Shown in pieces: positions 1-57,274 of a DNA stretch of 57,274 bases (positions are counted from its first letter, which is position 1; each line of letters starts with the position of its first letter). Source of the DNA: Oscillospiraceae bacterium (GTDB lineage Bacteria > Bacillota > Clostridia > Oscillospirales > Ruminococcaceae). The translations under genes were made by a program, and so were the position numbers. Below the pieces are notes generated by a model. The model saw nothing but the letters and a program-made list of their open reading frames with translations. It was not told the origin of the DNA and did no database searches. The stretch spans positions 1 to 57,274 of the forward strand of contig JAGAUG010000085.1 in the NCBI GenBank assembly GCA_017828935.1. The letters run 5' to 3'.

Positions 1-2
1 AT

Positions 3-125
3 AATCAAATAAAAGTCTTAAAACGAACAGTATACGGTTATCGCAACTTTAATCGATTCAGAAAAAGAATACTACATATATTTTCCTACCGAAGCCGAAA
101 TAACAATGAAAAAGAGGTAGCATAA
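3..125 (+). CDS. ISL3-family transposase, C-terminal fragment (gene runs off the left edge)
   Basis: Frame 3 reads NQIKVLKRTVYGYRNFNRFRKRILHIFSYRSRNNNEKEVA*. The K-V/I-x-K-R-x-x-Y-G-Y/F-R-N-F-x-x-F-R-x-R-I-L tail is the conserved C-terminus of ISL3 (DDE_Tnp_ISL3) transposases. A terminal inverted repeat follows 22 nt downstream. Confidence 0.6.
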   Translation, partial: NQIKVLKRTVYGYRNFNRFRKRILHIFSYRSRNNNEKEVA

Positions 126-147
126 CATAATACTACCTCACCAAAAA

Positions 148-188
148 CTATTTACAGGATTTTCCACCCCAACTCTTGACAAAGAACC
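148..188 (+). mobile_element. Right terminal inverted repeat of the ISL3-like element
   Basis: ctatttacaggattttccaccccaactcttgacaaagaacc lies just after the transposase stop. Its reverse complement recurs at 39895-39935 with 40/41 identity. Confidence 0.6.
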
Positions 189-207
189 AAAAAATAATTA
201 AAACTAA

Positions 208-255
208 AAACACTTTTGATTTAGAAATAAAAATCTAGATCAAGAGTGTTTTTTA
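208..255 (+). terminator. Intrinsic terminator-like hairpin between the IS end and rpoZ
   Basis: aaacacttttgatttaga pairs with tctagatcaagagtgttt (G-U wobbles allowed) and is followed by a T5 run. Confidence 0.45.
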
Positions 256-298
256 AGATTTAGAGCCTAAAAAATAAAAAAATATTTTGTAATAAATA

Positions 299-326
299 TT
301 GAAAGATTATAAATATATGATATAAT
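299..326 (+). promoter_or_regulatory. Sigma-70-like promoter upstream of rpoZ
   Basis: TTGAAA, 16-nt spacer, TATAAT. It sits about 95 nt upstream of the rpoZ start. Such matches arise by chance in AT-rich DNA. Confidence 0.3.
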
Positions 327-421
327 TTAAATTATAGGAAATTTTTTAACGGGGTATATTTAATAATAGATCTAGGTTAATAAAAAAATGAAAAATAATA
401 GGATTTTGGAGGTTTTTTATT

Positions 422-619
422 ATGTTGAGACCAGCAATGTATGATATTCTTAATAAAGATCAGTGTTATTATTCTTTTGTTATAGCTGTCGCTAAAAGAG
501 CGAGAGAAATTGTTGACGAATATATGGAGCGAGGAGAAATCTTAGAAGAAAAATCAGTAGATATAGCTGTTAAAGAATTCGCTAAAAAAGATGTTACTTT
601 TATTGAAAACTCTAAATAA
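422..619 (+). CDS. rpoZ: DNA-directed RNA polymerase subunit omega
   Basis: 65-aa product with the KYSxVxxxAKRARxI-type motif (YYSFVIAVAKRAREI). GGAGG Shine-Dalgarno upstream. Conserved position just before priA. Confidence 0.85.
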   Translation: MLRPAMYDILNKDQCYYSFVIAVAKRAREIVDEYMERGEILEEKSVDIAVKEFAKKDVTFIENSK

Positions 620-630
620 AATTTTAATTT

Positions 631-3174
631 ATGGATTTGAATAATATAGATGATTTGAGTTTTATTAAGATAGCTAAAGTTGCTATCGACGGAGCAGCTT
701 ATTATTTTGATAAATTATATGATTATATCGTTCCGATAGAAATTAAAGACGACGTTTTTGTTGGCCAAAGAGTCGCTGTACCGTTTGGTAAGGGAAATAA
801 AAAAAAGATAGGTTTAATTTTAAAAATATTAGAATTTAAAAAGTCTGATTTTAATAGAGACGATAAAAGTTTATATTTTACTCCAACAGGCCTGGCAATA
901 AAACCAATTTCTGATATAATAGATAAGCAAAAAGTTTTAAGCAAAGAGATGATAAAAATAATTTTTTGGCTTAAAAAAAATACTTTTTGTAAGTATTTTG
1001 ATGCGCTTAAAGTCGTCTTACCGTCAGGATATAATATATCTTTAATAAAAAAATATAAAATAAATAAAGATATTATTAAAAAATTTTTTGATTATCTTAG
1101 CGAAGAAGAAAAAATATTAATTAATATTTTAGAAACAGAAAAAAATAAAAAAGATCAACTTACTGAACTTACGGTCGGAAGTTTAACAAAGACGCAGCAA
1201 AAGATTTTAAATAATTTAATATCTAAAAATATAATATCAGAAAACGATATTTTTAAAAGAAAGATCCAAGATAATAAAGCTTTAATGGTTAAGATCGACG
1301 ATAAGTTTAATAATTTTATAGATAATATCGATAATAATTATAAACTTACTCAAAAACAAAGAAAAGTTATAAATTTTATCAACGAGTCTGAAGCAGCATC
1401 TGTCAAAGAAGTTTTGTATCTTTGCGGTGTTACTAGGTCTGTTTTAGATAACTTAAACAAAAAAAATATTTTAGGATATTTTGAAGTTGATGTCTATAAA
1501 AATAATATTAATAAAGATTTTATAAATCCTGATCAAGAGTTTAATTATAATATAAAATTAAACTTGGAACAAAAAAATGTTTTTGATAAATTAATTAATT
1601 TAATCGACAAAAAACAACCTGAATTTGCCTTGCTTCGCGGGATAACAGGTAGCGGAAAGACTGTAATATTTATTAGTTTAATAAAATATGTTATAAACAA
1701 AAACAAAAACGTTATATTACTTGTTCCGGAAATTTCTTTGACTCCCCAGATGATAGAAACTTTAAGAAAATATTTCGGGAATTTTATTGCTGTTTTACAT
1801 AGCGGTCTTACTCTCTCTAGTAGACTTAGCGAGTGGAAAAGAATCAAAAACGGAGAAGCAAAGATAGTTGTGGGGACAAGATCAGCAATTTTCGCTCCTG
1901 TTGAAAATATAGGCTTAATTATTATGGACGAAGAACAGGAATCTAGCTATAAATCTGAAAATTCGCCGAGATATCACGCAAGAGATATAGCAAGCCTTCG
2001 GGCAAGCTATAATAACGCTTTGTTTTTGATGGCTTCCGCTACTCCTTGTGTTGAGACTTATTATAAAATCAAAAAAAATAAATTTAATATTTTTTATTTA
2101 AACAAAAGATATAATAATTCAAGATTACCAGATATATCTGTTATCGATATGAAAAAAGAAAAACAAAACGGTAATCTTTCGTTTTTTAGCGAAAAGCTTA
2201 TATTATCGCTAGAAGATAATTTAAATAAAAAAAATCAGTCGATTATTTTTATTAATAGACGGGGCTATAATACTGTGATAAAATGTGAAGAGTGCGGTAG
2301 TACTCAAAACTGTCCAAACTGTAGTATTGCGCTAACTTATCATAGAACTAATAATAAATTAATTTGTCATTACTGTGGATTTACAAAAAACATTATAAAA
2401 AAGTGCGATAATTGCGGAAGTGTATATCTAAAATACGACGGGGTTGGTACACAAAAAATAGAATCTCAATTAGAAGATATATTCCCAAAAGCGAGAATCT
2501 TGAGGCTCGATTCAGATACAATCGTAACTAGATATTCTTATGATAAATATTTTACAGAGTTTTTAAATAAAAAATATGATATTCTAATCGGAACTCAGAT
2601 GATAGCTAAAGGTCTTAACTTTCCCGGCGTTACGTTAGTTGGAGTAATTGACGCAGACAGTTCGCTTTATATTAGTGACTATAGAGCTGTCGAGCAAACT
2701 TATAATATTATAACTCAAGTTATTGGTCGAAGCGGTAGAGGCGAACAAGAAGGAAAAGCAATTATCCAAACTAATTCAGCCGATAACGAAATTTTTGATT
2801 TAATAATAAACCAAAACTACGAAAATTTTTATAATCAAGAAATATTGATGAGAAAAAATCTTTTATATCCGCCGTTTTGTGATATGGCTATAATTGGTCT
2901 TGTTGGTTCAGACGAAAGAGTTGTTATAGAAACCGGAAACGAGATTTTTGAGATAATAAAATATTTAGTTTCTAGTCAATATAAAGATATAAAACTTAAG
3001 ATGTTTGGGCCAATTTCAGAAACTATTTCTCGTGTTAATAATAAATTTAGATATAAAATATTTTTAAAATATAAAAACAATATTAGATTTAAACAAATGA
3101 TAGATTTAATATTAATAAAAATTCTAAAAGAAAAACAAAAATTAGGAATTAATATATTTTTTGACAAGATTTAG
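631..3174 (+). CDS. priA: Primosomal protein N' (replication restart helicase PriA)
   Basis: Walker A GITGSGKT, DEEQ box (MDEEQE), and a double CxxC zinc-binding insert (CEECGS..CPNCS...CHYCG...CDNCGS). Confidence 0.95.
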   Translation: MDLNNIDDLSFIKIAKVAIDGAAYYFDKLYDYIVPIEIKDDVFVGQRVAVPFGKGNKKKIGLILKILEFKKSDFNRDDKSLYFTPTGLAIKPISDIIDKQKVLSKEMIKIIFWLKKNTFCKYFDALKVVLPSGYNISLIKKYKINKDIIKKFFDYLSEEEKILINILETEKNKKDQLTELTVGSLTKTQQKILNNLISKNIISENDIFKRKIQDNKALMVKIDDKFNNFIDNIDNNYKLTQKQRKVINFINESEAASVKEVLYLCGVTRSVLDNLNKKNILGYFEVDVYKNNINKDFINPDQEFNYNIKLNLEQKNVFDKLINLIDKKQPEFALLRGITGSGKTVIFISLIKYVINKNKNVILLVPEISLTPQMIETLRKYFGNFIAVLHSGLTLSSRLSEWKRIKNGEAKIVVGTRSAIFAPVENIGLIIMDEEQESSYKSENSPRYHARDIASLRASYNNALFLMASATPCVETYYKIKKNKFNIFYLNKRYNNSRLPDISVIDMKKEKQNGNLSFFSEKLILSLEDNLNKKNQSIIFINRRGYNTVIKCEECGSTQNCPNCSIALTYHRTNNKLICHYCGFTKNIIKKCDNCGSVYLKYDGVGTQKIESQLEDIFPKARILRLDSDTIVTRYSYDKYFTEFLNKKYDILIGTQMIAKGLNFPGVTLVGVIDADSSLYISDYRAVEQTYNIITQVIGRSGRGEQEGKAIIQTNSADNEIFDLIINQNYENFYNQEILMRKNLLYPPFCDMAIIGLVGSDERVVIETGNEIFEIIKYLVSSQYKDIKLKMFGPISETISRVNNKFRYKIFLKYKNNIRFKQMIDLILIKILKEKQKLGINIFFDKI

Positions 3175-3201
3175 ATAAATATAATTAATAAGAGGTAAAA
3201 A

Positions 3202-3693
3202 ATGGCTATAAGAAATTTAAGATTCGACGGAGACGAAGTACTTAGAAAAAAATCAAAGATCGTAGAAGTTTTCGACGAAAAACTGGCGCAACTAATCGAC
3301 GATATGAAAGATACGATGTATAAAAACAACGGTGTTGGCATGGCTGCTCCTCAAATCGGGATTTTAAAACGAATTGTTGTAATTGATATCGGAGAAGGTC
3401 CAATTGAGCTTGTTAACCCTGAAATTATTGAAAAATCAAAAAGACAAGTTGGTAAAGAAGGATGTTTGTCTTGTCCTGATATTTTGGGGGTTGTAAAGAG
3501 ACCATATAAAGTCACAGCTGTCGGTTACGACAGAAATAAAAACAAGATAGAAATAACAGCTCAAGGGCTTTTAGCTAGGGCGATTTGCCACGAGCTTGAT
3601 CATCTTGACGGAATTTTATTTAAAGATCACGCTAAAGAAATAATCTCAAGAGAAGATATTCAAGCAAAAATAAAATCAAAAACTCAAGAATAA
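3202..3693 (+). CDS. def: Peptide deformylase
   Basis: All three signature motifs are present: GVGMAAPQIG, EGCLS and HELDHL. Confidence 0.97.
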   Translation: MAIRNLRFDGDEVLRKKSKIVEVFDEKLAQLIDDMKDTMYKNNGVGMAAPQIGILKRIVVIDIGEGPIELVNPEIIEKSKRQVGKEGCLSCPDILGVVKRPYKVTAVGYDRNKNKIEITAQGLLARAICHELDHLDGILFKDHAKEIISREDIQAKIKSKTQE

Positions 3694-3734
3694 TATTTTT
3701 ATAATTATAAAAAACTAGAAAAGAGTGGTGTTTT

Positions 3735-4670
3735 TTGAAAATAATTTTTATGGGTACTTCTGATTTTGCGGCTGTAAACTTGAAAAAAATTTTAGATAGC
3801 TCTTGTCGCGAATATCAAGTTTTATCTGTATTTACTCAGCCAGATAAACCAAAAGGTAGAGGCTATAAATTAGAAGCGTCGCCGGTAAAGAAGCTCGCTT
3901 TAGAAAATAATTTAGATATCCAGCAACCAGAAACTTTAAGAGACGACAAAGTTGTTGAGTTTATAAAAAATTTAAATCCAGATCTAATAGTAGTTATCGC
4001 CTACGGCAAGATTTTAACTCGTGAAATACTTGATATTCCGAGCTTGGGTTGTATTAATATGCACGGATCATTGCTTCCCAAATATAGAGGTGCGGCGCCA
4101 GTTCAATGGAGCGTAATCAACGGAGATGAGTACGCTGGCGTTACTTCGATGTATATTGACGAGGGGCTTGATACCGGAGATATAATAATTCAAGATAAAA
4201 TTTTAATAGATCCCAACGAAACATCTGGTGAACTGATGGAACGTTTGGCGAGTGTTTCGGCGAAGACTCTTATTAAGACTTTAGAGATAATAAAAAACAA
4301 TACTGTAACAAGAAAGGCTCAAGACGAAAGTCAAGTCAGCTTTGCACCTACTTTAGACAAGTCTCTTTCGAATATAGATTTTAATAAACCAGCGAGAGAG
4401 TTACATAATATTATAAGAGGTCTTAACCCTTGGCCTGTTGCTAAAATTAATTATAATAATAAAAACATAAAAATATATAGATCTAAAATTATTGACGAAA
4501 ATAATTTATTAGGAAAACCAGGAGAAATTATCGACGATAAAAGATTTATTGTTGCTTGTGCTAGGGGTTCGATTGAATTTTTAGAGATTCAAGCCGAAGG
4601 TAAAAAAAGACTAATATCTAAAGATTTTTTAGTGGGCAACAAAATTAAAATAGGCGATATTATAAATTAA
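3735..4670 (+). CDS. fmt: Methionyl-tRNA formyltransferase
   Basis: TTG start. N-terminus MKIIFMGTSDFA, HGSLLPKYRGAAPVQW motif, and the def-fmt gene pair. Confidence 0.95.
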   Translation: MKIIFMGTSDFAAVNLKKILDSSCREYQVLSVFTQPDKPKGRGYKLEASPVKKLALENNLDIQQPETLRDDKVVEFIKNLNPDLIVVIAYGKILTREILDIPSLGCINMHGSLLPKYRGAAPVQWSVINGDEYAGVTSMYIDEGLDTGDIIIQDKILIDPNETSGELMERLASVSAKTLIKTLEIIKNNTVTRKAQDESQVSFAPTLDKSLSNIDFNKPARELHNIIRGLNPWPVAKINYNNKNIKIYRSKIIDENNLLGKPGEIIDDKRFIVACARGSIEFLEIQAEGKKRLISKDFLVGNKIKIGDIIN

Positions 4671-4718
4671 TATATTTGATTTTAATAAAATTTTATTTTA
4701 AAAGTCAGGAGTGGTTGT

Positions 4719-5717
4719 TTGGTGGATGTTAACAATATCGAAAATAATACTTCAAAATCAGTAAGTCTTAATAAAATTATTTCGGATCTTAGTGTGAAAC
4801 CGATTTATTTGCCTGAGTTTTCTAGCGAAGTTGTCGTTAGAAGTAAAGAAATTAGTAGGCCAGGTCTTCATCTTATTGGATATTTTGATTATTTTGATCC
4901 AAGAAGAATTCAAATAATCGGAAGAATAGAATATAGTTATTTAAATACGTTTGGAGTTTCAAAGAAAAAAGAAGCTTTAGATAAATTTTTTAGTCAACAG
5001 CCTTGTGTTGTTATGATGACGAAAAGTATAGGGCTTTGTGAAGACATAATCGAAGCAGCAAAAAAACATCAAGTACCGCTACTTAGTATCGAAGAAAAGA
5101 CGAGCGATTTTTTATCGGAGCTCATGTCGTTGCTTAATCTTGAAATGGCTCCAACAATATCTATTCCTGGCGGTTTGATGGAAGTTTACGGTGAAGGGAT
5201 TCTTATCTTAGGAGAAAGCGGAATCGGAAAAAGCGAAACATCTGTTGAGTTGATGAAAAGAGGCCACAGGCTTGTCGCTGACGACGTTGTTAAAATTACA
5301 AAAATTTCTCATAATACTCTTATTGGAACCTCGCCAGAAAATATAAGACATTTTTTAGAGATCCGAGGAATTGGAATTATTAATACAAGACAAATTTTCG
5401 GTTTAGGGTCTGTTAAAATTAAAAAAAGTATTGATCTTTTAATTAAGCTAGAAAAATGGGATCAAAACAAAAATTATGATCGTATCGGGACTAAAAAGAC
5501 TTACACCAGAATCTTAAATATAAAAATTCCGACTATAACGCTTCCGATTAGAGCCGGAAGAACGATAGCTGGAATAATCGAAGTTGCTGCAATGAACCAT
5601 CGACAAAACAAGATGGGCTATAGCGCGCCGGAACAATTACTCAAAAAGCTCGGATATCAGGAAGACTTTGAAGATAACGAAATAAACTATGATCTAGATA
5701 TCGATAAAATTTTTTAA
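4719..5717 (+). CDS. hprK: HPr kinase/phosphorylase
   Basis: P-loop GESGIGKSE followed by LVADD and the EIRGIGIIN signature. TTG start at 4719, with GTG at 4722 as an alternative. Confidence 0.93.
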   Translation: MVDVNNIENNTSKSVSLNKIISDLSVKPIYLPEFSSEVVVRSKEISRPGLHLIGYFDYFDPRRIQIIGRIEYSYLNTFGVSKKKEALDKFFSQQPCVVMMTKSIGLCEDIIEAAKKHQVPLLSIEEKTSDFLSELMSLLNLEMAPTISIPGGLMEVYGEGILILGESGIGKSETSVELMKRGHRLVADDVVKITKISHNTLIGTSPENIRHFLEIRGIGIINTRQIFGLGSVKIKKSIDLLIKLEKWDQNKNYDRIGTKKTYTRILNIKIPTITLPIRAGRTIAGIIEVAAMNHRQNKMGYSAPEQLLKKLGYQEDFEDNEINYDLDIDKIF

Positions 5718-5762
5718 TTTTCATCTAAATTTTATTTAATTTTTTATAAATTAAGAGAGGTT

Positions 5763-6494
5763 ATGATGCCGAGATTTTTTTCAGATTTGATATTCAACGA
5801 TATTATCGAAATAACAGGAAACGACGCCAGACATATTTATAAAGTTTTAAGAATGTCTGTTGGGGAGTCTTTAGTTGTTTGTGATCTAAAAAACTATGAT
5901 TATGATTGCGAGATAAAATCGATCAGCAGCGATAAAGTAATATTAAAAATTAAAAAAAAGTTTTTGTCGACAACTGAACCGAAAATAAAAATAAATTTAT
6001 TTCAAGGCGTCCCAAAAAGTGATAAATTTGAGTTTATTACTCAAAAGGCTGTTGAACTCGGAGTTAGCCAAATAACACCTGTTATAATGAACAGATGTAT
6101 TTCTGTTATTGACGAAAAAAATAAGAAAAAAAAGCTTGAAAGATATAATAGGATCGCTTTCGAAGCAGCAAAGCAATCAAATAGATCAAAATTGCCTGTT
6201 GTTAATAATTTTGTTTCTTTTGTTGAAGCGATAAATAAAATTAAAAATTCTGAGTCAGATCTAAATTTATTATTTTACGAAAAAAGCGATATAAAATTAG
6301 AGCCTGTAATATCTAATATAAAGCCAAAAACTATTAATATTATGATTGGCCCAGAAGGCGGATTTGAAGACTTCGAGATCGAAATCGCGAAATTAGCAAA
6401 AATTAATATAGTCTCGATGGGAAAAAGAATTTTAAGATGTGAAACTGCACCGATTTTTGCGCTTTCGGTTTTGATGTTTAAATTTGATGATTAA
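5763..6494 (+). CDS. rsmE: 16S rRNA (uracil1498-N3)-methyltransferase
   Basis: RsmE layout: N-terminal PUA-like region (PRFF...ARHIYKVLR) and a C-terminal SPOUT knot (IGPEGGF...LRCETA). Confidence 0.9.
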   Translation: MMPRFFSDLIFNDIIEITGNDARHIYKVLRMSVGESLVVCDLKNYDYDCEIKSISSDKVILKIKKKFLSTTEPKIKINLFQGVPKSDKFEFITQKAVELGVSQITPVIMNRCISVIDEKNKKKKLERYNRIAFEAAKQSNRSKLPVVNNFVSFVEAINKIKNSESDLNLLFYEKSDIKLEPVISNIKPKTINIMIGPEGGFEDFEIEIAKLAKINIVSMGKRILRCETAPIFALSVLMFKFDD

Positions 6495-6556
6495 TAAAAT
6501 TAAAAAAAATACTTAAAAAATATAGACAGATTATTAATTTTAAGATATACTTATTA

Positions 6557-6585
6557 TTGGAAAAGTTTTTTATTAAGTTTATAAT
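6557..6585 (+). promoter_or_regulatory. Sigma-70-like promoter upstream of the PFOR gene
   Basis: TTGGAA, 17-nt spacer, TATAAT. Confidence 0.3.
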
Positions 6586-6669
6586 AACAGCTGATAGTTG
6601 TTTAGATATGAATTAAATAAATAGATTTTTATTATTAGAAATTATTTTGATTTGAAAGGGTGTAAATTT

Positions 6670-9600
6670 ATGTCAAGAAAAATGAAGACTATGGACGGTA
6701 ATACGGCGGCGGCGCACGTTTCGTATGCTTTTACTGATGTTGCGGCCATTTATCCGATTACTCCGTCGTCTACTATGGCTGAGGCAACTGATAAGTGGGC
6801 TGCTGAAGGTCGAAAAAATTTGTTTGGTCAAAAAGTTAAGGTTGTTGAGATGCAATCTGAAGCTGGTGCAGCAGGCGCAGTACATGGTTCTTTAACTGCT
6901 GGAGCGCTAACAACAACTTTTACGGCATCTCAAGGATTATTATTAATGATTCCAAATATGTATAAAATAGCAGGAGAGAGATTGCCAGCTGTTATTAACG
7001 TTTCAGCTAGAGCGATAGCTTCACACGCTTTATCTATCTTTGGAGATCATTCTGATATTTACGCTTGTCGCCAGACAGGTTTTTCGATGCTTTGTTCTAG
7101 TAACGTTCAAGAATGTATGGATCTAGCTGCTGTTGCTCATCTAGCAGCAATCAAAGGTAGCTTGCCGTTTTTGCATTTTTTTGATGGTTTTAGAACTTCA
7201 CATGAAATTCAAAAAATTCAAATGTGGTCAGACGAAGATTTAGCTTCGATGATAGATAGAGAAGCTGTTGAGAATTTTAGAAAGAGAGCTCTTAACCCTG
7301 AGAGACCAGCTCTTCGCGGAACAGCTCAAAATCCTGATATTTTCTTCCAAGTAAGGGAAGCTTGTAATAAATATTATGATGAGATGCCGTCTATTGTTGA
7401 GCACTATATGAACGAAATTAATAAAAAAATAAATACTGATTATAAATTATTTAATTATTACGGTCACCCAGAAGCTGATAATATTATTATTGCGATGGGA
7501 AGTGTTTGCGACACAATCGAAGAGACGATTGATTATCTTAATAATAACGGCCAAAAAGTTGGTTTAATTAAAGTTAGACTTTATAGACCATTTTCGATTA
7601 AGCACTTAATAGACGCTATTCCTCAGACTGTTAAGTATATAACTGTTCTTGATAGAACTAAAGAGCCAGGTTCAATTGGTGAGCCTTTGTATCTAGACGT
7701 TGTTTTAGCTTTAAAACAAACAAGATTCGAAAATGTTCCAGTTTTTTCAGGAAGATACGGTCTAGGTTCAAAAGATACAGCTCCAGCTCAAATTGTTGCT
7801 GTTTATGAGAATGCTGTTTCTTCTAGTCCAAAAACTAGATTTACTGTTGGAATCAATGACGACGTTACTAATTTGTCGCTCGAAATAAAACAAGATATAG
7901 ATACAACTCCGTCGGGAACGACTAGTTGTAAGTTTTGGGGTCTTGGTTCAGACGGAACCGTTGGAGCTAACAAAAATTCTATCAATATTATTGGTGATCA
8001 TACAGATATGTATGTTCAAGCTTACTTTGCTTATGACTCTAAAAAATCTGGTGGGGTAACTATTTCTCATCTTAGATTTGGAAGCAGTCCTATTAAGTCG
8101 ACTTATTTTGTAAATAAAGCTGACTTTGTTGCTTGTCACAACGCTTCTTATATTAATAAATATGATATGGTTCAAGATCTAAAACCAGGCGGAACTTTTT
8201 TATTAAATTGTAGTTGGAGTGACGAGGAGATCGAAAATAAGTTACCAGCTAAAGTTAAGAATTATATAGCAAAAAATAATATTAAGTTTTATGTTATAGA
8301 CGGTCTTAAGATCGCTAAAGAAATTGGCCTTGGAGGAAGAATTAATACGATTTTACAATCAGCTTTCTTTAATCTTTCAGATGTTATTAATATAGACGAC
8401 GCTGTTAAATATATGAAAGATGCTGCTACGGCTTCTTATATGAAAAAGGGTCCAGCTATCGTTGAGATGAACCACGCTGCGATAGAAAAAGGCGTAAGCG
8501 GATCTAGAGAAATAAAAATTCCTCAAAGTTGGGCTAGCGCAAAAGATAATTTAGATAAAAAAGTTGTTAACGGCGAAAATAAAGCTCTTGTTGATTTTGT
8601 TAATAATATCCAAATTCCAGTTAATAATCAAGAAGGAGATAAATTACCAGTTTCGGCTTTCTTAGATATTTCAGACGGAACAGTTCCTCAAGGGTCAGCT
8701 GCTTTTGAAAAACGCGGAATAGCTATTGATGTTCCTTGTTGGCTAAGCGAAAATTGTATCCAATGTAATTTATGTTCGTACGTTTGTCCTCACGCAGTAA
8801 TTAGGCCATTTGTTTTAACAGAAGAAGAGGCTAAGAATGCTCCAGAAGGAATCAAGCTGGTTGATATGATGGGAATGCCTGGTTATAAATTTACCGTTGC
8901 GATTTCGGCTTTAGATTGTACTGGTTGCGGTGTTTGTGTTAATATTTGTCCTGGAAAGAAAGGCGAAAAAGCTCTTGAGATGAAAAATTTATCAGAGCAA
9001 CTAAAACAACAAGCAATATTTGATTATTGTGTAAAGTTACCTCCAAAAGAAGAAGTTTTAAATAAATTTAGTGAAACAACTATAAAAGGCAGTCAGTTCA
9101 AACAGCCTTTATTAGAGTTCTCTGGTGCATGTGCTGGTTGTGGAGAGCCTCCTTATGCGAAGCTTGCTACACAGTTATTTGGTGATAGGATGTATATAGC
9201 GAACGCAACTGGGTGTTCATCAATTTGGGCAGGTTCAGCACCGTCGACGCCTTATACGACTAATTCAAAAGGGCAAGGACCAGCTTGGGCTAATTCGCTA
9301 TTTGAAGATAACGCTGAATTTGGTTACGGAATGTATTTAGCATCTCAAACTTTAAGAGAGAATCTAATCGAAAAAGTTAGAAATCTAAAAGAAGTTGCTC
9401 CAGAAGACAAAAAACAAGCTATCGAAGAGTATCTTTCGACTTTAGATGACTCAAAAGCTAATAAAATAGCTACTGAGAAATTAGTAAAAGCTTTAGAAAG
9501 TTGCTCAGGTAACTGTTGCGAGACTTGTAAAGAGATTTTAAATAATAAAGAATTTTTAGCTAAAAAATCTGTTTGGATCTTTGGAGGAGATGGTTGGGCT

Positions 9601-10218
9601 TATGATATCGGATTCGGAGGCCTTGATCATGTTATAGCTTCAGGAGAAGACGTAAATATTTTAGTATTTGATACAGAAGTATATTCTAATACAGGTGGTC
9701 AGTCTTCAAAATCGACTCCAACTGGTGCTATTGCTCAGTTCGCAGCGGCGGGAAAAGAAGTAAAGAAAAAAGACCTTGCTTCGATCGCGATGAGTTATGG
9801 ATATGTTTATGTTGCTCAAATAGCTATGGGTGCTGACTACGCTCAGTGTATCAAAGCGTTTAACGAAGCTGAGAGTTATAAAGGGCCTTCGATTATAATT
9901 GCCTACGCGCCTTGTATTAATCACGGAATAAAAGGCGGACTTGTTAATTCTCAAAACGAAGCTAAAAAAGCAGTTTTATCTGGATATTGGCATCTATTTA
10001 GATTTGATCCTAGATTAAAATTAGACGGAAAAAATCCGTTCCAGTTGGATAGCAAAGAACCGACTGGAGACTATAAAGAATTTATTAACAACGAATCTAG
10101 ATATAATTCTTTAAAACGCTTTTATCCTGAAAGAGCTGATATATTATTCGAAAAAGCTCATCAGTCTTCAATTGATAGATACAATTATTTATTAAGACTT
10201 TCTAAATTATATGAATAA
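6670..10218 (+). CDS. nifJ: Pyruvate:ferredoxin (flavodoxin) oxidoreductase, single-chain PFOR
   Basis: About 1180 aa with N-terminus MDGNTAAAHVSYAF. Two ferredoxin-type 4Fe-4S motifs (CIQCNLCSYVCP and CTGCGVCVNICP) and a TPP-binding GGDGWAYDIG motif. I place the start at ATG 6670 behind a GAAAGGGTG Shine-Dalgarno rather than at the track's 6652. Confidence 0.95.
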   Translation: MSRKMKTMDGNTAAAHVSYAFTDVAAIYPITPSSTMAEATDKWAAEGRKNLFGQKVKVVEMQSEAGAAGAVHGSLTAGALTTTFTASQGLLLMIPNMYKIAGERLPAVINVSARAIASHALSIFGDHSDIYACRQTGFSMLCSSNVQECMDLAAVAHLAAIKGSLPFLHFFDGFRTSHEIQKIQMWSDEDLASMIDREAVENFRKRALNPERPALRGTAQNPDIFFQVREACNKYYDEMPSIVEHYMNEINKKINTDYKLFNYYGHPEADNIIIAMGSVCDTIEETIDYLNNNGQKVGLIKVRLYRPFSIKHLIDAIPQTVKYITVLDRTKEPGSIGEPLYLDVVLALKQTRFENVPVFSGRYGLGSKDTAPAQIVAVYENAVSSSPKTRFTVGINDDVTNLSLEIKQDIDTTPSGTTSCKFWGLGSDGTVGANKNSINIIGDHTDMYVQAYFAYDSKKSGGVTISHLRFGSSPIKSTYFVNKADFVACHNASYINKYDMVQDLKPGGTFLLNCSWSDEEIENKLPAKVKNYIAKNNIKFYVIDGLKIAKEIGLGGRINTILQSAFFNLSDVINIDDAVKYMKDAATASYMKKGPAIVEMNHAAIEKGVSGSREIKIPQSWASAKDNLDKKVVNGENKALVDFVNNIQIPVNNQEGDKLPVSAFLDISDGTVPQGSAAFEKRGIAIDVPCWLSENCIQCNLCSYVCPHAVIRPFVLTEEEAKNAPEGIKLVDMMGMPGYKFTVAISALDCTGCGVCVNICPGKKGEKALEMKNLSEQLKQQAIFDYCVKLPPKEEVLNKFSETTIKGSQFKQPLLEFSGACAGCGEPPYAKLATQLFGDRMYIANATGCSSIWAGSAPSTPYTTNSKGQGPAWANSLFEDNAEFGYGMYLASQTLRENLIEKVRNLKEVAPEDKKQAIEEYLSTLDDSKANKIATEKLVKALESCSGNCCETCKEILNNKEFLAKKSVWIFGGDGWAYDIGFGGLDHVIASGEDVNILVFDTEVYSNTGGQSSKSTPTGAIAQFAAAGKEVKKKDLASIAMSYGYVYVAQIAMGADYAQCIKAFNEAESYKGPSIIIAYAPCINHGIKGGLVNSQNEAKKAVLSGYWHLFRFDPRLKLDGKNPFQLDSKEPTGDYKEFINNESRYNSLKRFYPERADILFEKAHQSSIDRYNYLLRLSKLYE

Positions 10219-10242
10219 ATAAAAAATTTAATATAAAAAACA

Positions 10243-10293
10243 AAATACTAACAGGGTTTTTATATAATATAAGATCCTGTTAGTATTTTTGTT
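10243..10293 (+). terminator. Intrinsic terminator after the PFOR gene
   Basis: aaatactaacagg pairs with cctgttagtattt (13-bp perfect stem) and is followed by TTTTTGTTT. Confidence 0.8.
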
Positions 10294-10302
10294 TAAAAAA
10301 AC

Positions 10303-10331
10303 TTGACATATCTAAAATAATATGATATTAT
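10303..10331 (+). promoter_or_regulatory. Promoter of the BspA-like LRR gene
   Basis: TTGACA, 17-nt spacer, extended -10 TGaTATTAT. It sits about 90 nt upstream of the ATG at 10419. Confidence 0.45.
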
Positions 10332-10418
10332 ATAAATAATTAGAATAAAAAATAATACATATAAAATAATTTTGTGTTAAAATATTCTAGAAAATAAAAA
10401 ATATAGGAGTGATTAAAA

Positions 10419-11504
10419 ATGAATAATTCAAAAAAATTACCATTGGCTGTTATGTCAAGTGCGGCGCTAGCGTCGATATTTTCTGTAAATTTTGTTTTAG
10501 CGACGGAATTAAATAATACAAAATCAAATTTAGAATTGACAGAAACTGGGAACAATTTTAGGCTTACTGGGTTAACCGAGTCAACTCTAAAAGAAAACTT
10601 GAAAAATAGTTTAACTATCGAAGGAATACAGGTAGTAGAGTTAAGTGAAGAATATAAAGAAAAAACTAACGTAAAAGTAAATCTTGGAGAAGATAAGGCA
10701 AGTAAAGAGTACATAGTATGTTATATTACAGGTGAAAAAGTAAAAGAAAGTGAGCTCAAAATAGTAGAAGAAAAAATAAAGACCGGAAAAGAAGGAGAAA
10801 TAATATTTGTAACAGATCACAGGGCATATTTTATATTAGTACCATATAGTGATGAAAACTTATCAAAGTTAAAACAAAACGGTTCGGGAGCGATAACGGA
10901 AACAGAGCCAAGTTTGTCGTTTAGTGATCCATACTCTAATACGGCGTTAGGCGGAGAGAAAACGAGCATTAATTCTTCGTTAGCAACGTATGTAGATCAA
11001 AATGGGATAGAATATAAGTTGAATCACGAAGATAAAACAGCGACACTTGTTAAAGTTATAGATAAAGATGTAGCACCAGCAGAACTAACAATAGGAACAG
11101 TAAATGTTAATGGGGTAGAGTATAGTGTTAGAACAATCAGTTTGTCAGCATTCGAGGGATGTAAAGTATTAAAGAACTTAGTTGTCGAAAGTAATGTAGA
11201 AACTGTATTGGCTTCGGCGTTTAAAGATTGCAGCAAATTGGAAACTCTAGAAATTGGAGCTGCAAGAGTGAATGATTTGGCGTTTTATGGATGCGCTAAT
11301 CTAAAAACAGTCACTATAAAAGATGGTGTAAAGACAATAGGTAAGTCAGTATTTAGAGGATGTAATATAAAAAAGATAACAATACCTAATAGTGTAAAGA
11401 AAATAGATGAAGATGCTTTTATGGCCGTAGAAATAGAGTTACCAGAAAATAAAAATTATATAAAAAAAATGGAGAAGTATATTCTTCAAAAAATTATAAC
11501 TTAG
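10419..11504 (+). CDS. BspA-type leucine-rich-repeat surface protein, N-terminal part of a frameshifted gene
   Basis: Signal peptide (MNNSKKLPLAVMSSAALASIFSVNFVLA). LRR_5/BspA-type repeats (SAFEGCKVLKNLVV..., AFKDCSKLETLEI, IPNSVKKIDEDAF). The ORF stops 12 codons after an A8 run. Confidence 0.8.
   Translation: MNNSKKLPLAVMSSAALASIFSVNFVLATELNNTKSNLELTETGNNFRLTGLTESTLKENLKNSLTIEGIQVVELSEEYKEKTNVKVNLGEDKASKEYIVCYITGEKVKESELKIVEEKIKTGKEGEIIFVTDHRAYFILVPYSDENLSKLKQNGSGAITETEPSLSFSDPYSNTALGGEKTSINSSLATYVDQNGIEYKLNHEDKTATLVKVIDKDVAPAELTIGTVNVNGVEYSVRTISLSAFEGCKVLKNLVVESNVETVLASAFKDCSKLETLEIGAARVNDLAFYGCANLKTVTIKDGVKTIGKSVFRGCNIKKITIPNSVKKIDEDAFMAVEIELPENKNYIKKMEKYILQKIIT
11462..11469 (+). repeat. 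A8 homopolymer at the frameshift point of the LRR gene
   Basis: t-aaaaaaaa-t. One extra A joins 10419-11504 to the frame that is open from 11453 to 12721. Confidence 0.9.
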
Positions 11505-11551
11505 GGACTGAATTACTATATCTAAAAAAAGATAACGAATTTACAGAAGAA

Positions 11552-12721
11552 GTGTTCGATAATATTAATAGATATGAAGTAAGCGGGATTTATAATTCTG
11601 GATTTAAAACGTATGTACAAGATGGTATACGATATGTAAGAACAGGTAAAGATACTGCGAGAGTAATTGATAAAGACAAAACAGGTATTAAAAATTTAGA
11701 GATCCCAAAAGTTATAAAAATATTCGAAGAAGAAGAGGGAATTGATCTTAATATAACAGAAATAGGAGAATTAGTGTTTAATTATTATTCAGGGTTAGAG
11801 ACAATAAAAATACCAAATAGTGTAAAAATTATTGATAGAAAAGCTTTTTCAGGATGTAAAGATCTAAAAGAAGTAGTTATTGAATCTGACGATGTAATTA
11901 TTCACAGCATGGCGTTTGCAAGCTGTCCGAGTTTAGAAAAATTGACAATAAAAGGTCTAGGAACTAAAAAAGTATTAAAACATGCGTTTTTTGATTCTCC
12001 AAAAATAGAGCTTTTGACAGAATATGAGTACGAAGATGTAAAGATGTTAAATAGCGAAACAGCGATAGAAATTACAAGAGAGGAGTTTTTAAGAGGACCG
12101 AAGACAGACGTAGAGATGAGAGTTAGTTTTAAAAACGGAACGCCATATACTGAAAATAATATAAAATATAAATTATATGACAATAAGACGGCCGTAATTG
12201 TTGGAGTTGAAGATAGAGAACAGCTCGTAGAAGTATTAGAAATACCTGAGTTAGTAGGTAATAATTTTACTGTTACTACTATTTCAACAAAGGCCTTTGA
12301 AGGTTGTCAGAATCTAAAAAAGATTGTAATTCCAAAGACAGTAAGAGAGATAGGGGAAAAGGCGTTCTTAAACTGTAACGGAGTAATAGACATAATTGTT
12401 TCAGGTGATATTGAAGTTATAAAACCAAGGACATTTGAGCAATGTATGAAATTAAAGACAGTATCATTTGACGGTGTGGTTGGACAAATAAGTAAAGACG
12501 CATTTTATTATTGTACAGAACTAACAGAAGTTTATTTAAAATCAGATGGAACGATATCCAAAGGAGCTTTTAGTGCTTGTTCTAAGATAAAAATCGAACT
12601 TCCAGGAAATAAAGCGGCGTTCAAAGATGAATCTGGTATTGAGATTTACGGCGAAGAAGATGATGATGAGAGTTTTTCAAACGGTCCAAGCCAAGATGTA
12701 TATATAAGAGATAAGAGATAA
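11552..12721 (+). CDS. BspA-type leucine-rich-repeat protein, C-terminal part of the same frameshifted gene
   Basis: More LRR_5 repeats (IPNSVKIIDRKAFSGCKDLKEVVI, ISTKAFEGCQNLKKIVIPKTVREIGEKAF). This frame is already open from 11453. The track's GTG start at 11552 has no convincing Shine-Dalgarno and no signal peptide. Confidence 0.75.
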   Translation: MFDNINRYEVSGIYNSGFKTYVQDGIRYVRTGKDTARVIDKDKTGIKNLEIPKVIKIFEEEEGIDLNITEIGELVFNYYSGLETIKIPNSVKIIDRKAFSGCKDLKEVVIESDDVIIHSMAFASCPSLEKLTIKGLGTKKVLKHAFFDSPKIELLTEYEYEDVKMLNSETAIEITREEFLRGPKTDVEMRVSFKNGTPYTENNIKYKLYDNKTAVIVGVEDREQLVEVLEIPELVGNNFTVTTISTKAFEGCQNLKKIVIPKTVREIGEKAFLNCNGVIDIIVSGDIEVIKPRTFEQCMKLKTVSFDGVVGQISKDAFYYCTELTEVYLKSDGTISKGAFSACSKIKIELPGNKAAFKDESGIEIYGEEDDDESFSNGPSQDVYIRDKR

Positions 12722-12772
12722 ATATATAAAATAATTTTTAATTGTCTTTGAGTAAATTTTTTGAAATATTAG

Positions 12773-12801
12773 TTGACAAATATTTATTATTATGTTATTA
12801 T
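12773..12801 (+). promoter_or_regulatory. Promoter of the rimP-nusA-infB operon
   Basis: TTGACA, 17-nt spacer, TATTAT. Confidence 0.4.
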
Positions 12802-12823
12802 TATAATAAAGTTTGTATTTTTT

Positions 12824-12870
12824 CGGAAGAGTGGGGAAATCTCACTCTTTCGTTTATTATTATTATTATT
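12824..12870 (+). promoter_or_regulatory. Leader hairpin with an interrupted U-tract (candidate attenuator) upstream of rimP
   Basis: A 10-bp stem (cggaagagtg / cactctttcg, with one G-U) and a 9-nt loop, then tttattattattattatttt. It lies between the promoter and the rimP Shine-Dalgarno. Confidence 0.4.
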
Positions 12871-12919
12871 TTAAATATAAAATAAATATAAAATAAATAT
12901 AAAACGGAGGAGCTTTATT

Positions 12920-13393
12920 TTGGCTAATAAAAAAAATACGGTTGAGATTGTTTTAGATATTATAAAACCCGTTGCTGACGAGATGAATTTAAAAATTTGG
13001 GACGTTAGATTTGAAAAAGAAGGTCCAAATTGGTTTTTAAAAATATTTATAGACAAAGAAAAAGGTGTTGATATTAACGACTGTGAAAATTTCAGTAGAA
13101 AAATTGACCCTATCTTAGACGAAGTTGACCCAATTGAACAAAGCTATTATTTAGAAGTTTCCTCGCCGGGCGTTGAAAGAGAACTTATAAAAGATTGGCA
13201 TATAAAAAAATATATTGGGCAAGATGTAAATATAAAATTTATCAGGCCTATAAATAATATTAAAGAAATAGTTGCTCGGCTTGTTAGTTTTGAAGATAAT
13301 ATTATAACGATTATTTTAAAAGACGGTTCTCAGCTATCTTTTGATAAAAAAGAAGCTGCTATTATAAAATTAAACTTTGATTTTAATAAATAA
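12920..13393 (+). CDS. rimP: Ribosome maturation factor RimP
   Basis: TTG start after GGAGGAG. RimP-type sequence (YLEVSSPGVERELI) in the conserved position before nusA. Confidence 0.9.
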   Translation: MANKKNTVEIVLDIIKPVADEMNLKIWDVRFEKEGPNWFLKIFIDKEKGVDINDCENFSRKIDPILDEVDPIEQSYYLEVSSPGVERELIKDWHIKKYIGQDVNIKFIRPINNIKEIVARLVSFEDNIITIILKDGSQLSFDKKEAAIIKLNFDFNK

Positions 13394-13420
13394 AAATATT
13401 TATGAGGTGGACTAAAAAAA

Positions 13421-14656
13421 ATGAATAACGAATTTTTCGATGCGCTAAGATTATTAGAGCAAGAAAAAAAGATTAATTTAACAGAGCTAGTCGAAAGAAT
13501 AAAAAATGCAATAGCTGTTGCTATAAAAAAAGACTACGGAAATGTAGCTAACGTTTCTATTGAGCTCGATATAGAAAAAAATATTTTTGCTGTTTTTATT
13601 ATAAAAAACGTTGTTGAAAAAGTTGAAGATGATATTAACGAAATTTCTATCGAAGAAGCTAAAAAATATGATGTTAACGCTAGGGTTGGGTATCCTGTTA
13701 TGATAAAGCTTAACCCAAAACAATTTGGAAGGATAGCAGCTTTATCAGCGAAGCACGTAATTAAACAGGGAATAAGAGACGGCGAGAGAAATAGAGTTTA
13801 TGATAGCTTAAAAGATAAAGAAGATCTTGTTGTGTCAGCTATTGTTACTAAGATAGATCCTCAAAAAAATAATGTTTCTTTGATGATAGGTTCTTCAGAA
13901 GTTATCTTACCGAGATCGGAACAAATTCCGGGGGAAGTATTTGTCGAAGGAGATGTAATCAAAGTTTATATCGCGCAAGTAACAAAAACCGAAAGAGGAC
14001 CTAAGATTTTAATATCGAGAATACATCCCGACTTAGTAAAAAAATTATTTGAGATGGAAATACCTGAGATAAAAAATAATATTATAGAAATAAAGTCGAT
14101 AGCTAGAGAAGAGGGTTCGAGAACGAAAGTAGCAGTTTATAGTAGTAACCCAGATATAGATCCAGTTGGGTCTTGTGTTGGAGCTAAGGGAATAAGAATT
14201 AATAAAATTGTTAGCGAACTCGGTGGCGAAAAAATAGACGTAATAAAATATAGTGATGACTTTGTTGAATATATTTCTAACGCGCTGGCTCCGGCGACAA
14301 TCAAATGTGTTATTGCTGATCCTTGTGTTGAAAAATCTTGCTATGTTATTGTTGATAATAATCAACTTTCTTTAGCTATCGGAAACAGAGGCCAAAACGT
14401 TAGACTGTCAGCTAAGCTAACAGGTTGGAAAATTGATATAAAACCTGAAGAGGCTCTAGAGAAAATCAGAGAAAAAATAGAGAAAAAAAGACTAGAGTTA
14501 GAGAAACAAAATCAAGACAAAATACAAGAAGATAATATAGATAATTCAGAAGAGCTAGTATTTGATTTTGATAAAGAGACACAAGGAGATAATATAGATA
14601 ATTCAGAAGAGCTGGTATTTGATTTTGATAAAGAGACTCAAGAAATACAAGATTAA
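13421..14656 (+). CDS. nusA: Transcription termination/antitermination factor NusA
   Basis: NusA N-terminal domain, S1 and two KH domains (GSCVGAKGIRINKIVSELGGEKIDVI; IGNRGQNVRLSAKLTGWKIDI). The acidic C-terminal tail carries a 19-aa tandem duplication. Confidence 0.95.
   Translation: MNNEFFDALRLLEQEKKINLTELVERIKNAIAVAIKKDYGNVANVSIELDIEKNIFAVFIIKNVVEKVEDDINEISIEEAKKYDVNARVGYPVMIKLNPKQFGRIAALSAKHVIKQGIRDGERNRVYDSLKDKEDLVVSAIVTKIDPQKNNVSLMIGSSEVILPRSEQIPGEVFVEGDVIKVYIAQVTKTERGPKILISRIHPDLVKKLFEMEIPEIKNNIIEIKSIAREEGSRTKVAVYSSNPDIDPVGSCVGAKGIRINKIVSELGGEKIDVIKYSDDFVEYISNALAPATIKCVIADPCVEKSCYVIVDNNQLSLAIGNRGQNVRLSAKLTGWKIDIKPEEALEKIREKIEKKRLELEKQNQDKIQEDNIDNSEELVFDFDKETQGDNIDNSEELVFDFDKETQEIQD
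14531..14644 (+). repeat. 57-bp in-frame tandem duplication in the NusA tail
   Basis: 14531-14587 and 14588-14644 are 54/57 identical. Both encode DNIDNSEELVFDFDKETQ(G/E). Confidence 0.9.
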
Positions 14657-14689
14657 AATAAAAAAATCAAGAAAGATTTTTATTAAGTT

Positions 14690-14899
14690 ATGAAAGATAA
14701 AGATAAAAAACAAAATAAAATATTGCCAATTAGAATGTGTTGTGTTTGTCGGAAACACAAACAAAAAAATGAGCTAAACAAATTTGTAATTAAAGACAAT
14801 GATATTATTTTTGATAAGTTTTATAAAGAATTCGGGCGAGGAGCATATATATGTAAAGATGTTTGTTGCTTGAAAAAGCTAAAAAACAAAAGTCTTTAA
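14690..14899 (+). CDS. ylxR: YlxR/RnpM (DUF448) RNA-binding protein, apparently truncated by a frameshift in an A6 run
   Basis: PIRMCCVCRKHKQKNEL...GRGAYIC is the DUF448 core. The expected C-terminal KKxxLxRALR segment is encoded in the adjacent frame, running to 14973. Confidence 0.75.
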   Translation: MKDKDKKQNKILPIRMCCVCRKHKQKNELNKFVIKDNDIIFDKFYKEFGRGAYICKDVCCLKKLKNKSL

Positions 14900-14962
14900 A
14901 TAGAGCTCTTAGATTTAATGTTACTGACAATAGATATGATAAACTAAAAGAGACAGTTTTTT

Positions 14963-15274
14963 ATGATAACTAATAAATTAATAACATACATATCGTTTGC
15001 TAAAAAATCAGGTTCGTTAAATTTGGGCTTTGATTCTGTTAAGTTTTCTATCTTGTCAAGAAAATCTAATTTAGTTTTGTTTCTTAGCGACGCCTCAGAA
15101 AAGACAAAAAAACAAATAAAAAGACTGGCTGATATTAATAATATTAATTGTCTAAATTTGAATTTAAGTTCACAAGATCTAATAAAATTTTTTTATAAAA
15201 AAGTTGTTGTAATTTCTATTGACGATAAAAATTTATCGTCAGCTATATTTAATTTAATAAATAATAATTTTTAA
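14963..15274 (+). CDS. ylxQ: L7Ae/L30e-family RNA-binding protein YlxQ
   Basis: 103 aa with (F)AKKSGSLNLGFDSV...LVLFLSDASEKTKKQI, typical of YlxQ. Conserved position between ylxR and infB. Confidence 0.8.
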   Translation: MITNKLITYISFAKKSGSLNLGFDSVKFSILSRKSNLVLFLSDASEKTKKQIKRLADINNINCLNLNLSSQDLIKFFYKKVVVISIDDKNLSSAIFNLINNNF

Positions 15275-15305
15275 AAAAAATAATAACTAAGGAGATAGAT
15301 ATATA

Positions 15306-18074
15306 TTGATAAAACGTAAGATATATGAGGTAGCTAAAGACATAAATAAAACTAGTAAAGAGATAATTAATTTTTTAAATGAATTTTCGCCTTCTGAAAC
15401 TAATAGAAAGCACAATAGTTCGATTTTTGAAAACGAAATTAATCTTGTTTTAGAGTATTTTTCTAAAGACGACAAAGTAGATAATATTCAAGATTATTTA
15501 GTTAAGAATAATATAAATAATACAGAAGAAAAAAATAAAGAAAAATTAGATTCTAAATCAAAAAATTTAGAGACAGAGAAATCTAAAAATAATAAAAAAG
15601 ATGATAAAATAAATAATCAAAAAAATAATAAAAATAATACACAAGAAAATCAAGTAAATAAATTTAATAATAAAAATAATACACAAGAAAATCAAGTAAA
15701 TAAATTTAATAATAAAAATAATATACAAGAAAATCAAGTAAATAAATTTAATAACAAAAATAATACACGAGAAAATCAAGTAAATAAATTTAATAACAAA
15801 AATAATACACAAGAAAATCAAGTAAATAAATTTAATAATAAAAATAATAATCAAAATAAAAAAGAACATAATTTTAGAAATAATAAAAACGAATCTCTAG
15901 ACATAAAAAATAATAATAAGTTTAATAATAAAAACGAGAATAAAAATAATTTCGATAGAAAGAATTTTAATAGAAAGTTAGATAATAATAAAAAGTTAGA
16001 GGTTATACAAGACAAAAAAAATATTATTAATCTTGAAGTTAAGTCTTGGGATCAAAATAAAAAACAGCCGGAAAAAAATAATAATAAAAAATTACAAAAA
16101 AAACAAGTTACCGCTAAGACTGTTGATATGAGGACTTCTGATGTTAACTTAGATAAATATAATGAAAAGTATGAACAGATGGCTTCTCAAAAATCTTCTG
16201 TTGAATATTCTAAAAAACAAAAAATAAATCAAAAGTCTAATCAAAGAAATAAACAGCAATTTAATAAAAAAGAGTCTGAAGCTGAAAAACTAAAAAGATT
16301 AGAAGAACAAAGAAAGAAAACAAGACCATCTAAGATAGTAATTCCTGAAGAACTTGTTGTTGGAGAGCTTGCTTCGAAACTAAAAGTTCCAGCAGCTCAA
16401 GTTATTAAAAAATTATTAATTTTAGGCGTTATTGCTAATGTTAGTCAGACAATAGATTATAATACGGCTAGCTTGATTGCTCAAGAATTTGATGTTGAAT
16501 GTGAAAAAGAAGTTGTTATAACGATTGAGGAGCGCTTGTTTGACGAGACTGAAGATAAAAAAGAAGATTTGTTGCCCAGAAGTCCAGTTGTTGTTGTTAT
16601 GGGCCACGTTGACCACGGAAAGACATCGCTTCTAGACGCGATAAGAGACGCCGACGTTATTTCGACAGAAGCCGGCGGAATTACTCAGCACATAGGTGCT
16701 TACAGAGTTTGTATAAACGATAGTTATATTACGTTTTTAGATACGCCTGGCCACGAAGCTTTTACGTCGATGAGAGCCAGAGGTGCCCAAATAACAGATA
16801 TTGCGATTTTAGTTGTTGCGGCCGACGACGGGATTATGCCTCAAACTATCGAAGCAATAAACCACGCTAAGGCTGCAGGAGTTTCGATTATTGTAGCTAT
16901 TAATAAGATAGATAAACCAGGAGCTAATGTCGATAAAGTAAAACAAGCGTTAATGGATCACGAGTTAATCCCTGAAGAGTGGGGTGGAGACGTTATATGT
17001 GTTCCTATTTCGGCTAAAAAACGAGAAAATATAAATACTCTTTTAGAAATGGTTTCTCTTGTTGCTGAAGTTAAGGATTTAAAAGCTAATCCTAATAGAC
17101 TAGCGAAAGGAACTGTTATAGAAGCAAGGCTTGATAAAGGTCGTGGACCTGTTGCTACTGTTTTGGTTCAAAACGGAACTCTAAAGCGCGGAGATATAAT
17201 AATAGCGGGAACTTCTATCGGAAAAGTTAGAGTTATGAGAGATGAACACAGCAATAGAATAGAAACGGCTGGTCCGTCTGTTCCGGTTGAAATAACAGGT
17301 TTGTCGGAAGTACCTTCGGCCGGAGACGTATTTAACGCAGTTGAGAACGAAAAGCTAGCTAAAGAGCTTGTTGATAAGCGTAAACATGACATCAAACAAG
17401 AAAAATTTAATTCTTATCAAAAAGTTACGTTGGATAATTTATTTTCTCAAATTTCTCAAGGTGAGATGAAAGAATTATTAATTATAGTTAAAGCTGATGT
17501 TAACGGTTCAGTTGAAGCTATAAAACAATCGCTCGAAAAATTATCTAATCAAGAAGTTAGAGTTAAAGTAATTCATGGCGGTGTTGGAGCTATTAATAAA
17601 TCAGACGTTGGGTTAGCTACAGCTTCTAACGCAATTATAGTTGGATTTAACGTCAGACCAGACGCAGTCGCTAAGCAATTAGCAGAAATTAATCAAACTG
17701 ATATAAGATTATATAGAGTTATATACGACGCTATCGAAGAAATAAAATCTGCAATGAAGGGGATGCTTGCTCCTAAAACAAGAGAAGTTGATTTAGGTAG
17801 AGCCGAAATTAGAAAAGTTTATAAAATATCTAATATCGGAACAGTTGCTGGGTGCTACGTCTTAGACGGAAAAATTTTAAGAAATAGCAAGATAAGAGTT
17901 GTTAGAGACGGAATAATTATTTCAGACGACGAAATTAGGTCTTTAAGACGTGTAAAAGACGACGTTAAAGAAGTTGCTACTGGTTTTGAGTGCGGAATCG
18001 CGCTTGAAAAATTTGCGGACATAAAAGAAGGCGACATATTAGAAAGCTATATTATCGAAGAATATAGAGATTAA
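15306..18074 (+). CDS. infB: Translation initiation factor IF-2
   Basis: TTG start. IF2_N domain ([19 protein letters not shown]), G-domain motifs ([21 protein letters not shown]), and a long N/K-rich repetitive linker. Confidence 0.97.
15624..15833 (+). repeat. Five in-frame 42-bp tandem repeats in the IF-2 N-terminal linker
   Basis: Unit aataataaaaataatacacaagaaaatcaagtaaataaattt encodes [14 protein letters not shown]. Five copies carry a few substitutions (T/I, Q/R), followed by a degenerate partial copy. Confidence 0.9.
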
Positions 18075-18128
18075 AGATTAAAAATTAAAAATTTTTAAAA
18101 TTATAAAAATAAGAGAAGTGTTGATAAG

Positions 18129-18464
18129 ATGCCAAGTTATAAAATAGACAGGGTTTGTGAAGATTTAAAACGAGAGATAACAGATATATTGCGCCAAATA
18201 AAAGACCCGAGGGTTAGAAACCAAATTTTAACTGTTGTTAATTTAAATTTAACTCGAGATATGTCTTTCGCTAAAATATATATCAGTTCGATGGACGGTC
18301 AAAAAGGAGCTGAGCGGGCTGTTGAAGGTCTTAAATCAGCTAAGGGTCTTATAAAACGAGAGATCGCCCATCGCCTCGATATTAGAAAGATTCCAGAACT
18401 CGAGTTTATTCCAGATAATTCCGTTGAGGATACTATAAATTTGTTTAAAAAACTAGAAAAATAA
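18129..18464 (+). CDS. rbfA: Ribosome-binding factor A
   Basis: 111 aa. RbfA-type sequence (R..RV.E.LKREI..IL....KDPR) immediately downstream of infB. Confidence 0.9.
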   Translation: MPSYKIDRVCEDLKREITDILRQIKDPRVRNQILTVVNLNLTRDMSFAKIYISSMDGQKGAERAVEGLKSAKGLIKREIAHRLDIRKIPELEFIPDNSVEDTINLFKKLEK

Positions 18465-18482
18465 TAAATTATAATATAGCTC

Positions 18483-18511
18483 TTGCAATTTTTTTGTATT
18501 TAATATATAAT
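18483..18511 (+). promoter_or_regulatory. Promoter of the pspA-orf109-lemA-M48 operon
   Basis: TTGCAA, 17-nt spacer, TATAAT. It sits 38 nt upstream of the pspA ATG. Confidence 0.45.
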
Positions 18512-18548
18512 TATATTATAATAATTCAAATAATAGAGGTGTATTAAT

Positions 18549-19229
18549 ATGGGTATTTTTTCAAAGATTTCGAATATTTTAAAAGGCTACGCCAACTCAG
18601 CAGTTGAATCACTTGAAGATCCTAAAATCGTTTTAGAGCAATTACTAAGAGACTTAGAAAACGTTAGAAAAGAAACAACAAGTGCTGTTGCAGATTGTAT
18701 GGCAGAATCTAGAAGACTTAAAGATCTTTCTGATGAATCTAAAAAACAATCAGAAATCTGGCACTCAAGAGCAGTTAACGCTCTTAAAGCTGGGAACGAA
18801 CAGGACGCTAAGGACGCGCTGGCTCAAGAGAATAAATATCAAAGCCAGCATCAGTCTTTATTAAAAAATTTTGAGTCCCAACAAGAGCAAGTAAAAATTT
18901 TAAAATCAAATCTAGAAGAGATCGAAACAAGAATTTCGGACGCAAAGCGAAAGAAAGAAAATATAGTTGCTCAAGACAAGGTAAATAAAGCGAACGAAAA
19001 AGTTTCCAAAGTTTTATCGAATGCTTCCAAAACTAATATTTATGAGAGTCTAAACAGAATGGAAGAGAAAGTTCAAACTTCTAAACGAAAGATAGAGTCG
19101 CTAAGAGAGCTTGAAAAAAACGATATAGAGTCTAGATTTGAAAAATACGACAAGGAATCTGTTGACGACGATTTAGAAGCTCTTAAATCAGAAGTTTTTG
19201 GCCAAAGCTCAAAAAAAGATGGTGAGTAA
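18549..19229 (+). CDS. pspA: PspA/IM30 (phage-shock protein A / Vipp1) family protein
   Basis: N-terminus MGIFSKISNILKGYANSAVESLEDPKIVLEQLLRDLE matches the PspA/IM30 N-terminal amphipathic helix and first coiled coil. The rest is long heptad-rich helix. Confidence 0.88.
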   Translation: MGIFSKISNILKGYANSAVESLEDPKIVLEQLLRDLENVRKETTSAVADCMAESRRLKDLSDESKKQSEIWHSRAVNALKAGNEQDAKDALAQENKYQSQHQSLLKNFESQQEQVKILKSNLEEIETRISDAKRKKENIVAQDKVNKANEKVSKVLSNASKTNIYESLNRMEEKVQTSKRKIESLRELEKNDIESRFEKYDKESVDDDLEALKSEVFGQSSKKDGE

Positions 19230-19232
19230 ATT

Positions 19233-19562
19233 ATGAGTGATGATAATAGACTTGTGTCGTTACCTGAATATATTAGCGATAGCGACAGAGACGAAGCTTA
19301 TTATTTTATAAAGATGCTTTTAGAATCTTTAGCGCTGAAGTTAGATACAAAAACAGGCGTTATTGACGGTTTTAAAGTTGTTTTGACTTATAATAAAACA
19401 AAATTAAAAAGAGAATCAGATCTTAAAATCGATTATAATAATAAGTTATATTCTTTAAAATTTCTTCACTCTAAGTTAAATCACTATAGTGATCTAGAAA
19501 CTAATTTTTTAGTTGCTTTTGTTTTAAATCACAAAAAACAAATAGAAGATTTTATAATATAA
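19233..19562 (+). CDS. Hypothetical 109-aa protein, translationally coupled to pspA
   Basis: Starts 4 nt after the pspA stop. I recognise no family, and it has no transmembrane segment or signal peptide. Confidence 0.55.
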   Translation: MSDDNRLVSLPEYISDSDRDEAYYFIKMLLESLALKLDTKTGVIDGFKVVLTYNKTKLKRESDLKIDYNNKLYSLKFLHSKLNHYSDLETNFLVAFVLNHKKQIEDFII

Positions 19563-19580
19563 ATTAAAAATAATAGAGAG

Positions 19581-20144
19581 ATGAGTGAAATTATGAGATT
19601 ATTAATTATAATTATTTTGATTTTAATTTTAGTAATTATAGTTTGTTATAATTCTTTGATTAGAAAGAAAAATTATATTACAGAAGCTTGGGCATCTATT
19701 GATGTTCAGTTAAAGAAAAAAGCTAATGTTCTTACGAATGTTGTTGATACTCTTAAGATGCAAACTAGCTACGAAAGAGAGACTTTATCTCAGATTATGA
19801 ATATGAGAGATAAGATGCTTTCTGGGGACAAAAACGAAGCGATCTTAGCGAACGATAAAATTTCTAAGATGATGACGCCGCTTTTTGGGTTAGCTGAAAA
19901 CTATCCTCAACTTCAGGCTAACACAGGTTTTTTAAAATTGATGGATCATATTAAAGATGTCGAAGAAAAAATTGCTTATGCGAGAAACAGATATAATATT
20001 GCGGTTATGAATTTTAATTCTTCACTTCAAATTTTTCCGACGAATCTTTTTGCTAAGTTATTAAGATTCAAGCCAGAGCAATCTTATGAAATATCAGATG
20101 TCGAAAGAGAATATTCTGATAATTTAAGAATAGGTGACTTGTAA
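19581..20144 (+). CDS. lemA: LemA family membrane protein
   Basis: Single N-terminal transmembrane helix, then YNSLI...AWASIDVQLKKKANVL...NRYN..V..FN, the LemA signature. Confidence 0.88.
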   Translation: MSEIMRLLIIIILILILVIIVCYNSLIRKKNYITEAWASIDVQLKKKANVLTNVVDTLKMQTSYERETLSQIMNMRDKMLSGDKNEAILANDKISKMMTPLFGLAENYPQLQANTGFLKLMDHIKDVEEKIAYARNRYNIAVMNFNSSLQIFPTNLFAKLLRFKPEQSYEISDVEREYSDNLRIGDL

Positions 20145-21106
20145 TGAAATATCAAAAAGCGCTTTTTTCTTATCAAGAGATCAGAAAAAATAAGATAAAA
20201 ACTAGTTTATTAGTTTTTTTATATGTTATTATTATTTTAGTTTTGTCTATCGCTATAGGTAATTATATAGGAAGTATTGAGCAAGGTTTATTTATAGGAT
20301 TATCAGTTGTTGTAATAGTGTTACCGATTAATATTTTAACTTCGAAATTTTTTATTGTTTCGTCAACTAAGGGAAAGCCGATTGATATAAATAATCTTGA
20401 GCATCTAAGAGTTAAAAATCTTGTTGAAGGCCTTGCAATTTCAGCAGGACTTGAAAGAACCCCGGACATTTATATTATGCCAACAAAGATACCGAACGCG
20501 TTCGCTGGAGGATTTTCTCCGAAGACAGCTTATATTGGAGTTACTCAAGGGCTCTTAGATATTATGAGTGACTCAGAGCTCGAAGGAGTTATTGCCCATG
20601 AGATGTCTCACATCGCTCAATATGATGTATTAATTTCGACAGTTTCGGTTAGTTTATTTAGTGTCGCTATTATTTTAGGAGATTTTTTATATAGAATATC
20701 TTGGTACGGATCTGGAAGTAGAAGATCATCGAGAAAATCAGATTCTGATAGCGATAAAAGCTTGGGTGTGATTATTTTAGCTATATCTATTTTGGCGATT
20801 ATTCTTTCTTGGTTTATTAGGCTAGTTGGAAATTTAGTTAATTTATCGATTTCAAGAAAAAGAGAGTACGCTGCTGACGCGAGCGCTGTTAGACTTTGTG
20901 GTTATCCCGGAGGTTTAGCTTCGGCGCTATCAAAGTTAGCGAGTCTTAGCAATCAAAATAAATATTCAAAAAAAGATATAGATCAACTAGGAGGAGAAAA
21001 TTTGATAGGATTATATATTTTTAATCCGATGAAGTCTCTTAATAATCTTTTTTCAACACATCCTCCGATAGAAGATAGAATTAATAAACTAAATAATATG
21101 TATTAA
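20144..21106 (+). CDS. M48-family (HtpX-like) zinc metalloprotease
   Basis: Its ATG overlaps the lemA stop (TAATG). Multiple transmembrane helices, an HEMSH zinc motif, and a C-terminal STHPPIEDRI motif typical of HtpX/M48B. Confidence 0.88.
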   Translation: MKYQKALFSYQEIRKNKIKTSLLVFLYVIIILVLSIAIGNYIGSIEQGLFIGLSVVVIVLPINILTSKFFIVSSTKGKPIDINNLEHLRVKNLVEGLAISAGLERTPDIYIMPTKIPNAFAGGFSPKTAYIGVTQGLLDIMSDSELEGVIAHEMSHIAQYDVLISTVSVSLFSVAIILGDFLYRISWYGSGSRRSSRKSDSDSDKSLGVIILAISILAIILSWFIRLVGNLVNLSISRKREYAADASAVRLCGYPGGLASALSKLASLSNQNKYSKKDIDQLGGENLIGLYIFNPMKSLNNLFSTHPPIEDRINKLNNMY

Positions 21107-21151
21107 AAAAATTATAAATTATTAAAAAATAAAATCGGAGTCAAGATAGTT

Positions 21152-22006
21152 ATGGCGAAAATATTAGGAGTTAGATTTAGACCGAATACAAAAATTCGTT
21201 ATTTTCTACCGGGTAGTTTTAATTGTGAGCTTGGAGATTTTGTTATTGCGAATACCCCGAAAGGAGTTTGTTTCGGAGAGGTAATAAAAATAATAGACGA
21301 AGAAATTTTAGATTATTTTAAAAAAAATACAAAAGATTTTAAGAAATTAAGAGATAGTGAAAACGAAATAGAGCCAATAATTAGATTAGCAACTAAAAAC
21401 GATATAGAGCAGCATAAAATTAATCAACAAAAAGCGGAGCTGGCTAAAAAAATTTGTTTAGAAAAAATAAAAAAAAATTATCTAAAAATGAGATTAATAG
21501 ATGTCGAATGTACTTTTGATAGAAAAAAATATTTGTTTTATTTTTCGGCTGACGGAAAGATTGATTTTAGAGCTTTAGTTAGAGATTTAGCGTCTGTTTT
21601 AAAAACTAGAATAGAGCTTAGGCAAATTGGTGTTAGAGATCAGTCTAAAATTTTAGGAGGTCTTGGTAGCTGTGGAAGACCGTTTTGTTGTTCTACTTTT
21701 TTGCCTGATTTTGGAAACGTTTCGATCAAGATGGCGAAAGATCAGGCTTTGTCGCTTAATCCGGTGAAGTTGTCTGGTACATGTGGAAGGCTTATGTGTT
21801 GTTTACAATATGAACAGGAAGCGTACGAAGACTTGATCAAGAATTCGCCTAAAGTTTGGAGTAAAGTAAAAACTTCAGATGGCGAAGGAAAGATAGTTGA
21901 CGTAAACGTATTAACTGGATTTGTAAAAGTTTTACTTGATAATAGAGAAAACGAATTTCCGAAAGTTTATCACAAAGACGAAATAAAAATAATATCAGAA
22001 GAATAG
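21152..22006 (+). CDS. yaaT: PSP1-domain protein (YaaT/RicT-like)
   Basis: PSP1 C-terminal domain with a Cys cluster (GSCGRPFCCSTFL...GTCGRLMCCLQYE). Confidence 0.85.
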   Translation: MAKILGVRFRPNTKIRYFLPGSFNCELGDFVIANTPKGVCFGEVIKIIDEEILDYFKKNTKDFKKLRDSENEIEPIIRLATKNDIEQHKINQQKAELAKKICLEKIKKNYLKMRLIDVECTFDRKKYLFYFSADGKIDFRALVRDLASVLKTRIELRQIGVRDQSKILGGLGSCGRPFCCSTFLPDFGNVSIKMAKDQALSLNPVKLSGTCGRLMCCLQYEQEAYEDLIKNSPKVWSKVKTSDGEGKIVDVNVLTGFVKVLLDNRENEFPKVYHKDEIKIISEE

Positions 22007-22034
22007 TATTTTAAATTAACAGGAGTGTTTTTAA

Positions 22035-23165
<1,131 letters not shown>

Positions 23166-23174
23166 GAATACAAT

Positions 23175-23663
23175 ATGAAAAATATAATTAATAATTCTAA
23201 AAAATATATTTTGTTTTTACTGATGCCAGTTTTAATTTTATTGGATCAGATTATAAAGTTTTTAGCTGAAAATATATTATCAAGATACGATACAGTGGCG
23301 ATTGTTTCGTCTGTGTTTCACTTGACTTATGTTAAAAATTACGGTGCAGCGTTTGGAATCTTACAAAATAAAAAAATTTTTTTAATAATAATAACGTCTA
23401 TTATTTTAGTTGGAACGATTGTTTTTTTGATTTTTAATAAAATAAATAACAGCGTTTTTTTGTGGTCGCTATCTTTAATAATTTCCGGAGGAGTTGGAAA
23501 TCTAATAGATAGAATTATAAAAGGCTATGTTGTTGACTATATTGACTTTAGATTAATTAATTTTGCGGTTTTTAATTTAGCTGATAGCTTTGTTTGTATT
23601 GGTGTATTTTTGTTTTTTATATATATGATTTTTATCGAACCAAAACAAAATTATGACGAGTGA
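23175..23663 (+). CDS. lspA: Lipoprotein signal peptidase (signal peptidase II)
   Basis: Four transmembrane segments, NYGAAFG and GGVGNLIDR motifs, and FNLADS. Confidence 0.92.
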   Translation: MKNIINNSKKYILFLLMPVLILLDQIIKFLAENILSRYDTVAIVSSVFHLTYVKNYGAAFGILQNKKIFLIIITSIILVGTIVFLIFNKINNSVFLWSLSLIISGGVGNLIDRIIKGYVVDYIDFRLINFAVFNLADSFVCIGVFLFFIYMIFIEPKQNYDE

Positions 23664-24591
23664 ATTTGAAAAAAAATATTTATTCGAAATAGATGATATA
23701 AATCTAAAAAATATGAGACTAGATAAATTTATAAGCTTAGAGCTTAAAGATTTATCTCGGTCTCGTGTTGTTGATTTAATAAAAAACAATAATATTATAG
23801 TTAATAACAAAATACAGCCTAAAAGCTATAAAGTAAACTTGGGCGATAAGATCGAAGTTTTTGTTCCAAGGCCACGAGAATATAGTTTAGAACCAGAAAA
23901 TATTTTATTAGATATTATTTATGAAGACGAAGATTTGTTGGTTGTAAATAAACCTAAAAATATGGTTGTCCACCCAGCTAGCGGAAATTATAAATCGACT
24001 CTCGTTAACGCGCTTTTATATCATTGTAAAGATAATCTTTCAGGAATCAACGGCGTCGCCAGACCTGGAATAGTTCACAGAATTGATAAAAATACAAGCG
24101 GACTTCTTATTGTCGCTAAAAACGATAGAGCGCATCTTGGGTTATCAGATCAGATTAAAAATCATAGTTTTAAAAGAATTTATCATTCTGTTGTTTACGG
24201 TATTTTAAAAAATAATAACGGGATAATAAACTTGCCGATTGGGCGGTCTGATTTAGACAGAAAAAAAATGAGTGTTAAATATCAAAATTCAAAAGAAGCT
24301 ATAACAAAATATAAAATTATAAAAAAATTTGATAAGTTTTCTTATATTGAATTAGAACTTAAAACTGGTCGAACTCATCAAATAAGAGTTCATATGGCGC
24401 ATATTGGTCATCCGGTTGCTGGGGACGATGTTTACGGTCCTAAAAAAGTTATTTCGGAACTTGGGGGCCAGTGTTTACACGCTAAAAAAATTGGATTTAT
24501 ACATCCGATTAAGAATATTTATATGGAATTCGACAGTGAATTACCAGATTATTTTAAAAACTTTTTATTTAAGCTAGAAAATTTTGATTAA
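23653..24591 (+). CDS. rluD: RluA-family 23S rRNA pseudouridine synthase (RluD-like)
   Basis: N-terminal S4 domain, catalytic HRIDKNTSGLL, and TGRTHQIRVH. It overlaps the lspA stop by 11 nt. Confidence 0.9.
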   Translation: MTSEFEKKYLFEIDDINLKNMRLDKFISLELKDLSRSRVVDLIKNNNIIVNNKIQPKSYKVNLGDKIEVFVPRPREYSLEPENILLDIIYEDEDLLVVNKPKNMVVHPASGNYKSTLVNALLYHCKDNLSGINGVARPGIVHRIDKNTSGLLIVAKNDRAHLGLSDQIKNHSFKRIYHSVVYGILKNNNGIINLPIGRSDLDRKKMSVKYQNSKEAITKYKIIKKFDKFSYIELELKTGRTHQIRVHMAHIGHPVAGDDVYGPKKVISELGGQCLHAKKIGFIHPIKNIYMEFDSELPDYFKNFLFKLENFD

Positions 24592-24627
24592 TAAAATAAT
24601 TAAAAAATAAGATGAGGTTCGAAAATA

Positions 24628-26598
24628 TTGATTGATTTTAAAATAGACAAGAGAATATATATATTATTTGGATTGTCAATTATGTTTTTTTTGATCTTTG
24701 CACTTCAGTTATTTAAAATACAAATTATAGATAATAATAAATACGTTTTTTTAGCAAATTCAAGTAGTAGTAAAATACAAGTTATAAAAGCATCTAGAGG
24801 AGAAATTACAGATAGAAATTCAAAAATTATTGTTTCTAATAAGAACGGCTTTAATATCGCTTTAAATAAGGCCTTAATAGATAAAAATAGCGAAAATAAA
24901 TTAATATTAGATATTAAAAATTTATTATATAAATATAATATTAATCAAACAGATGAGTTACCGTTTGTATTTAAAAATAATAAAATATATTTTGATAAAA
25001 ATAAAAAAAGAGAAGTTAAATTATTAAAAAGTTATTTTGAATGCAACGAAAAAGTTTCGCCTAAAGAGCTTTTAGAAAAAATTATCAAAAAATATAAACT
25101 TCAAAAATATACGGTTTTTGAAGCGCTTACTATAGCTGGCGTTAAATATTCAATGGAAATTTGTGGATATTCTTATTCTAATCCGTATGTTATAGCGAGA
25201 AATATTCCTATAGAGTCGCTTATTAAATTTAAAGAATCTAGCTATGATTTCCAAGGTGTAGAAATTATTGAAACACCATCTAGAGAATATATTTTGAGCG
25301 ATCTTGCGCCTCATCTTATTGGAAACGTTGGACCTATCTTTGCTGAAGAATATGAAGTTCTAAAAGAACAGGACTATAAAATTAATGACATAATAGGCAA
25401 GAACGGGATAGAAAAATATTGTGAAAAATATTTAAGAGGTTCTGATGGCGAAAAAATCGTAAATTTAGATAACCAAGGAAACGTTTCGAAGCTTTATATA
25501 AAAAATGAACCAATACCTGGAAATACAGTTGTTCTTACTATCGATTCTGATCTTCAATATGTTGCTCAAAAGTCGCTTGAAAAACAGATTATAAATTTAA
25601 ATAATACTGCACCTGCTGGTAAAGGAAAAGAAGCAGATTCGGGAGCAGTTGTTGTACTTAATATAAAAACTGGTGAAGTGTTAGCGATGGCAACCTTTCC
25701 GTCTTATAATATTAACGAATATAATAAAAATTTTTCGGAGTTAATAAACAACGAGAAAAAGCCGTTGTTTAATAGAGCGCTTTTAGGGGCGTACGCTCCA
25801 GGGTCATGTTATAAACCTGCCGTCGCTGTTGCTGCTTTAGAAGAAAATGTCGCTAGTGCGACTAGCTGTGTTCGTTGTGGGCATGTTTATAACTTTTTTT
25901 CTGGTTATAAACCAAGATGTCTAGGACACCACGGAAATATTAACGTTATGGACGCTTTAAAGCTTTCTTGTAATATATATTTTTACGATGTAGGAAGAAT
26001 TTTAGGAATAGACAGAATAAATTTTTATAGTCAGCAACTAGGTTTAGGTTGCGAAACAGGAATCGAGCTTCCAGAAAATATTGGTCAATTAGCTTCTCCG
26101 GAGCTAAGAAAAAAAAACGGAGGAAGTTGGTATCCGGGCGACGTTTTACAGGCAGCGGTTGGACAATCTGATAATTTGATGTCGCCACTTCAATTAGCTA
26201 ACTACACGGCGACGATAGCTAACCGAGGAAAACGAATGAAAGTTAGTATTATAAAACAAATAAAATCTTATGATAATAAAACTGTTATTTATGAACACAA
26301 CCCCAAAGTTGTTTGTAACGTTAAAGCAACCCCGCAAGTTTTTGAGACCGTAATAGAAGGGATGACGAGAGCGTCTAGGATTGGAACGGCTAGAAGATAT
26401 TTTGGAAACTATCCGATAACAGTTCCGTCCAAAACTGGAACACCAGAGACAGCGAATCTGTGTAATTCAACTTTTATTTGCTTCGCACCAGATAAAGATT
26501 CGGAAATTGCTATTGCTGTTGTTATCGAAAAAGGCTGGCATGGTTATACTGGAGCGCCTGTTGCAAAAGATATAATAGACGCATATTTCAAAAAATAA
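24628..26598 (+). CDS. mrdA: Penicillin-binding protein 2 (class B transpeptidase)
   Basis: TTG start and an N-terminal membrane anchor. Motifs SxxK (SCYK), SxN (SCN) and KTGT are present. Confidence 0.88.
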   Translation: MIDFKIDKRIYILFGLSIMFFLIFALQLFKIQIIDNNKYVFLANSSSSKIQVIKASRGEITDRNSKIIVSNKNGFNIALNKALIDKNSENKLILDIKNLLYKYNINQTDELPFVFKNNKIYFDKNKKREVKLLKSYFECNEKVSPKELLEKIIKKYKLQKYTVFEALTIAGVKYSMEICGYSYSNPYVIARNIPIESLIKFKESSYDFQGVEIIETPSREYILSDLAPHLIGNVGPIFAEEYEVLKEQDYKINDIIGKNGIEKYCEKYLRGSDGEKIVNLDNQGNVSKLYIKNEPIPGNTVVLTIDSDLQYVAQKSLEKQIINLNNTAPAGKGKEADSGAVVVLNIKTGEVLAMATFPSYNINEYNKNFSELINNEKKPLFNRALLGAYAPGSCYKPAVAVAALEENVASATSCVRCGHVYNFFSGYKPRCLGHHGNINVMDALKLSCNIYFYDVGRILGIDRINFYSQQLGLGCETGIELPENIGQLASPELRKKNGGSWYPGDVLQAAVGQSDNLMSPLQLANYTATIANRGKRMKVSIIKQIKSYDNKTVIYEHNPKVVCNVKATPQVFETVIEGMTRASRIGTARRYFGNYPITVPSKTGTPETANLCNSTFICFAPDKDSEIAIAVVIEKGWHGYTGAPVAKDIIDAYFKK

Positions 26599-26618
26599 AA
26601 TTTTTTTTAATTTAGTTA

Positions 26619-26647
26619 TTGACAAACAAATAAAAATATTATATAAT
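26619..26647 (+). promoter_or_regulatory. Promoter of the infC-rpmI-rplT operon
   Basis: TTGACA, 17-nt spacer, TATAAT (consensus match). Confidence 0.55.
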
Positions 26648-26653
26648 TAAAAT

Positions 26654-26834
26654 AAAGTTAATTAGTAATTAAATTTTATAAAAAAAGCGGAGCAGTTTTT
26701 CGTTCTCACCTGTAATGACTTGAGTGATTGTTGCGGGTTATAATAAATATTAATTGTGATAAATATAAAGATAATAATTTTATTATAATTAGATTTTGAG
26801 TGCGAGATTGTTTTGTCTTGCGCTTTTTGTTTTT
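26654..26834 (+). promoter_or_regulatory. Leader with an intrinsic terminator upstream of infC (L20-leader-type attenuator)
   Basis: About 180 nt of leader. It ends in the hairpin gtgcgaga/tcttgcgc (8 bp with two G-U pairs, 26800-26823) followed by TTTTTGTTTTT. The position matches the L20-responsive leader of Firmicute infC operons. I could not fold the L20-binding pseudoknot by eye. Confidence 0.45.
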
Positions 26835-26875
26835 AATATTATAAAAATATATTTTTATAAAAGGAGTGAACTGTT

Positions 26876-27394
26876 ATTAGCAATAAAAACATAATGGTCA
26901 ATGAAGGAATAAGAGTCAAAGAAGTTAGAGTAATTGATTCAGATGGTAGTCAACTTGGTATTATGCCGGTTAAACAAGCTAGGGAGATCGCTTTTTCTAA
27001 AGAGTTAGATTTAGTTAATATTTCTCCGAAAGCAACGCCTCCGGTGTGTAAAATTATGGACTATGGTAAGTACTGTTTTGAGTTAGCTAAAAAAGAAAAA
27101 GAAGCTAGAAAGAATCAAAGGGTTGTTGAAATTAAAGAGATTAGATTATCTGTTAATATTGGTGCTCATGATTTTAATACAAAGCTTAACCACGCTCAAA
27201 AATTTTTAACGAGCGGACACAGGATCAAAATAGCGGTTAAGTTTAAAGGTCGTGAAATGATGCACCAAAATTTAGGTGAAGATCTTATTAAAAAATTTGT
27301 AGATTCTTGTAGTGAATATGGTTCTGTTGATAAGCCACCAAAAATAGAAGGAAGAAATTTAATTTGTTTTGTTGCACCTAAGCAATCAAAATAA
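26876..27394 (+). CDS. infC: Translation initiation factor IF-3, probable ATT start
   Basis: The frame is open from the TGA at 26867. ATT at 26876 lies 9 nt after GGAG and yields (M)ISNKNIMVNEGIRVKEVRVI, which matches the conserved IF-3 N-terminus. The track's ATG at 26894 would remove it. Confidence 0.85.
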   Translation: MSNKNIMVNEGIRVKEVRVIDSDGSQLGIMPVKQAREIAFSKELDLVNISPKATPPVCKIMDYGKYCFELAKKEKEARKNQRVVEIKEIRLSVNIGAHDFNTKLNHAQKFLTSGHRIKIAVKFKGREMMHQNLGEDLIKKFVDSCSEYGSVDKPPKIEGRNLICFVAPKQSK

Positions 27395-27554
27395 AAATAA
27401 TATAATTTATTAATTCTTAGTTTAGTGTGTTTTTATTGTGTTTAGTTGATTCGTTTTATATTAATTATATTAAAGATTTAACTATTTAAACTAAGTCATA
27501 TTTTAATTATTTTTTAATTTTTTAATTTATAAATTAATACGGAGGTATATTAAG

Positions 27555-27755
27555 ATGCCAAAACTTAAATCTCATAGCGGAGCAAAAAAACGTTTTAAGT
27601 TTACTAAAAACGGGAAGATAAAAAAAGCTTGTTCTAACAAGTCTCATATTTTGAATAAAAAATCGACTAAACGTAAGAGAAGATTAAGAAAGACTGACTA
27701 TGCAGATAAAACTAATATGAATGCTGTAAAGTCTATGTTGCCTTACGCAAGATAA
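27555..27755 (+). CDS. rpmI: 50S ribosomal protein L35
   Basis: [23 protein letters not shown] is the L35 signature. GGAGG Shine-Dalgarno. Confidence 0.95.
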
Positions 27756-27791
27756 GATTAATAAAATTTAATATTTGGAGGTTATGTAATT

Positions 27792-28145
27792 ATGGCTCGT
27801 GTTAAAGGCGCGATGATGACTCGGAAGAGAAGAAAGAAAGTTTTAAAATTAGCTAAAGGTTATTTTGGAGCTAAGAGTAAATTATTTAAAACGGCTAAAG
27901 AAGCTGTTATGAAATCAGGGCAATACGCCTATATTGGAAGAAAACAAAGAAAACGTAATTTTAGATCACTTTGGATAACAAGAATTTCAGCAGCTTGTAA
28001 GATAAACGGTATGAACTATTCTACGTTTATTAACGGACTTAAAAAAGCTAATATAGATCTTAACAGGAAGATGCTTTCAGAGATCGCAATAAACGACCCA
28101 GAGGCTTTTAAAGATTTAACAGAAAAAGCGAAAGCGGCGTTGTAA
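27792..28145 (+). CDS. rplT: 50S ribosomal protein L20
   Basis: [26 protein letters not shown] is the L20 signature. Confidence 0.97.
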
Positions 28146-28211
28146 TTATTAATTAATAATATATTATTAATTGCGGGTGTTGATTTTAAAACTCGTGATA
28201 TTATGTTTAGT

Positions 28212-28245
28212 GCGCTCGGGGCTAACTAGCTTTGAGCGTTTTTTG
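28212..28245 (+). terminator. Intrinsic terminator after rplT
   Basis: gcgctc ... gagcg stem followed by TTTTTT. It lies inside the 5' extension of the track ORF 28171-29100, which argues against that extension. Confidence 0.55.
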
Positions 28246-28260
28246 TGTGGAGTGATATTT

Positions 28261-29100
28261 TTGGAATTTATTACTGGTAATTCGAACGAGCGAATAAAAA
28301 ATATTGTAAACTTAGTTAAAGATAAAAAAACTAGACAAAAACAAGGTTTATTTGTTATTGAAGGTCTTAAAATAATTTTAGAAGCGAAAAAGACAAATAT
28401 AAAAATAAAAACTATTTTGTTAACAGAGAAATTTTTTAAAAAAAATAAATCTAGATTAAAAAATATTTTAGATAATACTTTAGAAATTATTATAATAACT
28501 GAAAATATTTCTAAAAAAATTTCTAGTAACGTTACGCCACAAGAAGTTTTTGCGGTTTGTCAGATTCCGGAAACGAAATTATTAGATCATGTTTTAGATA
28601 AAAAAAATATTAATAATATTAATAATATTTTAATGATATTAAATTTACAAGATATTGGAAATTTTGGAACTATTATTAGAACTGCTAACGCCTTGGGAAT
28701 AGATTGTATCTTGATTAGCTCTGATTGTCCTGATATTTATAGTCCAAAAGTTTTAAGAGCGACGATGGGAGCTATATTTAATATTAATATTATTAAAATA
28801 AATAATAATACAGATGACATAAAAAAAATTATAAAGAGCTTTAAAGACAAGAATTTTATGGCTGTTGCTTCGGCTGTAGCTGACGATTGTAAGAATATAA
28901 ATCAAATTAGTTTTTTAAATAAAAATTTAATTATAGTTGGAAACGAAGGGAACGGGCTTGATAGAGAAATTATAAAAATTTGTGATGAGTCTGTTAAAAT
29001 ACCGATGATAAAAGAAGCCGATTCGCTAAACGTTGCAGTTGCTTCGGGGATCTTAATTTGGGAGCTCGTTTCTAAAACAAATAAATTATATTTAAAATAA
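28261..29100 (+). CDS. TrmH/SpoU-family RNA 2'-O-methyltransferase
   Basis: SpoU substrate-binding region plus SPOUT motifs (NFGTIIRTANALG, VGNEGNGL, SLNVAVASGILIWE). I place the start at TTG 28261 after GGAGTGA, downstream of the rplT terminator. Confidence 0.8.
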   Translation: MEFITGNSNERIKNIVNLVKDKKTRQKQGLFVIEGLKIILEAKKTNIKIKTILLTEKFFKKNKSRLKNILDNTLEIIIITENISKKISSNVTPQEVFAVCQIPETKLLDHVLDKKNINNINNILMILNLQDIGNFGTIIRTANALGIDCILISSDCPDIYSPKVLRATMGAIFNINIIKINNNTDDIKKIIKSFKDKNFMAVASAVADDCKNINQISFLNKNLIIVGNEGNGLDREIIKICDESVKIPMIKEADSLNVAVASGILIWELVSKTNKLYLK

Positions 29101-29125
29101 GTTATATAACAACAAGGAAAATAAT

Positions 29126-30361
29126 ATGATAAAAGATGAAGATATTATATATTGGGTTTGGCTAAGCCAACTTCTTGGAGCTGGTAACCCAGACGTTGAA
29201 TATGTTTTATCTAATATTGATTCACCAAAAGACTTATATAATTTATGTTTAAAAAATCGATTTGAAAATATAAAATTTTTGTCAAAGTATTTGATTAATA
29301 AAGCTAAGACAGTTAAATTAGATGACGCTGCTAAGATAATAAAAAAATGCAAAGAAAAAAGATACGAGATTATTACGATAAGAGATGAAATTTATCCGAA
29401 TAGATTAAAAAATATTTATTCTTCGCCGTTAGTTTTATATATCAGCGGAAGCTTAGATAGTTTATATAATATAGATAATATTTTATCTATAGCGATAGTT
29501 GGTTCGAGAAAGTGTTCGGAGTACGCTAGCGAAGTTACTAAATTATTTTCAAGCGAACTTTCTAAAAATAAAGTTATGATTATTAGCGGGATGGCTGTTG
29601 GAATTGACGGAATAGCTTTAAGAGAAGCTTTAAAAAATAAATCTGGTGTAATTGGAGTTCTAGGTTGCGGTTTGGATGTTAACTATCCGATTCAAAATTT
29701 AGATCTAAAAAAACAAATAGAAAGTTCGCCAAACGGATGTGTTATTAGTGAATATCCTCCGGGAGTAAGGCCGTTTTCTGCTCACTTTCCAGTTAGAAAT
29801 AGAATTATGGCTGGTCTTAGTAGCGGAGTTTTAGTTGTCGAAGCTGGAGAGCGAAGTGGTTCTTTAATTACAGCTAAGATCGCAACAGAACAAGGTAAAG
29901 ATGTTTACGGCGTTCCTAATAATATTTTTTTAGAAAATAATTTTGGAACGATGAACTTACTAAAAGAAGGAGCCATTTTAGTTACAGAACCAAGAGATAT
30001 TTTAGAAAATTATAAATATAATAATTATAAATTAAATAATATTAAAAATAAAAAAAATAATAATATATATAATAGCGATCTTAAAGATTATAATTTGAAT
30101 TATAATTTAAATTCAGATAAATTAAAACAAGCTATAGACAAATTTGATAAAAAAGATTATAATCTAAATAAACAGAATAATAATTTAACAGGAGTTCTAA
30201 AAGATATATATGAATTATTAGGGAGTGAAGGACCTCAAAGTGCAGATTATATATCAGATAAGTTAAACATTAGTATTAACGAAATTTTAGTAAGTATCAC
30301 AGAACTCGAAATACTTGGACTAATAAAAAATTTTACAGGAATGAAATATAAGATAATATAA
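29126..30361 (+). CDS. dprA: DNA-processing protein DprA (Smf)
   Basis: Rossmann-fold DprA core (IVGSRKCSEY...SGMAVGIDG...VVEAGERSGSLITA), an N/K/Y-rich low-complexity linker, and a C-terminal winged helix. Confidence 0.9.
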   Translation: MIKDEDIIYWVWLSQLLGAGNPDVEYVLSNIDSPKDLYNLCLKNRFENIKFLSKYLINKAKTVKLDDAAKIIKKCKEKRYEIITIRDEIYPNRLKNIYSSPLVLYISGSLDSLYNIDNILSIAIVGSRKCSEYASEVTKLFSSELSKNKVMIISGMAVGIDGIALREALKNKSGVIGVLGCGLDVNYPIQNLDLKKQIESSPNGCVISEYPPGVRPFSAHFPVRNRIMAGLSSGVLVVEAGERSGSLITAKIATEQGKDVYGVPNNIFLENNFGTMNLLKEGAILVTEPRDILENYKYNNYKLNNIKNKKNNNIYNSDLKDYNLNYNLNSDKLKQAIDKFDKKDYNLNKQNNNLTGVLKDIYELLGSEGPQSADYISDKLNISINEILVSITELEILGLIKNFTGMKYKII

Positions 30362-30399
30362 TTTTAAATAATTTGTATATTTATTATAGAAGGAGGGAT

Positions 30400-32466
30400 A
30401 TGATGTCGACACTTATTATTGTTGAGTCGCCTGTTAAAGCTAAGACAATAAAAAAATATTTAGGTAAGAATTATCAGGTTATTGCGTCAAATGGACATAT
30501 TAGGGACTTACCTAAGTCGACTTTGGGAGTTGATGTTGAGAACGACTTTGAGCCTAAATATATTACGATTAGAGGCAAGGCTGAAATAGTAAAAAAACTT
30601 AAAGATAAACAAAAGAAAAGTACTAAAATTTATTTAGCAACTGACCCTGATAGAGAAGGTGAAGCGATTTCTTGGCACATTGCTAATCTTTTAAAGCTCG
30701 ATATTTCTGAGCCAATTAGAGTTTCTTTTAACGAAATTACAGAGTTTGGTGTAAAGTCTGGGATGAGCAACCCAAGAAAAATAGATATAAATTTAGTCGA
30801 AGCGCAACAAACAAGAAGAATATTTGATAGAATCGTCGGATATAAATTAAGTCCGTTTCTTTGGAAAAAAATAAGAAAAGGACTTTCTGCTGGAAGAGTA
30901 CAGTCTGTTGCTGTTAAGATGATAGTCGAGAGAGAGCGAGAAATTAAAAGCTTTATTCCTGTTGAATATTGGAGTATAAACGCTTTATTGATTTCTAAAA
31001 AATCTAAAAAAGCTTTTGAAGCTGTTTTAAACTCAATCGATAATAAAAAACCGGAAATTTTAAATAAAGATCAGGCTGATCAAATTTTAAATGATATTAA
31101 AGATAGTGACTTTATTGTTGAAAAAATTAAAACCGGTGTTAGAAAAAGTCGACCGTTGCCTCCGTTTACAACTTCGACACTTCAACAAGACGCTTCGAAT
31201 AAATTAGGTTTTAGAGCGGCAAAAACGATGAAAGCTGCTCAAGAGCTTTATGAAGGTCGAGAAGTCGACGGAATCGGAGCAATAGGATTGATTACTTATA
31301 TGAGAACAGACTCTCTAAGAGTCTCGATCGAAGCTCAAAATCAAGCTAGAGACTTCATAAAAGATAAGTTTGGGCCGGAATATATTCCAGAAAAAAATAA
31401 TGTTTATAAATCAAAGTCTTCAGCTCAAGACGCTCACGAAGCGATTAGACCTACAGTCCCATCGATTACGCCGGAAATCGCGAAATCTAGTTTAACTTCT
31501 GATCAATACAAAATTTATAATCTTATTTGGACAAGATTTATGGCTAGTCAAATGTCAGAAGCTTTATATGATACGATGTCTGTTGATATAAAAGTCAAGA
31601 ATAAATATAATTTTAGATCAACAGGAAGAGTTCTTAAGTTCGCTGGATACACTGTAGTTTATAAATCTTCAGAAGATACAGATAAAAATTTACTTCCGAA
31701 GATCGAAGAAGGCGAGATATTAAAAACAAAAGAAGTCGTAGGGAATCAACATTTTACTCAGCCTCCGGCTAGGTTTACAGAAGCTAGCTTAATTAAAAGT
31801 CTAGAAGAAAACGGAATTGGCCGTCCTAGTACGTACGCACCAACTATTTCGACTATTATGCAACGTGAATATATAGTAAGAGAAAGCAAACAACTTGTTC
31901 CGACTGATTTAGGAGAAATTGTTAGCGATTTAATCGATGTTAATTTTAATAATATAATTAATATTAAGTTTACGGCCAAAATGGAAGATGAACTAGATAT
32001 GATAGCGGACGGAAGTCTAAATTGGAAGCAGGCTCTTAGAGTATTTTATGACGATTTTTTAAAGACTTTAGATAAAGCGAATCAAAACGACGACGGTAAG
32101 AAAATTTTAGTACCTAGTGAACAGACTGATATAAAATGTGAACTTTGTGGAAGTCCGATGGCAATCAAAGTTGGAAGATTTGGAAAATTTTTAGCTTGTA
32201 CAAACTTTCCTGAATGTCGAAATACAAAAAAAATCGAAAAAGAAACAAACGGAAAATGTCCGATTTGTGGAGGAAGAATATTAGTTAAGACTTCAAAAAA
32301 CAAAAAAACTTACTATGGTTGTGAAAACTTACCAGAATGTAATTTTATGACTTGGGATTTGCCAGTGAGTGATATTTGTCCTAAGTGTGGAAACACATTG
32401 TTTAAGAAAAAAGGCAAGAAAGAAAAAATATATTGCCTAAAAGAAGGTTGCGGATATTCAAAATAA
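30400..32466 (+). CDS. topA: DNA topoisomerase I
   Basis: TOPRIM N-terminus (LIIVESPVKAKTIKKYLG), active-site region GLITYMRTDS, and three C-terminal CxxC zinc ribbons. Start at ATG 30400 after AGGAGGG. Confidence 0.96.
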   Translation: MMSTLIIVESPVKAKTIKKYLGKNYQVIASNGHIRDLPKSTLGVDVENDFEPKYITIRGKAEIVKKLKDKQKKSTKIYLATDPDREGEAISWHIANLLKLDISEPIRVSFNEITEFGVKSGMSNPRKIDINLVEAQQTRRIFDRIVGYKLSPFLWKKIRKGLSAGRVQSVAVKMIVEREREIKSFIPVEYWSINALLISKKSKKAFEAVLNSIDNKKPEILNKDQADQILNDIKDSDFIVEKIKTGVRKSRPLPPFTTSTLQQDASNKLGFRAAKTMKAAQELYEGREVDGIGAIGLITYMRTDSLRVSIEAQNQARDFIKDKFGPEYIPEKNNVYKSKSSAQDAHEAIRPTVPSITPEIAKSSLTSDQYKIYNLIWTRFMASQMSEALYDTMSVDIKVKNKYNFRSTGRVLKFAGYTVVYKSSEDTDKNLLPKIEEGEILKTKEVVGNQHFTQPPARFTEASLIKSLEENGIGRPSTYAPTISTIMQREYIVRESKQLVPTDLGEIVSDLIDVNFNNIINIKFTAKMEDELDMIADGSLNWKQALRVFYDDFLKTLDKANQNDDGKKILVPSEQTDIKCELCGSPMAIKVGRFGKFLACTNFPECRNTKKIEKETNGKCPICGGRILVKTSKNKKTYYGCENLPECNFMTWDLPVSDICPKCGNTLFKKKGKKEKIYCLKEGCGYSK

Positions 32467-32515
32467 AAAAATTAATATTAATTTTTAAATAATATTAATT
32501 TAAGTTAAGATAGGA

Positions 32516-33859
32516 ATGATAAAAATTAGTCAAGAAAAAGTTTCAGTTATTGGAGCTGGGTTAGCGGGCTGTGAGGCGGCTTGGAGTTTAGCTAATAAAG
32601 AAATAAAAGTAGATCTTTACGAGATGAAGCCTAAAAAATATTCGCCAGCCCACAGTTACCCAGGGTTAGCCGAGCTTATTTGTTCTAACTCTCTAAAGGC
32701 GTCGAGGCTCGAGTCGGCGGCGGGTCTCTTAAAAGAAGAGATGAAATTATTTGATTCGATAGTTATTGAAGCAGCAAATAAAACTCGTGTTGCTGCTGGC
32801 GGGGCTTTAGCTGTTGATAGAGAAAAGTTTTCTGATTATATAACAAATAAAATAAAGTCTCATCCGAACATAAATATTATAAATCAAGAAGTAAAAAAGA
32901 TTCCTGATGGGTATGTAATTATTGCTTCTGGGCCGCTAACTTCTAAAGCGTTGTCTGACGAAATTTCAAAAAAATTAAATAAAAATTATTTAAATTTTGT
33001 CGACGCCGTGGCGCCTATAGTTTTATCCGAATCGATCGATATGTCAAAAGTTTTTATGGCAGCTAGATATGACAGGGGAGAACCAGATTATATAAACTGT
33101 CCGATGGACGAAAATCAGTATAAAAATTTTTATAACGAACTTGTTTCGGCTCAAACTGTTGTTTTAAAAGATTTTGAAAAACAAAAGGTCTATGAGGGGT
33201 GTATGCCAGTCGAAGTTATGGCCAAAAGAGGATATGATACACTAAGATTTGGGCCTCTTAAGCCGGTTGGATTAATAGATCCAGTTACTAAAAAAAGACC
33301 GTTTGCTGTTGTTCAACTAAGATGTGAAAATATTGGTCAGGTTTTATATAATCTAGTAGGATTCCAAACGAATTTAAAATTTAGCGAACAAAAAAGAGTG
33401 TTTTCGCTGATTCCAGGTCTTGAAAGAGCTGAGTTTATTAGATACGGAGTGATGCATCTTAATACTTTTATTGATAGTCCGAGAGTTTTAGATAAATATT
33501 TGAGATTAAGATCAGATAATAAAATTTTTTTTGCTGGACAAATAACAGGAGTAGAAGGCTATACAGAGTCGGCTTCTTGTGGGATCTTTACGGCCTTAAA
33601 TTTATTTCGAGTAATAAAAAACAAGTCTTTGTTAGAGTTGCCCGAGACTACAATGATGGGGTCGCTATATAATTATATATCGAATCCTGATATTAAAGAT
33701 TTTCAGCCTATGGGAGCTAATATGGGAATCTTACCAGAATTAAATCTTGATAAAAATATTTATAAAAATATTCTAAAAGATAAACAAAAAAAATATTTTG
33801 AATACTCAAAAAGATCTATCGAAGATTTAAAAAAATTTTTAAAAGATTTTGAAAACTAA
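32516..33859 (+). CDS. trmFO: Folate/FAD-dependent tRNA (uracil54-C5)-methyltransferase TrmFO
   Basis: FAD motif VIGAGLAGCEAAW, about 440 aa, and the conserved dprA-topA-trmFO order of Bacillota. Confidence 0.92.
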   Translation: MIKISQEKVSVIGAGLAGCEAAWSLANKEIKVDLYEMKPKKYSPAHSYPGLAELICSNSLKASRLESAAGLLKEEMKLFDSIVIEAANKTRVAAGGALAVDREKFSDYITNKIKSHPNINIINQEVKKIPDGYVIIASGPLTSKALSDEISKKLNKNYLNFVDAVAPIVLSESIDMSKVFMAARYDRGEPDYINCPMDENQYKNFYNELVSAQTVVLKDFEKQKVYEGCMPVEVMAKRGYDTLRFGPLKPVGLIDPVTKKRPFAVVQLRCENIGQVLYNLVGFQTNLKFSEQKRVFSLIPGLERAEFIRYGVMHLNTFIDSPRVLDKYLRLRSDNKIFFAGQITGVEGYTESASCGIFTALNLFRVIKNKSLLELPETTMMGSLYNYISNPDIKDFQPMGANMGILPELNLDKNIYKNILKDKQKKYFEYSKRSIEDLKKFLKDFEN

Positions 33860-33875
33860 AAATTAAAATAAAAAA

Positions 33876-33917
33876 TCTTGATTTAAAAAATTAAATTTTT
33901 AATTTTTTAAATCAAGA
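33876..33917. terminator. AT-rich 17-bp perfect hairpin after trmFO
   Basis: tcttgatttaaaaaatt / aattttttaaatcaaga with an 8-nt loop. There is no clean T-tract on the + strand, so terminator function is uncertain. Confidence 0.35.
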
Positions 33918-33958
33918 AATATAAACAAAAATATTTTTATTTGGAGGCGAGCTAAAGT

Positions 33959-34984
33959 TTGAAGATAATTGTTGATGGTTTTGGAGGAGATAGAGCTCCA
34001 ATTGATATTTTAAAAGGCTGTGCAAAAGCGGTTGAAGAATATTATAATAAATATCACGTTGATATTATTGTTACCGGTAACGAGAAAATTATTCAAGAAG
34101 AAGCAAAAAAAAATAATATAAATTTAGATCATATAAAAATTATAAATGCGCCGTCTATCTTACCGGTTTGCGAAGATCCGACTCAGATTTTAAAAAAATA
34201 TTCTGATTCGAGTATGGCTGTTGGACTTTCGTTGCTTTCAAAAGGCGAAGGTGACGCTTTTATTAGCGCTGGTAGTACCGGAGGCCTTATCGTTGGCTCG
34301 TCTTTAATCGTCAAGAGAATAAAAAATATAAAACGAGCAGCTTTAGCAACTATAATTCCTACGAATAAAAACGCTTATATGTTAATAGATTCCGGAGCTA
34401 ATCACGATTGTAGACCAGAGATGTTGGCGCAATTCGCTTTGATGGGATCTGTATATATGAATAAAGTTTTAAATATTAATAACCCAAGAGTCGGGTTACT
34501 TAATATCGGAACTGAAGAAAATAAAGGAACTCAGACTCAACGAGAGGCTTATAATATTTTAAAAGACTCTAGTCTTAATTTTGTTGGAAATATCGAAGCT
34601 AGAGAAATTCCGTTTAATATTGCTGATGTTGTCGTTTCAGACGGCTTTGTTGGTAATATAGTTTTGAAATATACAGAGGGAATCGCTAAATTTTTTATGT
34701 CAGAAATAAAAAATATTATTAATAAAAATATTTTGACTAAATTAGCTGGTTCGGTTATTTATGGCGGTCTTAAGAGTTTTAAAAATAAATTAGATTATAC
34801 AGAGTACGGCGGAGCAATCTTGCTCGGAATCAAAAAACCTGTTATAAAAGCTCACGGAAGTTCTAACGATAAAGCTATTAAAAACGCCATCAAGCAGGCA
34901 ATTAAAATAGTTCAAAACAAAACTGTTCAAGAAATTAGCCAGGGTTTAGATCAATATAATTTAAAAAATAATTTAGAAAAATAA
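33959..34984 (+). CDS. plsX: Phosphate acyltransferase PlsX
   Basis: TTG start. MKIIVDGFGGDRAP N-terminus and FVGNIEAREI...DGFVGNIVLK motifs. Confidence 0.93.
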   Translation: MKIIVDGFGGDRAPIDILKGCAKAVEEYYNKYHVDIIVTGNEKIIQEEAKKNNINLDHIKIINAPSILPVCEDPTQILKKYSDSSMAVGLSLLSKGEGDAFISAGSTGGLIVGSSLIVKRIKNIKRAALATIIPTNKNAYMLIDSGANHDCRPEMLAQFALMGSVYMNKVLNINNPRVGLLNIGTEENKGTQTQREAYNILKDSSLNFVGNIEAREIPFNIADVVVSDGFVGNIVLKYTEGIAKFFMSEIKNIINKNILTKLAGSVIYGGLKSFKNKLDYTEYGGAILLGIKKPVIKAHGSSNDKAIKNAIKQAIKIVQNKTVQEISQGLDQYNLKNNLEK

Positions 34985-35008
34985 TTAGATAAAGAGGCGA
35001 AAATACAA

Positions 35009-35740
35009 GTGAATAAAAATTTAAGTAATATAAATTGTTTTAAAAATATAGATCAGTTACAAGATAATATAAATTATAAATTTAAAAATATTAATTATTT
35101 AAAAACGGCTTTAGCTCACACTTCTTTTGTTAACGAAAATAAAAAATTCAAATTACAAAGTAATGAAAGACAAGAATTTTTGGGTGATTCAGTTTTGTCT
35201 CTAATCGTTTCGGATTATTTATTTAAAAATTATTCCCACTTACCAGAAGGTAAGTTAACAAAGCTTCGGGCGTCGCTTGTTTGTGAAAATACTTTGAGTA
35301 AATTCGCTAGCGAGATTTCTTTGGGAAATTTTTTAGTTTTAGGTAACGGCGAAAGCGGTGCGGGAGGAAAAAACAAGCCGTCTATTTTAGCTGACGCGTT
35401 CGAAGCTCTAATCGCAGCTATCTATCTTGATTCTAGTTTTGATTCAGCGTCCGAGTTTGTACTTAAATTTATAAAAAATTATTTGAACCAAAAAGAACAG
35501 AATTTTTTTATTGATTATAAAACAGTATTACAAGAGATAGTACAAAAAAATCCTGACGAGACAATAACTTATCGTCTCGTCAGCGAAACTGGTCCAGACC
35601 ATGATAAACAATTTACGATACAGCTTTTAATAAACCAAAATGTTATTAGTAAGGGCGTCGCGAAGAGTAAAAAAAACGCAGAGCAACTAGCAGCAAAAGA
35701 AGCGCTAAGCATGATGGGAATAAAAAAGATTCAAAATTAA
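35009..35740 (+). CDS. rnc: Ribonuclease III
   Basis: GTG start. RNase III signature ERQEFLGDSVL and a C-terminal dsRBD (GPDHDKQF...AEQLAAKEAL). Confidence 0.93.
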   Translation: MNKNLSNINCFKNIDQLQDNINYKFKNINYLKTALAHTSFVNENKKFKLQSNERQEFLGDSVLSLIVSDYLFKNYSHLPEGKLTKLRASLVCENTLSKFASEISLGNFLVLGNGESGAGGKNKPSILADAFEALIAAIYLDSSFDSASEFVLKFIKNYLNQKEQNFFIDYKTVLQEIVQKNPDETITYRLVSETGPDHDKQFTIQLLINQNVISKGVAKSKKNAEQLAAKEALSMMGIKKIQN

Positions 35741-35749
35741 ATTTTAGTT

Positions 35750-36451
35750 TTAAATATAATTATACAAAAATTTAATATAAGGATTAGAATAAAATTCTTT
35801 TTTTAAATTAGAAGAGATCCAATGGCCAGGATATATTTTAATTTTATCTATATCTATATTCATATCTATATTCATATCTATATCTTTGTTTTGAAAAATA
35901 AATAATTTATATATTTTTTTTATAGAATCTTCGAGTTTTTTTTGGTCGCCTCCGGGTAAGTCAGTTCGTCCGACGCTATCTTTAAATAAAGTGTCGCCTG
36001 TTAATAAAATATTATTATTTATTAAATAACAAACGCTTCCGGGAGTGTGGCCAGGAGCTGATATAGATTCTATAATTATATCATCTATTTTTAAAATCAT
36101 ATTGTCTTTTATAATTACATCGCTTTGAATTGGCTTTTGAGTGTAGTTTCCAAATACGCTAGCGAGACTTTTTTGGCCGTCAATAAGACAGTCTTTATCT
36201 TCGTCAGATATAAAAATTTTTATTTCAGGGTAAGATTCTTTTAGTTTGGGAACAGCTCCGATGTGATCATAGTGACCGTGAGTTAAAAAAATATGAGAGG
36301 GCGAAAGCTTATTTTGAATAATATAATTATTAATTTTATCAAAATCAGAACCTGGGTCAAAAATTAAACAATTGTTTTTATCAGTCGATATTATATAGCA
36401 ATTTGTTTTTAAATCGCCTACTGTAATTCTTTTTATTAACAATTTTAACAT
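35750..36451 (-). CDS. MBL-fold metallo-hydrolase (glyoxalase II-like)
   Basis: THGHYDHIG motif (HxHxDH), then GHTPGS and GDTLF..SVGRTDL. It carries a small DMNIDMNIDID insertion. Confidence 0.85.
   Translation of the reverse strand: MLKLLIKRITVGDLKTNCYIISTDKNNCLIFDPGSDFDKINNYIIQNKLSPSHIFLTHGHYDHIGAVPKLKESYPEIKIFISDEDKDCLIDGQKSLASVFGNYTQKPIQSDVIIKDNMILKIDDIIIESISAPGHTPGSVCYLINNNILLTGDTLFKDSVGRTDLPGGDQKKLEDSIKKIYKLFIFQNKDIDMNIDMNIDIDKIKIYPGHWISSNLKKEFYSNPYIKFLYNYI
35846..35886. repeat. 12-bp tandem repeat inside the MBL hydrolase gene
   Basis: The unit atatctatattc iterates about 3 times. On the minus strand it encodes DMNIDMNIDID, in frame. Confidence 0.7.
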
Positions 36452-36552
36452 CTTCTTTCTTAAAAAAATAAATAATAATATTATTATATATTATAAAATT
36501 AATTTTGACTAGATAGAATTTAATAAAAATTAAAAATTTTGGAGATAAAATA

Positions 36553-36957
36553 ATGAAAGATTTTTTAGAATTATATGAAATAGCAAGAAACTCTGTTAGT
36601 CCGAAAAGACTTAGTGAGTTTGCTATTTGTGGAAGCGTCGGAGCGGCTCTTGTAACAAACAAAAATAATGTTTATATTGGAGTTTGTATCGATGCTGCTT
36701 GTGGAATCGGGTTTTGTGCTGAGCACAGTGCTATAGCTGCGATGATAACAGCAGGAGAGAGCCAGATACTTAAAATAATCGCGGTCGGTGAAGACGGAAA
36801 TATTATGCCGCCTTGTGGTCGTTGTAGAGAACTTATTAGTCAAGTTAATATAAAAAATTCAGAGACACAGGTTATGGTGTCAAAAAATAAAATAATGACA
36901 ATAAAAGAACTGTTACCAGACGATTTTAAAACTTACTGTCCGATTAGATATATATAA
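36553..36957 (+). CDS. Cytidine/deoxycytidylate deaminase family protein (Cdd or blasticidin-S-deaminase-like)
   Basis: Zinc ligands CAEHSAI and PCGRCRE at the spacing typical of the tetrameric Cdd/BSD class. 134 aa. Confidence 0.75.
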   Translation: MKDFLELYEIARNSVSPKRLSEFAICGSVGAALVTNKNNVYIGVCIDAACGIGFCAEHSAIAAMITAGESQILKIIAVGEDGNIMPPCGRCRELISQVNIKNSETQVMVSKNKIMTIKELLPDDFKTYCPIRYI

Positions 36958-36972
36958 TTTTAGGAGATTCAG

Positions 36973-38637
36973 ATGTTAAGAGAACTTTATATCGAAAATA
37001 TCGCTATTATAAAAAAATTATCGATTGATTTTCACGAAAATTTGACGATTTTTACAGGTGAAACTGGCGCTGGAAAGTCTATTATAATCGACGCGATTAA
37101 TCTAATAATTGGAAGTAGGGGCTCTAAGAGCCTAATAAGAACAGGAGAAAAATCGTGTTTTGTTTCGGCGATCTTTCAAGATATTTCAGCAGAGCTTGTT
37201 CAAAAACTAAGAGACTTAAATTATAATATTAATCAACAAGACGATTTATTAATTAGTCGCGAGTTTGTTGAAGACTCTAAAAATATTTGTCGGATCAATT
37301 CTAGGCCGTGTACAGTTTCAATCTTGAGAGAAATAGCTGATTATTTAATTAATATCCACGGTCAATATGATAACAAATCGCTTTTTGATATTAATACTCA
37401 AAGATATTTAATAGACAAGTATTCTAATAACGACGAAATTTTAGATTTATATAAAACAGAATTTTTAAGTTATCAAAAATTAAAAAAAGAATTTGAAAAA
37501 TTTAATCAAGATGAGGCAACTAAGAAGAGACAGCTTGATATTTTAGAATATCAAATAAACGAAATTAAAAATTCAAAACAGATTCTTGAAAAAGAACAAG
37601 AGCTGATTAATAAAAAGCAATATATAAAAAATCATAAAATAATTAAAGATAGTTTAAGCGAAGCGATTTTAATTCTTGATGGAAACGAAAATTCGTCAGG
37701 TCTTAATGTATTGCTAAGTAAATTAGAAAAGTGTTTAATAAGATGTGAAAATCTAAATTTAGATAAAATAAAAAATATTATAAATACTGTTCAAGATATA
37801 AAATATAATATTTCGGATTTTTCGTATGAACTCTCTTCTTTAATTTCTGATATTGATTTTAGCGAAAACGACATTAACGAAATAGAATCACAGCTAGATA
37901 TTATTTATAAATTAAAACAAAAATACGGAAGTAGCTGTGAAGAGATACTAGATTTTTATAATAATATTTGCTTAGAATTCGAACAAATAAAAATGTCAGA
38001 CGAAAATAAAGAAATTTTTAAAAAACAAATAGATGATAAATATAATATTTTAAATAAACTAGCTGAGAAGATTTCAAAAAGCCGGAAACAAGCTTCTGAA
38101 AAATTTGTTGAAGAAACAAAAGTTTATTTAAAAGAATTAGATCTTAAAAATATAGATATTATTGTTGATATAAAAAATACAGAAATTAATATTTTTGGAA
38201 AAGATAGATTAGAATTTTTAATAAAAACAAATATAGGAGAAACTTTTAAGTCGCTTTCAAAAATAGCGTCTGGAGGGGAAGTTGCGAGAGTGATGCTCGC
38301 AATAAAAAACGTTTTATCTGACAACGATTTTGTTGGTACTGTTATATTTGACGAGATCGATATCGGCGTCAGCGGTAATACAGCTTATAATATAGGCAAG
38401 AACTTAAAAAAACTGTCGGATAAAAAACAAGTTATTTCGATTACTCATTCCGCTCAAGTCGCTTCTTTTGCTGATAAACACTTGTTTATAAAAAAATCGA
38501 TTTTTAATTCTCAAACGTTTACAGAAATAAAAGATCTTAATTACGAAGAAAGAAAATATGAGCTCGCTAGGATCTTAGGGGGTGCTCAGATAACAGATAT
38601 TACTTTAAAGAGTGCTCAAGAGCTATTAGATTTTTAA
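36973..38637 (+). CDS. recN: DNA repair protein RecN
   Basis: SMC-like protein with Walker A GETGAGKSI, a long coiled coil, signature ASGGE, and Walker B VIFDEIDIGVSG. Confidence 0.93.
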   Translation: MLRELYIENIAIIKKLSIDFHENLTIFTGETGAGKSIIIDAINLIIGSRGSKSLIRTGEKSCFVSAIFQDISAELVQKLRDLNYNINQQDDLLISREFVEDSKNICRINSRPCTVSILREIADYLINIHGQYDNKSLFDINTQRYLIDKYSNNDEILDLYKTEFLSYQKLKKEFEKFNQDEATKKRQLDILEYQINEIKNSKQILEKEQELINKKQYIKNHKIIKDSLSEAILILDGNENSSGLNVLLSKLEKCLIRCENLNLDKIKNIINTVQDIKYNISDFSYELSSLISDIDFSENDINEIESQLDIIYKLKQKYGSSCEEILDFYNNICLEFEQIKMSDENKEIFKKQIDDKYNILNKLAEKISKSRKQASEKFVEETKVYLKELDLKNIDIIVDIKNTEINIFGKDRLEFLIKTNIGETFKSLSKIASGGEVARVMLAIKNVLSDNDFVGTVIFDEIDIGVSGNTAYNIGKNLKKLSDKKQVISITHSAQVASFADKHLFIKKSIFNSQTFTEIKDLNYEERKYELARILGGAQITDITLKSAQELLDF

Positions 38638-38678
38638 ATTTTTGAGTTGTATAAAAATTTTGGAGGTTTGTTTAATTA

Positions 38679-39863
38679 ATGAACAGAAAGGTTTCAGTTG
38701 GAATTTTAATAGCAATAGTATGTATTACTTGCGCAATGACGATGAGTATTACTACTATTGTGTCACGAAGAATGTTTAACAAAAAAGTACATAATATTAG
38801 TCAATTAGAAACAATGTATAATAAAATAGCGGAAATAGACAAGACGATTAGAAAAAATTATATCGAAGATATTGACGACGATTATTTGTTGGACAGTCTA
38901 GCAAGAGGTTTTATCTTTGGAATCAAAGACGACAAAAATGGAAAGTATATTACGGCTAAAAAATATAAAGAAATTAGAGATATCGAAAACGGAAAGCTTG
39001 TTGGAATTGGTGTTATTGCTGAAAAAGACGTTTCAGGATATATGAAAATTATTGATATTTATGACGAAAGCTTAAAAAATAAAATAAAAAAATCGGATCT
39101 TATAATAAAAATAAACGATATAGATGTTTCTTCTGAAAACTATGAAGAGTGTGAATCGATGATTATTGGTGAACCAGGAACTACTGTTAATTTAGTTGTA
39201 AGACATGGTAAAGAAGATATTGAGTTAGAAATAGTTAGAAACTATTCTGAAATTAAAATGCTTACATATAGACAGTTTGGAAATATTGGATATATAAAAA
39301 TAGTAGGATTTAACGACTCTACTGTTTCTCAGTTTAATAAAGCTATTAGAAAGCTTTTAAGAAATAAAGTCAAGGGAATAGTATTTGATTTAAGAAACAA
39401 TCCTGGAGGGACTTTAAAATCAGTTTGTGCTATTTTAGAACCTATGTTGCCGAGAGAGCAATTTGTTATGATGACTTTAAAAGACGGGTCGACAAAAAAA
39501 TTAAATTACAGAGGAACGAATAAAATAAAAATTCCGTTGGTAACAATTATCAATCAAAAATCAGCGAGTGCAGCAGAGTTGTTTGCTCAGGCTTTAAAAG
39601 ATTATAACAGAACTAAAATAGTTGGAGTTAATTCTTTTGGAAAGGGGACAATGCAACATATTTTTGAGCTTAGAGATGGATCGGCGTTGAATTTAACATT
39701 TGCAAAGTTTAAAACTTTAAAGAGTCCTAATTTTGATGGAGTAGGTGTAAAGCCGGATTTTGAAATTAGACTAAGTTCTGAGCAAGAAGCTTCTTTTGAA
39801 TTATTAAACGAAAGAACAGATCCTCAATTAAAAAAAAGCTTAGAGCTTTTAAAAACAAAATAA
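38679..39863 (+). CDS. S41-family carboxy-terminal processing peptidase
   Basis: N-terminal membrane anchor, PDZ region, DLRNNPGGTL, catalytic SASAAE, and a downstream GKGT motif. Confidence 0.88.
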   Translation: MNRKVSVGILIAIVCITCAMTMSITTIVSRRMFNKKVHNISQLETMYNKIAEIDKTIRKNYIEDIDDDYLLDSLARGFIFGIKDDKNGKYITAKKYKEIRDIENGKLVGIGVIAEKDVSGYMKIIDIYDESLKNKIKKSDLIIKINDIDVSSENYEECESMIIGEPGTTVNLVVRHGKEDIELEIVRNYSEIKMLTYRQFGNIGYIKIVGFNDSTVSQFNKAIRKLLRNKVKGIVFDLRNNPGGTLKSVCAILEPMLPREQFVMMTLKDGSTKKLNYRGTNKIKIPLVTIINQKSASAAELFAQALKDYNRTKIVGVNSFGKGTMQHIFELRDGSALNLTFAKFKTLKSPNFDGVGVKPDFEIRLSSEQEASFELLNERTDPQLKKSLELLKTK

Positions 39864-39894
39864 AGTTTGAAATAAAATTTTAGAAAAATTATTT

Positions 39895-39995
39895 GGTTCT
39901 TTGTCAAGAGTTTGGGTGGAAAATCCTGTAAATAGTTTTATATAGTTTTTATATAGATAGTATAAGTTTTTTATACTATCTCTTTTTTTGGATTT
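39895..39995 (-). mobile_element. Remnant of the right end of an ISL3-like element (solo terminal repeat plus sub-terminal hairpin)
   Basis: 39895-39935 is the reverse complement of 148-188 (40/41 identical). The next 60 nt keep the same architecture as the intact copy (tagtttt spacer, hairpin, homopolymer run) but with diverged sequence. No transposase ORF follows. Confidence 0.65.
39955..39989 (+). terminator. Intrinsic terminator for the S41 peptidase gene, supplied by the IS remnant
   Basis: agatagtata / tatactatct (10-bp perfect stem, 7-nt loop) followed by c + T7. Confidence 0.7.
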
Positions 39996-40034
39996 TAAAT
40001 CTAAAAATTTACTAAAATTTTTTTATAAAAACAC

Positions 40035-40063
40035 TTGACATATAATAAAAAATATATTATAAT
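40035..40063 (+). promoter_or_regulatory. Promoter of the GLUG-repeat protein gene
   Basis: TTGACA, 17-nt spacer, TATAAT (perfect consensus). AGGAGG Shine-Dalgarno at 40093-40098. Confidence 0.55.
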
Positions 40064-40106
40064 ATAATAAAAAACATATTTTTTGTTTTATTAGGAGGAA
40101 ATTTTT

Positions 40107-41894
40107 ATGTATTTTATAAAAAAATTAAATAATTTAAAAAATAATTTAAATATTAAATTACCAAAATTTGGTACGGGGGGGGGTACTAGTAGATATAAAT
40201 ATATAATAATTTTTATTATATTTATACTAAGCATTAGTATTCGGTCTTTTGGAGTTACTATGGATAGTGAAGGCAATACGGATTCTACACTACTACCTGC
40301 TAATTATAAGTATGCAGAAAAAGGTAAAGTAGTAGAAAGAGTGGACGAGAAGGCAAAGTTGCCGATAAAAAATAGTCAGGGTATTTATGAAATTAACGAC
40401 GAAAAAGAGCTAAGGGGCTTTGCTGACATAGTCAAAGGATATGAGCAGTATATGAACTCAAGCAATACAGGAGGAATAAATAGGGTCAAAGCAGAAACAT
40501 CAGCCAACGCGATATTAACTAAAGATATCGAAGTAATTGATTCGACGAATACTTATGCATGTAGTGGCTTACAAGCTCTTCTTGCTGGAACAAAAACAAT
40601 TGATACTCTTGATTCTACAAAAAAAACAGCTTTAGAAGATTTAAATTGGGTTCCGATCGGCGATAATCATGAAATATCAAGCGGTGTGTATTGTCAATAC
40701 ACAGGGACTTTCGACGGAGCAGGACATACGATAAGCGGGATATACTGTAATGTTTATAATGCGTCAGGAAGTGCTTATGTGGGATTATTTGGATATGTTG
40801 GCGAAGGTGGAGAGATTAAAAACTTAGGAATAAAAAATTCGTATATCAGTGGTAATGGTACAGGTAGCAATGGTAGTAGCGATGTCGGAGGAGTAGTAGG
40901 TTTTTGCGGAGGAACGGTTACTAGTAGCTATGGAGAGAACAATACATTAATAGGAAATGGAACAACGTCTAATGTCGGAGGAGTAGTAGGTTTTTGCGCA
41001 GGAGCTGGTTTAAATAAAAGAATTGTAAAAAATTGTTACGGAGCGAATAACAAAATAAGTGGAACAGGAAATAATTCTAACGTCGGAGGAGTTATAGGGA
41101 TCTGTGGTAGTGGAGGAGAAGTAAAGAGTTGTTACGGAGCGAATATAGATTTAACAGGAACAAACAAAGGCGGAATATGTGGAAGTGGTTTAGGGACGAT
41201 AAGTAATTGTTATTATTTAAAAGATGCGGAGCAAAGAATTAATGAGAGCTTATATGGAATAGGAGGTACTGAAACAGACGATGAAGCTACAACAAGAGCG
41301 ACGAGTATTGGAGAATTCAAAGGAAATATAGAAATAACTGTTGATAGGAAACAAACAACTGTTTTAGACGCTTTAAACGCCGAGAGAAAAGTGTTTATAA
41401 AAAATATAAATTTAAAGCCGGGTAGTCACGAATATTTATTGTTGGTCGGAGAATATGAAAAATTATTAAAGATCCCGGTTAGAGTTAAAATAAACTACGA
41501 TCCGAGTAATAATTTAGAAAAGTGGGTTCAGGATCATGTAAGACATGAGTTTTTTAGAAAATCGACTGAGGATTGGGAGTCGATGACTGAAGGTACAGAA
41601 TATAAATTTGATATTGATTTAGTGTCGACAAAGATCGGTGTCGACGGAACTAAAACCCAAGATTTTATATTTAGTTATTATATATTCAAGGCTGAAGATA
41701 CTGATCAATTTGGGTTTAATAAAAGTTATATAAACGTTAAAGACGACAGTTCTAACTACGGAATGAAAGCCGGGAACGCGTTTATGACATACATGAAACA
41801 AGATGTCGGCGGCGGAAAGAAATTATTTATAGATTACGATATAGACCCGAAACAAATATTAGAAAACTACGAAAATTATAATTCTGGGTCTTAA
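40107..41894 (+). CDS. GLUG-motif repeat protein, membrane-anchored or secreted
   Basis: N-terminal hydrophobic anchor (YKYIIIFIIFILSISIRSFGV). At least five GLUG-type repeats (YVGLFGYVGEGGEIKNLG, DVGGVVGFCGGTVTSSYG, NVGGVVGFCAGAG..NCYG, NVGGVIGICGSGGEVKSCYG, NKGGICGSGLGTISNCYY). No LPXTG motif. Confidence 0.8.
   Translation: MYFIKKLNNLKNNLNIKLPKFGTGGGTSRYKYIIIFIIFILSISIRSFGVTMDSEGNTDSTLLPANYKYAEKGKVVERVDEKAKLPIKNSQGIYEINDEKELRGFADIVKGYEQYMNSSNTGGINRVKAETSANAILTKDIEVIDSTNTYACSGLQALLAGTKTIDTLDSTKKTALEDLNWVPIGDNHEISSGVYCQYTGTFDGAGHTISGIYCNVYNASGSAYVGLFGYVGEGGEIKNLGIKNSYISGNGTGSNGSSDVGGVVGFCGGTVTSSYGENNTLIGNGTTSNVGGVVGFCAGAGLNKRIVKNCYGANNKISGTGNNSNVGGVIGICGSGGEVKSCYGANIDLTGTNKGGICGSGLGTISNCYYLKDAEQRINESLYGIGGTETDDEATTRATSIGEFKGNIEITVDRKQTTVLDALNAERKVFIKNINLKPGSHEYLLLVGEYEKLLKIPVRVKINYDPSNNLEKWVQDHVRHEFFRKSTEDWESMTEGTEYKFDIDLVSTKIGVDGTKTQDFIFSYYIFKAEDTDQFGFNKSYINVKDDSSNYGMKAGNAFMTYMKQDVGGGKKLFIDYDIDPKQILENYENYNSGS
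40175..40183 (+). repeat. G9 homopolymer in codons 23-26 of the GLUG gene
   Basis: ggtac-ggggggggg-tactag encodes T-G-G-G. It is the longest G/C run I could find in the window; the next is a G6 in tgt at 22255-22260. Confidence 0.95.
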
Positions 41895-41906
41895 TAAAAT
41901 AAAAAT

Positions 41907-41961
41907 AAAAAAGCTTATTAGAAAATTTAAAATTAAATTAATTTCTAATAGGCTTTTTTTT
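41907..41961. terminator. Bidirectional intrinsic terminator between the GLUG gene and the DAHP synthase gene
   Basis: A 12-bp stem (gcttattagaaa / tttctaataggc, one G-U) flanked by an A6 run upstream and a T8 run downstream. Confidence 0.75.
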
Positions 41962-41978
41962 GAGCTAAGAAAAAAATT

Positions 41979-42773
41979 TTATATATTTAGTGAATTTAAT
42001 AATTTTCTTGTTTCGTCGAAATTTAATTGTTGTCTTGAATCAGAAAGCGCTTTTTCAGGCTGAGGATGTGTTTCTATCATTATACCGTCCGCTCCGGCGA
42101 CAATAACTGATTTAGCAATTTCGTTTATTATATCTTTTCGTCCTAAAGAGTGGCTTAGATCCGCGATAATCGGTAATTTTGTATATTTTTTTATTAAAGC
42201 TATCGAAGAAATATCTAACATGTTTCTGACGCTATTTTCAAACGTTTTTATTCCGCGTTCACACATCAAAATATTTCTGTTACCTTCGAGCGCTAAATAT
42301 TCCGACGCTAATATAAATTCTTCTAAACTGGCGCACATTCCTCGTTTGAGTAACACAGGTTTTTTTGATTTTCCGAGTTCTTTTAACAAATCAAAGTTTT
42401 GCATATTTCTTGAACCAACTTGAAATATATCGATATATTCAGAAAGTTTTTTTATATCCCGAATATCTGTTATTTCTGAGACGGTTATTAGATTATATTT
42501 TTTAGAAATGTGTTTACTAAACTCTAAACCTTGATCTCTTAAGCCTTGAAAACAATATGGCGAAGAACGTGGTTTATATAGACCAGCTCTTAAAAATTTA
42601 ATTCCAATACTAGACAAGAATTTCGCTGATTTTTCTAACATCTGTTGATTTTCAACGCTACAAGGTCCAGCAATAACTATGGGCGACGATATATCTAAAT
42701 TAAAAATATTTCTAATATCAAAAAATTTTTTACTAGAACCAGTTGCTACCAACGGGAATTTTTTTATATTCAT
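41979..42773 (-). CDS. aroF: 3-deoxy-7-phosphoheptulonate (DAHP) synthase, type I-beta, no regulatory domain
   Basis: IAGPCSVEN, KPRSSPY.FQGL, FQVGSRNMQNF, LLKRG and DLSHS..GR motifs of the DAHPS/KDO8PS I-beta family. In a Gram-positive context DAHPS is the likelier call. Confidence 0.8.
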   Translation of the reverse strand: MNIKKFPLVATGSSKKFFDIRNIFNLDISSPIVIAGPCSVENQQMLEKSAKFLSSIGIKFLRAGLYKPRSSPYCFQGLRDQGLEFSKHISKKYNLITVSEITDIRDIKKLSEYIDIFQVGSRNMQNFDLLKELGKSKKPVLLKRGMCASLEEFILASEYLALEGNRNILMCERGIKTFENSVRNMLDISSIALIKKYTKLPIIADLSHSLGRKDIINEIAKSVIVAGADGIMIETHPQPEKALSDSRQQLNFDETRKLLNSLNI

Positions 42774-42905
42774 AAAAGACCTCTATTTTTATGTTTTTAA
42801 TTATAAAACAAAATAGACAACTTATAACGTATTTTTATATAACGAAATAAGTTGCCAATTTTTTTAGTTTGTTTTAATAAATTAAATTGTTTTTTAAATT
42901 ATTAA

Positions 42906-43181
42906 TTATTCATCGCGCATATTCGCAAAACATTCGCTACAATAGACTGGGCGACCTTCAGTTGGTTTAAAAGGAACCTTTGCTTCTTTGCCGCAATTAG
43001 CGCAACTTGCTGTATACATTTGTCTACCAGCTCTAGCTGCTTGTTTTTTAGCATCTCTGCATTCTTTACATCTTTGAGGTTCGTTTGTGAACCCTTTCTC
43101 AGCAAAGAATTCTTGTTCACCTGCTGTAAAAACAAATTCCTTTCCGCAATCTTTACAAACTAAAGTCTTGTCTTCGTACAT
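42906..43181 (-). CDS. CxxC-x17-CxxC zinc-ribbon protein (two modules)
   Basis: 91 aa with CKDCGKEF...(17)...CKECR and CANCGKEA...(17)...CSECF. Visibly more GC-rich than its surroundings. GAGG Shine-Dalgarno. Confidence 0.8.
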   Translation of the reverse strand: MYEDKTLVCKDCGKEFVFTAGEQEFFAEKGFTNEPQRCKECRDAKKQAARAGRQMYTASCANCGKEAKVPFKPTEGRPVYCSECFANMRDE

Positions 43182-43382
43182 AACTACTTTACCTCGCTTA
43201 ACTGAATTAAATTAAAAATTAAATATTTACGCCCATTTACGGTAACGAACCGCATATTGAATATAATATTAAATATATATAAAACTAAATATAAATATCT
43301 TAAAATAGAATACACAACGCTCTCTTGAGCAAAGGGCACACGAAAATAATTCTTAAAAATCATTTTAACTACGCTATAAGAT

Positions 43383-43411
43383 ATTATAAGCGATAAAAAA
43401 CAAAAAGTCAA
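43383..43411 (-). promoter_or_regulatory. Promoter of the zinc-ribbon gene
   Basis: Minus strand reads TTGACT (43411-43406), 17-nt spacer, TATAAT (43388-43383). This implies a 5' leader of about 190 nt. Confidence 0.5.
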
Positions 43412-43585
43412 CTAATTTTTAATTATAAATAAAATAAAAGAAAATAGCTGGCTAATATTTGGTAATCGATTATAAAATAATGACAAGTTTTAAATAAATT
43501 TTAAGTGATATATATAAAAAATAACTTATAAATACGAAAATTATTTTAATAATAATATTATTTAAATAATTTTAAAAATTTTTTA

Positions 43586-43624
43586 TAAAAATATCCGGCC
43601 TTTTTTAAAGACCGGATATTTTTA
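43586..43624. terminator. Bidirectional terminator downstream of the C39-like peptidase gene
   Basis: atatccgg / ccggatat stem with A-rich and T-rich flanks on both sides. Confidence 0.6.
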
Positions 43625-43641
43625 GCTGTCTTTAATTATTT

Positions 43642-44448
43642 TTAATTTTCTGTTTTTTTAGAAATACAAACATATTGCTGGATACTTTGGTTAGCAGGTA
43701 CGACATCGTGATCGAACCATTCGCCCATAAACCTTCTAACACTTCCGAATGTGTATCCATTTTGGTCGTGGTAATTAGTATCATATGGATCAGCAAAAAC
43801 CAAAACATGAGAAGTTGTGTCATCAGGGATACCCATATCATCATAACCGACGATAACTCTCCAATGTCCTCCAAATTCAACGTTTTCCACCAATATTACT
43901 GAGTTTTCTTTTAGTTTAGATTTAATAAACTTAGAAAGTTCTAGTGATGAATCAAACGACTTGCCGTTTGATTTTTGAGTATCGAAAGATGATGTTACGT
44001 TAAAACCTCTGTTTTTAAACGAATTTACAAGAGCCTCAGTAGTCGTTCCCCAAGAGCCATCTTCCCTTGGGTTTCTTGGACTTCTTGTGTCCATTTCTTT
44101 TACTAGGGCGTTTTCTGATACATCACATACACCAAAATGATTAAGAGCCATCACAGCACAAGCAGCTCCGCATGACCAACCTGAAGTTTGTTGGTATGTT
44201 TTAAACTTATCTAATTTAACAAGTGTATTTGTTGGAGATGTATTATAAAAATCAATGCATTTATAATACGGAGAATTTGGAATATTTGCCTTGCCCTCTT
44301 GATCTACGGCTGCAGCACCTAAAATTTTGTTGTCAACAGCTTCAAGTATTGGAATCTTGCTTTCGTTTGCTGCGACAGATATTAAACATAAATTAGTCGC
44401 TAAAACAGCTGTTAATCCTGAAAAAATAACTTTTTTTGTTTTCGTAAC
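43642..44448 (-). CDS. Secreted papain-fold cysteine peptidase, C39-like family
   Basis: The minus-strand frame is open from 44448. It encodes a signal peptide (KTKKVIFSGLTAVLATNLCLISVAA/NES), the catalytic region YQQTSGWSCGAACAVMALNHFG, and the His region GGHWRVIVGYDD. The track ORF (43642-44154) starts after the catalytic Cys. There is no ATG, GTG or TTG in the first 98 codons. GGAG lies 8 nt before the GTT at 44448. Confidence 0.7.
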   Translation of the reverse strand, partial: VTKTKKVIFSGLTAVLATNLCLISVAANESKIPILEAVDNKILGAAAVDQEGKANIPNSPYYKCIDFYNTSPTNTLVKLDKFKTYQQTSGWSCGAACAVMALNHFGVCDVSENALVKEMDTRSPRNPREDGSWGTTTEALVNSFKNRGFNVTSSFDTQKSNGKSFDSSLELSKFIKSKLKENSVILVENVEFGGHWRVIVGYDDMGIPDDTTSHVLVFADPYDTNYHDQNGYTFGSVRRFMGEWFDHDVVPANQSIQQYVCISKKTEN

Positions 44449-44817
44449 TTAAAAAACTCCTTTGTTTATAGTTACTTGTAAAAATTTGTGTTATCAAAAA
44501 ACAAAGAATAATAAATATTCTTGCGATAACTCTTACAAGTGTAAATTATAAATTATAAATTAATTAAAGACTGATTAAAAAAACATATTATATATAATTT
44601 GTTAAAAATAAGCTCTAAATATATAATAATATGTATTTTTGGAAAAGTCAAGAATTTGTAAAAAAAACAAAAAATTTATTTTATTTTTGTTATATATTAT
44701 CTTAACACGGCATTACAAAAAAATATTTCAAAAATATTTGAATTTTTATAGAATCTTAATTAAAAAAACAGTATTTGAATTAATAATAAAATTTAATAAT
44801 AATTTTGGTATGAACAG

Positions 44818-44846
44818 TTGAAAAAATATTAATATTGGGTTATAAT
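44818..44846 (+). promoter_or_regulatory. Promoter of fba
   Basis: TTGAAA, 17-nt spacer, TATAAT. It sits about 57 nt upstream of the ATG. Confidence 0.4.
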
Positions 44847-44903
44847 TATAAGTAGTCAAAGAGCACTAATTAAATTTATTGATAGTTTTAGGAGAGTAAT
44901 GAA

Positions 44904-45749
44904 ATGTTGGTTACAGGTAAAGAAATTTTAGACAAAGCTAATAAAGAAAACATTGCTGTCGGAGCTTTTAATATTAATAACATGGAATGCTTACAAGCTG
45001 TTATCGCGGCAGCAGAAAAAAAACAATCAGCAGTTATAATTCAAACATCAGAAGGAGCAATAAAATACGCCGGTTTAGATTATTTGGCTTCGATGGTGAA
45101 GCTTGCTGCTCAAAAAGCCAGCGTTCCCATCGCGCTACACTTAGATCACGGAACGACTTACGAAACAATTATAAACTGTATCGTTAGCGGGTGGACTTCA
45201 GTAATGTTTGACGGTTCGCACTACGATTTAGAAAATAATATAAAATATACCAAAGAAATCGTGAAAGTTGCTCACGCTTGCGGAGTAAGCGTTGAAGCTG
45301 AGCTTGGTAGACTTTCTGGAGTTGAAGACCAAATCGCTGTCGACGAAAAAGACGTAATGTTTACGGATCCTAATCAAGCAAAAATTTTTGTTCAAGAAAC
45401 AGGTGTAGATTCGTTAGCGATCGCGATCGGTACGGCTCACGGAGTTTATAAAGGCGAACCTAAATTAGATTTCGAAAGACTTTTGGAGATAAAGTCTTTG
45501 TTAAAGATGCCGATAGTTCTACACGGCGCCTCAGGAATTAGCGCTGAAGATCTAAAAAAAGCTATTAAATTAGGAGTTAACAAAATTAATATAGATACAG
45601 ATATAAGACTAGCTTTTAAACAAGGTTTTGAAGAAGTGTTGAAAAATAAACCAGAAGAGTTTGACCCTAGAAAGCTTTGTGGGTCGGCGCGAGAAAAAGT
45701 CCAAAAAGTTGTTGAAAATAAAATAGATATATTTAGCTTAAATATTTAA
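44904..45749 (+). CDS. fba: Class II fructose-1,6-bisphosphate aldolase
   Basis: FNINNMECLQA N-terminal region, HLDHG, FDGS, and the GTAHGVYKG..LDF...LVLHGASG motifs. Confidence 0.93.
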   Translation: MLVTGKEILDKANKENIAVGAFNINNMECLQAVIAAAEKKQSAVIIQTSEGAIKYAGLDYLASMVKLAAQKASVPIALHLDHGTTYETIINCIVSGWTSVMFDGSHYDLENNIKYTKEIVKVAHACGVSVEAELGRLSGVEDQIAVDEKDVMFTDPNQAKIFVQETGVDSLAIAIGTAHGVYKGEPKLDFERLLEIKSLLKMPIVLHGASGISAEDLKKAIKLGVNKINIDTDIRLAFKQGFEEVLKNKPEEFDPRKLCGSAREKVQKVVENKIDIFSLNI

Positions 45750-45778
45750 ATTTTGACACGAAAGGTTGGGTTATATTT

Positions 45779-47053
45779 TTGACTTCCAATATATTTAAGT
45801 GGGCAATAATGATTTTATTAATTGTCTTATCTGCGTTTTTTTCTTCGTCTGAAATGGCCATTACGAGTTTTAATAGGATGAGACTAAAAAACAAAGCCGA
45901 AGACGGAAATAAAAAAGCAACAAGAGCGCTAGAGTTAGCAAATAATTTTGATAAGACAATTTCGAGTATCTTGATCGGGAATACTATTGTTAATTTAGCG
46001 ACAACGTCGATCGTAACTGTCTTGTTTATAGATATGTTTGGTTCTTCGGTTGGGCCTTTAATAGCTACGATTTTTATAAGTGTTGTAGTTTTGATTTTTG
46101 GTGAAATTTTACCTAAAAGCTACGCAAAAGAAAAAGCTGATAGCTATGTTATGAAAGCTTCGGGGGTACTATCTTTTTTCGTAATGATTTTAAATCCGAT
46201 TACGATTTTATTTTTGTGGCTCAGACAGCTGATGAATAAATTTTTAAACAACGAAAACAAAACAGAAGACGGGATGACTGAAGCTGAGCTCAAGTGTATG
46301 ATAGACGAAATCGAACATCAAGGTGGGTTAGAAAAAGACGAGAGCGAATTAGTACAAATGGCGCTCGATTTTGATGAGATAACAGTCGAAGAAATTTTAA
46401 CGCCGCGCGTTGATATGATAGCCATCGAAATAAACGAATCGATAGAAAATATTCAAAAAATATTGATGTCAGAAAAGTTTTCGAGAATACCTGTTTACGA
46501 CAAAACAATAGATAATATCGTAGGTATCTTATTAGAAAGAGAATTTTTTAAGAGTAAGGTTTTAACTAATGATTTTAATATAAAAGAAAATATCCAAAAG
46601 CCTTTATTTGTTCCCCAATGGATGAAAATATCTGATGTTTTAAAAGAGCTCCAAAGAAAGAAGACTCATATGGCAATTGTTGCTGACGAACACGGAGGAA
46701 CGATGGGCTTAGTAACGATGGAAGATTTGTTAGAAGAGCTTGTTGGAGAAATTTGGGATGAATACGACGAAGTAGAACAAAATATTATAAAAATAGACGA
46801 TCAAACATACGAAGTAGAAGGTTCGATGAATATAAAAAGCATGATGGAATATTTGGATTTTTCTACAAAACATTTTGAGCCGGAGGGAAACACTGTTGGA
46901 GGTTGGGTGATGGCTCAGCTTCACAAAATATCTAAAAAAGGCGACTCTTTTGAATATAAAAATATGACGGTTACAATAAAAGAAATTGTTGATCAAAGAG
47001 TTACAAAAGTTATCGTAAAAATTAAGCCGATAGAGATAGAGCCAGAGAAATAA
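45779..47053 (+). CDS. CNNM/HlyC-family transporter (DUF21-CBS-CorC_HlyC)
   Basis: TTG start. Four N-terminal transmembrane helices, a CBS pair (RIPVY...; HMAIVADEHGGTMGLVTMEDLLEELVGEI), and a C-terminal CorC_HlyC domain. Confidence 0.88.
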   Translation: MTSNIFKWAIMILLIVLSAFFSSSEMAITSFNRMRLKNKAEDGNKKATRALELANNFDKTISSILIGNTIVNLATTSIVTVLFIDMFGSSVGPLIATIFISVVVLIFGEILPKSYAKEKADSYVMKASGVLSFFVMILNPITILFLWLRQLMNKFLNNENKTEDGMTEAELKCMIDEIEHQGGLEKDESELVQMALDFDEITVEEILTPRVDMIAIEINESIENIQKILMSEKFSRIPVYDKTIDNIVGILLEREFFKSKVLTNDFNIKENIQKPLFVPQWMKISDVLKELQRKKTHMAIVADEHGGTMGLVTMEDLLEELVGEIWDEYDEVEQNIIKIDDQTYEVEGSMNIKSMMEYLDFSTKHFEPEGNTVGGWVMAQLHKISKKGDSFEYKNMTVTIKEIVDQRVTKVIVKIKPIEIEPEK

Positions 47054-47081
47054 ATCAAAAGCCGGGAGATAAAAAAATTCG

Positions 47082-49139
47082 ATGAAAAGAATATTATTTT
47101 ATGTTAGTATAACGTTATTTATATCTATTTTTGTAGCGTCATTTTTAAGTTTTAACGTAAATATCTTAACAAGTTTGGTCTTAATGATAACGCTACTGCC
47201 AATTTGTTGGTTGCTTAAAAATAGACTAAATATTAAAGTTTTATTAATTTTATTACTTACAGTTTCTTTTGGTTTATTTTCTTACGCTCTAAAAGATAGC
47301 TTTGAATTTAATAAATTATTAGCTTTAGACGGGAAAGAAGCTACAATAGAGGCTACGGTTGTATCAGCTCCGGCTTTTAGCGAAACTGGAGTTGTTTGTG
47401 ATGTTAGAGTCGATAAGATTTTTGTTGCGGGAGTATATAAAAAATTCAAGGCGAAACTTTATCTAAAAGATGAAGTTTCACTTGAGCCTTATTCTAAGTT
47501 TAAAGCTAAAGTAAAATGTTTTAGTCCATATTTAAACAGTCCGGATAAATTAAAAAGATATTACAAGTCTAAGAGTCAGGCGATAGCTTTTTCTAGCTAC
47601 AGTGATCAAGGATTCAGATGGCTTAAAAACAAGTCTGAGATAGAAATTTTACCCAAAGCTGTCTTAGAAGTTAAGCAATATTTTAAAAAAAATTTAACCA
47701 AGTGTTATAAAAACGATCAGGGTAACTTGATGATCGGATTTTTATTAGGAGACAAAACAGGGATTGATTACTTAACAAAAAGAAGTTTTAGTTTATCTGG
47801 GATCTCTCATCTGTTGGCTGTTTCAGGACTTCATTTGACGATTTTAATACAAACAGTTTATAGTTTTTTAAATTCTATTAAATTTGGAAGAAAAAAATCT
47901 ATTTTGGCTACGATTGCTTTTACATTGTTTTTTATGGCTCTTACGGGCTTTGCGCCCTCGGCGGTTAGAGCTGGAATTATGAATATTATTTGTTTGGTTG
48001 GTCAAATAATTGGTCGAGAATCTGATTCGCTCAGTGCCCTAGGGCTCGCTATTATTATTATTTTAATAAAAGATCCGTTTTCGGCTTTAGATCTAGGGCT
48101 TCAGCTTTCTTTTTTGGCGACTTTGAGTATAATAATATTTAGACCAAAAGTATATAATTTTATTTACAAACCATTAGTTAAAATAAAAAATAATAAAATA
48201 AACAAGATAGATAAATTTATTTGCGATACTTTAGCTGTATCTATTTCGGCGTTAGTTTTGACTTCGCCGGTTACGGTTATTGAGTTTGGGCGACTTTCTT
48301 TAGTTGCTCCGATTACGAATATAATTTTAACGCCAGTTGTTAGTCCAACTTTGATTTTTATTGCGCTGACTGCTATTTTTGGCGGAATAAAATTTTTAGA
48401 TGTTATTTATAAAATTTTTGCGTTGTTTAGTTCGATCGGAGTTGGAATAATTAAACATATAGCTGAAATAATGTCAAGCTTGCCTTTTTCGTCTATATCT
48501 ATTAATCAAAAATATTTATACATATGTTTTATATCTTTTTTAGTATTATTTTTAGTTAATAAATATATATTAAAAAATAAAAATTTAAATAAATATATAT
48601 ATTTATTTAGCTTGATTATTTTTTTAGTTGGAAGGCTATCTAACGATATTATTATGTTTGGCTATATAAACTTTGAAGATATAAGCGAAGACAGTAGTAA
48701 GAATAAAAAAAATTTAGATAATAAAAATTATATTATTTCAGATTCAAAAGTTTCTGTTGCGATTTTGAGAGAGTCTGAGAAATATTTGATTCCTAATATT
48801 GACGACAAGATGAAATTATTAGGACTAAGTCAATTAGATTATGTTATTATAAGTTCAAAAATCGAAATAGACGATATAATAAAAATTATATCAGTTTGTA
48901 AGCCTAAAAAACTTATAGCTGACAAAAATACTATTAGTTTAATTTATAAAAATATTTCGAATACAAATAAAAATTTTAAATTTGTTAACGAAAAAGAACA
49001 TGTATATATATATCAAAAAAATATTTTTAAAAATAATAAAACTTTAGTTTCTGTTTTGAAAAATAATAATATTATAATTAAAAACAATGCTGGTAGAATT
49101 AGTGTAATAAATAAAGAAAATACGTTGGAGGATTATTAA
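47082..49139 (+). CDS. comEC: ComEC/Rec2 family competence channel protein with a degenerate C-terminal domain
   Basis: N-terminal transmembrane and OB (DUF4131) region. Competence domain ([16 protein letters not shown]...) with many transmembrane helices. The C-terminal 165 aa or so lacks any HxHxDH motif. Confidence 0.85.
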
Positions 49140-49140
49140 A

Positions 49141-50199
49141 ATGACGAGTGAAAGAGAAAAAGCGCTTGAGACAGCTATATCGAGGATCGAGCGTCAATTT
49201 GGAAAAGGCGCTATAATGAAATTAGGTCAAACGGCTTTTAACGTCGAAGCGATTTCGACTGGTTCGATAGGTTTAGACGTTGCGCTGGGGATTGGCGGAG
49301 TTCCAAAAGGGCGAATAATTGAAATTTATGGACCTGAGAGTTCAGGTAAGACAACTGTGGCTCTTCATGTTGTTGCTCAAGCTCAGCAAAACGGCGGAGA
49401 AGCGGCGTTTATAGATGTTGAACACGCTTTAGATCCAAAGTACGCAAAGGCTCTTGGGGTTGATATAGATTCGCTTCTTGTATCTCAGCCAGATACAGGC
49501 GAGCAAGCTTTAGAGATCGCTGAGGCGTTGGTTAGATCTGGCGCGATTGATATAATTATTATTGACTCTGTTGCTGCTATGGTTCCTAGACAAGAAATCG
49601 AAGGTGAGATGGGCGACGCCCACGTTGGACTTCAAGCTAGGCTTATGTCTCAGGCTTTAAGAAAACTAACGGGAATTGTTTCTAAAACAAACTGCGTTGT
49701 AATATTTATAAATCAACTAAGAGAAAAAGTCGGAATGGTCTATGGTAACCCGGAAACAACTCCGGGAGGTAGAGCGCTCAAGTTTTATTCGTCTGTTAGA
49801 CTAGAGATAAGACGTGTTGAGAGTCTTAAGAGTGGAACTGACGTTGTAGGTAACAGAACTAGATGTAAAGTCGTAAAAAATAAAGTTGCGCCTCCGTTTA
49901 AAGATACAGAATTTGATATCATGTACGGGCAAGGAATTTCGAGAGAAGGCGAAATTGTCGATATGGGTGTAAAGCTCGGAATTGTTAACAAAAGTGGAGC
50001 TTGGTTTAGTTATAAAGATTTAAGATGGCAAGGTAGAGATAACGTCAAAGAGCAACTTAAAAACGATAAAGACTTGATGAATGAGCTTGATAAATTAATT
50101 AGAGATAAATTACTAAAAAAAGATGATGATCAAGAAAGTATAGAAGACACTGAAGAATCTAAAAATTCTAAAGATTCTAAAAAATCTGAAGATAAATAA
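49141..50199 (+). CDS. recA: Recombinase RecA
   Basis: [13 protein letters not shown], Walker [19 protein letters not shown], plus an acidic tail. The start is 1 nt after the comEC stop. Confidence 0.98.
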
Positions 50200-50233
50200 A
50201 AAAATTTAGAAACTAGAAAGAAGATAAAAAACT

Positions 50234-51553
50234 ATGGCGAGTAATAAAATAAGCGTAGGTTTAATTTCGCTCGGGTGTCCTAAAAACCAGGTCGACGCGG
50301 AAAGAATTTTGGCGATATTAAAAAATAAAAATTTTGAGATATCGACAAGTTATGATTATTGTGATATAATAATTATAAATACTTGCGCTTTTATTGAATC
50401 GGCTAAACAAGAGTCGATTAACGAAATTTTGAGTGTTTGTGATTTAAAAAATATAAATAAAAAATTAAAACTAATTGTTGTGACTGGATGTTTGGCTCAA
50501 AGATATAAAGAAGAACTTAAATTATTAATTCCTGAAGTTGATATAGTCGTAGGTTTAGGAGCCAACAAAGATATTGCAAATTTAATTTTAAAAGGACTTG
50601 AGGGCGATAAAAGACTATCTTTTCCGCCGGAAGACGAAATGATGATTTGCGGAGAGCGGGTTTTGACAACTCCGTCTCACTTTGCTTATTTAAAAATAGC
50701 TGACGGATGTAACAACAGGTGTACTTATTGTGCGATTCCGATGATTAGAGGTAATTATAGGAGCGTCCCGATGGAGCTCTTAATAAAAGAAGCTCAAGAA
50801 CTAGCTGGACGCGGCGTAAAAGAGCTTAATATAGTTGCTCAAGATGTTACTTACTATGGGTTTGATTTATATAAAAAATTAGCGTTGCCGGAGCTTTTAA
50901 AAAAACTTTCTGAAATATCAGGAATAGAATGGATAAGATTACTTTATTGCTATCCTGATAAGATTACAGACGAACTGATAGAAGAAATAGCAAGTAATAA
51001 TAAAATCGTAAAATATATAGATATCCCGTTTCAACACGTTAATAACGAGATGTTAAAAAAAATGAGAAGAAAAGGCGATAAAAAAGTAATTTTAGACGTA
51101 ATTTCGAAATTAAGAAAAAAAATACCGGATATTGTTATTAGATCTACTTTTATAGTTGGGTTTCCTGGAGAAACTCAAGAACAGTTTGAAGAGTTACTCG
51201 AGTTTGTTAAAGATATTAAACTTAATAGATTAGGTTGTTTTAAATATTCTCAAGAAGAAAATACACCAGCAGCTAGCTTCGAAAATCAAATTAGTCAAGA
51301 AATAAAAGACAAGAGATATGAAGCAATTTTAGAAGCTCAAGATCAGGTTGTCTTTGAGCTTCACGAGAAACAGAAAAATAAAAAATATAAAGTTTTAGTT
51401 GAAGGCTACGACGAAAAATCAAATATATACTATGGTCGGACTTATATGGATGCTCCGGAAATAGATGAGTATGTTGAATTTGATCTAGGTGAAGATTATG
51501 ATTATGATCAAGAATTGCCGAAGCCTGGGGACTTTTTAGATATTGTATTATAA
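50234..51553 (+). CDS. rimO: Ribosomal protein S12 methylthiotransferase RimO
   Basis: UPF0004 N-terminal domain (ISLGCPKNQVDAE), radical-SAM CNNRCTYC motif, and a C-terminal TRAM domain. Confidence 0.9.
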   Translation: MASNKISVGLISLGCPKNQVDAERILAILKNKNFEISTSYDYCDIIIINTCAFIESAKQESINEILSVCDLKNINKKLKLIVVTGCLAQRYKEELKLLIPEVDIVVGLGANKDIANLILKGLEGDKRLSFPPEDEMMICGERVLTTPSHFAYLKIADGCNNRCTYCAIPMIRGNYRSVPMELLIKEAQELAGRGVKELNIVAQDVTYYGFDLYKKLALPELLKKLSEISGIEWIRLLYCYPDKITDELIEEIASNNKIVKYIDIPFQHVNNEMLKKMRRKGDKKVILDVISKLRKKIPDIVIRSTFIVGFPGETQEQFEELLEFVKDIKLNRLGCFKYSQEENTPAASFENQISQEIKDKRYEAILEAQDQVVFELHEKQKNKKYKVLVEGYDEKSNIYYGRTYMDAPEIDEYVEFDLGEDYDYDQELPKPGDFLDIVL

Positions 51554-51577
51554 TATAAAAAATGAGGAGATTTTATT

Positions 51578-52141
51578 TTGAATATACCTAATAAAATTAC
51601 TTTATTTAGAATTATATTAGTTCCGTTTTTTATATTTTTTGCGGCGTTTGATTTTGTTAAAAACTCGGGAATTTGGGGTCTAGTTGTTTTTGCAATTGCT
51701 AGTCTTTCAGATTGTCTCGACGGGTATCTAGCTCGCAAGAATAATACTATTACGGATTTTGGAAAGCTAATGGATCCGTTAGCCGATAAAATTTTAGTTG
51801 TTTCGGCGCTAATAATTCTTTCAACACAAGGATTTATAAATAATATTTTAGTTATTATTATAATCTCAAGAGATTTTATAATAGACTCGATAAGGCTTCT
51901 TGCGTCCAATCAAGGTAAAGTTATTGCTGCTGATATTTGGGGGAAGCTCAAGACAGTTTTTCAAATGATAGCGATCATAGTTTTTTTAGTATACAAAGCT
52001 TTTAAAAATATTTTATTAGAATATATTTTAAGTTATATAAAATGTTTTGGCAGTTTTTTGATTTATATTGCGACTATTCTTACGATTTTTTCAGCTGTTA
52101 ATTATATTATAAAAAATTATGAATATTTTAAGATAAAATAA
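51578..52141 (+). CDS. pgsA: CDP-diacylglycerol--glycerol-3-phosphate 3-phosphatidyltransferase
   Basis: TTG start. CDP-alcohol phosphatidyltransferase motif DCLDGYLAR...G..MDPLADK. Confidence 0.9.
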   Translation: MNIPNKITLFRIILVPFFIFFAAFDFVKNSGIWGLVVFAIASLSDCLDGYLARKNNTITDFGKLMDPLADKILVVSALIILSTQGFINNILVIIIISRDFIIDSIRLLASNQGKVIAADIWGKLKTVFQMIAIIVFLVYKAFKNILLEYILSYIKCFGSFLIYIATILTIFSAVNYIIKNYEYFKIK

Positions 52142-52159
52142 TTTTAAAGAAGGGTTATT

Positions 52160-52642
52160 ATGAGCGGCGTTTTAAGAATAGCGGGCCTAATTGAAGAATC
52201 GATTGTTGATGGTCCTGGTGTAAGATTTGTTGTTTTTACCCAAGGGTGCCCACACGGTTGTCCGGATTGCCACAACCCCGATACACACGACTTTTTAGGA
52301 GGCTATGAGATCAAAATAGACGAAATAGTTGAAAAAATAAAAAAAAATAAATTAGTCGATGGAGTAACGATTTCTGGAGGAGAGCCTTTTTGTCAGGTAG
52401 AGTCGGTTTTAGAGCTTGTTAAAAAACTTAAAAATTTAGGATATAAAATAGTATATTATAGCGGATTTACGATCGAGCAACTGATTCAAAAATCAAAAAA
52501 AGATAAATACACAAGAGAGCTATTAAAATTAATTGATATATTAATAGACGGAAGATTTGAAAAAGATAAACAAGATTATACTCTAAAATTTAGAGGAAGC
52601 AGCAATCAAAGAATAATAGAGATGAAAGATATAATATTATAA
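52160..52642 (+). CDS. nrdG: Anaerobic ribonucleoside-triphosphate reductase activating protein
   Basis: ESIVDGPGVRFVVFTQGCPHGCPDCHNP and GVTISGGEP radical-SAM activase motifs. No nrdD gene is adjacent in this window. Confidence 0.88.
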   Translation: MSGVLRIAGLIEESIVDGPGVRFVVFTQGCPHGCPDCHNPDTHDFLGGYEIKIDEIVEKIKKNKLVDGVTISGGEPFCQVESVLELVKKLKNLGYKIVYYSGFTIEQLIQKSKKDKYTRELLKLIDILIDGRFEKDKQDYTLKFRGSSNQRIIEMKDIIL

Positions 52643-52725
52643 TTTTTTGTTTTTAAAAATATAAAAATGTTTATTGTTTTTCTCGAGCTCTTAAAAAATT
52701 TATAAATAAAGAGGAGAAGTATTTA

Positions 52726-54180
52726 GTGGCAGATAAAATAAATAATAAAAAAAACAAAAAACTTGTTACAGCGATAACATCGATGGAAGAGGATTTTTCT
52801 CAGTGGTATACTGATATTGTTAAACAAGCGGAGTTAATAGATTATTCGAGCGTAAAAGGCTGTATGATTTTGCGCCCCTACGGGTACGCTATTTGGGAAA
52901 ATATTCAAAGTCAACTTGATAAGCTTTTTAAACAAACAGGCCATGAAAACGTTTATATGCCAATGTTTATTCCTGAGAGCTTGCTCCAAAAAGAAAAAGA
53001 TCACGTTGAGGGGTTTGCACCGGAAGTTGCTTGGGTGACATACGGAGGCGAAGAGAAACTTTCTGAGAGACTTTGTGTTAGACCTACTTCTGAGACGCTA
53101 TTTTGTGAACATTTTAGACACGTTGTCGAGTCTTATAGAGATCTACCGAAGCTATATAATCAATGGTGTAGCGTCGTAAGATGGGAAAAGACGACCAGAC
53201 CGTTCTTGCGTTCGACTGAATTTTTGTGGCAAGAAGGTCATACTATTCACGAAACAGAGAAGGAAGCACTGGACGAAACCAAGAAGATGCTCGAAATATA
53301 TGCTGATTTTTATGAGAAATATTTATTAATTCCTGTTATTAAGGGTCAAAAGACAGATAAAGAAAAGTTCGCAGGCGCTAAAGCGACTTTTACAGTCGAA
53401 GCGATGATGCACGACGGAAAAGCACTTCAAGGTGGAACAAGTCATTATTTTGGTGACGGTTTTTCAAGGGCGTTTGACGTTAAATTTACAGACAGAAATA
53501 ATAAATTAGCTTATCCTTATCAAACTTCTTGGGGAGTTTCAACGAGAATAATAGGTGCTATAATAATGACTCACGGAGATAACGAAGGTCTAGTATTACC
53601 GCCATCGATTGCGCCGATTCAATTAGTTATAGTTCCGGTTGCTCAACACAAAGAAGGTGTTTTAGATAAAGCTAGAGAGCTCAAATTTAGGCTTTCTCAA
53701 AAATATAGAGTTAAACTAGATGAAAGTGATAGCTCTGCTGGGTGGAAGTTTGCTGAGTACGAGATGAAAGGGGTTCCGCTAAGACTTGAAATTGGGCCTA
53801 AAGATATTTTAAACAACCAGTGTGTAATCGTCAGAAGAGATAACAGACAAAAATATTTTGTTAATTTAGATGAGCTTGAAAAACAAATAAATCAAATACT
53901 AGAAGAATACAGTAAGGCTATTTGGCAAAAGGCTTTGGATAACTTAAAAAACAAGACTTTTGTGGCTAAAGATCTAAAACAAATTGAAAAGCTTAATAGC
54001 GAAAATACTGGTTTTATAAAAGCTATGTGGTGTGGTGAAGAAAAGTGTGAGCAAGAGCTCAAAGATAAATTTGGAATCACATCTCGGTGTGAGCCGTTTG
54101 ATCAAGAAATATTTACAGACAAATGTGTTTGTTGTGGTAAGCCAGCTAATAGAGTGCTTATTTTTGGTAAGGCATATTAA
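52726..54180 (+). CDS. proS: Proline--tRNA ligase (archaeal/eukaryote-like short form)
   Basis: GTG start. Class II motifs (FSQWYTD..., [14 protein letters not shown]), an anticodon-binding domain, and a C-terminal zinc domain (CGEEKCE...CVCCG). Confidence 0.93.
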
Positions 54181-54186
54181 TATTTT

Positions 54187-55542
54187 ATGACAACGCCTAT
54201 TTATAAAGCTTTATTAGATTATATTAATAAAGATATATCGAGACTTCATATGCCTGGTCACAAGGGTAAGAATGTTTATAATATTAATAATTTATGGCAA
54301 TACGACATAACAGAGATAGAAAACCTAGATAATCTATTAGATAGTCAGGGAGTTATAAAACAAACAGAAGATATATATAAAAAAATTTATAATTCAAAAT
54401 TATCTGTAATAACAACCCAAGGATCTACTTTGGGGATACAAATGATGTTGACAGCGTCGATAATGGCGACAAAAAACAAGTCTAAAAAAATAATAATAGA
54501 CAGAAACGTTCATATTTCGGCGATCAACACGATGGCGCTTTTAGATCTTGAGCCGATTTGGATTTTTAGAAATAAGTTTATAGATAGATTTTCTCCGGGG
54601 CAAATTCTATTAGAAGATCTCGAGAGAGTTATAATAAATAATCCAGAAGCTCAAATAGTCTATATTACGTCGCCAAATTATTTTGGTCAGGTAGAAGATC
54701 TTAAGTCTATATCTAAGATCTGTAAAAAATATAATAAATTTTTATTAGTCGACAACGCTCATGGAGCTCATTTTAAATTTATTTCAAAAAATCTTCATCC
54801 GATGGAATTTGAGTGTAGTGCTTGTTGCGATTCGCTTCACAAGACGTTACCTGTTTTGACTGGAGGGGCGTTGTTACACGTTTTTGACGAGAGACTAATT
54901 AAATATATAAAAAAATCTCAAAGAATATATTCGTCGACGAGTCCTAGTTATTTAACGATGCTTTCGATAGATAGGTTGGTAAGCTATATATTTAAAAATC
55001 TAAAAAAAGATTATGATTTATTATTTGTTGAGTTAGAAAAGTTAAAAGATTTGGCCAAGATTAACGGTCTTGATATTTTAGAAAGCTGTAAAGATCCAAC
55101 TAAGTTTGTATTTGGGTCGGGTATTTTTAACTGTAGTGCAAACGAGCTAGCCGAGATATTGAGAAAAAATAAAATTGAGCCTGAATATGTAAGTGAATAT
55201 TGGATAGTTTTGATGTTTAGTCCTCAAAATAATAATAAAGACTTCGAGAGATTAAAAGAGTTTATAAATAATATAAATAATATTTTTGAAAAAATAAAAT
55301 TAAAAAATAATTTTGAATTTTTTAAAAATTTTAAACCCCAAAGAAGATTATCTATTAGAGAAGCTCTTATGAGCGATTTTAAAACAGTGTCGCTATTAAA
55401 AAGTTTAGGTAAAGTTTCGGCGAGTAGTGTTGTTACGTGTCCGCCGTGTGTTCCGGTAGTTACACCAGGAGAGATTATTAATCAAGAAGTAATAGATTTA
55501 TTATCAAAACAAAAAGTATGTTTTATAGATATAGTGTGTTAA
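54187..55542 (+). CDS. PLP-dependent Orn/Lys/Arg decarboxylase-family protein
   Basis: HMPGHKG N-terminal motif and the PLP-lysine motif DSLHKTLP of the OKR_DC_1 fold. Confidence 0.8.
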   Translation: MTTPIYKALLDYINKDISRLHMPGHKGKNVYNINNLWQYDITEIENLDNLLDSQGVIKQTEDIYKKIYNSKLSVITTQGSTLGIQMMLTASIMATKNKSKKIIIDRNVHISAINTMALLDLEPIWIFRNKFIDRFSPGQILLEDLERVIINNPEAQIVYITSPNYFGQVEDLKSISKICKKYNKFLLVDNAHGAHFKFISKNLHPMEFECSACCDSLHKTLPVLTGGALLHVFDERLIKYIKKSQRIYSSTSPSYLTMLSIDRLVSYIFKNLKKDYDLLFVELEKLKDLAKINGLDILESCKDPTKFVFGSGIFNCSANELAEILRKNKIEPEYVSEYWIVLMFSPQNNNKDFERLKEFINNINNIFEKIKLKNNFEFFKNFKPQRRLSIREALMSDFKTVSLLKSLGKVSASSVVTCPPCVPVVTPGEIINQEVIDLLSKQKVCFIDIVC

Positions 55543-55569
55543 AAAATATTTGATTTGGATGTGATATTT

Positions 55570-57267
55570 ATGAGTTTTGATCCAGATAAAAAAATAATCC
55601 CGATTGGGGTCAGCGATTTTAAAGAACTTTTTGATTATAATTATTATTATATAGACAAGACGATCTTAATAAAAAATATATTAGATACAAGAAGTAAAGT
55701 CTGTTTAATAACTCGGCCCAGAAGATTCGGAAAGACTCTAAATATATCAATGCTTAAATATTTTTTTGAAAATACTGAAAATCAAAATCAAGATAATAGC
55801 TATTTATTTAAAGATCTTAATATTTGGAAATTAGGCGAAAGATATACAAAACATCAGGGAAAATATCCGGTTATTAATTTAAACTTCAAAGGCGCCAAGA
55901 TGAATACTTGGGAACAAACTTATATAGAGCTTATTACTTCTATTTCTGAAGAATATCAACGCCACGAATATTTATTAGATTTTATAAAAGACCCAAGAGA
56001 TAAAGTTTTATTTTCAAGAATAAAAGATTGCGAGGCTACATTTTCTGATTTTATAAGATCAATAAAAAATCTTTGTATTTATCTAGAAAAATATTGGAGT
56101 CAAAAGCCTATAATTTTAATAGACGAATATGACGTTCCGATACAAAATTCTTATTTATGCGGGTTTTATAGCGAGGCAATAAATTTTATTAGAGCCTTGT
56201 TTCAAGACGCTCTTAAAGACAATAATTATTTAGAGTTCGCGATAATAACTGGTTGTCTTAGAATCTCAAAAGAAAGTATTTTTACAGGACTAAATAATCT
56301 AAATATATATTCGATTTTAGATATTAGATACTCAGAACATTTTGGGTTTACGCAAGAAGAAGTAGATAATATATTAAGTTATTATAATCTAGAAGACAAA
56401 AAACAAATAATAAAAGACTGGTATAACGGATATAGATTTGGGAAGAAAAATATTTATAACCCCTGGAGTATTTTAAAATATATAGATCAACTACAAGACG
56501 ATAGAAATAGAGATCCAGAAGCTTATTGGGCAAACACAAGCGGAAACGATATTATAAAAAAATTAATAAAAACAGCTGATAATAATATTAAAAATCAAAT
56601 CGAAATTTTAATTAATTCCGGTTATATTATAAAAGCTCTTAATTCTAACATAACTTATGATGAGCTAGACGAAAATATAGATAATATTTGGAGTATGTTG
56701 TTTTTTACTGGGTACTTAACTTTTACAAAAGAAACTCGAGAAGAAGACGACGAGATAAGTTATTTTGAATTGAAAATTCCGAACAGAGAACTTATGTATG
56801 TTTATAAAATAATAATAAAAAATTGGCTTGACGAAAAAATAAAATCTAAAGATTTTAGTGATTTATATAATAGCTTAATTAACGGCGACGAAGAAAATTT
56901 ATCGGACGAGATAAGCGATTTATTACTAGAAAACATAAGTTATTATGATTCTAACGAAAGTTTTTATCACGGGATCTTAACAGGAATATTGAGTCGAATT
57001 GATAAATACAGAATATATTCTAATCTAGAGACCGGACTTGGTCGAAGCGATATAATTTTAGAGCCAACAAAACTAAAACAGCCGGGAATTATAATAGAAA
57101 TAAAAACAACGAAAGATATACAAGAATTAGAAAATAAAAGCCAAGAAGCGTTAGAACAGATCGAATCAAAAAAATATGAAATATATTTAAATAAACTAGG
57201 CTTTGATAAAATAATAAAATACGGGATAGCTTTTTGTGGTAAGAGATGTTTAGTAAAAAAGGCTTGA
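55570..57267 (+). CDS. AAA-ATPase-like (PF09820-type) protein with a C-terminal PD-(D/E)XK nuclease-like domain
   Basis: The N-terminus IPIGVSDFKELFDYNYYYIDKTILIKNILD...ITRPRRFGKTL is the predicted AAA-ATPase signature. The C-terminal GRSDIILEP...GIIIEIK fits a D...ExK nuclease motif. I prefer the ATG at 55570 to the track's TTG at 55555. Confidence 0.75.
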   Translation: MSFDPDKKIIPIGVSDFKELFDYNYYYIDKTILIKNILDTRSKVCLITRPRRFGKTLNISMLKYFFENTENQNQDNSYLFKDLNIWKLGERYTKHQGKYPVINLNFKGAKMNTWEQTYIELITSISEEYQRHEYLLDFIKDPRDKVLFSRIKDCEATFSDFIRSIKNLCIYLEKYWSQKPIILIDEYDVPIQNSYLCGFYSEAINFIRALFQDALKDNNYLEFAIITGCLRISKESIFTGLNNLNIYSILDIRYSEHFGFTQEEVDNILSYYNLEDKKQIIKDWYNGYRFGKKNIYNPWSILKYIDQLQDDRNRDPEAYWANTSGNDIIKKLIKTADNNIKNQIEILINSGYIIKALNSNITYDELDENIDNIWSMLFFTGYLTFTKETREEDDEISYFELKIPNRELMYVYKIIIKNWLDEKIKSKDFSDLYNSLINGDEENLSDEISDLLLENISYYDSNESFYHGILTGILSRIDKYRIYSNLETGLGRSDIILEPTKLKQPGIIIEIKTTKDIQELENKSQEALEQIESKKYEIYLNKLGFDKIIKYGIAFCGKRCLVKKA

Positions 57268-57274
57268 TTTTTAG

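Follow-up and report, generated by a model that had tools for sequence, protein, structure and literature searches.

A G9 tract in the leader of a GLUG-like protein gene as the probable hypermutable element of a phase-variation switch in a paralogue family of an Oscillospiraceae bacterium

Phase variation by simple repeats is textbook knowledge for Neisseria, Haemophilus, Campylobacter, Helicobacter and the mycoplasmas. The opa genes of Neisseria occupy about 11 loci and carry a CTCTT pentamer repeat in the leader-coding region, and the switch of the Mycoplasma Vlp proteins is a poly(A) in the promoter, which acts on transcription. The opa genes are described as a scattered multigene family of surface proteins with independent ON/OFF loci and recombination between paralogues (PMC3745409). 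In Campylobacter jejuni and Helicobacter, whose genomes are AT-rich, intragenic G/C runs of at least 8 residues turn surface-related genes ON and OFF by frameshift (PMC8355987, PMC2823697). A surface-protein gene of a Firmicute, inlA of Listeria monocytogenes, is inactivated by length changes in a 5′ poly(A) (PMC2831843), and in mollicutes paralogous surface proteins (MBA of Ureaplasma) undergo switching as well as recombination that gives chimeras (PMC3047005). Genomes with many phase-variable loci appear to be restricted to pathogens, possibly through database bias (review PMC11868660). The mechanism considered below is a textbook one, but neither for this lineage nor for this protein family did we find it described: a literature search gave no paper in which GLUG proteins are connected with phase variation or with homopolymeric tracts. 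A search on the bacterial families concerned here together with contingency loci was uninformative, as unrelated microbiome papers dominated its results.

The locus described here lies in a stretch of 57,274 nt with 30% GC, the whole of which is called the window. The gene and the elements of its leader are:

40107..41894, + strand: coding sequence of a predicted secreted or surface beta-solenoid protein of 595 aa, in frame (ON) here
40118..40124, + strand: A7 tract in codons 4-6, possibly a second, weaker slip site (A8 in the L001 copy)
40168..40170, + strand: TTG, which a G10 (+1) allele puts in the body frame
40175..40183, + strand: G9 homopolymer, the proposed slipped-strand switch (6, 8, 9 or interrupted in the family)
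40203..40241, + strand: codons 33-45 (IIIFIIFILSISI), 3′ of the tract, hydrophobic core of a signal peptide or anchor (from the translation; helix 29-46 in the structure model)
40259..40261, + strand: ATG of Met52, the first canonical start in the body frame once the leader is out of frame

The NCBI annotation contains an identical protein of 595 aa (P0128). The local sequence is GGTAC-GGGGGGGGG-TACT, in which the G residues occupy exactly 40175-40183; they begin at the last base of the ACG codon 23, take in codons 24-25 (GGG GGG) and end at the second base of the GGT codon 26. Sequence readout and translation thus bear out a preliminary description of this DNA, which had placed nine G residues in codons 23-26, 5′ of the hydrophobic segment. 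It had also named the tract as the longest G/C homopolymer with a G6 as the next, and indeed there is no other G/C run longer than 6 in the window; the runner-up is a G6 at 22254-22259, within a gene that matches Pfam TGT (E 1.7e-159). A first-order Markov model of the window predicts 0.011 G/C runs of 9 or more, and G9 was present in none of 300 windows simulated with it. Runs of 10 or more A or T are absent from the window, where about 6.8 and 2.1, respectively, are expected, indicating that long homopolymers are otherwise avoided there. With regard to codon usage, 13.5% of the glycines in the window are encoded by GGG and 17.7% of the threonines by ACG, so that the spelling ACG-GGG-GGG has a probability of about 0.003 per locus; yet a run of 6-9 G is retained in 11 of the 12 5′ ends compared below. 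In approximately 108 kb of DNA from this lineage, G/C runs of at least 8 residues are confined to leaders of the same gene family. The tract is improbable both by chance and by codon choice, and its length is within the range (G/C of about 7-8 or more) at which a mononucleotide tract is regarded as hypermutable in a simple sequence repeat (SSR) contingency locus.

Simulation of the frame gave the products that the preliminary description had predicted: loss of one G resulted in ...TGGVLVDINI-stop and gain of one G in ...TGGGY-stop. As in an SSR locus, the tract is located within the reading frame near its 5′ end, and a change of one residue in either direction leads to early termination, with stubs of 32 and 27 aa. 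When the frame of the leader is lost, annotation falls back on the start at Met52, which gives a 544-aa product without signal peptide (P0001 in L001; simulation). In a simulated G10 allele, initiation at the TTG would produce MVRGGGTSRYKY followed by the hydrophobic segment, in a putatively functional product of 575 aa.

These frame relationships could also be explained by recoding, in which RNA polymerase slippage or ribosomal frameshifting yields full-length protein from G8 and the tract tunes the expression level. Transcriptional slippage is possible on homopolymers of 8-9 residues, and a case on poly(A) in Buchnera is noted in PMC2831843; the +1 allele, moreover, frames the TTG at 40168 with a plausible short signal peptide. 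Against this, no Shine-Dalgarno sequence is present upstream of that TTG, an Rfam search of 39000-45500 gave no match and no frameshift-stimulating structure was found across this region, and the loci do differ in tract length at the DNA level. We consider recoding very unlikely. In loci of the family with long 5′UTRs, Rfam identified only a tRNA and a 6S RNA.

The window gene is a member of a multigene family and not a lone gene. The 'Oscillospiraceae bacterium' MAG lineage contains at least 11 paralogues with a common promoter, RBS and leader with A7 and the G tract. We compared the tract in 12 sequenced 5′ ends (L002 and L003 are the same and were counted once) and found the following states:

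ON: window gene, G9; L037a, G9; L036, G6; L041, ACA + G8; L038, interrupted (ACAGAGGGAGGGACT)
OFF by exactly one missing G (G8): L002 = L003, L034, L035, L037b, L046 and L047
OFF by A8: L001 (G tract = G9)

G9 is therefore present in three ends and G8 in six distinct genes, while G6, A+G8 and the interrupted tract were found once each. Every G8 allele regains a long ORF when a single G is inserted: L002/L003 then encode 593 aa up to a natural stop and are complete, and in the remaining G8 alleles the ORF reaches the contig end after 55 to 342 aa. Neither L002 nor simulated G8 forms of the window gene and L037a have a canonical start in the body frame 5′ of the hydrophobic segment; in L002 that frame contains no ATG, GTG or TTG there. 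Across the 12 5′ ends the length is thus polymorphic and the out-of-frame ORFs are otherwise intact, as expected of SSR loci. Indels of the leader outside homopolymers are of 9 or 12 nt, multiples of three that keep the frame, and frame-breaking changes of the leader consequently occur only in homopolymers, where they are concentrated in the G tract. On this comparison the tract is a frameshift hot spot. G8 was found on at least three groups of leader haplotypes, interspersed with G9, which suggests that it arose by independent events. Counting against a switch, gene conversion of the cassette could spread G8 without repeated slippage. One assembly, ERZ28018929, contains eight family loci, 3 ON and 5 OFF; as in opa, paralogous loci with a leader repeat of their own are present there in mixed states.

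The comparison with related genomes and MAGs, which revealed a conserved leader, variable G length and intact OFF alleles, and the frameshifts at the hot spot support the phase-variation reading put forward in the preliminary description. As to the scope of the comparison, a search with the leader peptide returned only two 32-aa OFF stubs and no ON proteins, and is not a census. A DNA scan and a protein-pattern scan of genome contigs detected no relative, the lineage being absent from the GTDB species representatives searched, and the viral contigs scanned gave no match. Metagenome contigs scanned with the 22-mer 3′ of the tract gave 30 loci, all of them an unrelated marine gene without a G tract. 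A pairing of L034 (G8) with L036 (G6) as alleles of one gene was rejected, as these are mosaic paralogues and not orthologues; mosaic proteins were seen among the paralogues.

The same distribution could be obtained if the tract were a static Gly3 spacer of the signal peptide and the G8 copies irreversibly dead pseudogenes of a decaying family. The interrupted tract of L038, an intact gene with a Thr-Glu-Gly-Gly linker, would fit this, as would the occurrence of the same G8 in two assemblies (L002 and L003); in L001 a 25-nt promoter deletion, additional to A8, suggests decay. Decay does not readily account for six distinct genes whose only inactivating lesion, as far as the ORFs can be read, is at one 9-nt site, each being restored by one G. 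Rare codons are also kept at the DNA level across paralogues, several leader haplotypes carry G8, and the state differs between assemblies despite identical gene bodies. We therefore regard the static spacer as unlikely. The tract of L038 cannot slip, which means that a Gly-rich linker is tolerated without mutability.

The differences in state between assemblies concern two genes. L001 differs from the window gene in having A8 instead of A7, which gives MYFIKKIK-stop; against window positions 40118-44894 it has no substitutions and is otherwise 100% identical. The second gene (P0006) encodes 329 aa with G9 in L037a. In the NCBI MAG, J6C55_03740 (P0142) is a complete protein of 275 aa equal to residues 55-329 of the P0006 protein; this call, taken from annotation and not DNA, is exactly what a G8 allele would give. 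Two genes with 100% identical bodies thus have one on/off state in the annotation of the NCBI MAG and another in that of ERZ28018929, which for one and the same gene is indirect evidence of polymorphism. It counts against a switch that the G tract itself is unchanged where DNA of the same gene is available from two assemblies (G8 in both L002 and L003, G9 in both the window gene and L001). The BioSamples behind the assemblies are adjacent (SAMN15830104-109), so that the assemblies may lack independence.

The 5′ cassette and the flanks of the gene consist of the following features:

39888..39939, - strand: solo terminal inverted repeat, remnant of an ISL3-type IS, between ctpA and the cassette
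39947..40253, + strand: conserved 5′ cassette (promoter, 5′UTR, RBS and signal-peptide leader), roughly 300 bp
40035..40063, + strand: sigma-70-type promoter TTGACA-17-TATAAT, 12/12 consensus match
40093..40098, + strand: RBS AGGAGG, 8 nt 5′ of the ATG (sequence readout; conserved in alignment A2)
41907..41961, unstranded: intrinsic terminator (hairpin and U-run) common to this gene and the convergent DAHP synthase gene, MFE -18.5 kcal/mol

The cassette is 86-93% identical in nucleotide sequence to those of nine other loci, and the gene bodies diverge. The same -35/-10 pair is found in L002, L035, L037b, L038, L046 and L047. The statement in the preliminary description that the gene has its own perfect promoter holds with regard to the consensus. 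Its second part, the link between promoter and body, is less secure, as it depends on the repeated cassette, at which other assemblies are interrupted or have different joins; the junction in the contig may be recombined or misassembled. Four other assemblies break within the cassette, in L041 the same ctpA-side promoter is joined to a different body (P0003), and in L001 the body of the window gene is joined to another upstream region. A 184-aa protein upstream of L001, used as a query for a reciprocal exchange, had no matches.

The breaks in four assemblies and the different joins of L041 and L001 raise the question of whether the G8/G9 differences and the locus structure are artefacts of homopolymer sequencing error or of assembly over the repeated cassette. 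It is known that Illumina consensus errors are uncommon in 8-9-mers, which counts against sequencing error. In addition, a single read can span the tract and the unique body sequence, which are only 71 nt apart; G9 is found in the window as well as in L001; and the G8 of P0002 is identical in two assemblies, the NCBI annotation of this gene beginning at the same fallback TTG. An artefact is accordingly highly improbable.

The IS remnant reported next to the gene was verified. Its 52 nt (39888-39939) match 144-195 with 96% identity in inverted orientation, and 144-195 form one end of an ISL3-type element with the C-terminus of a transposase at 3-125 of the window (PF01610, E 8.5e-5; the score of 22.9 bits is just below the curated cut-off of 23). 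The terminal inverted repeat is therefore shared with an element bearing DDE_Tnp_ISL3, as is characteristic of the ISL3 family. The remnant is context and lies outside the switch. The terminator hairpin has a z-score of -4.4, with none of 200 shuffles as good, and the same element is found 3′ of the paralogues in L037 and L038.

The encoded protein has a signal-peptide-like N-terminal leader, followed by a predicted beta-solenoid and a conserved C-terminal domain:

40659..41306, + strand: residues ~185-400, predicted beta-solenoid of GxxGG(V/L)(V/I)G repeats (GLUG-like)
41469..41838, + strand: family-specific conserved C-terminal domain (LKIPVRVKINYDPSNNLE ... KQDVGGGKKLFIDY), with DNA similarity to L036, L037 and L038

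The beta-solenoid fold is typical of adhesins and depolymerases. In the AlphaFold2 model the solenoid has a pLDDT mostly above 90 and short strands in a regular series; Foldseek found no match of the model in the PDB at E<=0.001. A Pfam search with the window protein gave no match at all, not even to PF07581 at E<=1, and the name of GLUG protein given to it in the preliminary description is in this sense not supported. It does apply to the family, as PF07581 was detected in 4 of 10 paralogues (best E 6.5e-10) and in most remote homologues. On sequence the window protein is best described as a divergent GLUG relative, or GLUG-like. Like GLUG-motif proteins (PF07581), it has repeated G-x-x-G-G-(L/V)-(V/I)-G units and is predicted to fold as a beta-solenoid; it differs from them in the leader and the C-terminal domain. 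Both of these are lineage-specific; among 1.84 billion proteins, only 13 representatives match the C-terminal domain. The window protein showed no anchor motif.

Of the systems introduced above, Neisseria opa resembles the family described here in several features: multiple loci, each with its own promoter and a slippery repeat in the signal-peptide coding region, mixed states and, here, mosaic proteins. It differs in that the repeat is a CTCTT pentamer and not a G homopolymer, and an outer-membrane beta-barrel is encoded, whereas the present family belongs to Gram-positive-type Clostridia and is predicted to form a beta-solenoid. Homology to Opa was not detected (no Pfam match; the predicted fold is not an 8-stranded barrel), and the resemblance would be one of mechanism only. 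The long intragenic G tract, the AT-rich genome and the ON/OFF frameshift are as in Campylobacter jejuni and Helicobacter, where, however, the genes that bear tracts are unrelated to one another and in many cases encode glycosyltransferases, whereas here a single cassette recurs in copies throughout one protein family. With A7 in the window gene and A8 in L001, there is also a difference of the kind seen in inlA, which is a single gene with poly(A) and mostly loss of function, unlike the family-wide G tract found here. The mollicute Vlp/Vsa and MBA families resemble this one in combining variable bodies with a strongly conserved 5′ region and signal peptide; however, the Vlp switch is transcriptional, MBA switches by site-specific inversion, and lipoproteins are involved there instead of GLUG-like solenoids.

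Overall, comparison of the sequences makes it probable that a translational phase-variation switch, with the G9 tract as its hypermutable element, operates in a lineage-specific family of at least 11 secreted GLUG-like beta-solenoid proteins. Each member has a consensus sigma-70 promoter and a strong RBS, and a leader consisting of a lysine-rich n-region, Thr-Gly-Gly-Gly encoded as ACG GGG GGG GGT, and then the hydrophobic core of the signal peptide. In the proposed mechanism, slipped-strand mispairing during replication would add or remove a G. A tract that keeps the frame (G9 or G6 after ACG, G8 after ACA) would give the full signal peptide and an exported protein (ON), and G8 would lead to a stop after a stub of 28-32 aa and no exported protein (OFF). 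With a tract of its own in each paralogue, a genome would show a combination of ON and OFF members, and segmental recombination between paralogues would generate further sequence variation. Switching would be frequent and reversible within a population, the protein may be exposed at the surface, and the variation may be selected, for example by phage, host immunity or adhesion to substrate. We hold as evenly poised the wider proposal that this uncultured, low-GC, putatively gut Clostridia MAG runs an Opa-like system of antigenic and phase variation, in which a dozen or so lineage-specific secreted beta-solenoid proteins would share a copied promoter-leader cassette with independent poly-G toggles, cassette recombination would shuffle bodies and upstream contexts, and some copies would have a long 5′UTR with an anti-Shine-Dalgarno hairpin.

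A practical consequence is that gene callers shorten OFF alleles by choosing starts within the gene (giving 544, 545 and 275 aa in the cases seen here), and the family and its signal peptides are for this reason systematically mis-annotated; at the repeated cassette, contigs break or are mis-joined by assemblers. If the switch is real, a commensal anaerobe would possess a multi-locus SSR 'phasome', a counter-example to the restriction of such genomes to pathogens. Slippage would then be, besides invertible promoters, a further means by which commensal anaerobes appear to hedge their surface repertoire.

The homopolymer census of the window (57,274 nt, 30.4% GC) revealed only one G/C run longer than six, the nine G residues at 40175-40183 in the sequence ...AAATTTGGTAC GGGGGGGGG TACTAGTAGA... 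The next-longest is a G6 at 22254-22259 within tgt (PF01702, E 1.7e-159). The preliminary description had placed the nine G's at codons 23-26 of a surface-protein gene and ranked them as the longest G/C homopolymer of this AT-rich window, ahead of the G6 in tgt; both points were borne out. Under a first-order Markov model of the window 0.011 G/C runs of nine or more are expected, and none of 300 simulated windows carried a G9. The same simulation gave approximately 6.8 A-runs and 2.1 T-runs of ten or more, none of which is present in the window, and G9 stands out further because long homopolymers are avoided elsewhere. As a separate observation, about nine A/T runs of this length are expected from the dinucleotide composition of this 70% AT window, and T-runs of eight or more are depleted (6 observed versus 14 expected). 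In approximately 108 kb of DNA of this lineage all G/C runs of eight or more are located in leaders of the gene family described below. GGG accounts for 13.5% of Gly codons and ACG for 17.7% of Thr codons; these frequencies give P ~0.003 per locus for the spelling ACG-GGG-GGG, and this choice of codons speaks for selection on the DNA itself.

The tract lies immediately ahead of the hydrophobic segment of an open reading frame that begins MYFIKKLNNLKNNLNIKLPKFGTGGGTSRYKYIIIFIIFILSISIRSFG and whose product is present in NCBI as a 595-aa protein (P0128). The features of this region are as follows.

39947-40253: conserved cassette of about 300 bp (promoter, ribosome-binding site and leader)
40035-40063: perfect TTGACA-17-TATAAT promoter
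40107-41894, forward strand: 595-aa open reading frame, with AGGAGG 8 nt upstream of its ATG
41907-41961: hairpin, AT-rich and followed by a U-run (z -4.4), separating the family gene from the convergently oriented DAHP synthase gene

The hairpin was missed by the consensus terminator scan; the same element is found downstream of paralogues on contigs L037 and L038.

Simulated slips of the window gene confirmed the earlier claim that a change of one G in either direction truncates the product ahead of the anchor: loss of one G results in a 32-aa stub ending TGGVLVDINI and gain of one G in a 27-aa stub ending TGGGY. In the simulated G10 allele a TTG at 40168 would enter the body frame and give MVRGGGTSRYKY followed by the hydrophobic core. 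Since no Shine-Dalgarno sequence precedes this TTG, the G10 state is probably OFF or very low.

The GLUG label given to the gene is based on paralogues, of which 4 of 10 match Pfam GLUG, and on remote homologues; the window protein itself had no match to Pfam GLUG even at E<=1. AlphaFold2 predicted a confident beta-solenoid for residues ~185-400 (pLDDT mostly >90), followed by a beta-rich C-terminal region of lower confidence. A PDB structure search with this model gave no match at E<=0.001.

A protein search with the window protein identified a close cluster of related proteins (E 1e-67 to 1e-212), below which scores fall sharply to generic GLUG proteins. All close relatives come from the NCBI entry 'MAG: Oscillospiraceae bacterium' (J6C55 locus tags) or from ENA metagenome assemblies. 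Since J6C55 tags mark every close relative in NCBI, the window, which is an entire NCBI contig, most likely belongs to this MAG as well. Their leaders are nearly identical, the cassette is 86-93% identical across loci, and the bodies share 38-62% amino-acid identity, converging again in a family-specific C-terminal domain, which only 13 of 1.84 billion representative proteins match. A more divergent member, P0137 (632 aa, on a 7.1 kb ENA contig), has a different leader (…ETDNGGGIWKYKYKIKNKYIIIFLICIF…), which at the protein level also puts Gly-Gly-Gly just ahead of the hydrophobic core. Two RNA genes lie near other members: a 6S RNA gene (66 bits; L046 1865-2054) ~950 nt upstream of one and a tRNA gene (L037 6531-6602) ~220 nt upstream of another. 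Some members carry an insertion of 130-220 nt between promoter and ribosome-binding site, at the following positions.

L046: 2860-3000
L047: 55-195
L034: 1-100
L036: 1-99
L037: 2780-3000

In its predicted fold a 5′ GUCCUC pairs with the GGAGGA ribosome-binding site and two hairpins are formed (z-score -3.3 in L046, only -0.6 in L047). The Rfam search of the insertion found no family match. The insertion may serve to control translation.

Twelve family 5′ ends were readable and their tracts were compared.

Tract state and leader frame at the twelve readable 5′ ends (L, loci on other contigs; L037a and L037b, two loci on L037)
Locus; tract; leader relative to body
Window; G9; in frame
L037a; G9; in frame
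L036; G6, one Gly fewer; in frame
L041; ACA + G8; in frame
L038; interrupted ACAGAGGGAGGGACT, encoding TEGG; in frame
L002 = L003, L034, L035, L037b, L046, L047 (six distinct genes); G8, exactly -1; out of frame
L001; A8 in place of A7; out of frame

Over ~150 nt in these 12 sequences frame-breaking differences were observed only in homopolymers, six of the seven in the G tract, and all remaining leader indels are 9 or 12 nt. Addition of one G restores a long reading frame in every G8 allele: in L002/L003 it reaches the natural stop after 593 aa, and in the others it stays open to the contig end for 55 to 342 aa. The body frame of the L002 G8 allele has no ATG, GTG or TTG ahead of the hydrophobic segment, and therefore no signal-peptide-bearing product is predicted. 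At least three groups of leader haplotypes, interspersed among those with G9, carry G8, which argues that it arose by repeated events; gene conversion of the cassette could also have copied the G8 state between loci.

In two cases the same gene was found in different states in different assemblies; the BioSamples behind the assemblies are neighbours, and the same strains may be present in them. In the separate assembly ERZ28018929 (locus L001) the window gene is identical from 40118 to 44894, with 0 substitutions in 4,777 nt, and its leader has A8 (2858-2865) in place of the A7 of the window (40118-40124) in codons 4-6, giving MYFIKKIK-stop (8 aa). The gene call falls back to Met52 (P0001, 544 aa). 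On the 5′ side L001 has five 5′UTR substitutions, lacks the -10 box through a 25-nt deletion, and is preceded by other genes than in the window. The A7/A8 tract may act as another switch of lower rate, or the difference may be simply a mutation. The P0006 gene is G9 in L037a and encodes 329 aa; in the NCBI MAG, J6C55_03740 (P0142) is a complete 275-aa protein identical to residues 55-329 of P0006. Simulation of L037a as G8 gave exactly the 275-aa call, and as G10 a call of 312 aa from TTG. This points indirectly to a difference in state, the NCBI side being annotation rather than DNA. Together, the two cases indicate that the homopolymers change state within kilobases of otherwise unchanged sequence, which is the signature of a hypermutable site.

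Mixed states were also observed within one assembly. ERZ28018929 has eight loci of the family, each among different housekeeping genes, with the leader in frame (ON) in L037a, L038 and L041 and out of frame (OFF) in L001, L003, L035, L037b and L046. The NCBI MAG annotation is likewise mixed: the window gene, P0003, P0004, P0009, P0010 and P0132 have full-length leaders, and P0002, P0142 and probably P0011 have fallback starts.

Mosaic members point to gene conversion of segments between paralogues: P0129 is P0002 with a ~50-residue block (residues ~62-112) replaced by window gene sequence, and P0132 combines P0005 with a C-terminus of the P0002 type. As a repeat, the cassette exceeds the length of one read. 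In four other assemblies (L039, L040, L042, L043) the ctpA contig ends inside it, and L045 begins 18 nt past the tract. In L041 (3321-3758; compare window 39864-40260) the identical ctpA-side promoter precedes the P0003 body instead of the window gene, and in L001 (2690-3003) the window gene body stands behind an AAA ATPase, 64-aa and 184-aa ORFs and the promoter without a -10 box. The join of promoter to window gene may be one of two reciprocal recombinant arrangements at the cassette, or it may be an assembly chimera. Tract and body are only 71 nt apart and can be spanned by a single read; the window and L001 agree in this linkage. The perfect promoter attributed to the gene is present; its link to the gene holds for this contig only, because the cassette repeat breaks or joins differently elsewhere. 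The IS remnant said to adjoin the gene proved to be a solo 52-nt terminal repeat upstream of the cassette (39888-39939), inverted and 96% identical to 144-195. The latter stretch is the terminus of an ISL3-type element within which the contig begins (window 1-195, comprising the transposase C-terminus and the terminal repeat). The P0002 paralogue is followed closely by a 27-nt partial copy of the repeat (L002 6695-6721; L003 3882-3908).

Overall, the comparison between loci and assemblies makes it quite probable that the tract is an ON/OFF switch operated by slipped-strand mispairing; we infer heterogeneity within populations and reversibility. This would be phase variation of the classical slipped-strand kind, acting on translation and repeated throughout a family. 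The family comparison thus supports the candidate switch proposed initially, and widens it from one gene to a family with recombination at the cassette. In function, Neisseria opa comes closest, with numerous loci that each have their own promoter and a repeat in the signal-peptide coding region, independent locus states, and inter-locus recombination, which is visible here too. Opa is referred to as a known phase-variation system (PMC3745409), the mechanism is already known for poly-G/C tracts of Campylobacter and Helicobacter (PMC8355987, PMC2823697), and 5′ homopolymers are general switches, including that of the Firmicute surface protein InlA (PMC2831843). Our literature search found no description of phase variation or homopolymeric tracts in GLUG-type proteins, and its results for Oscillospiraceae and related families were uninformative. 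The mechanism is well known; what is new here is its apparent occurrence in this family, for which the comparative evidence is solid.
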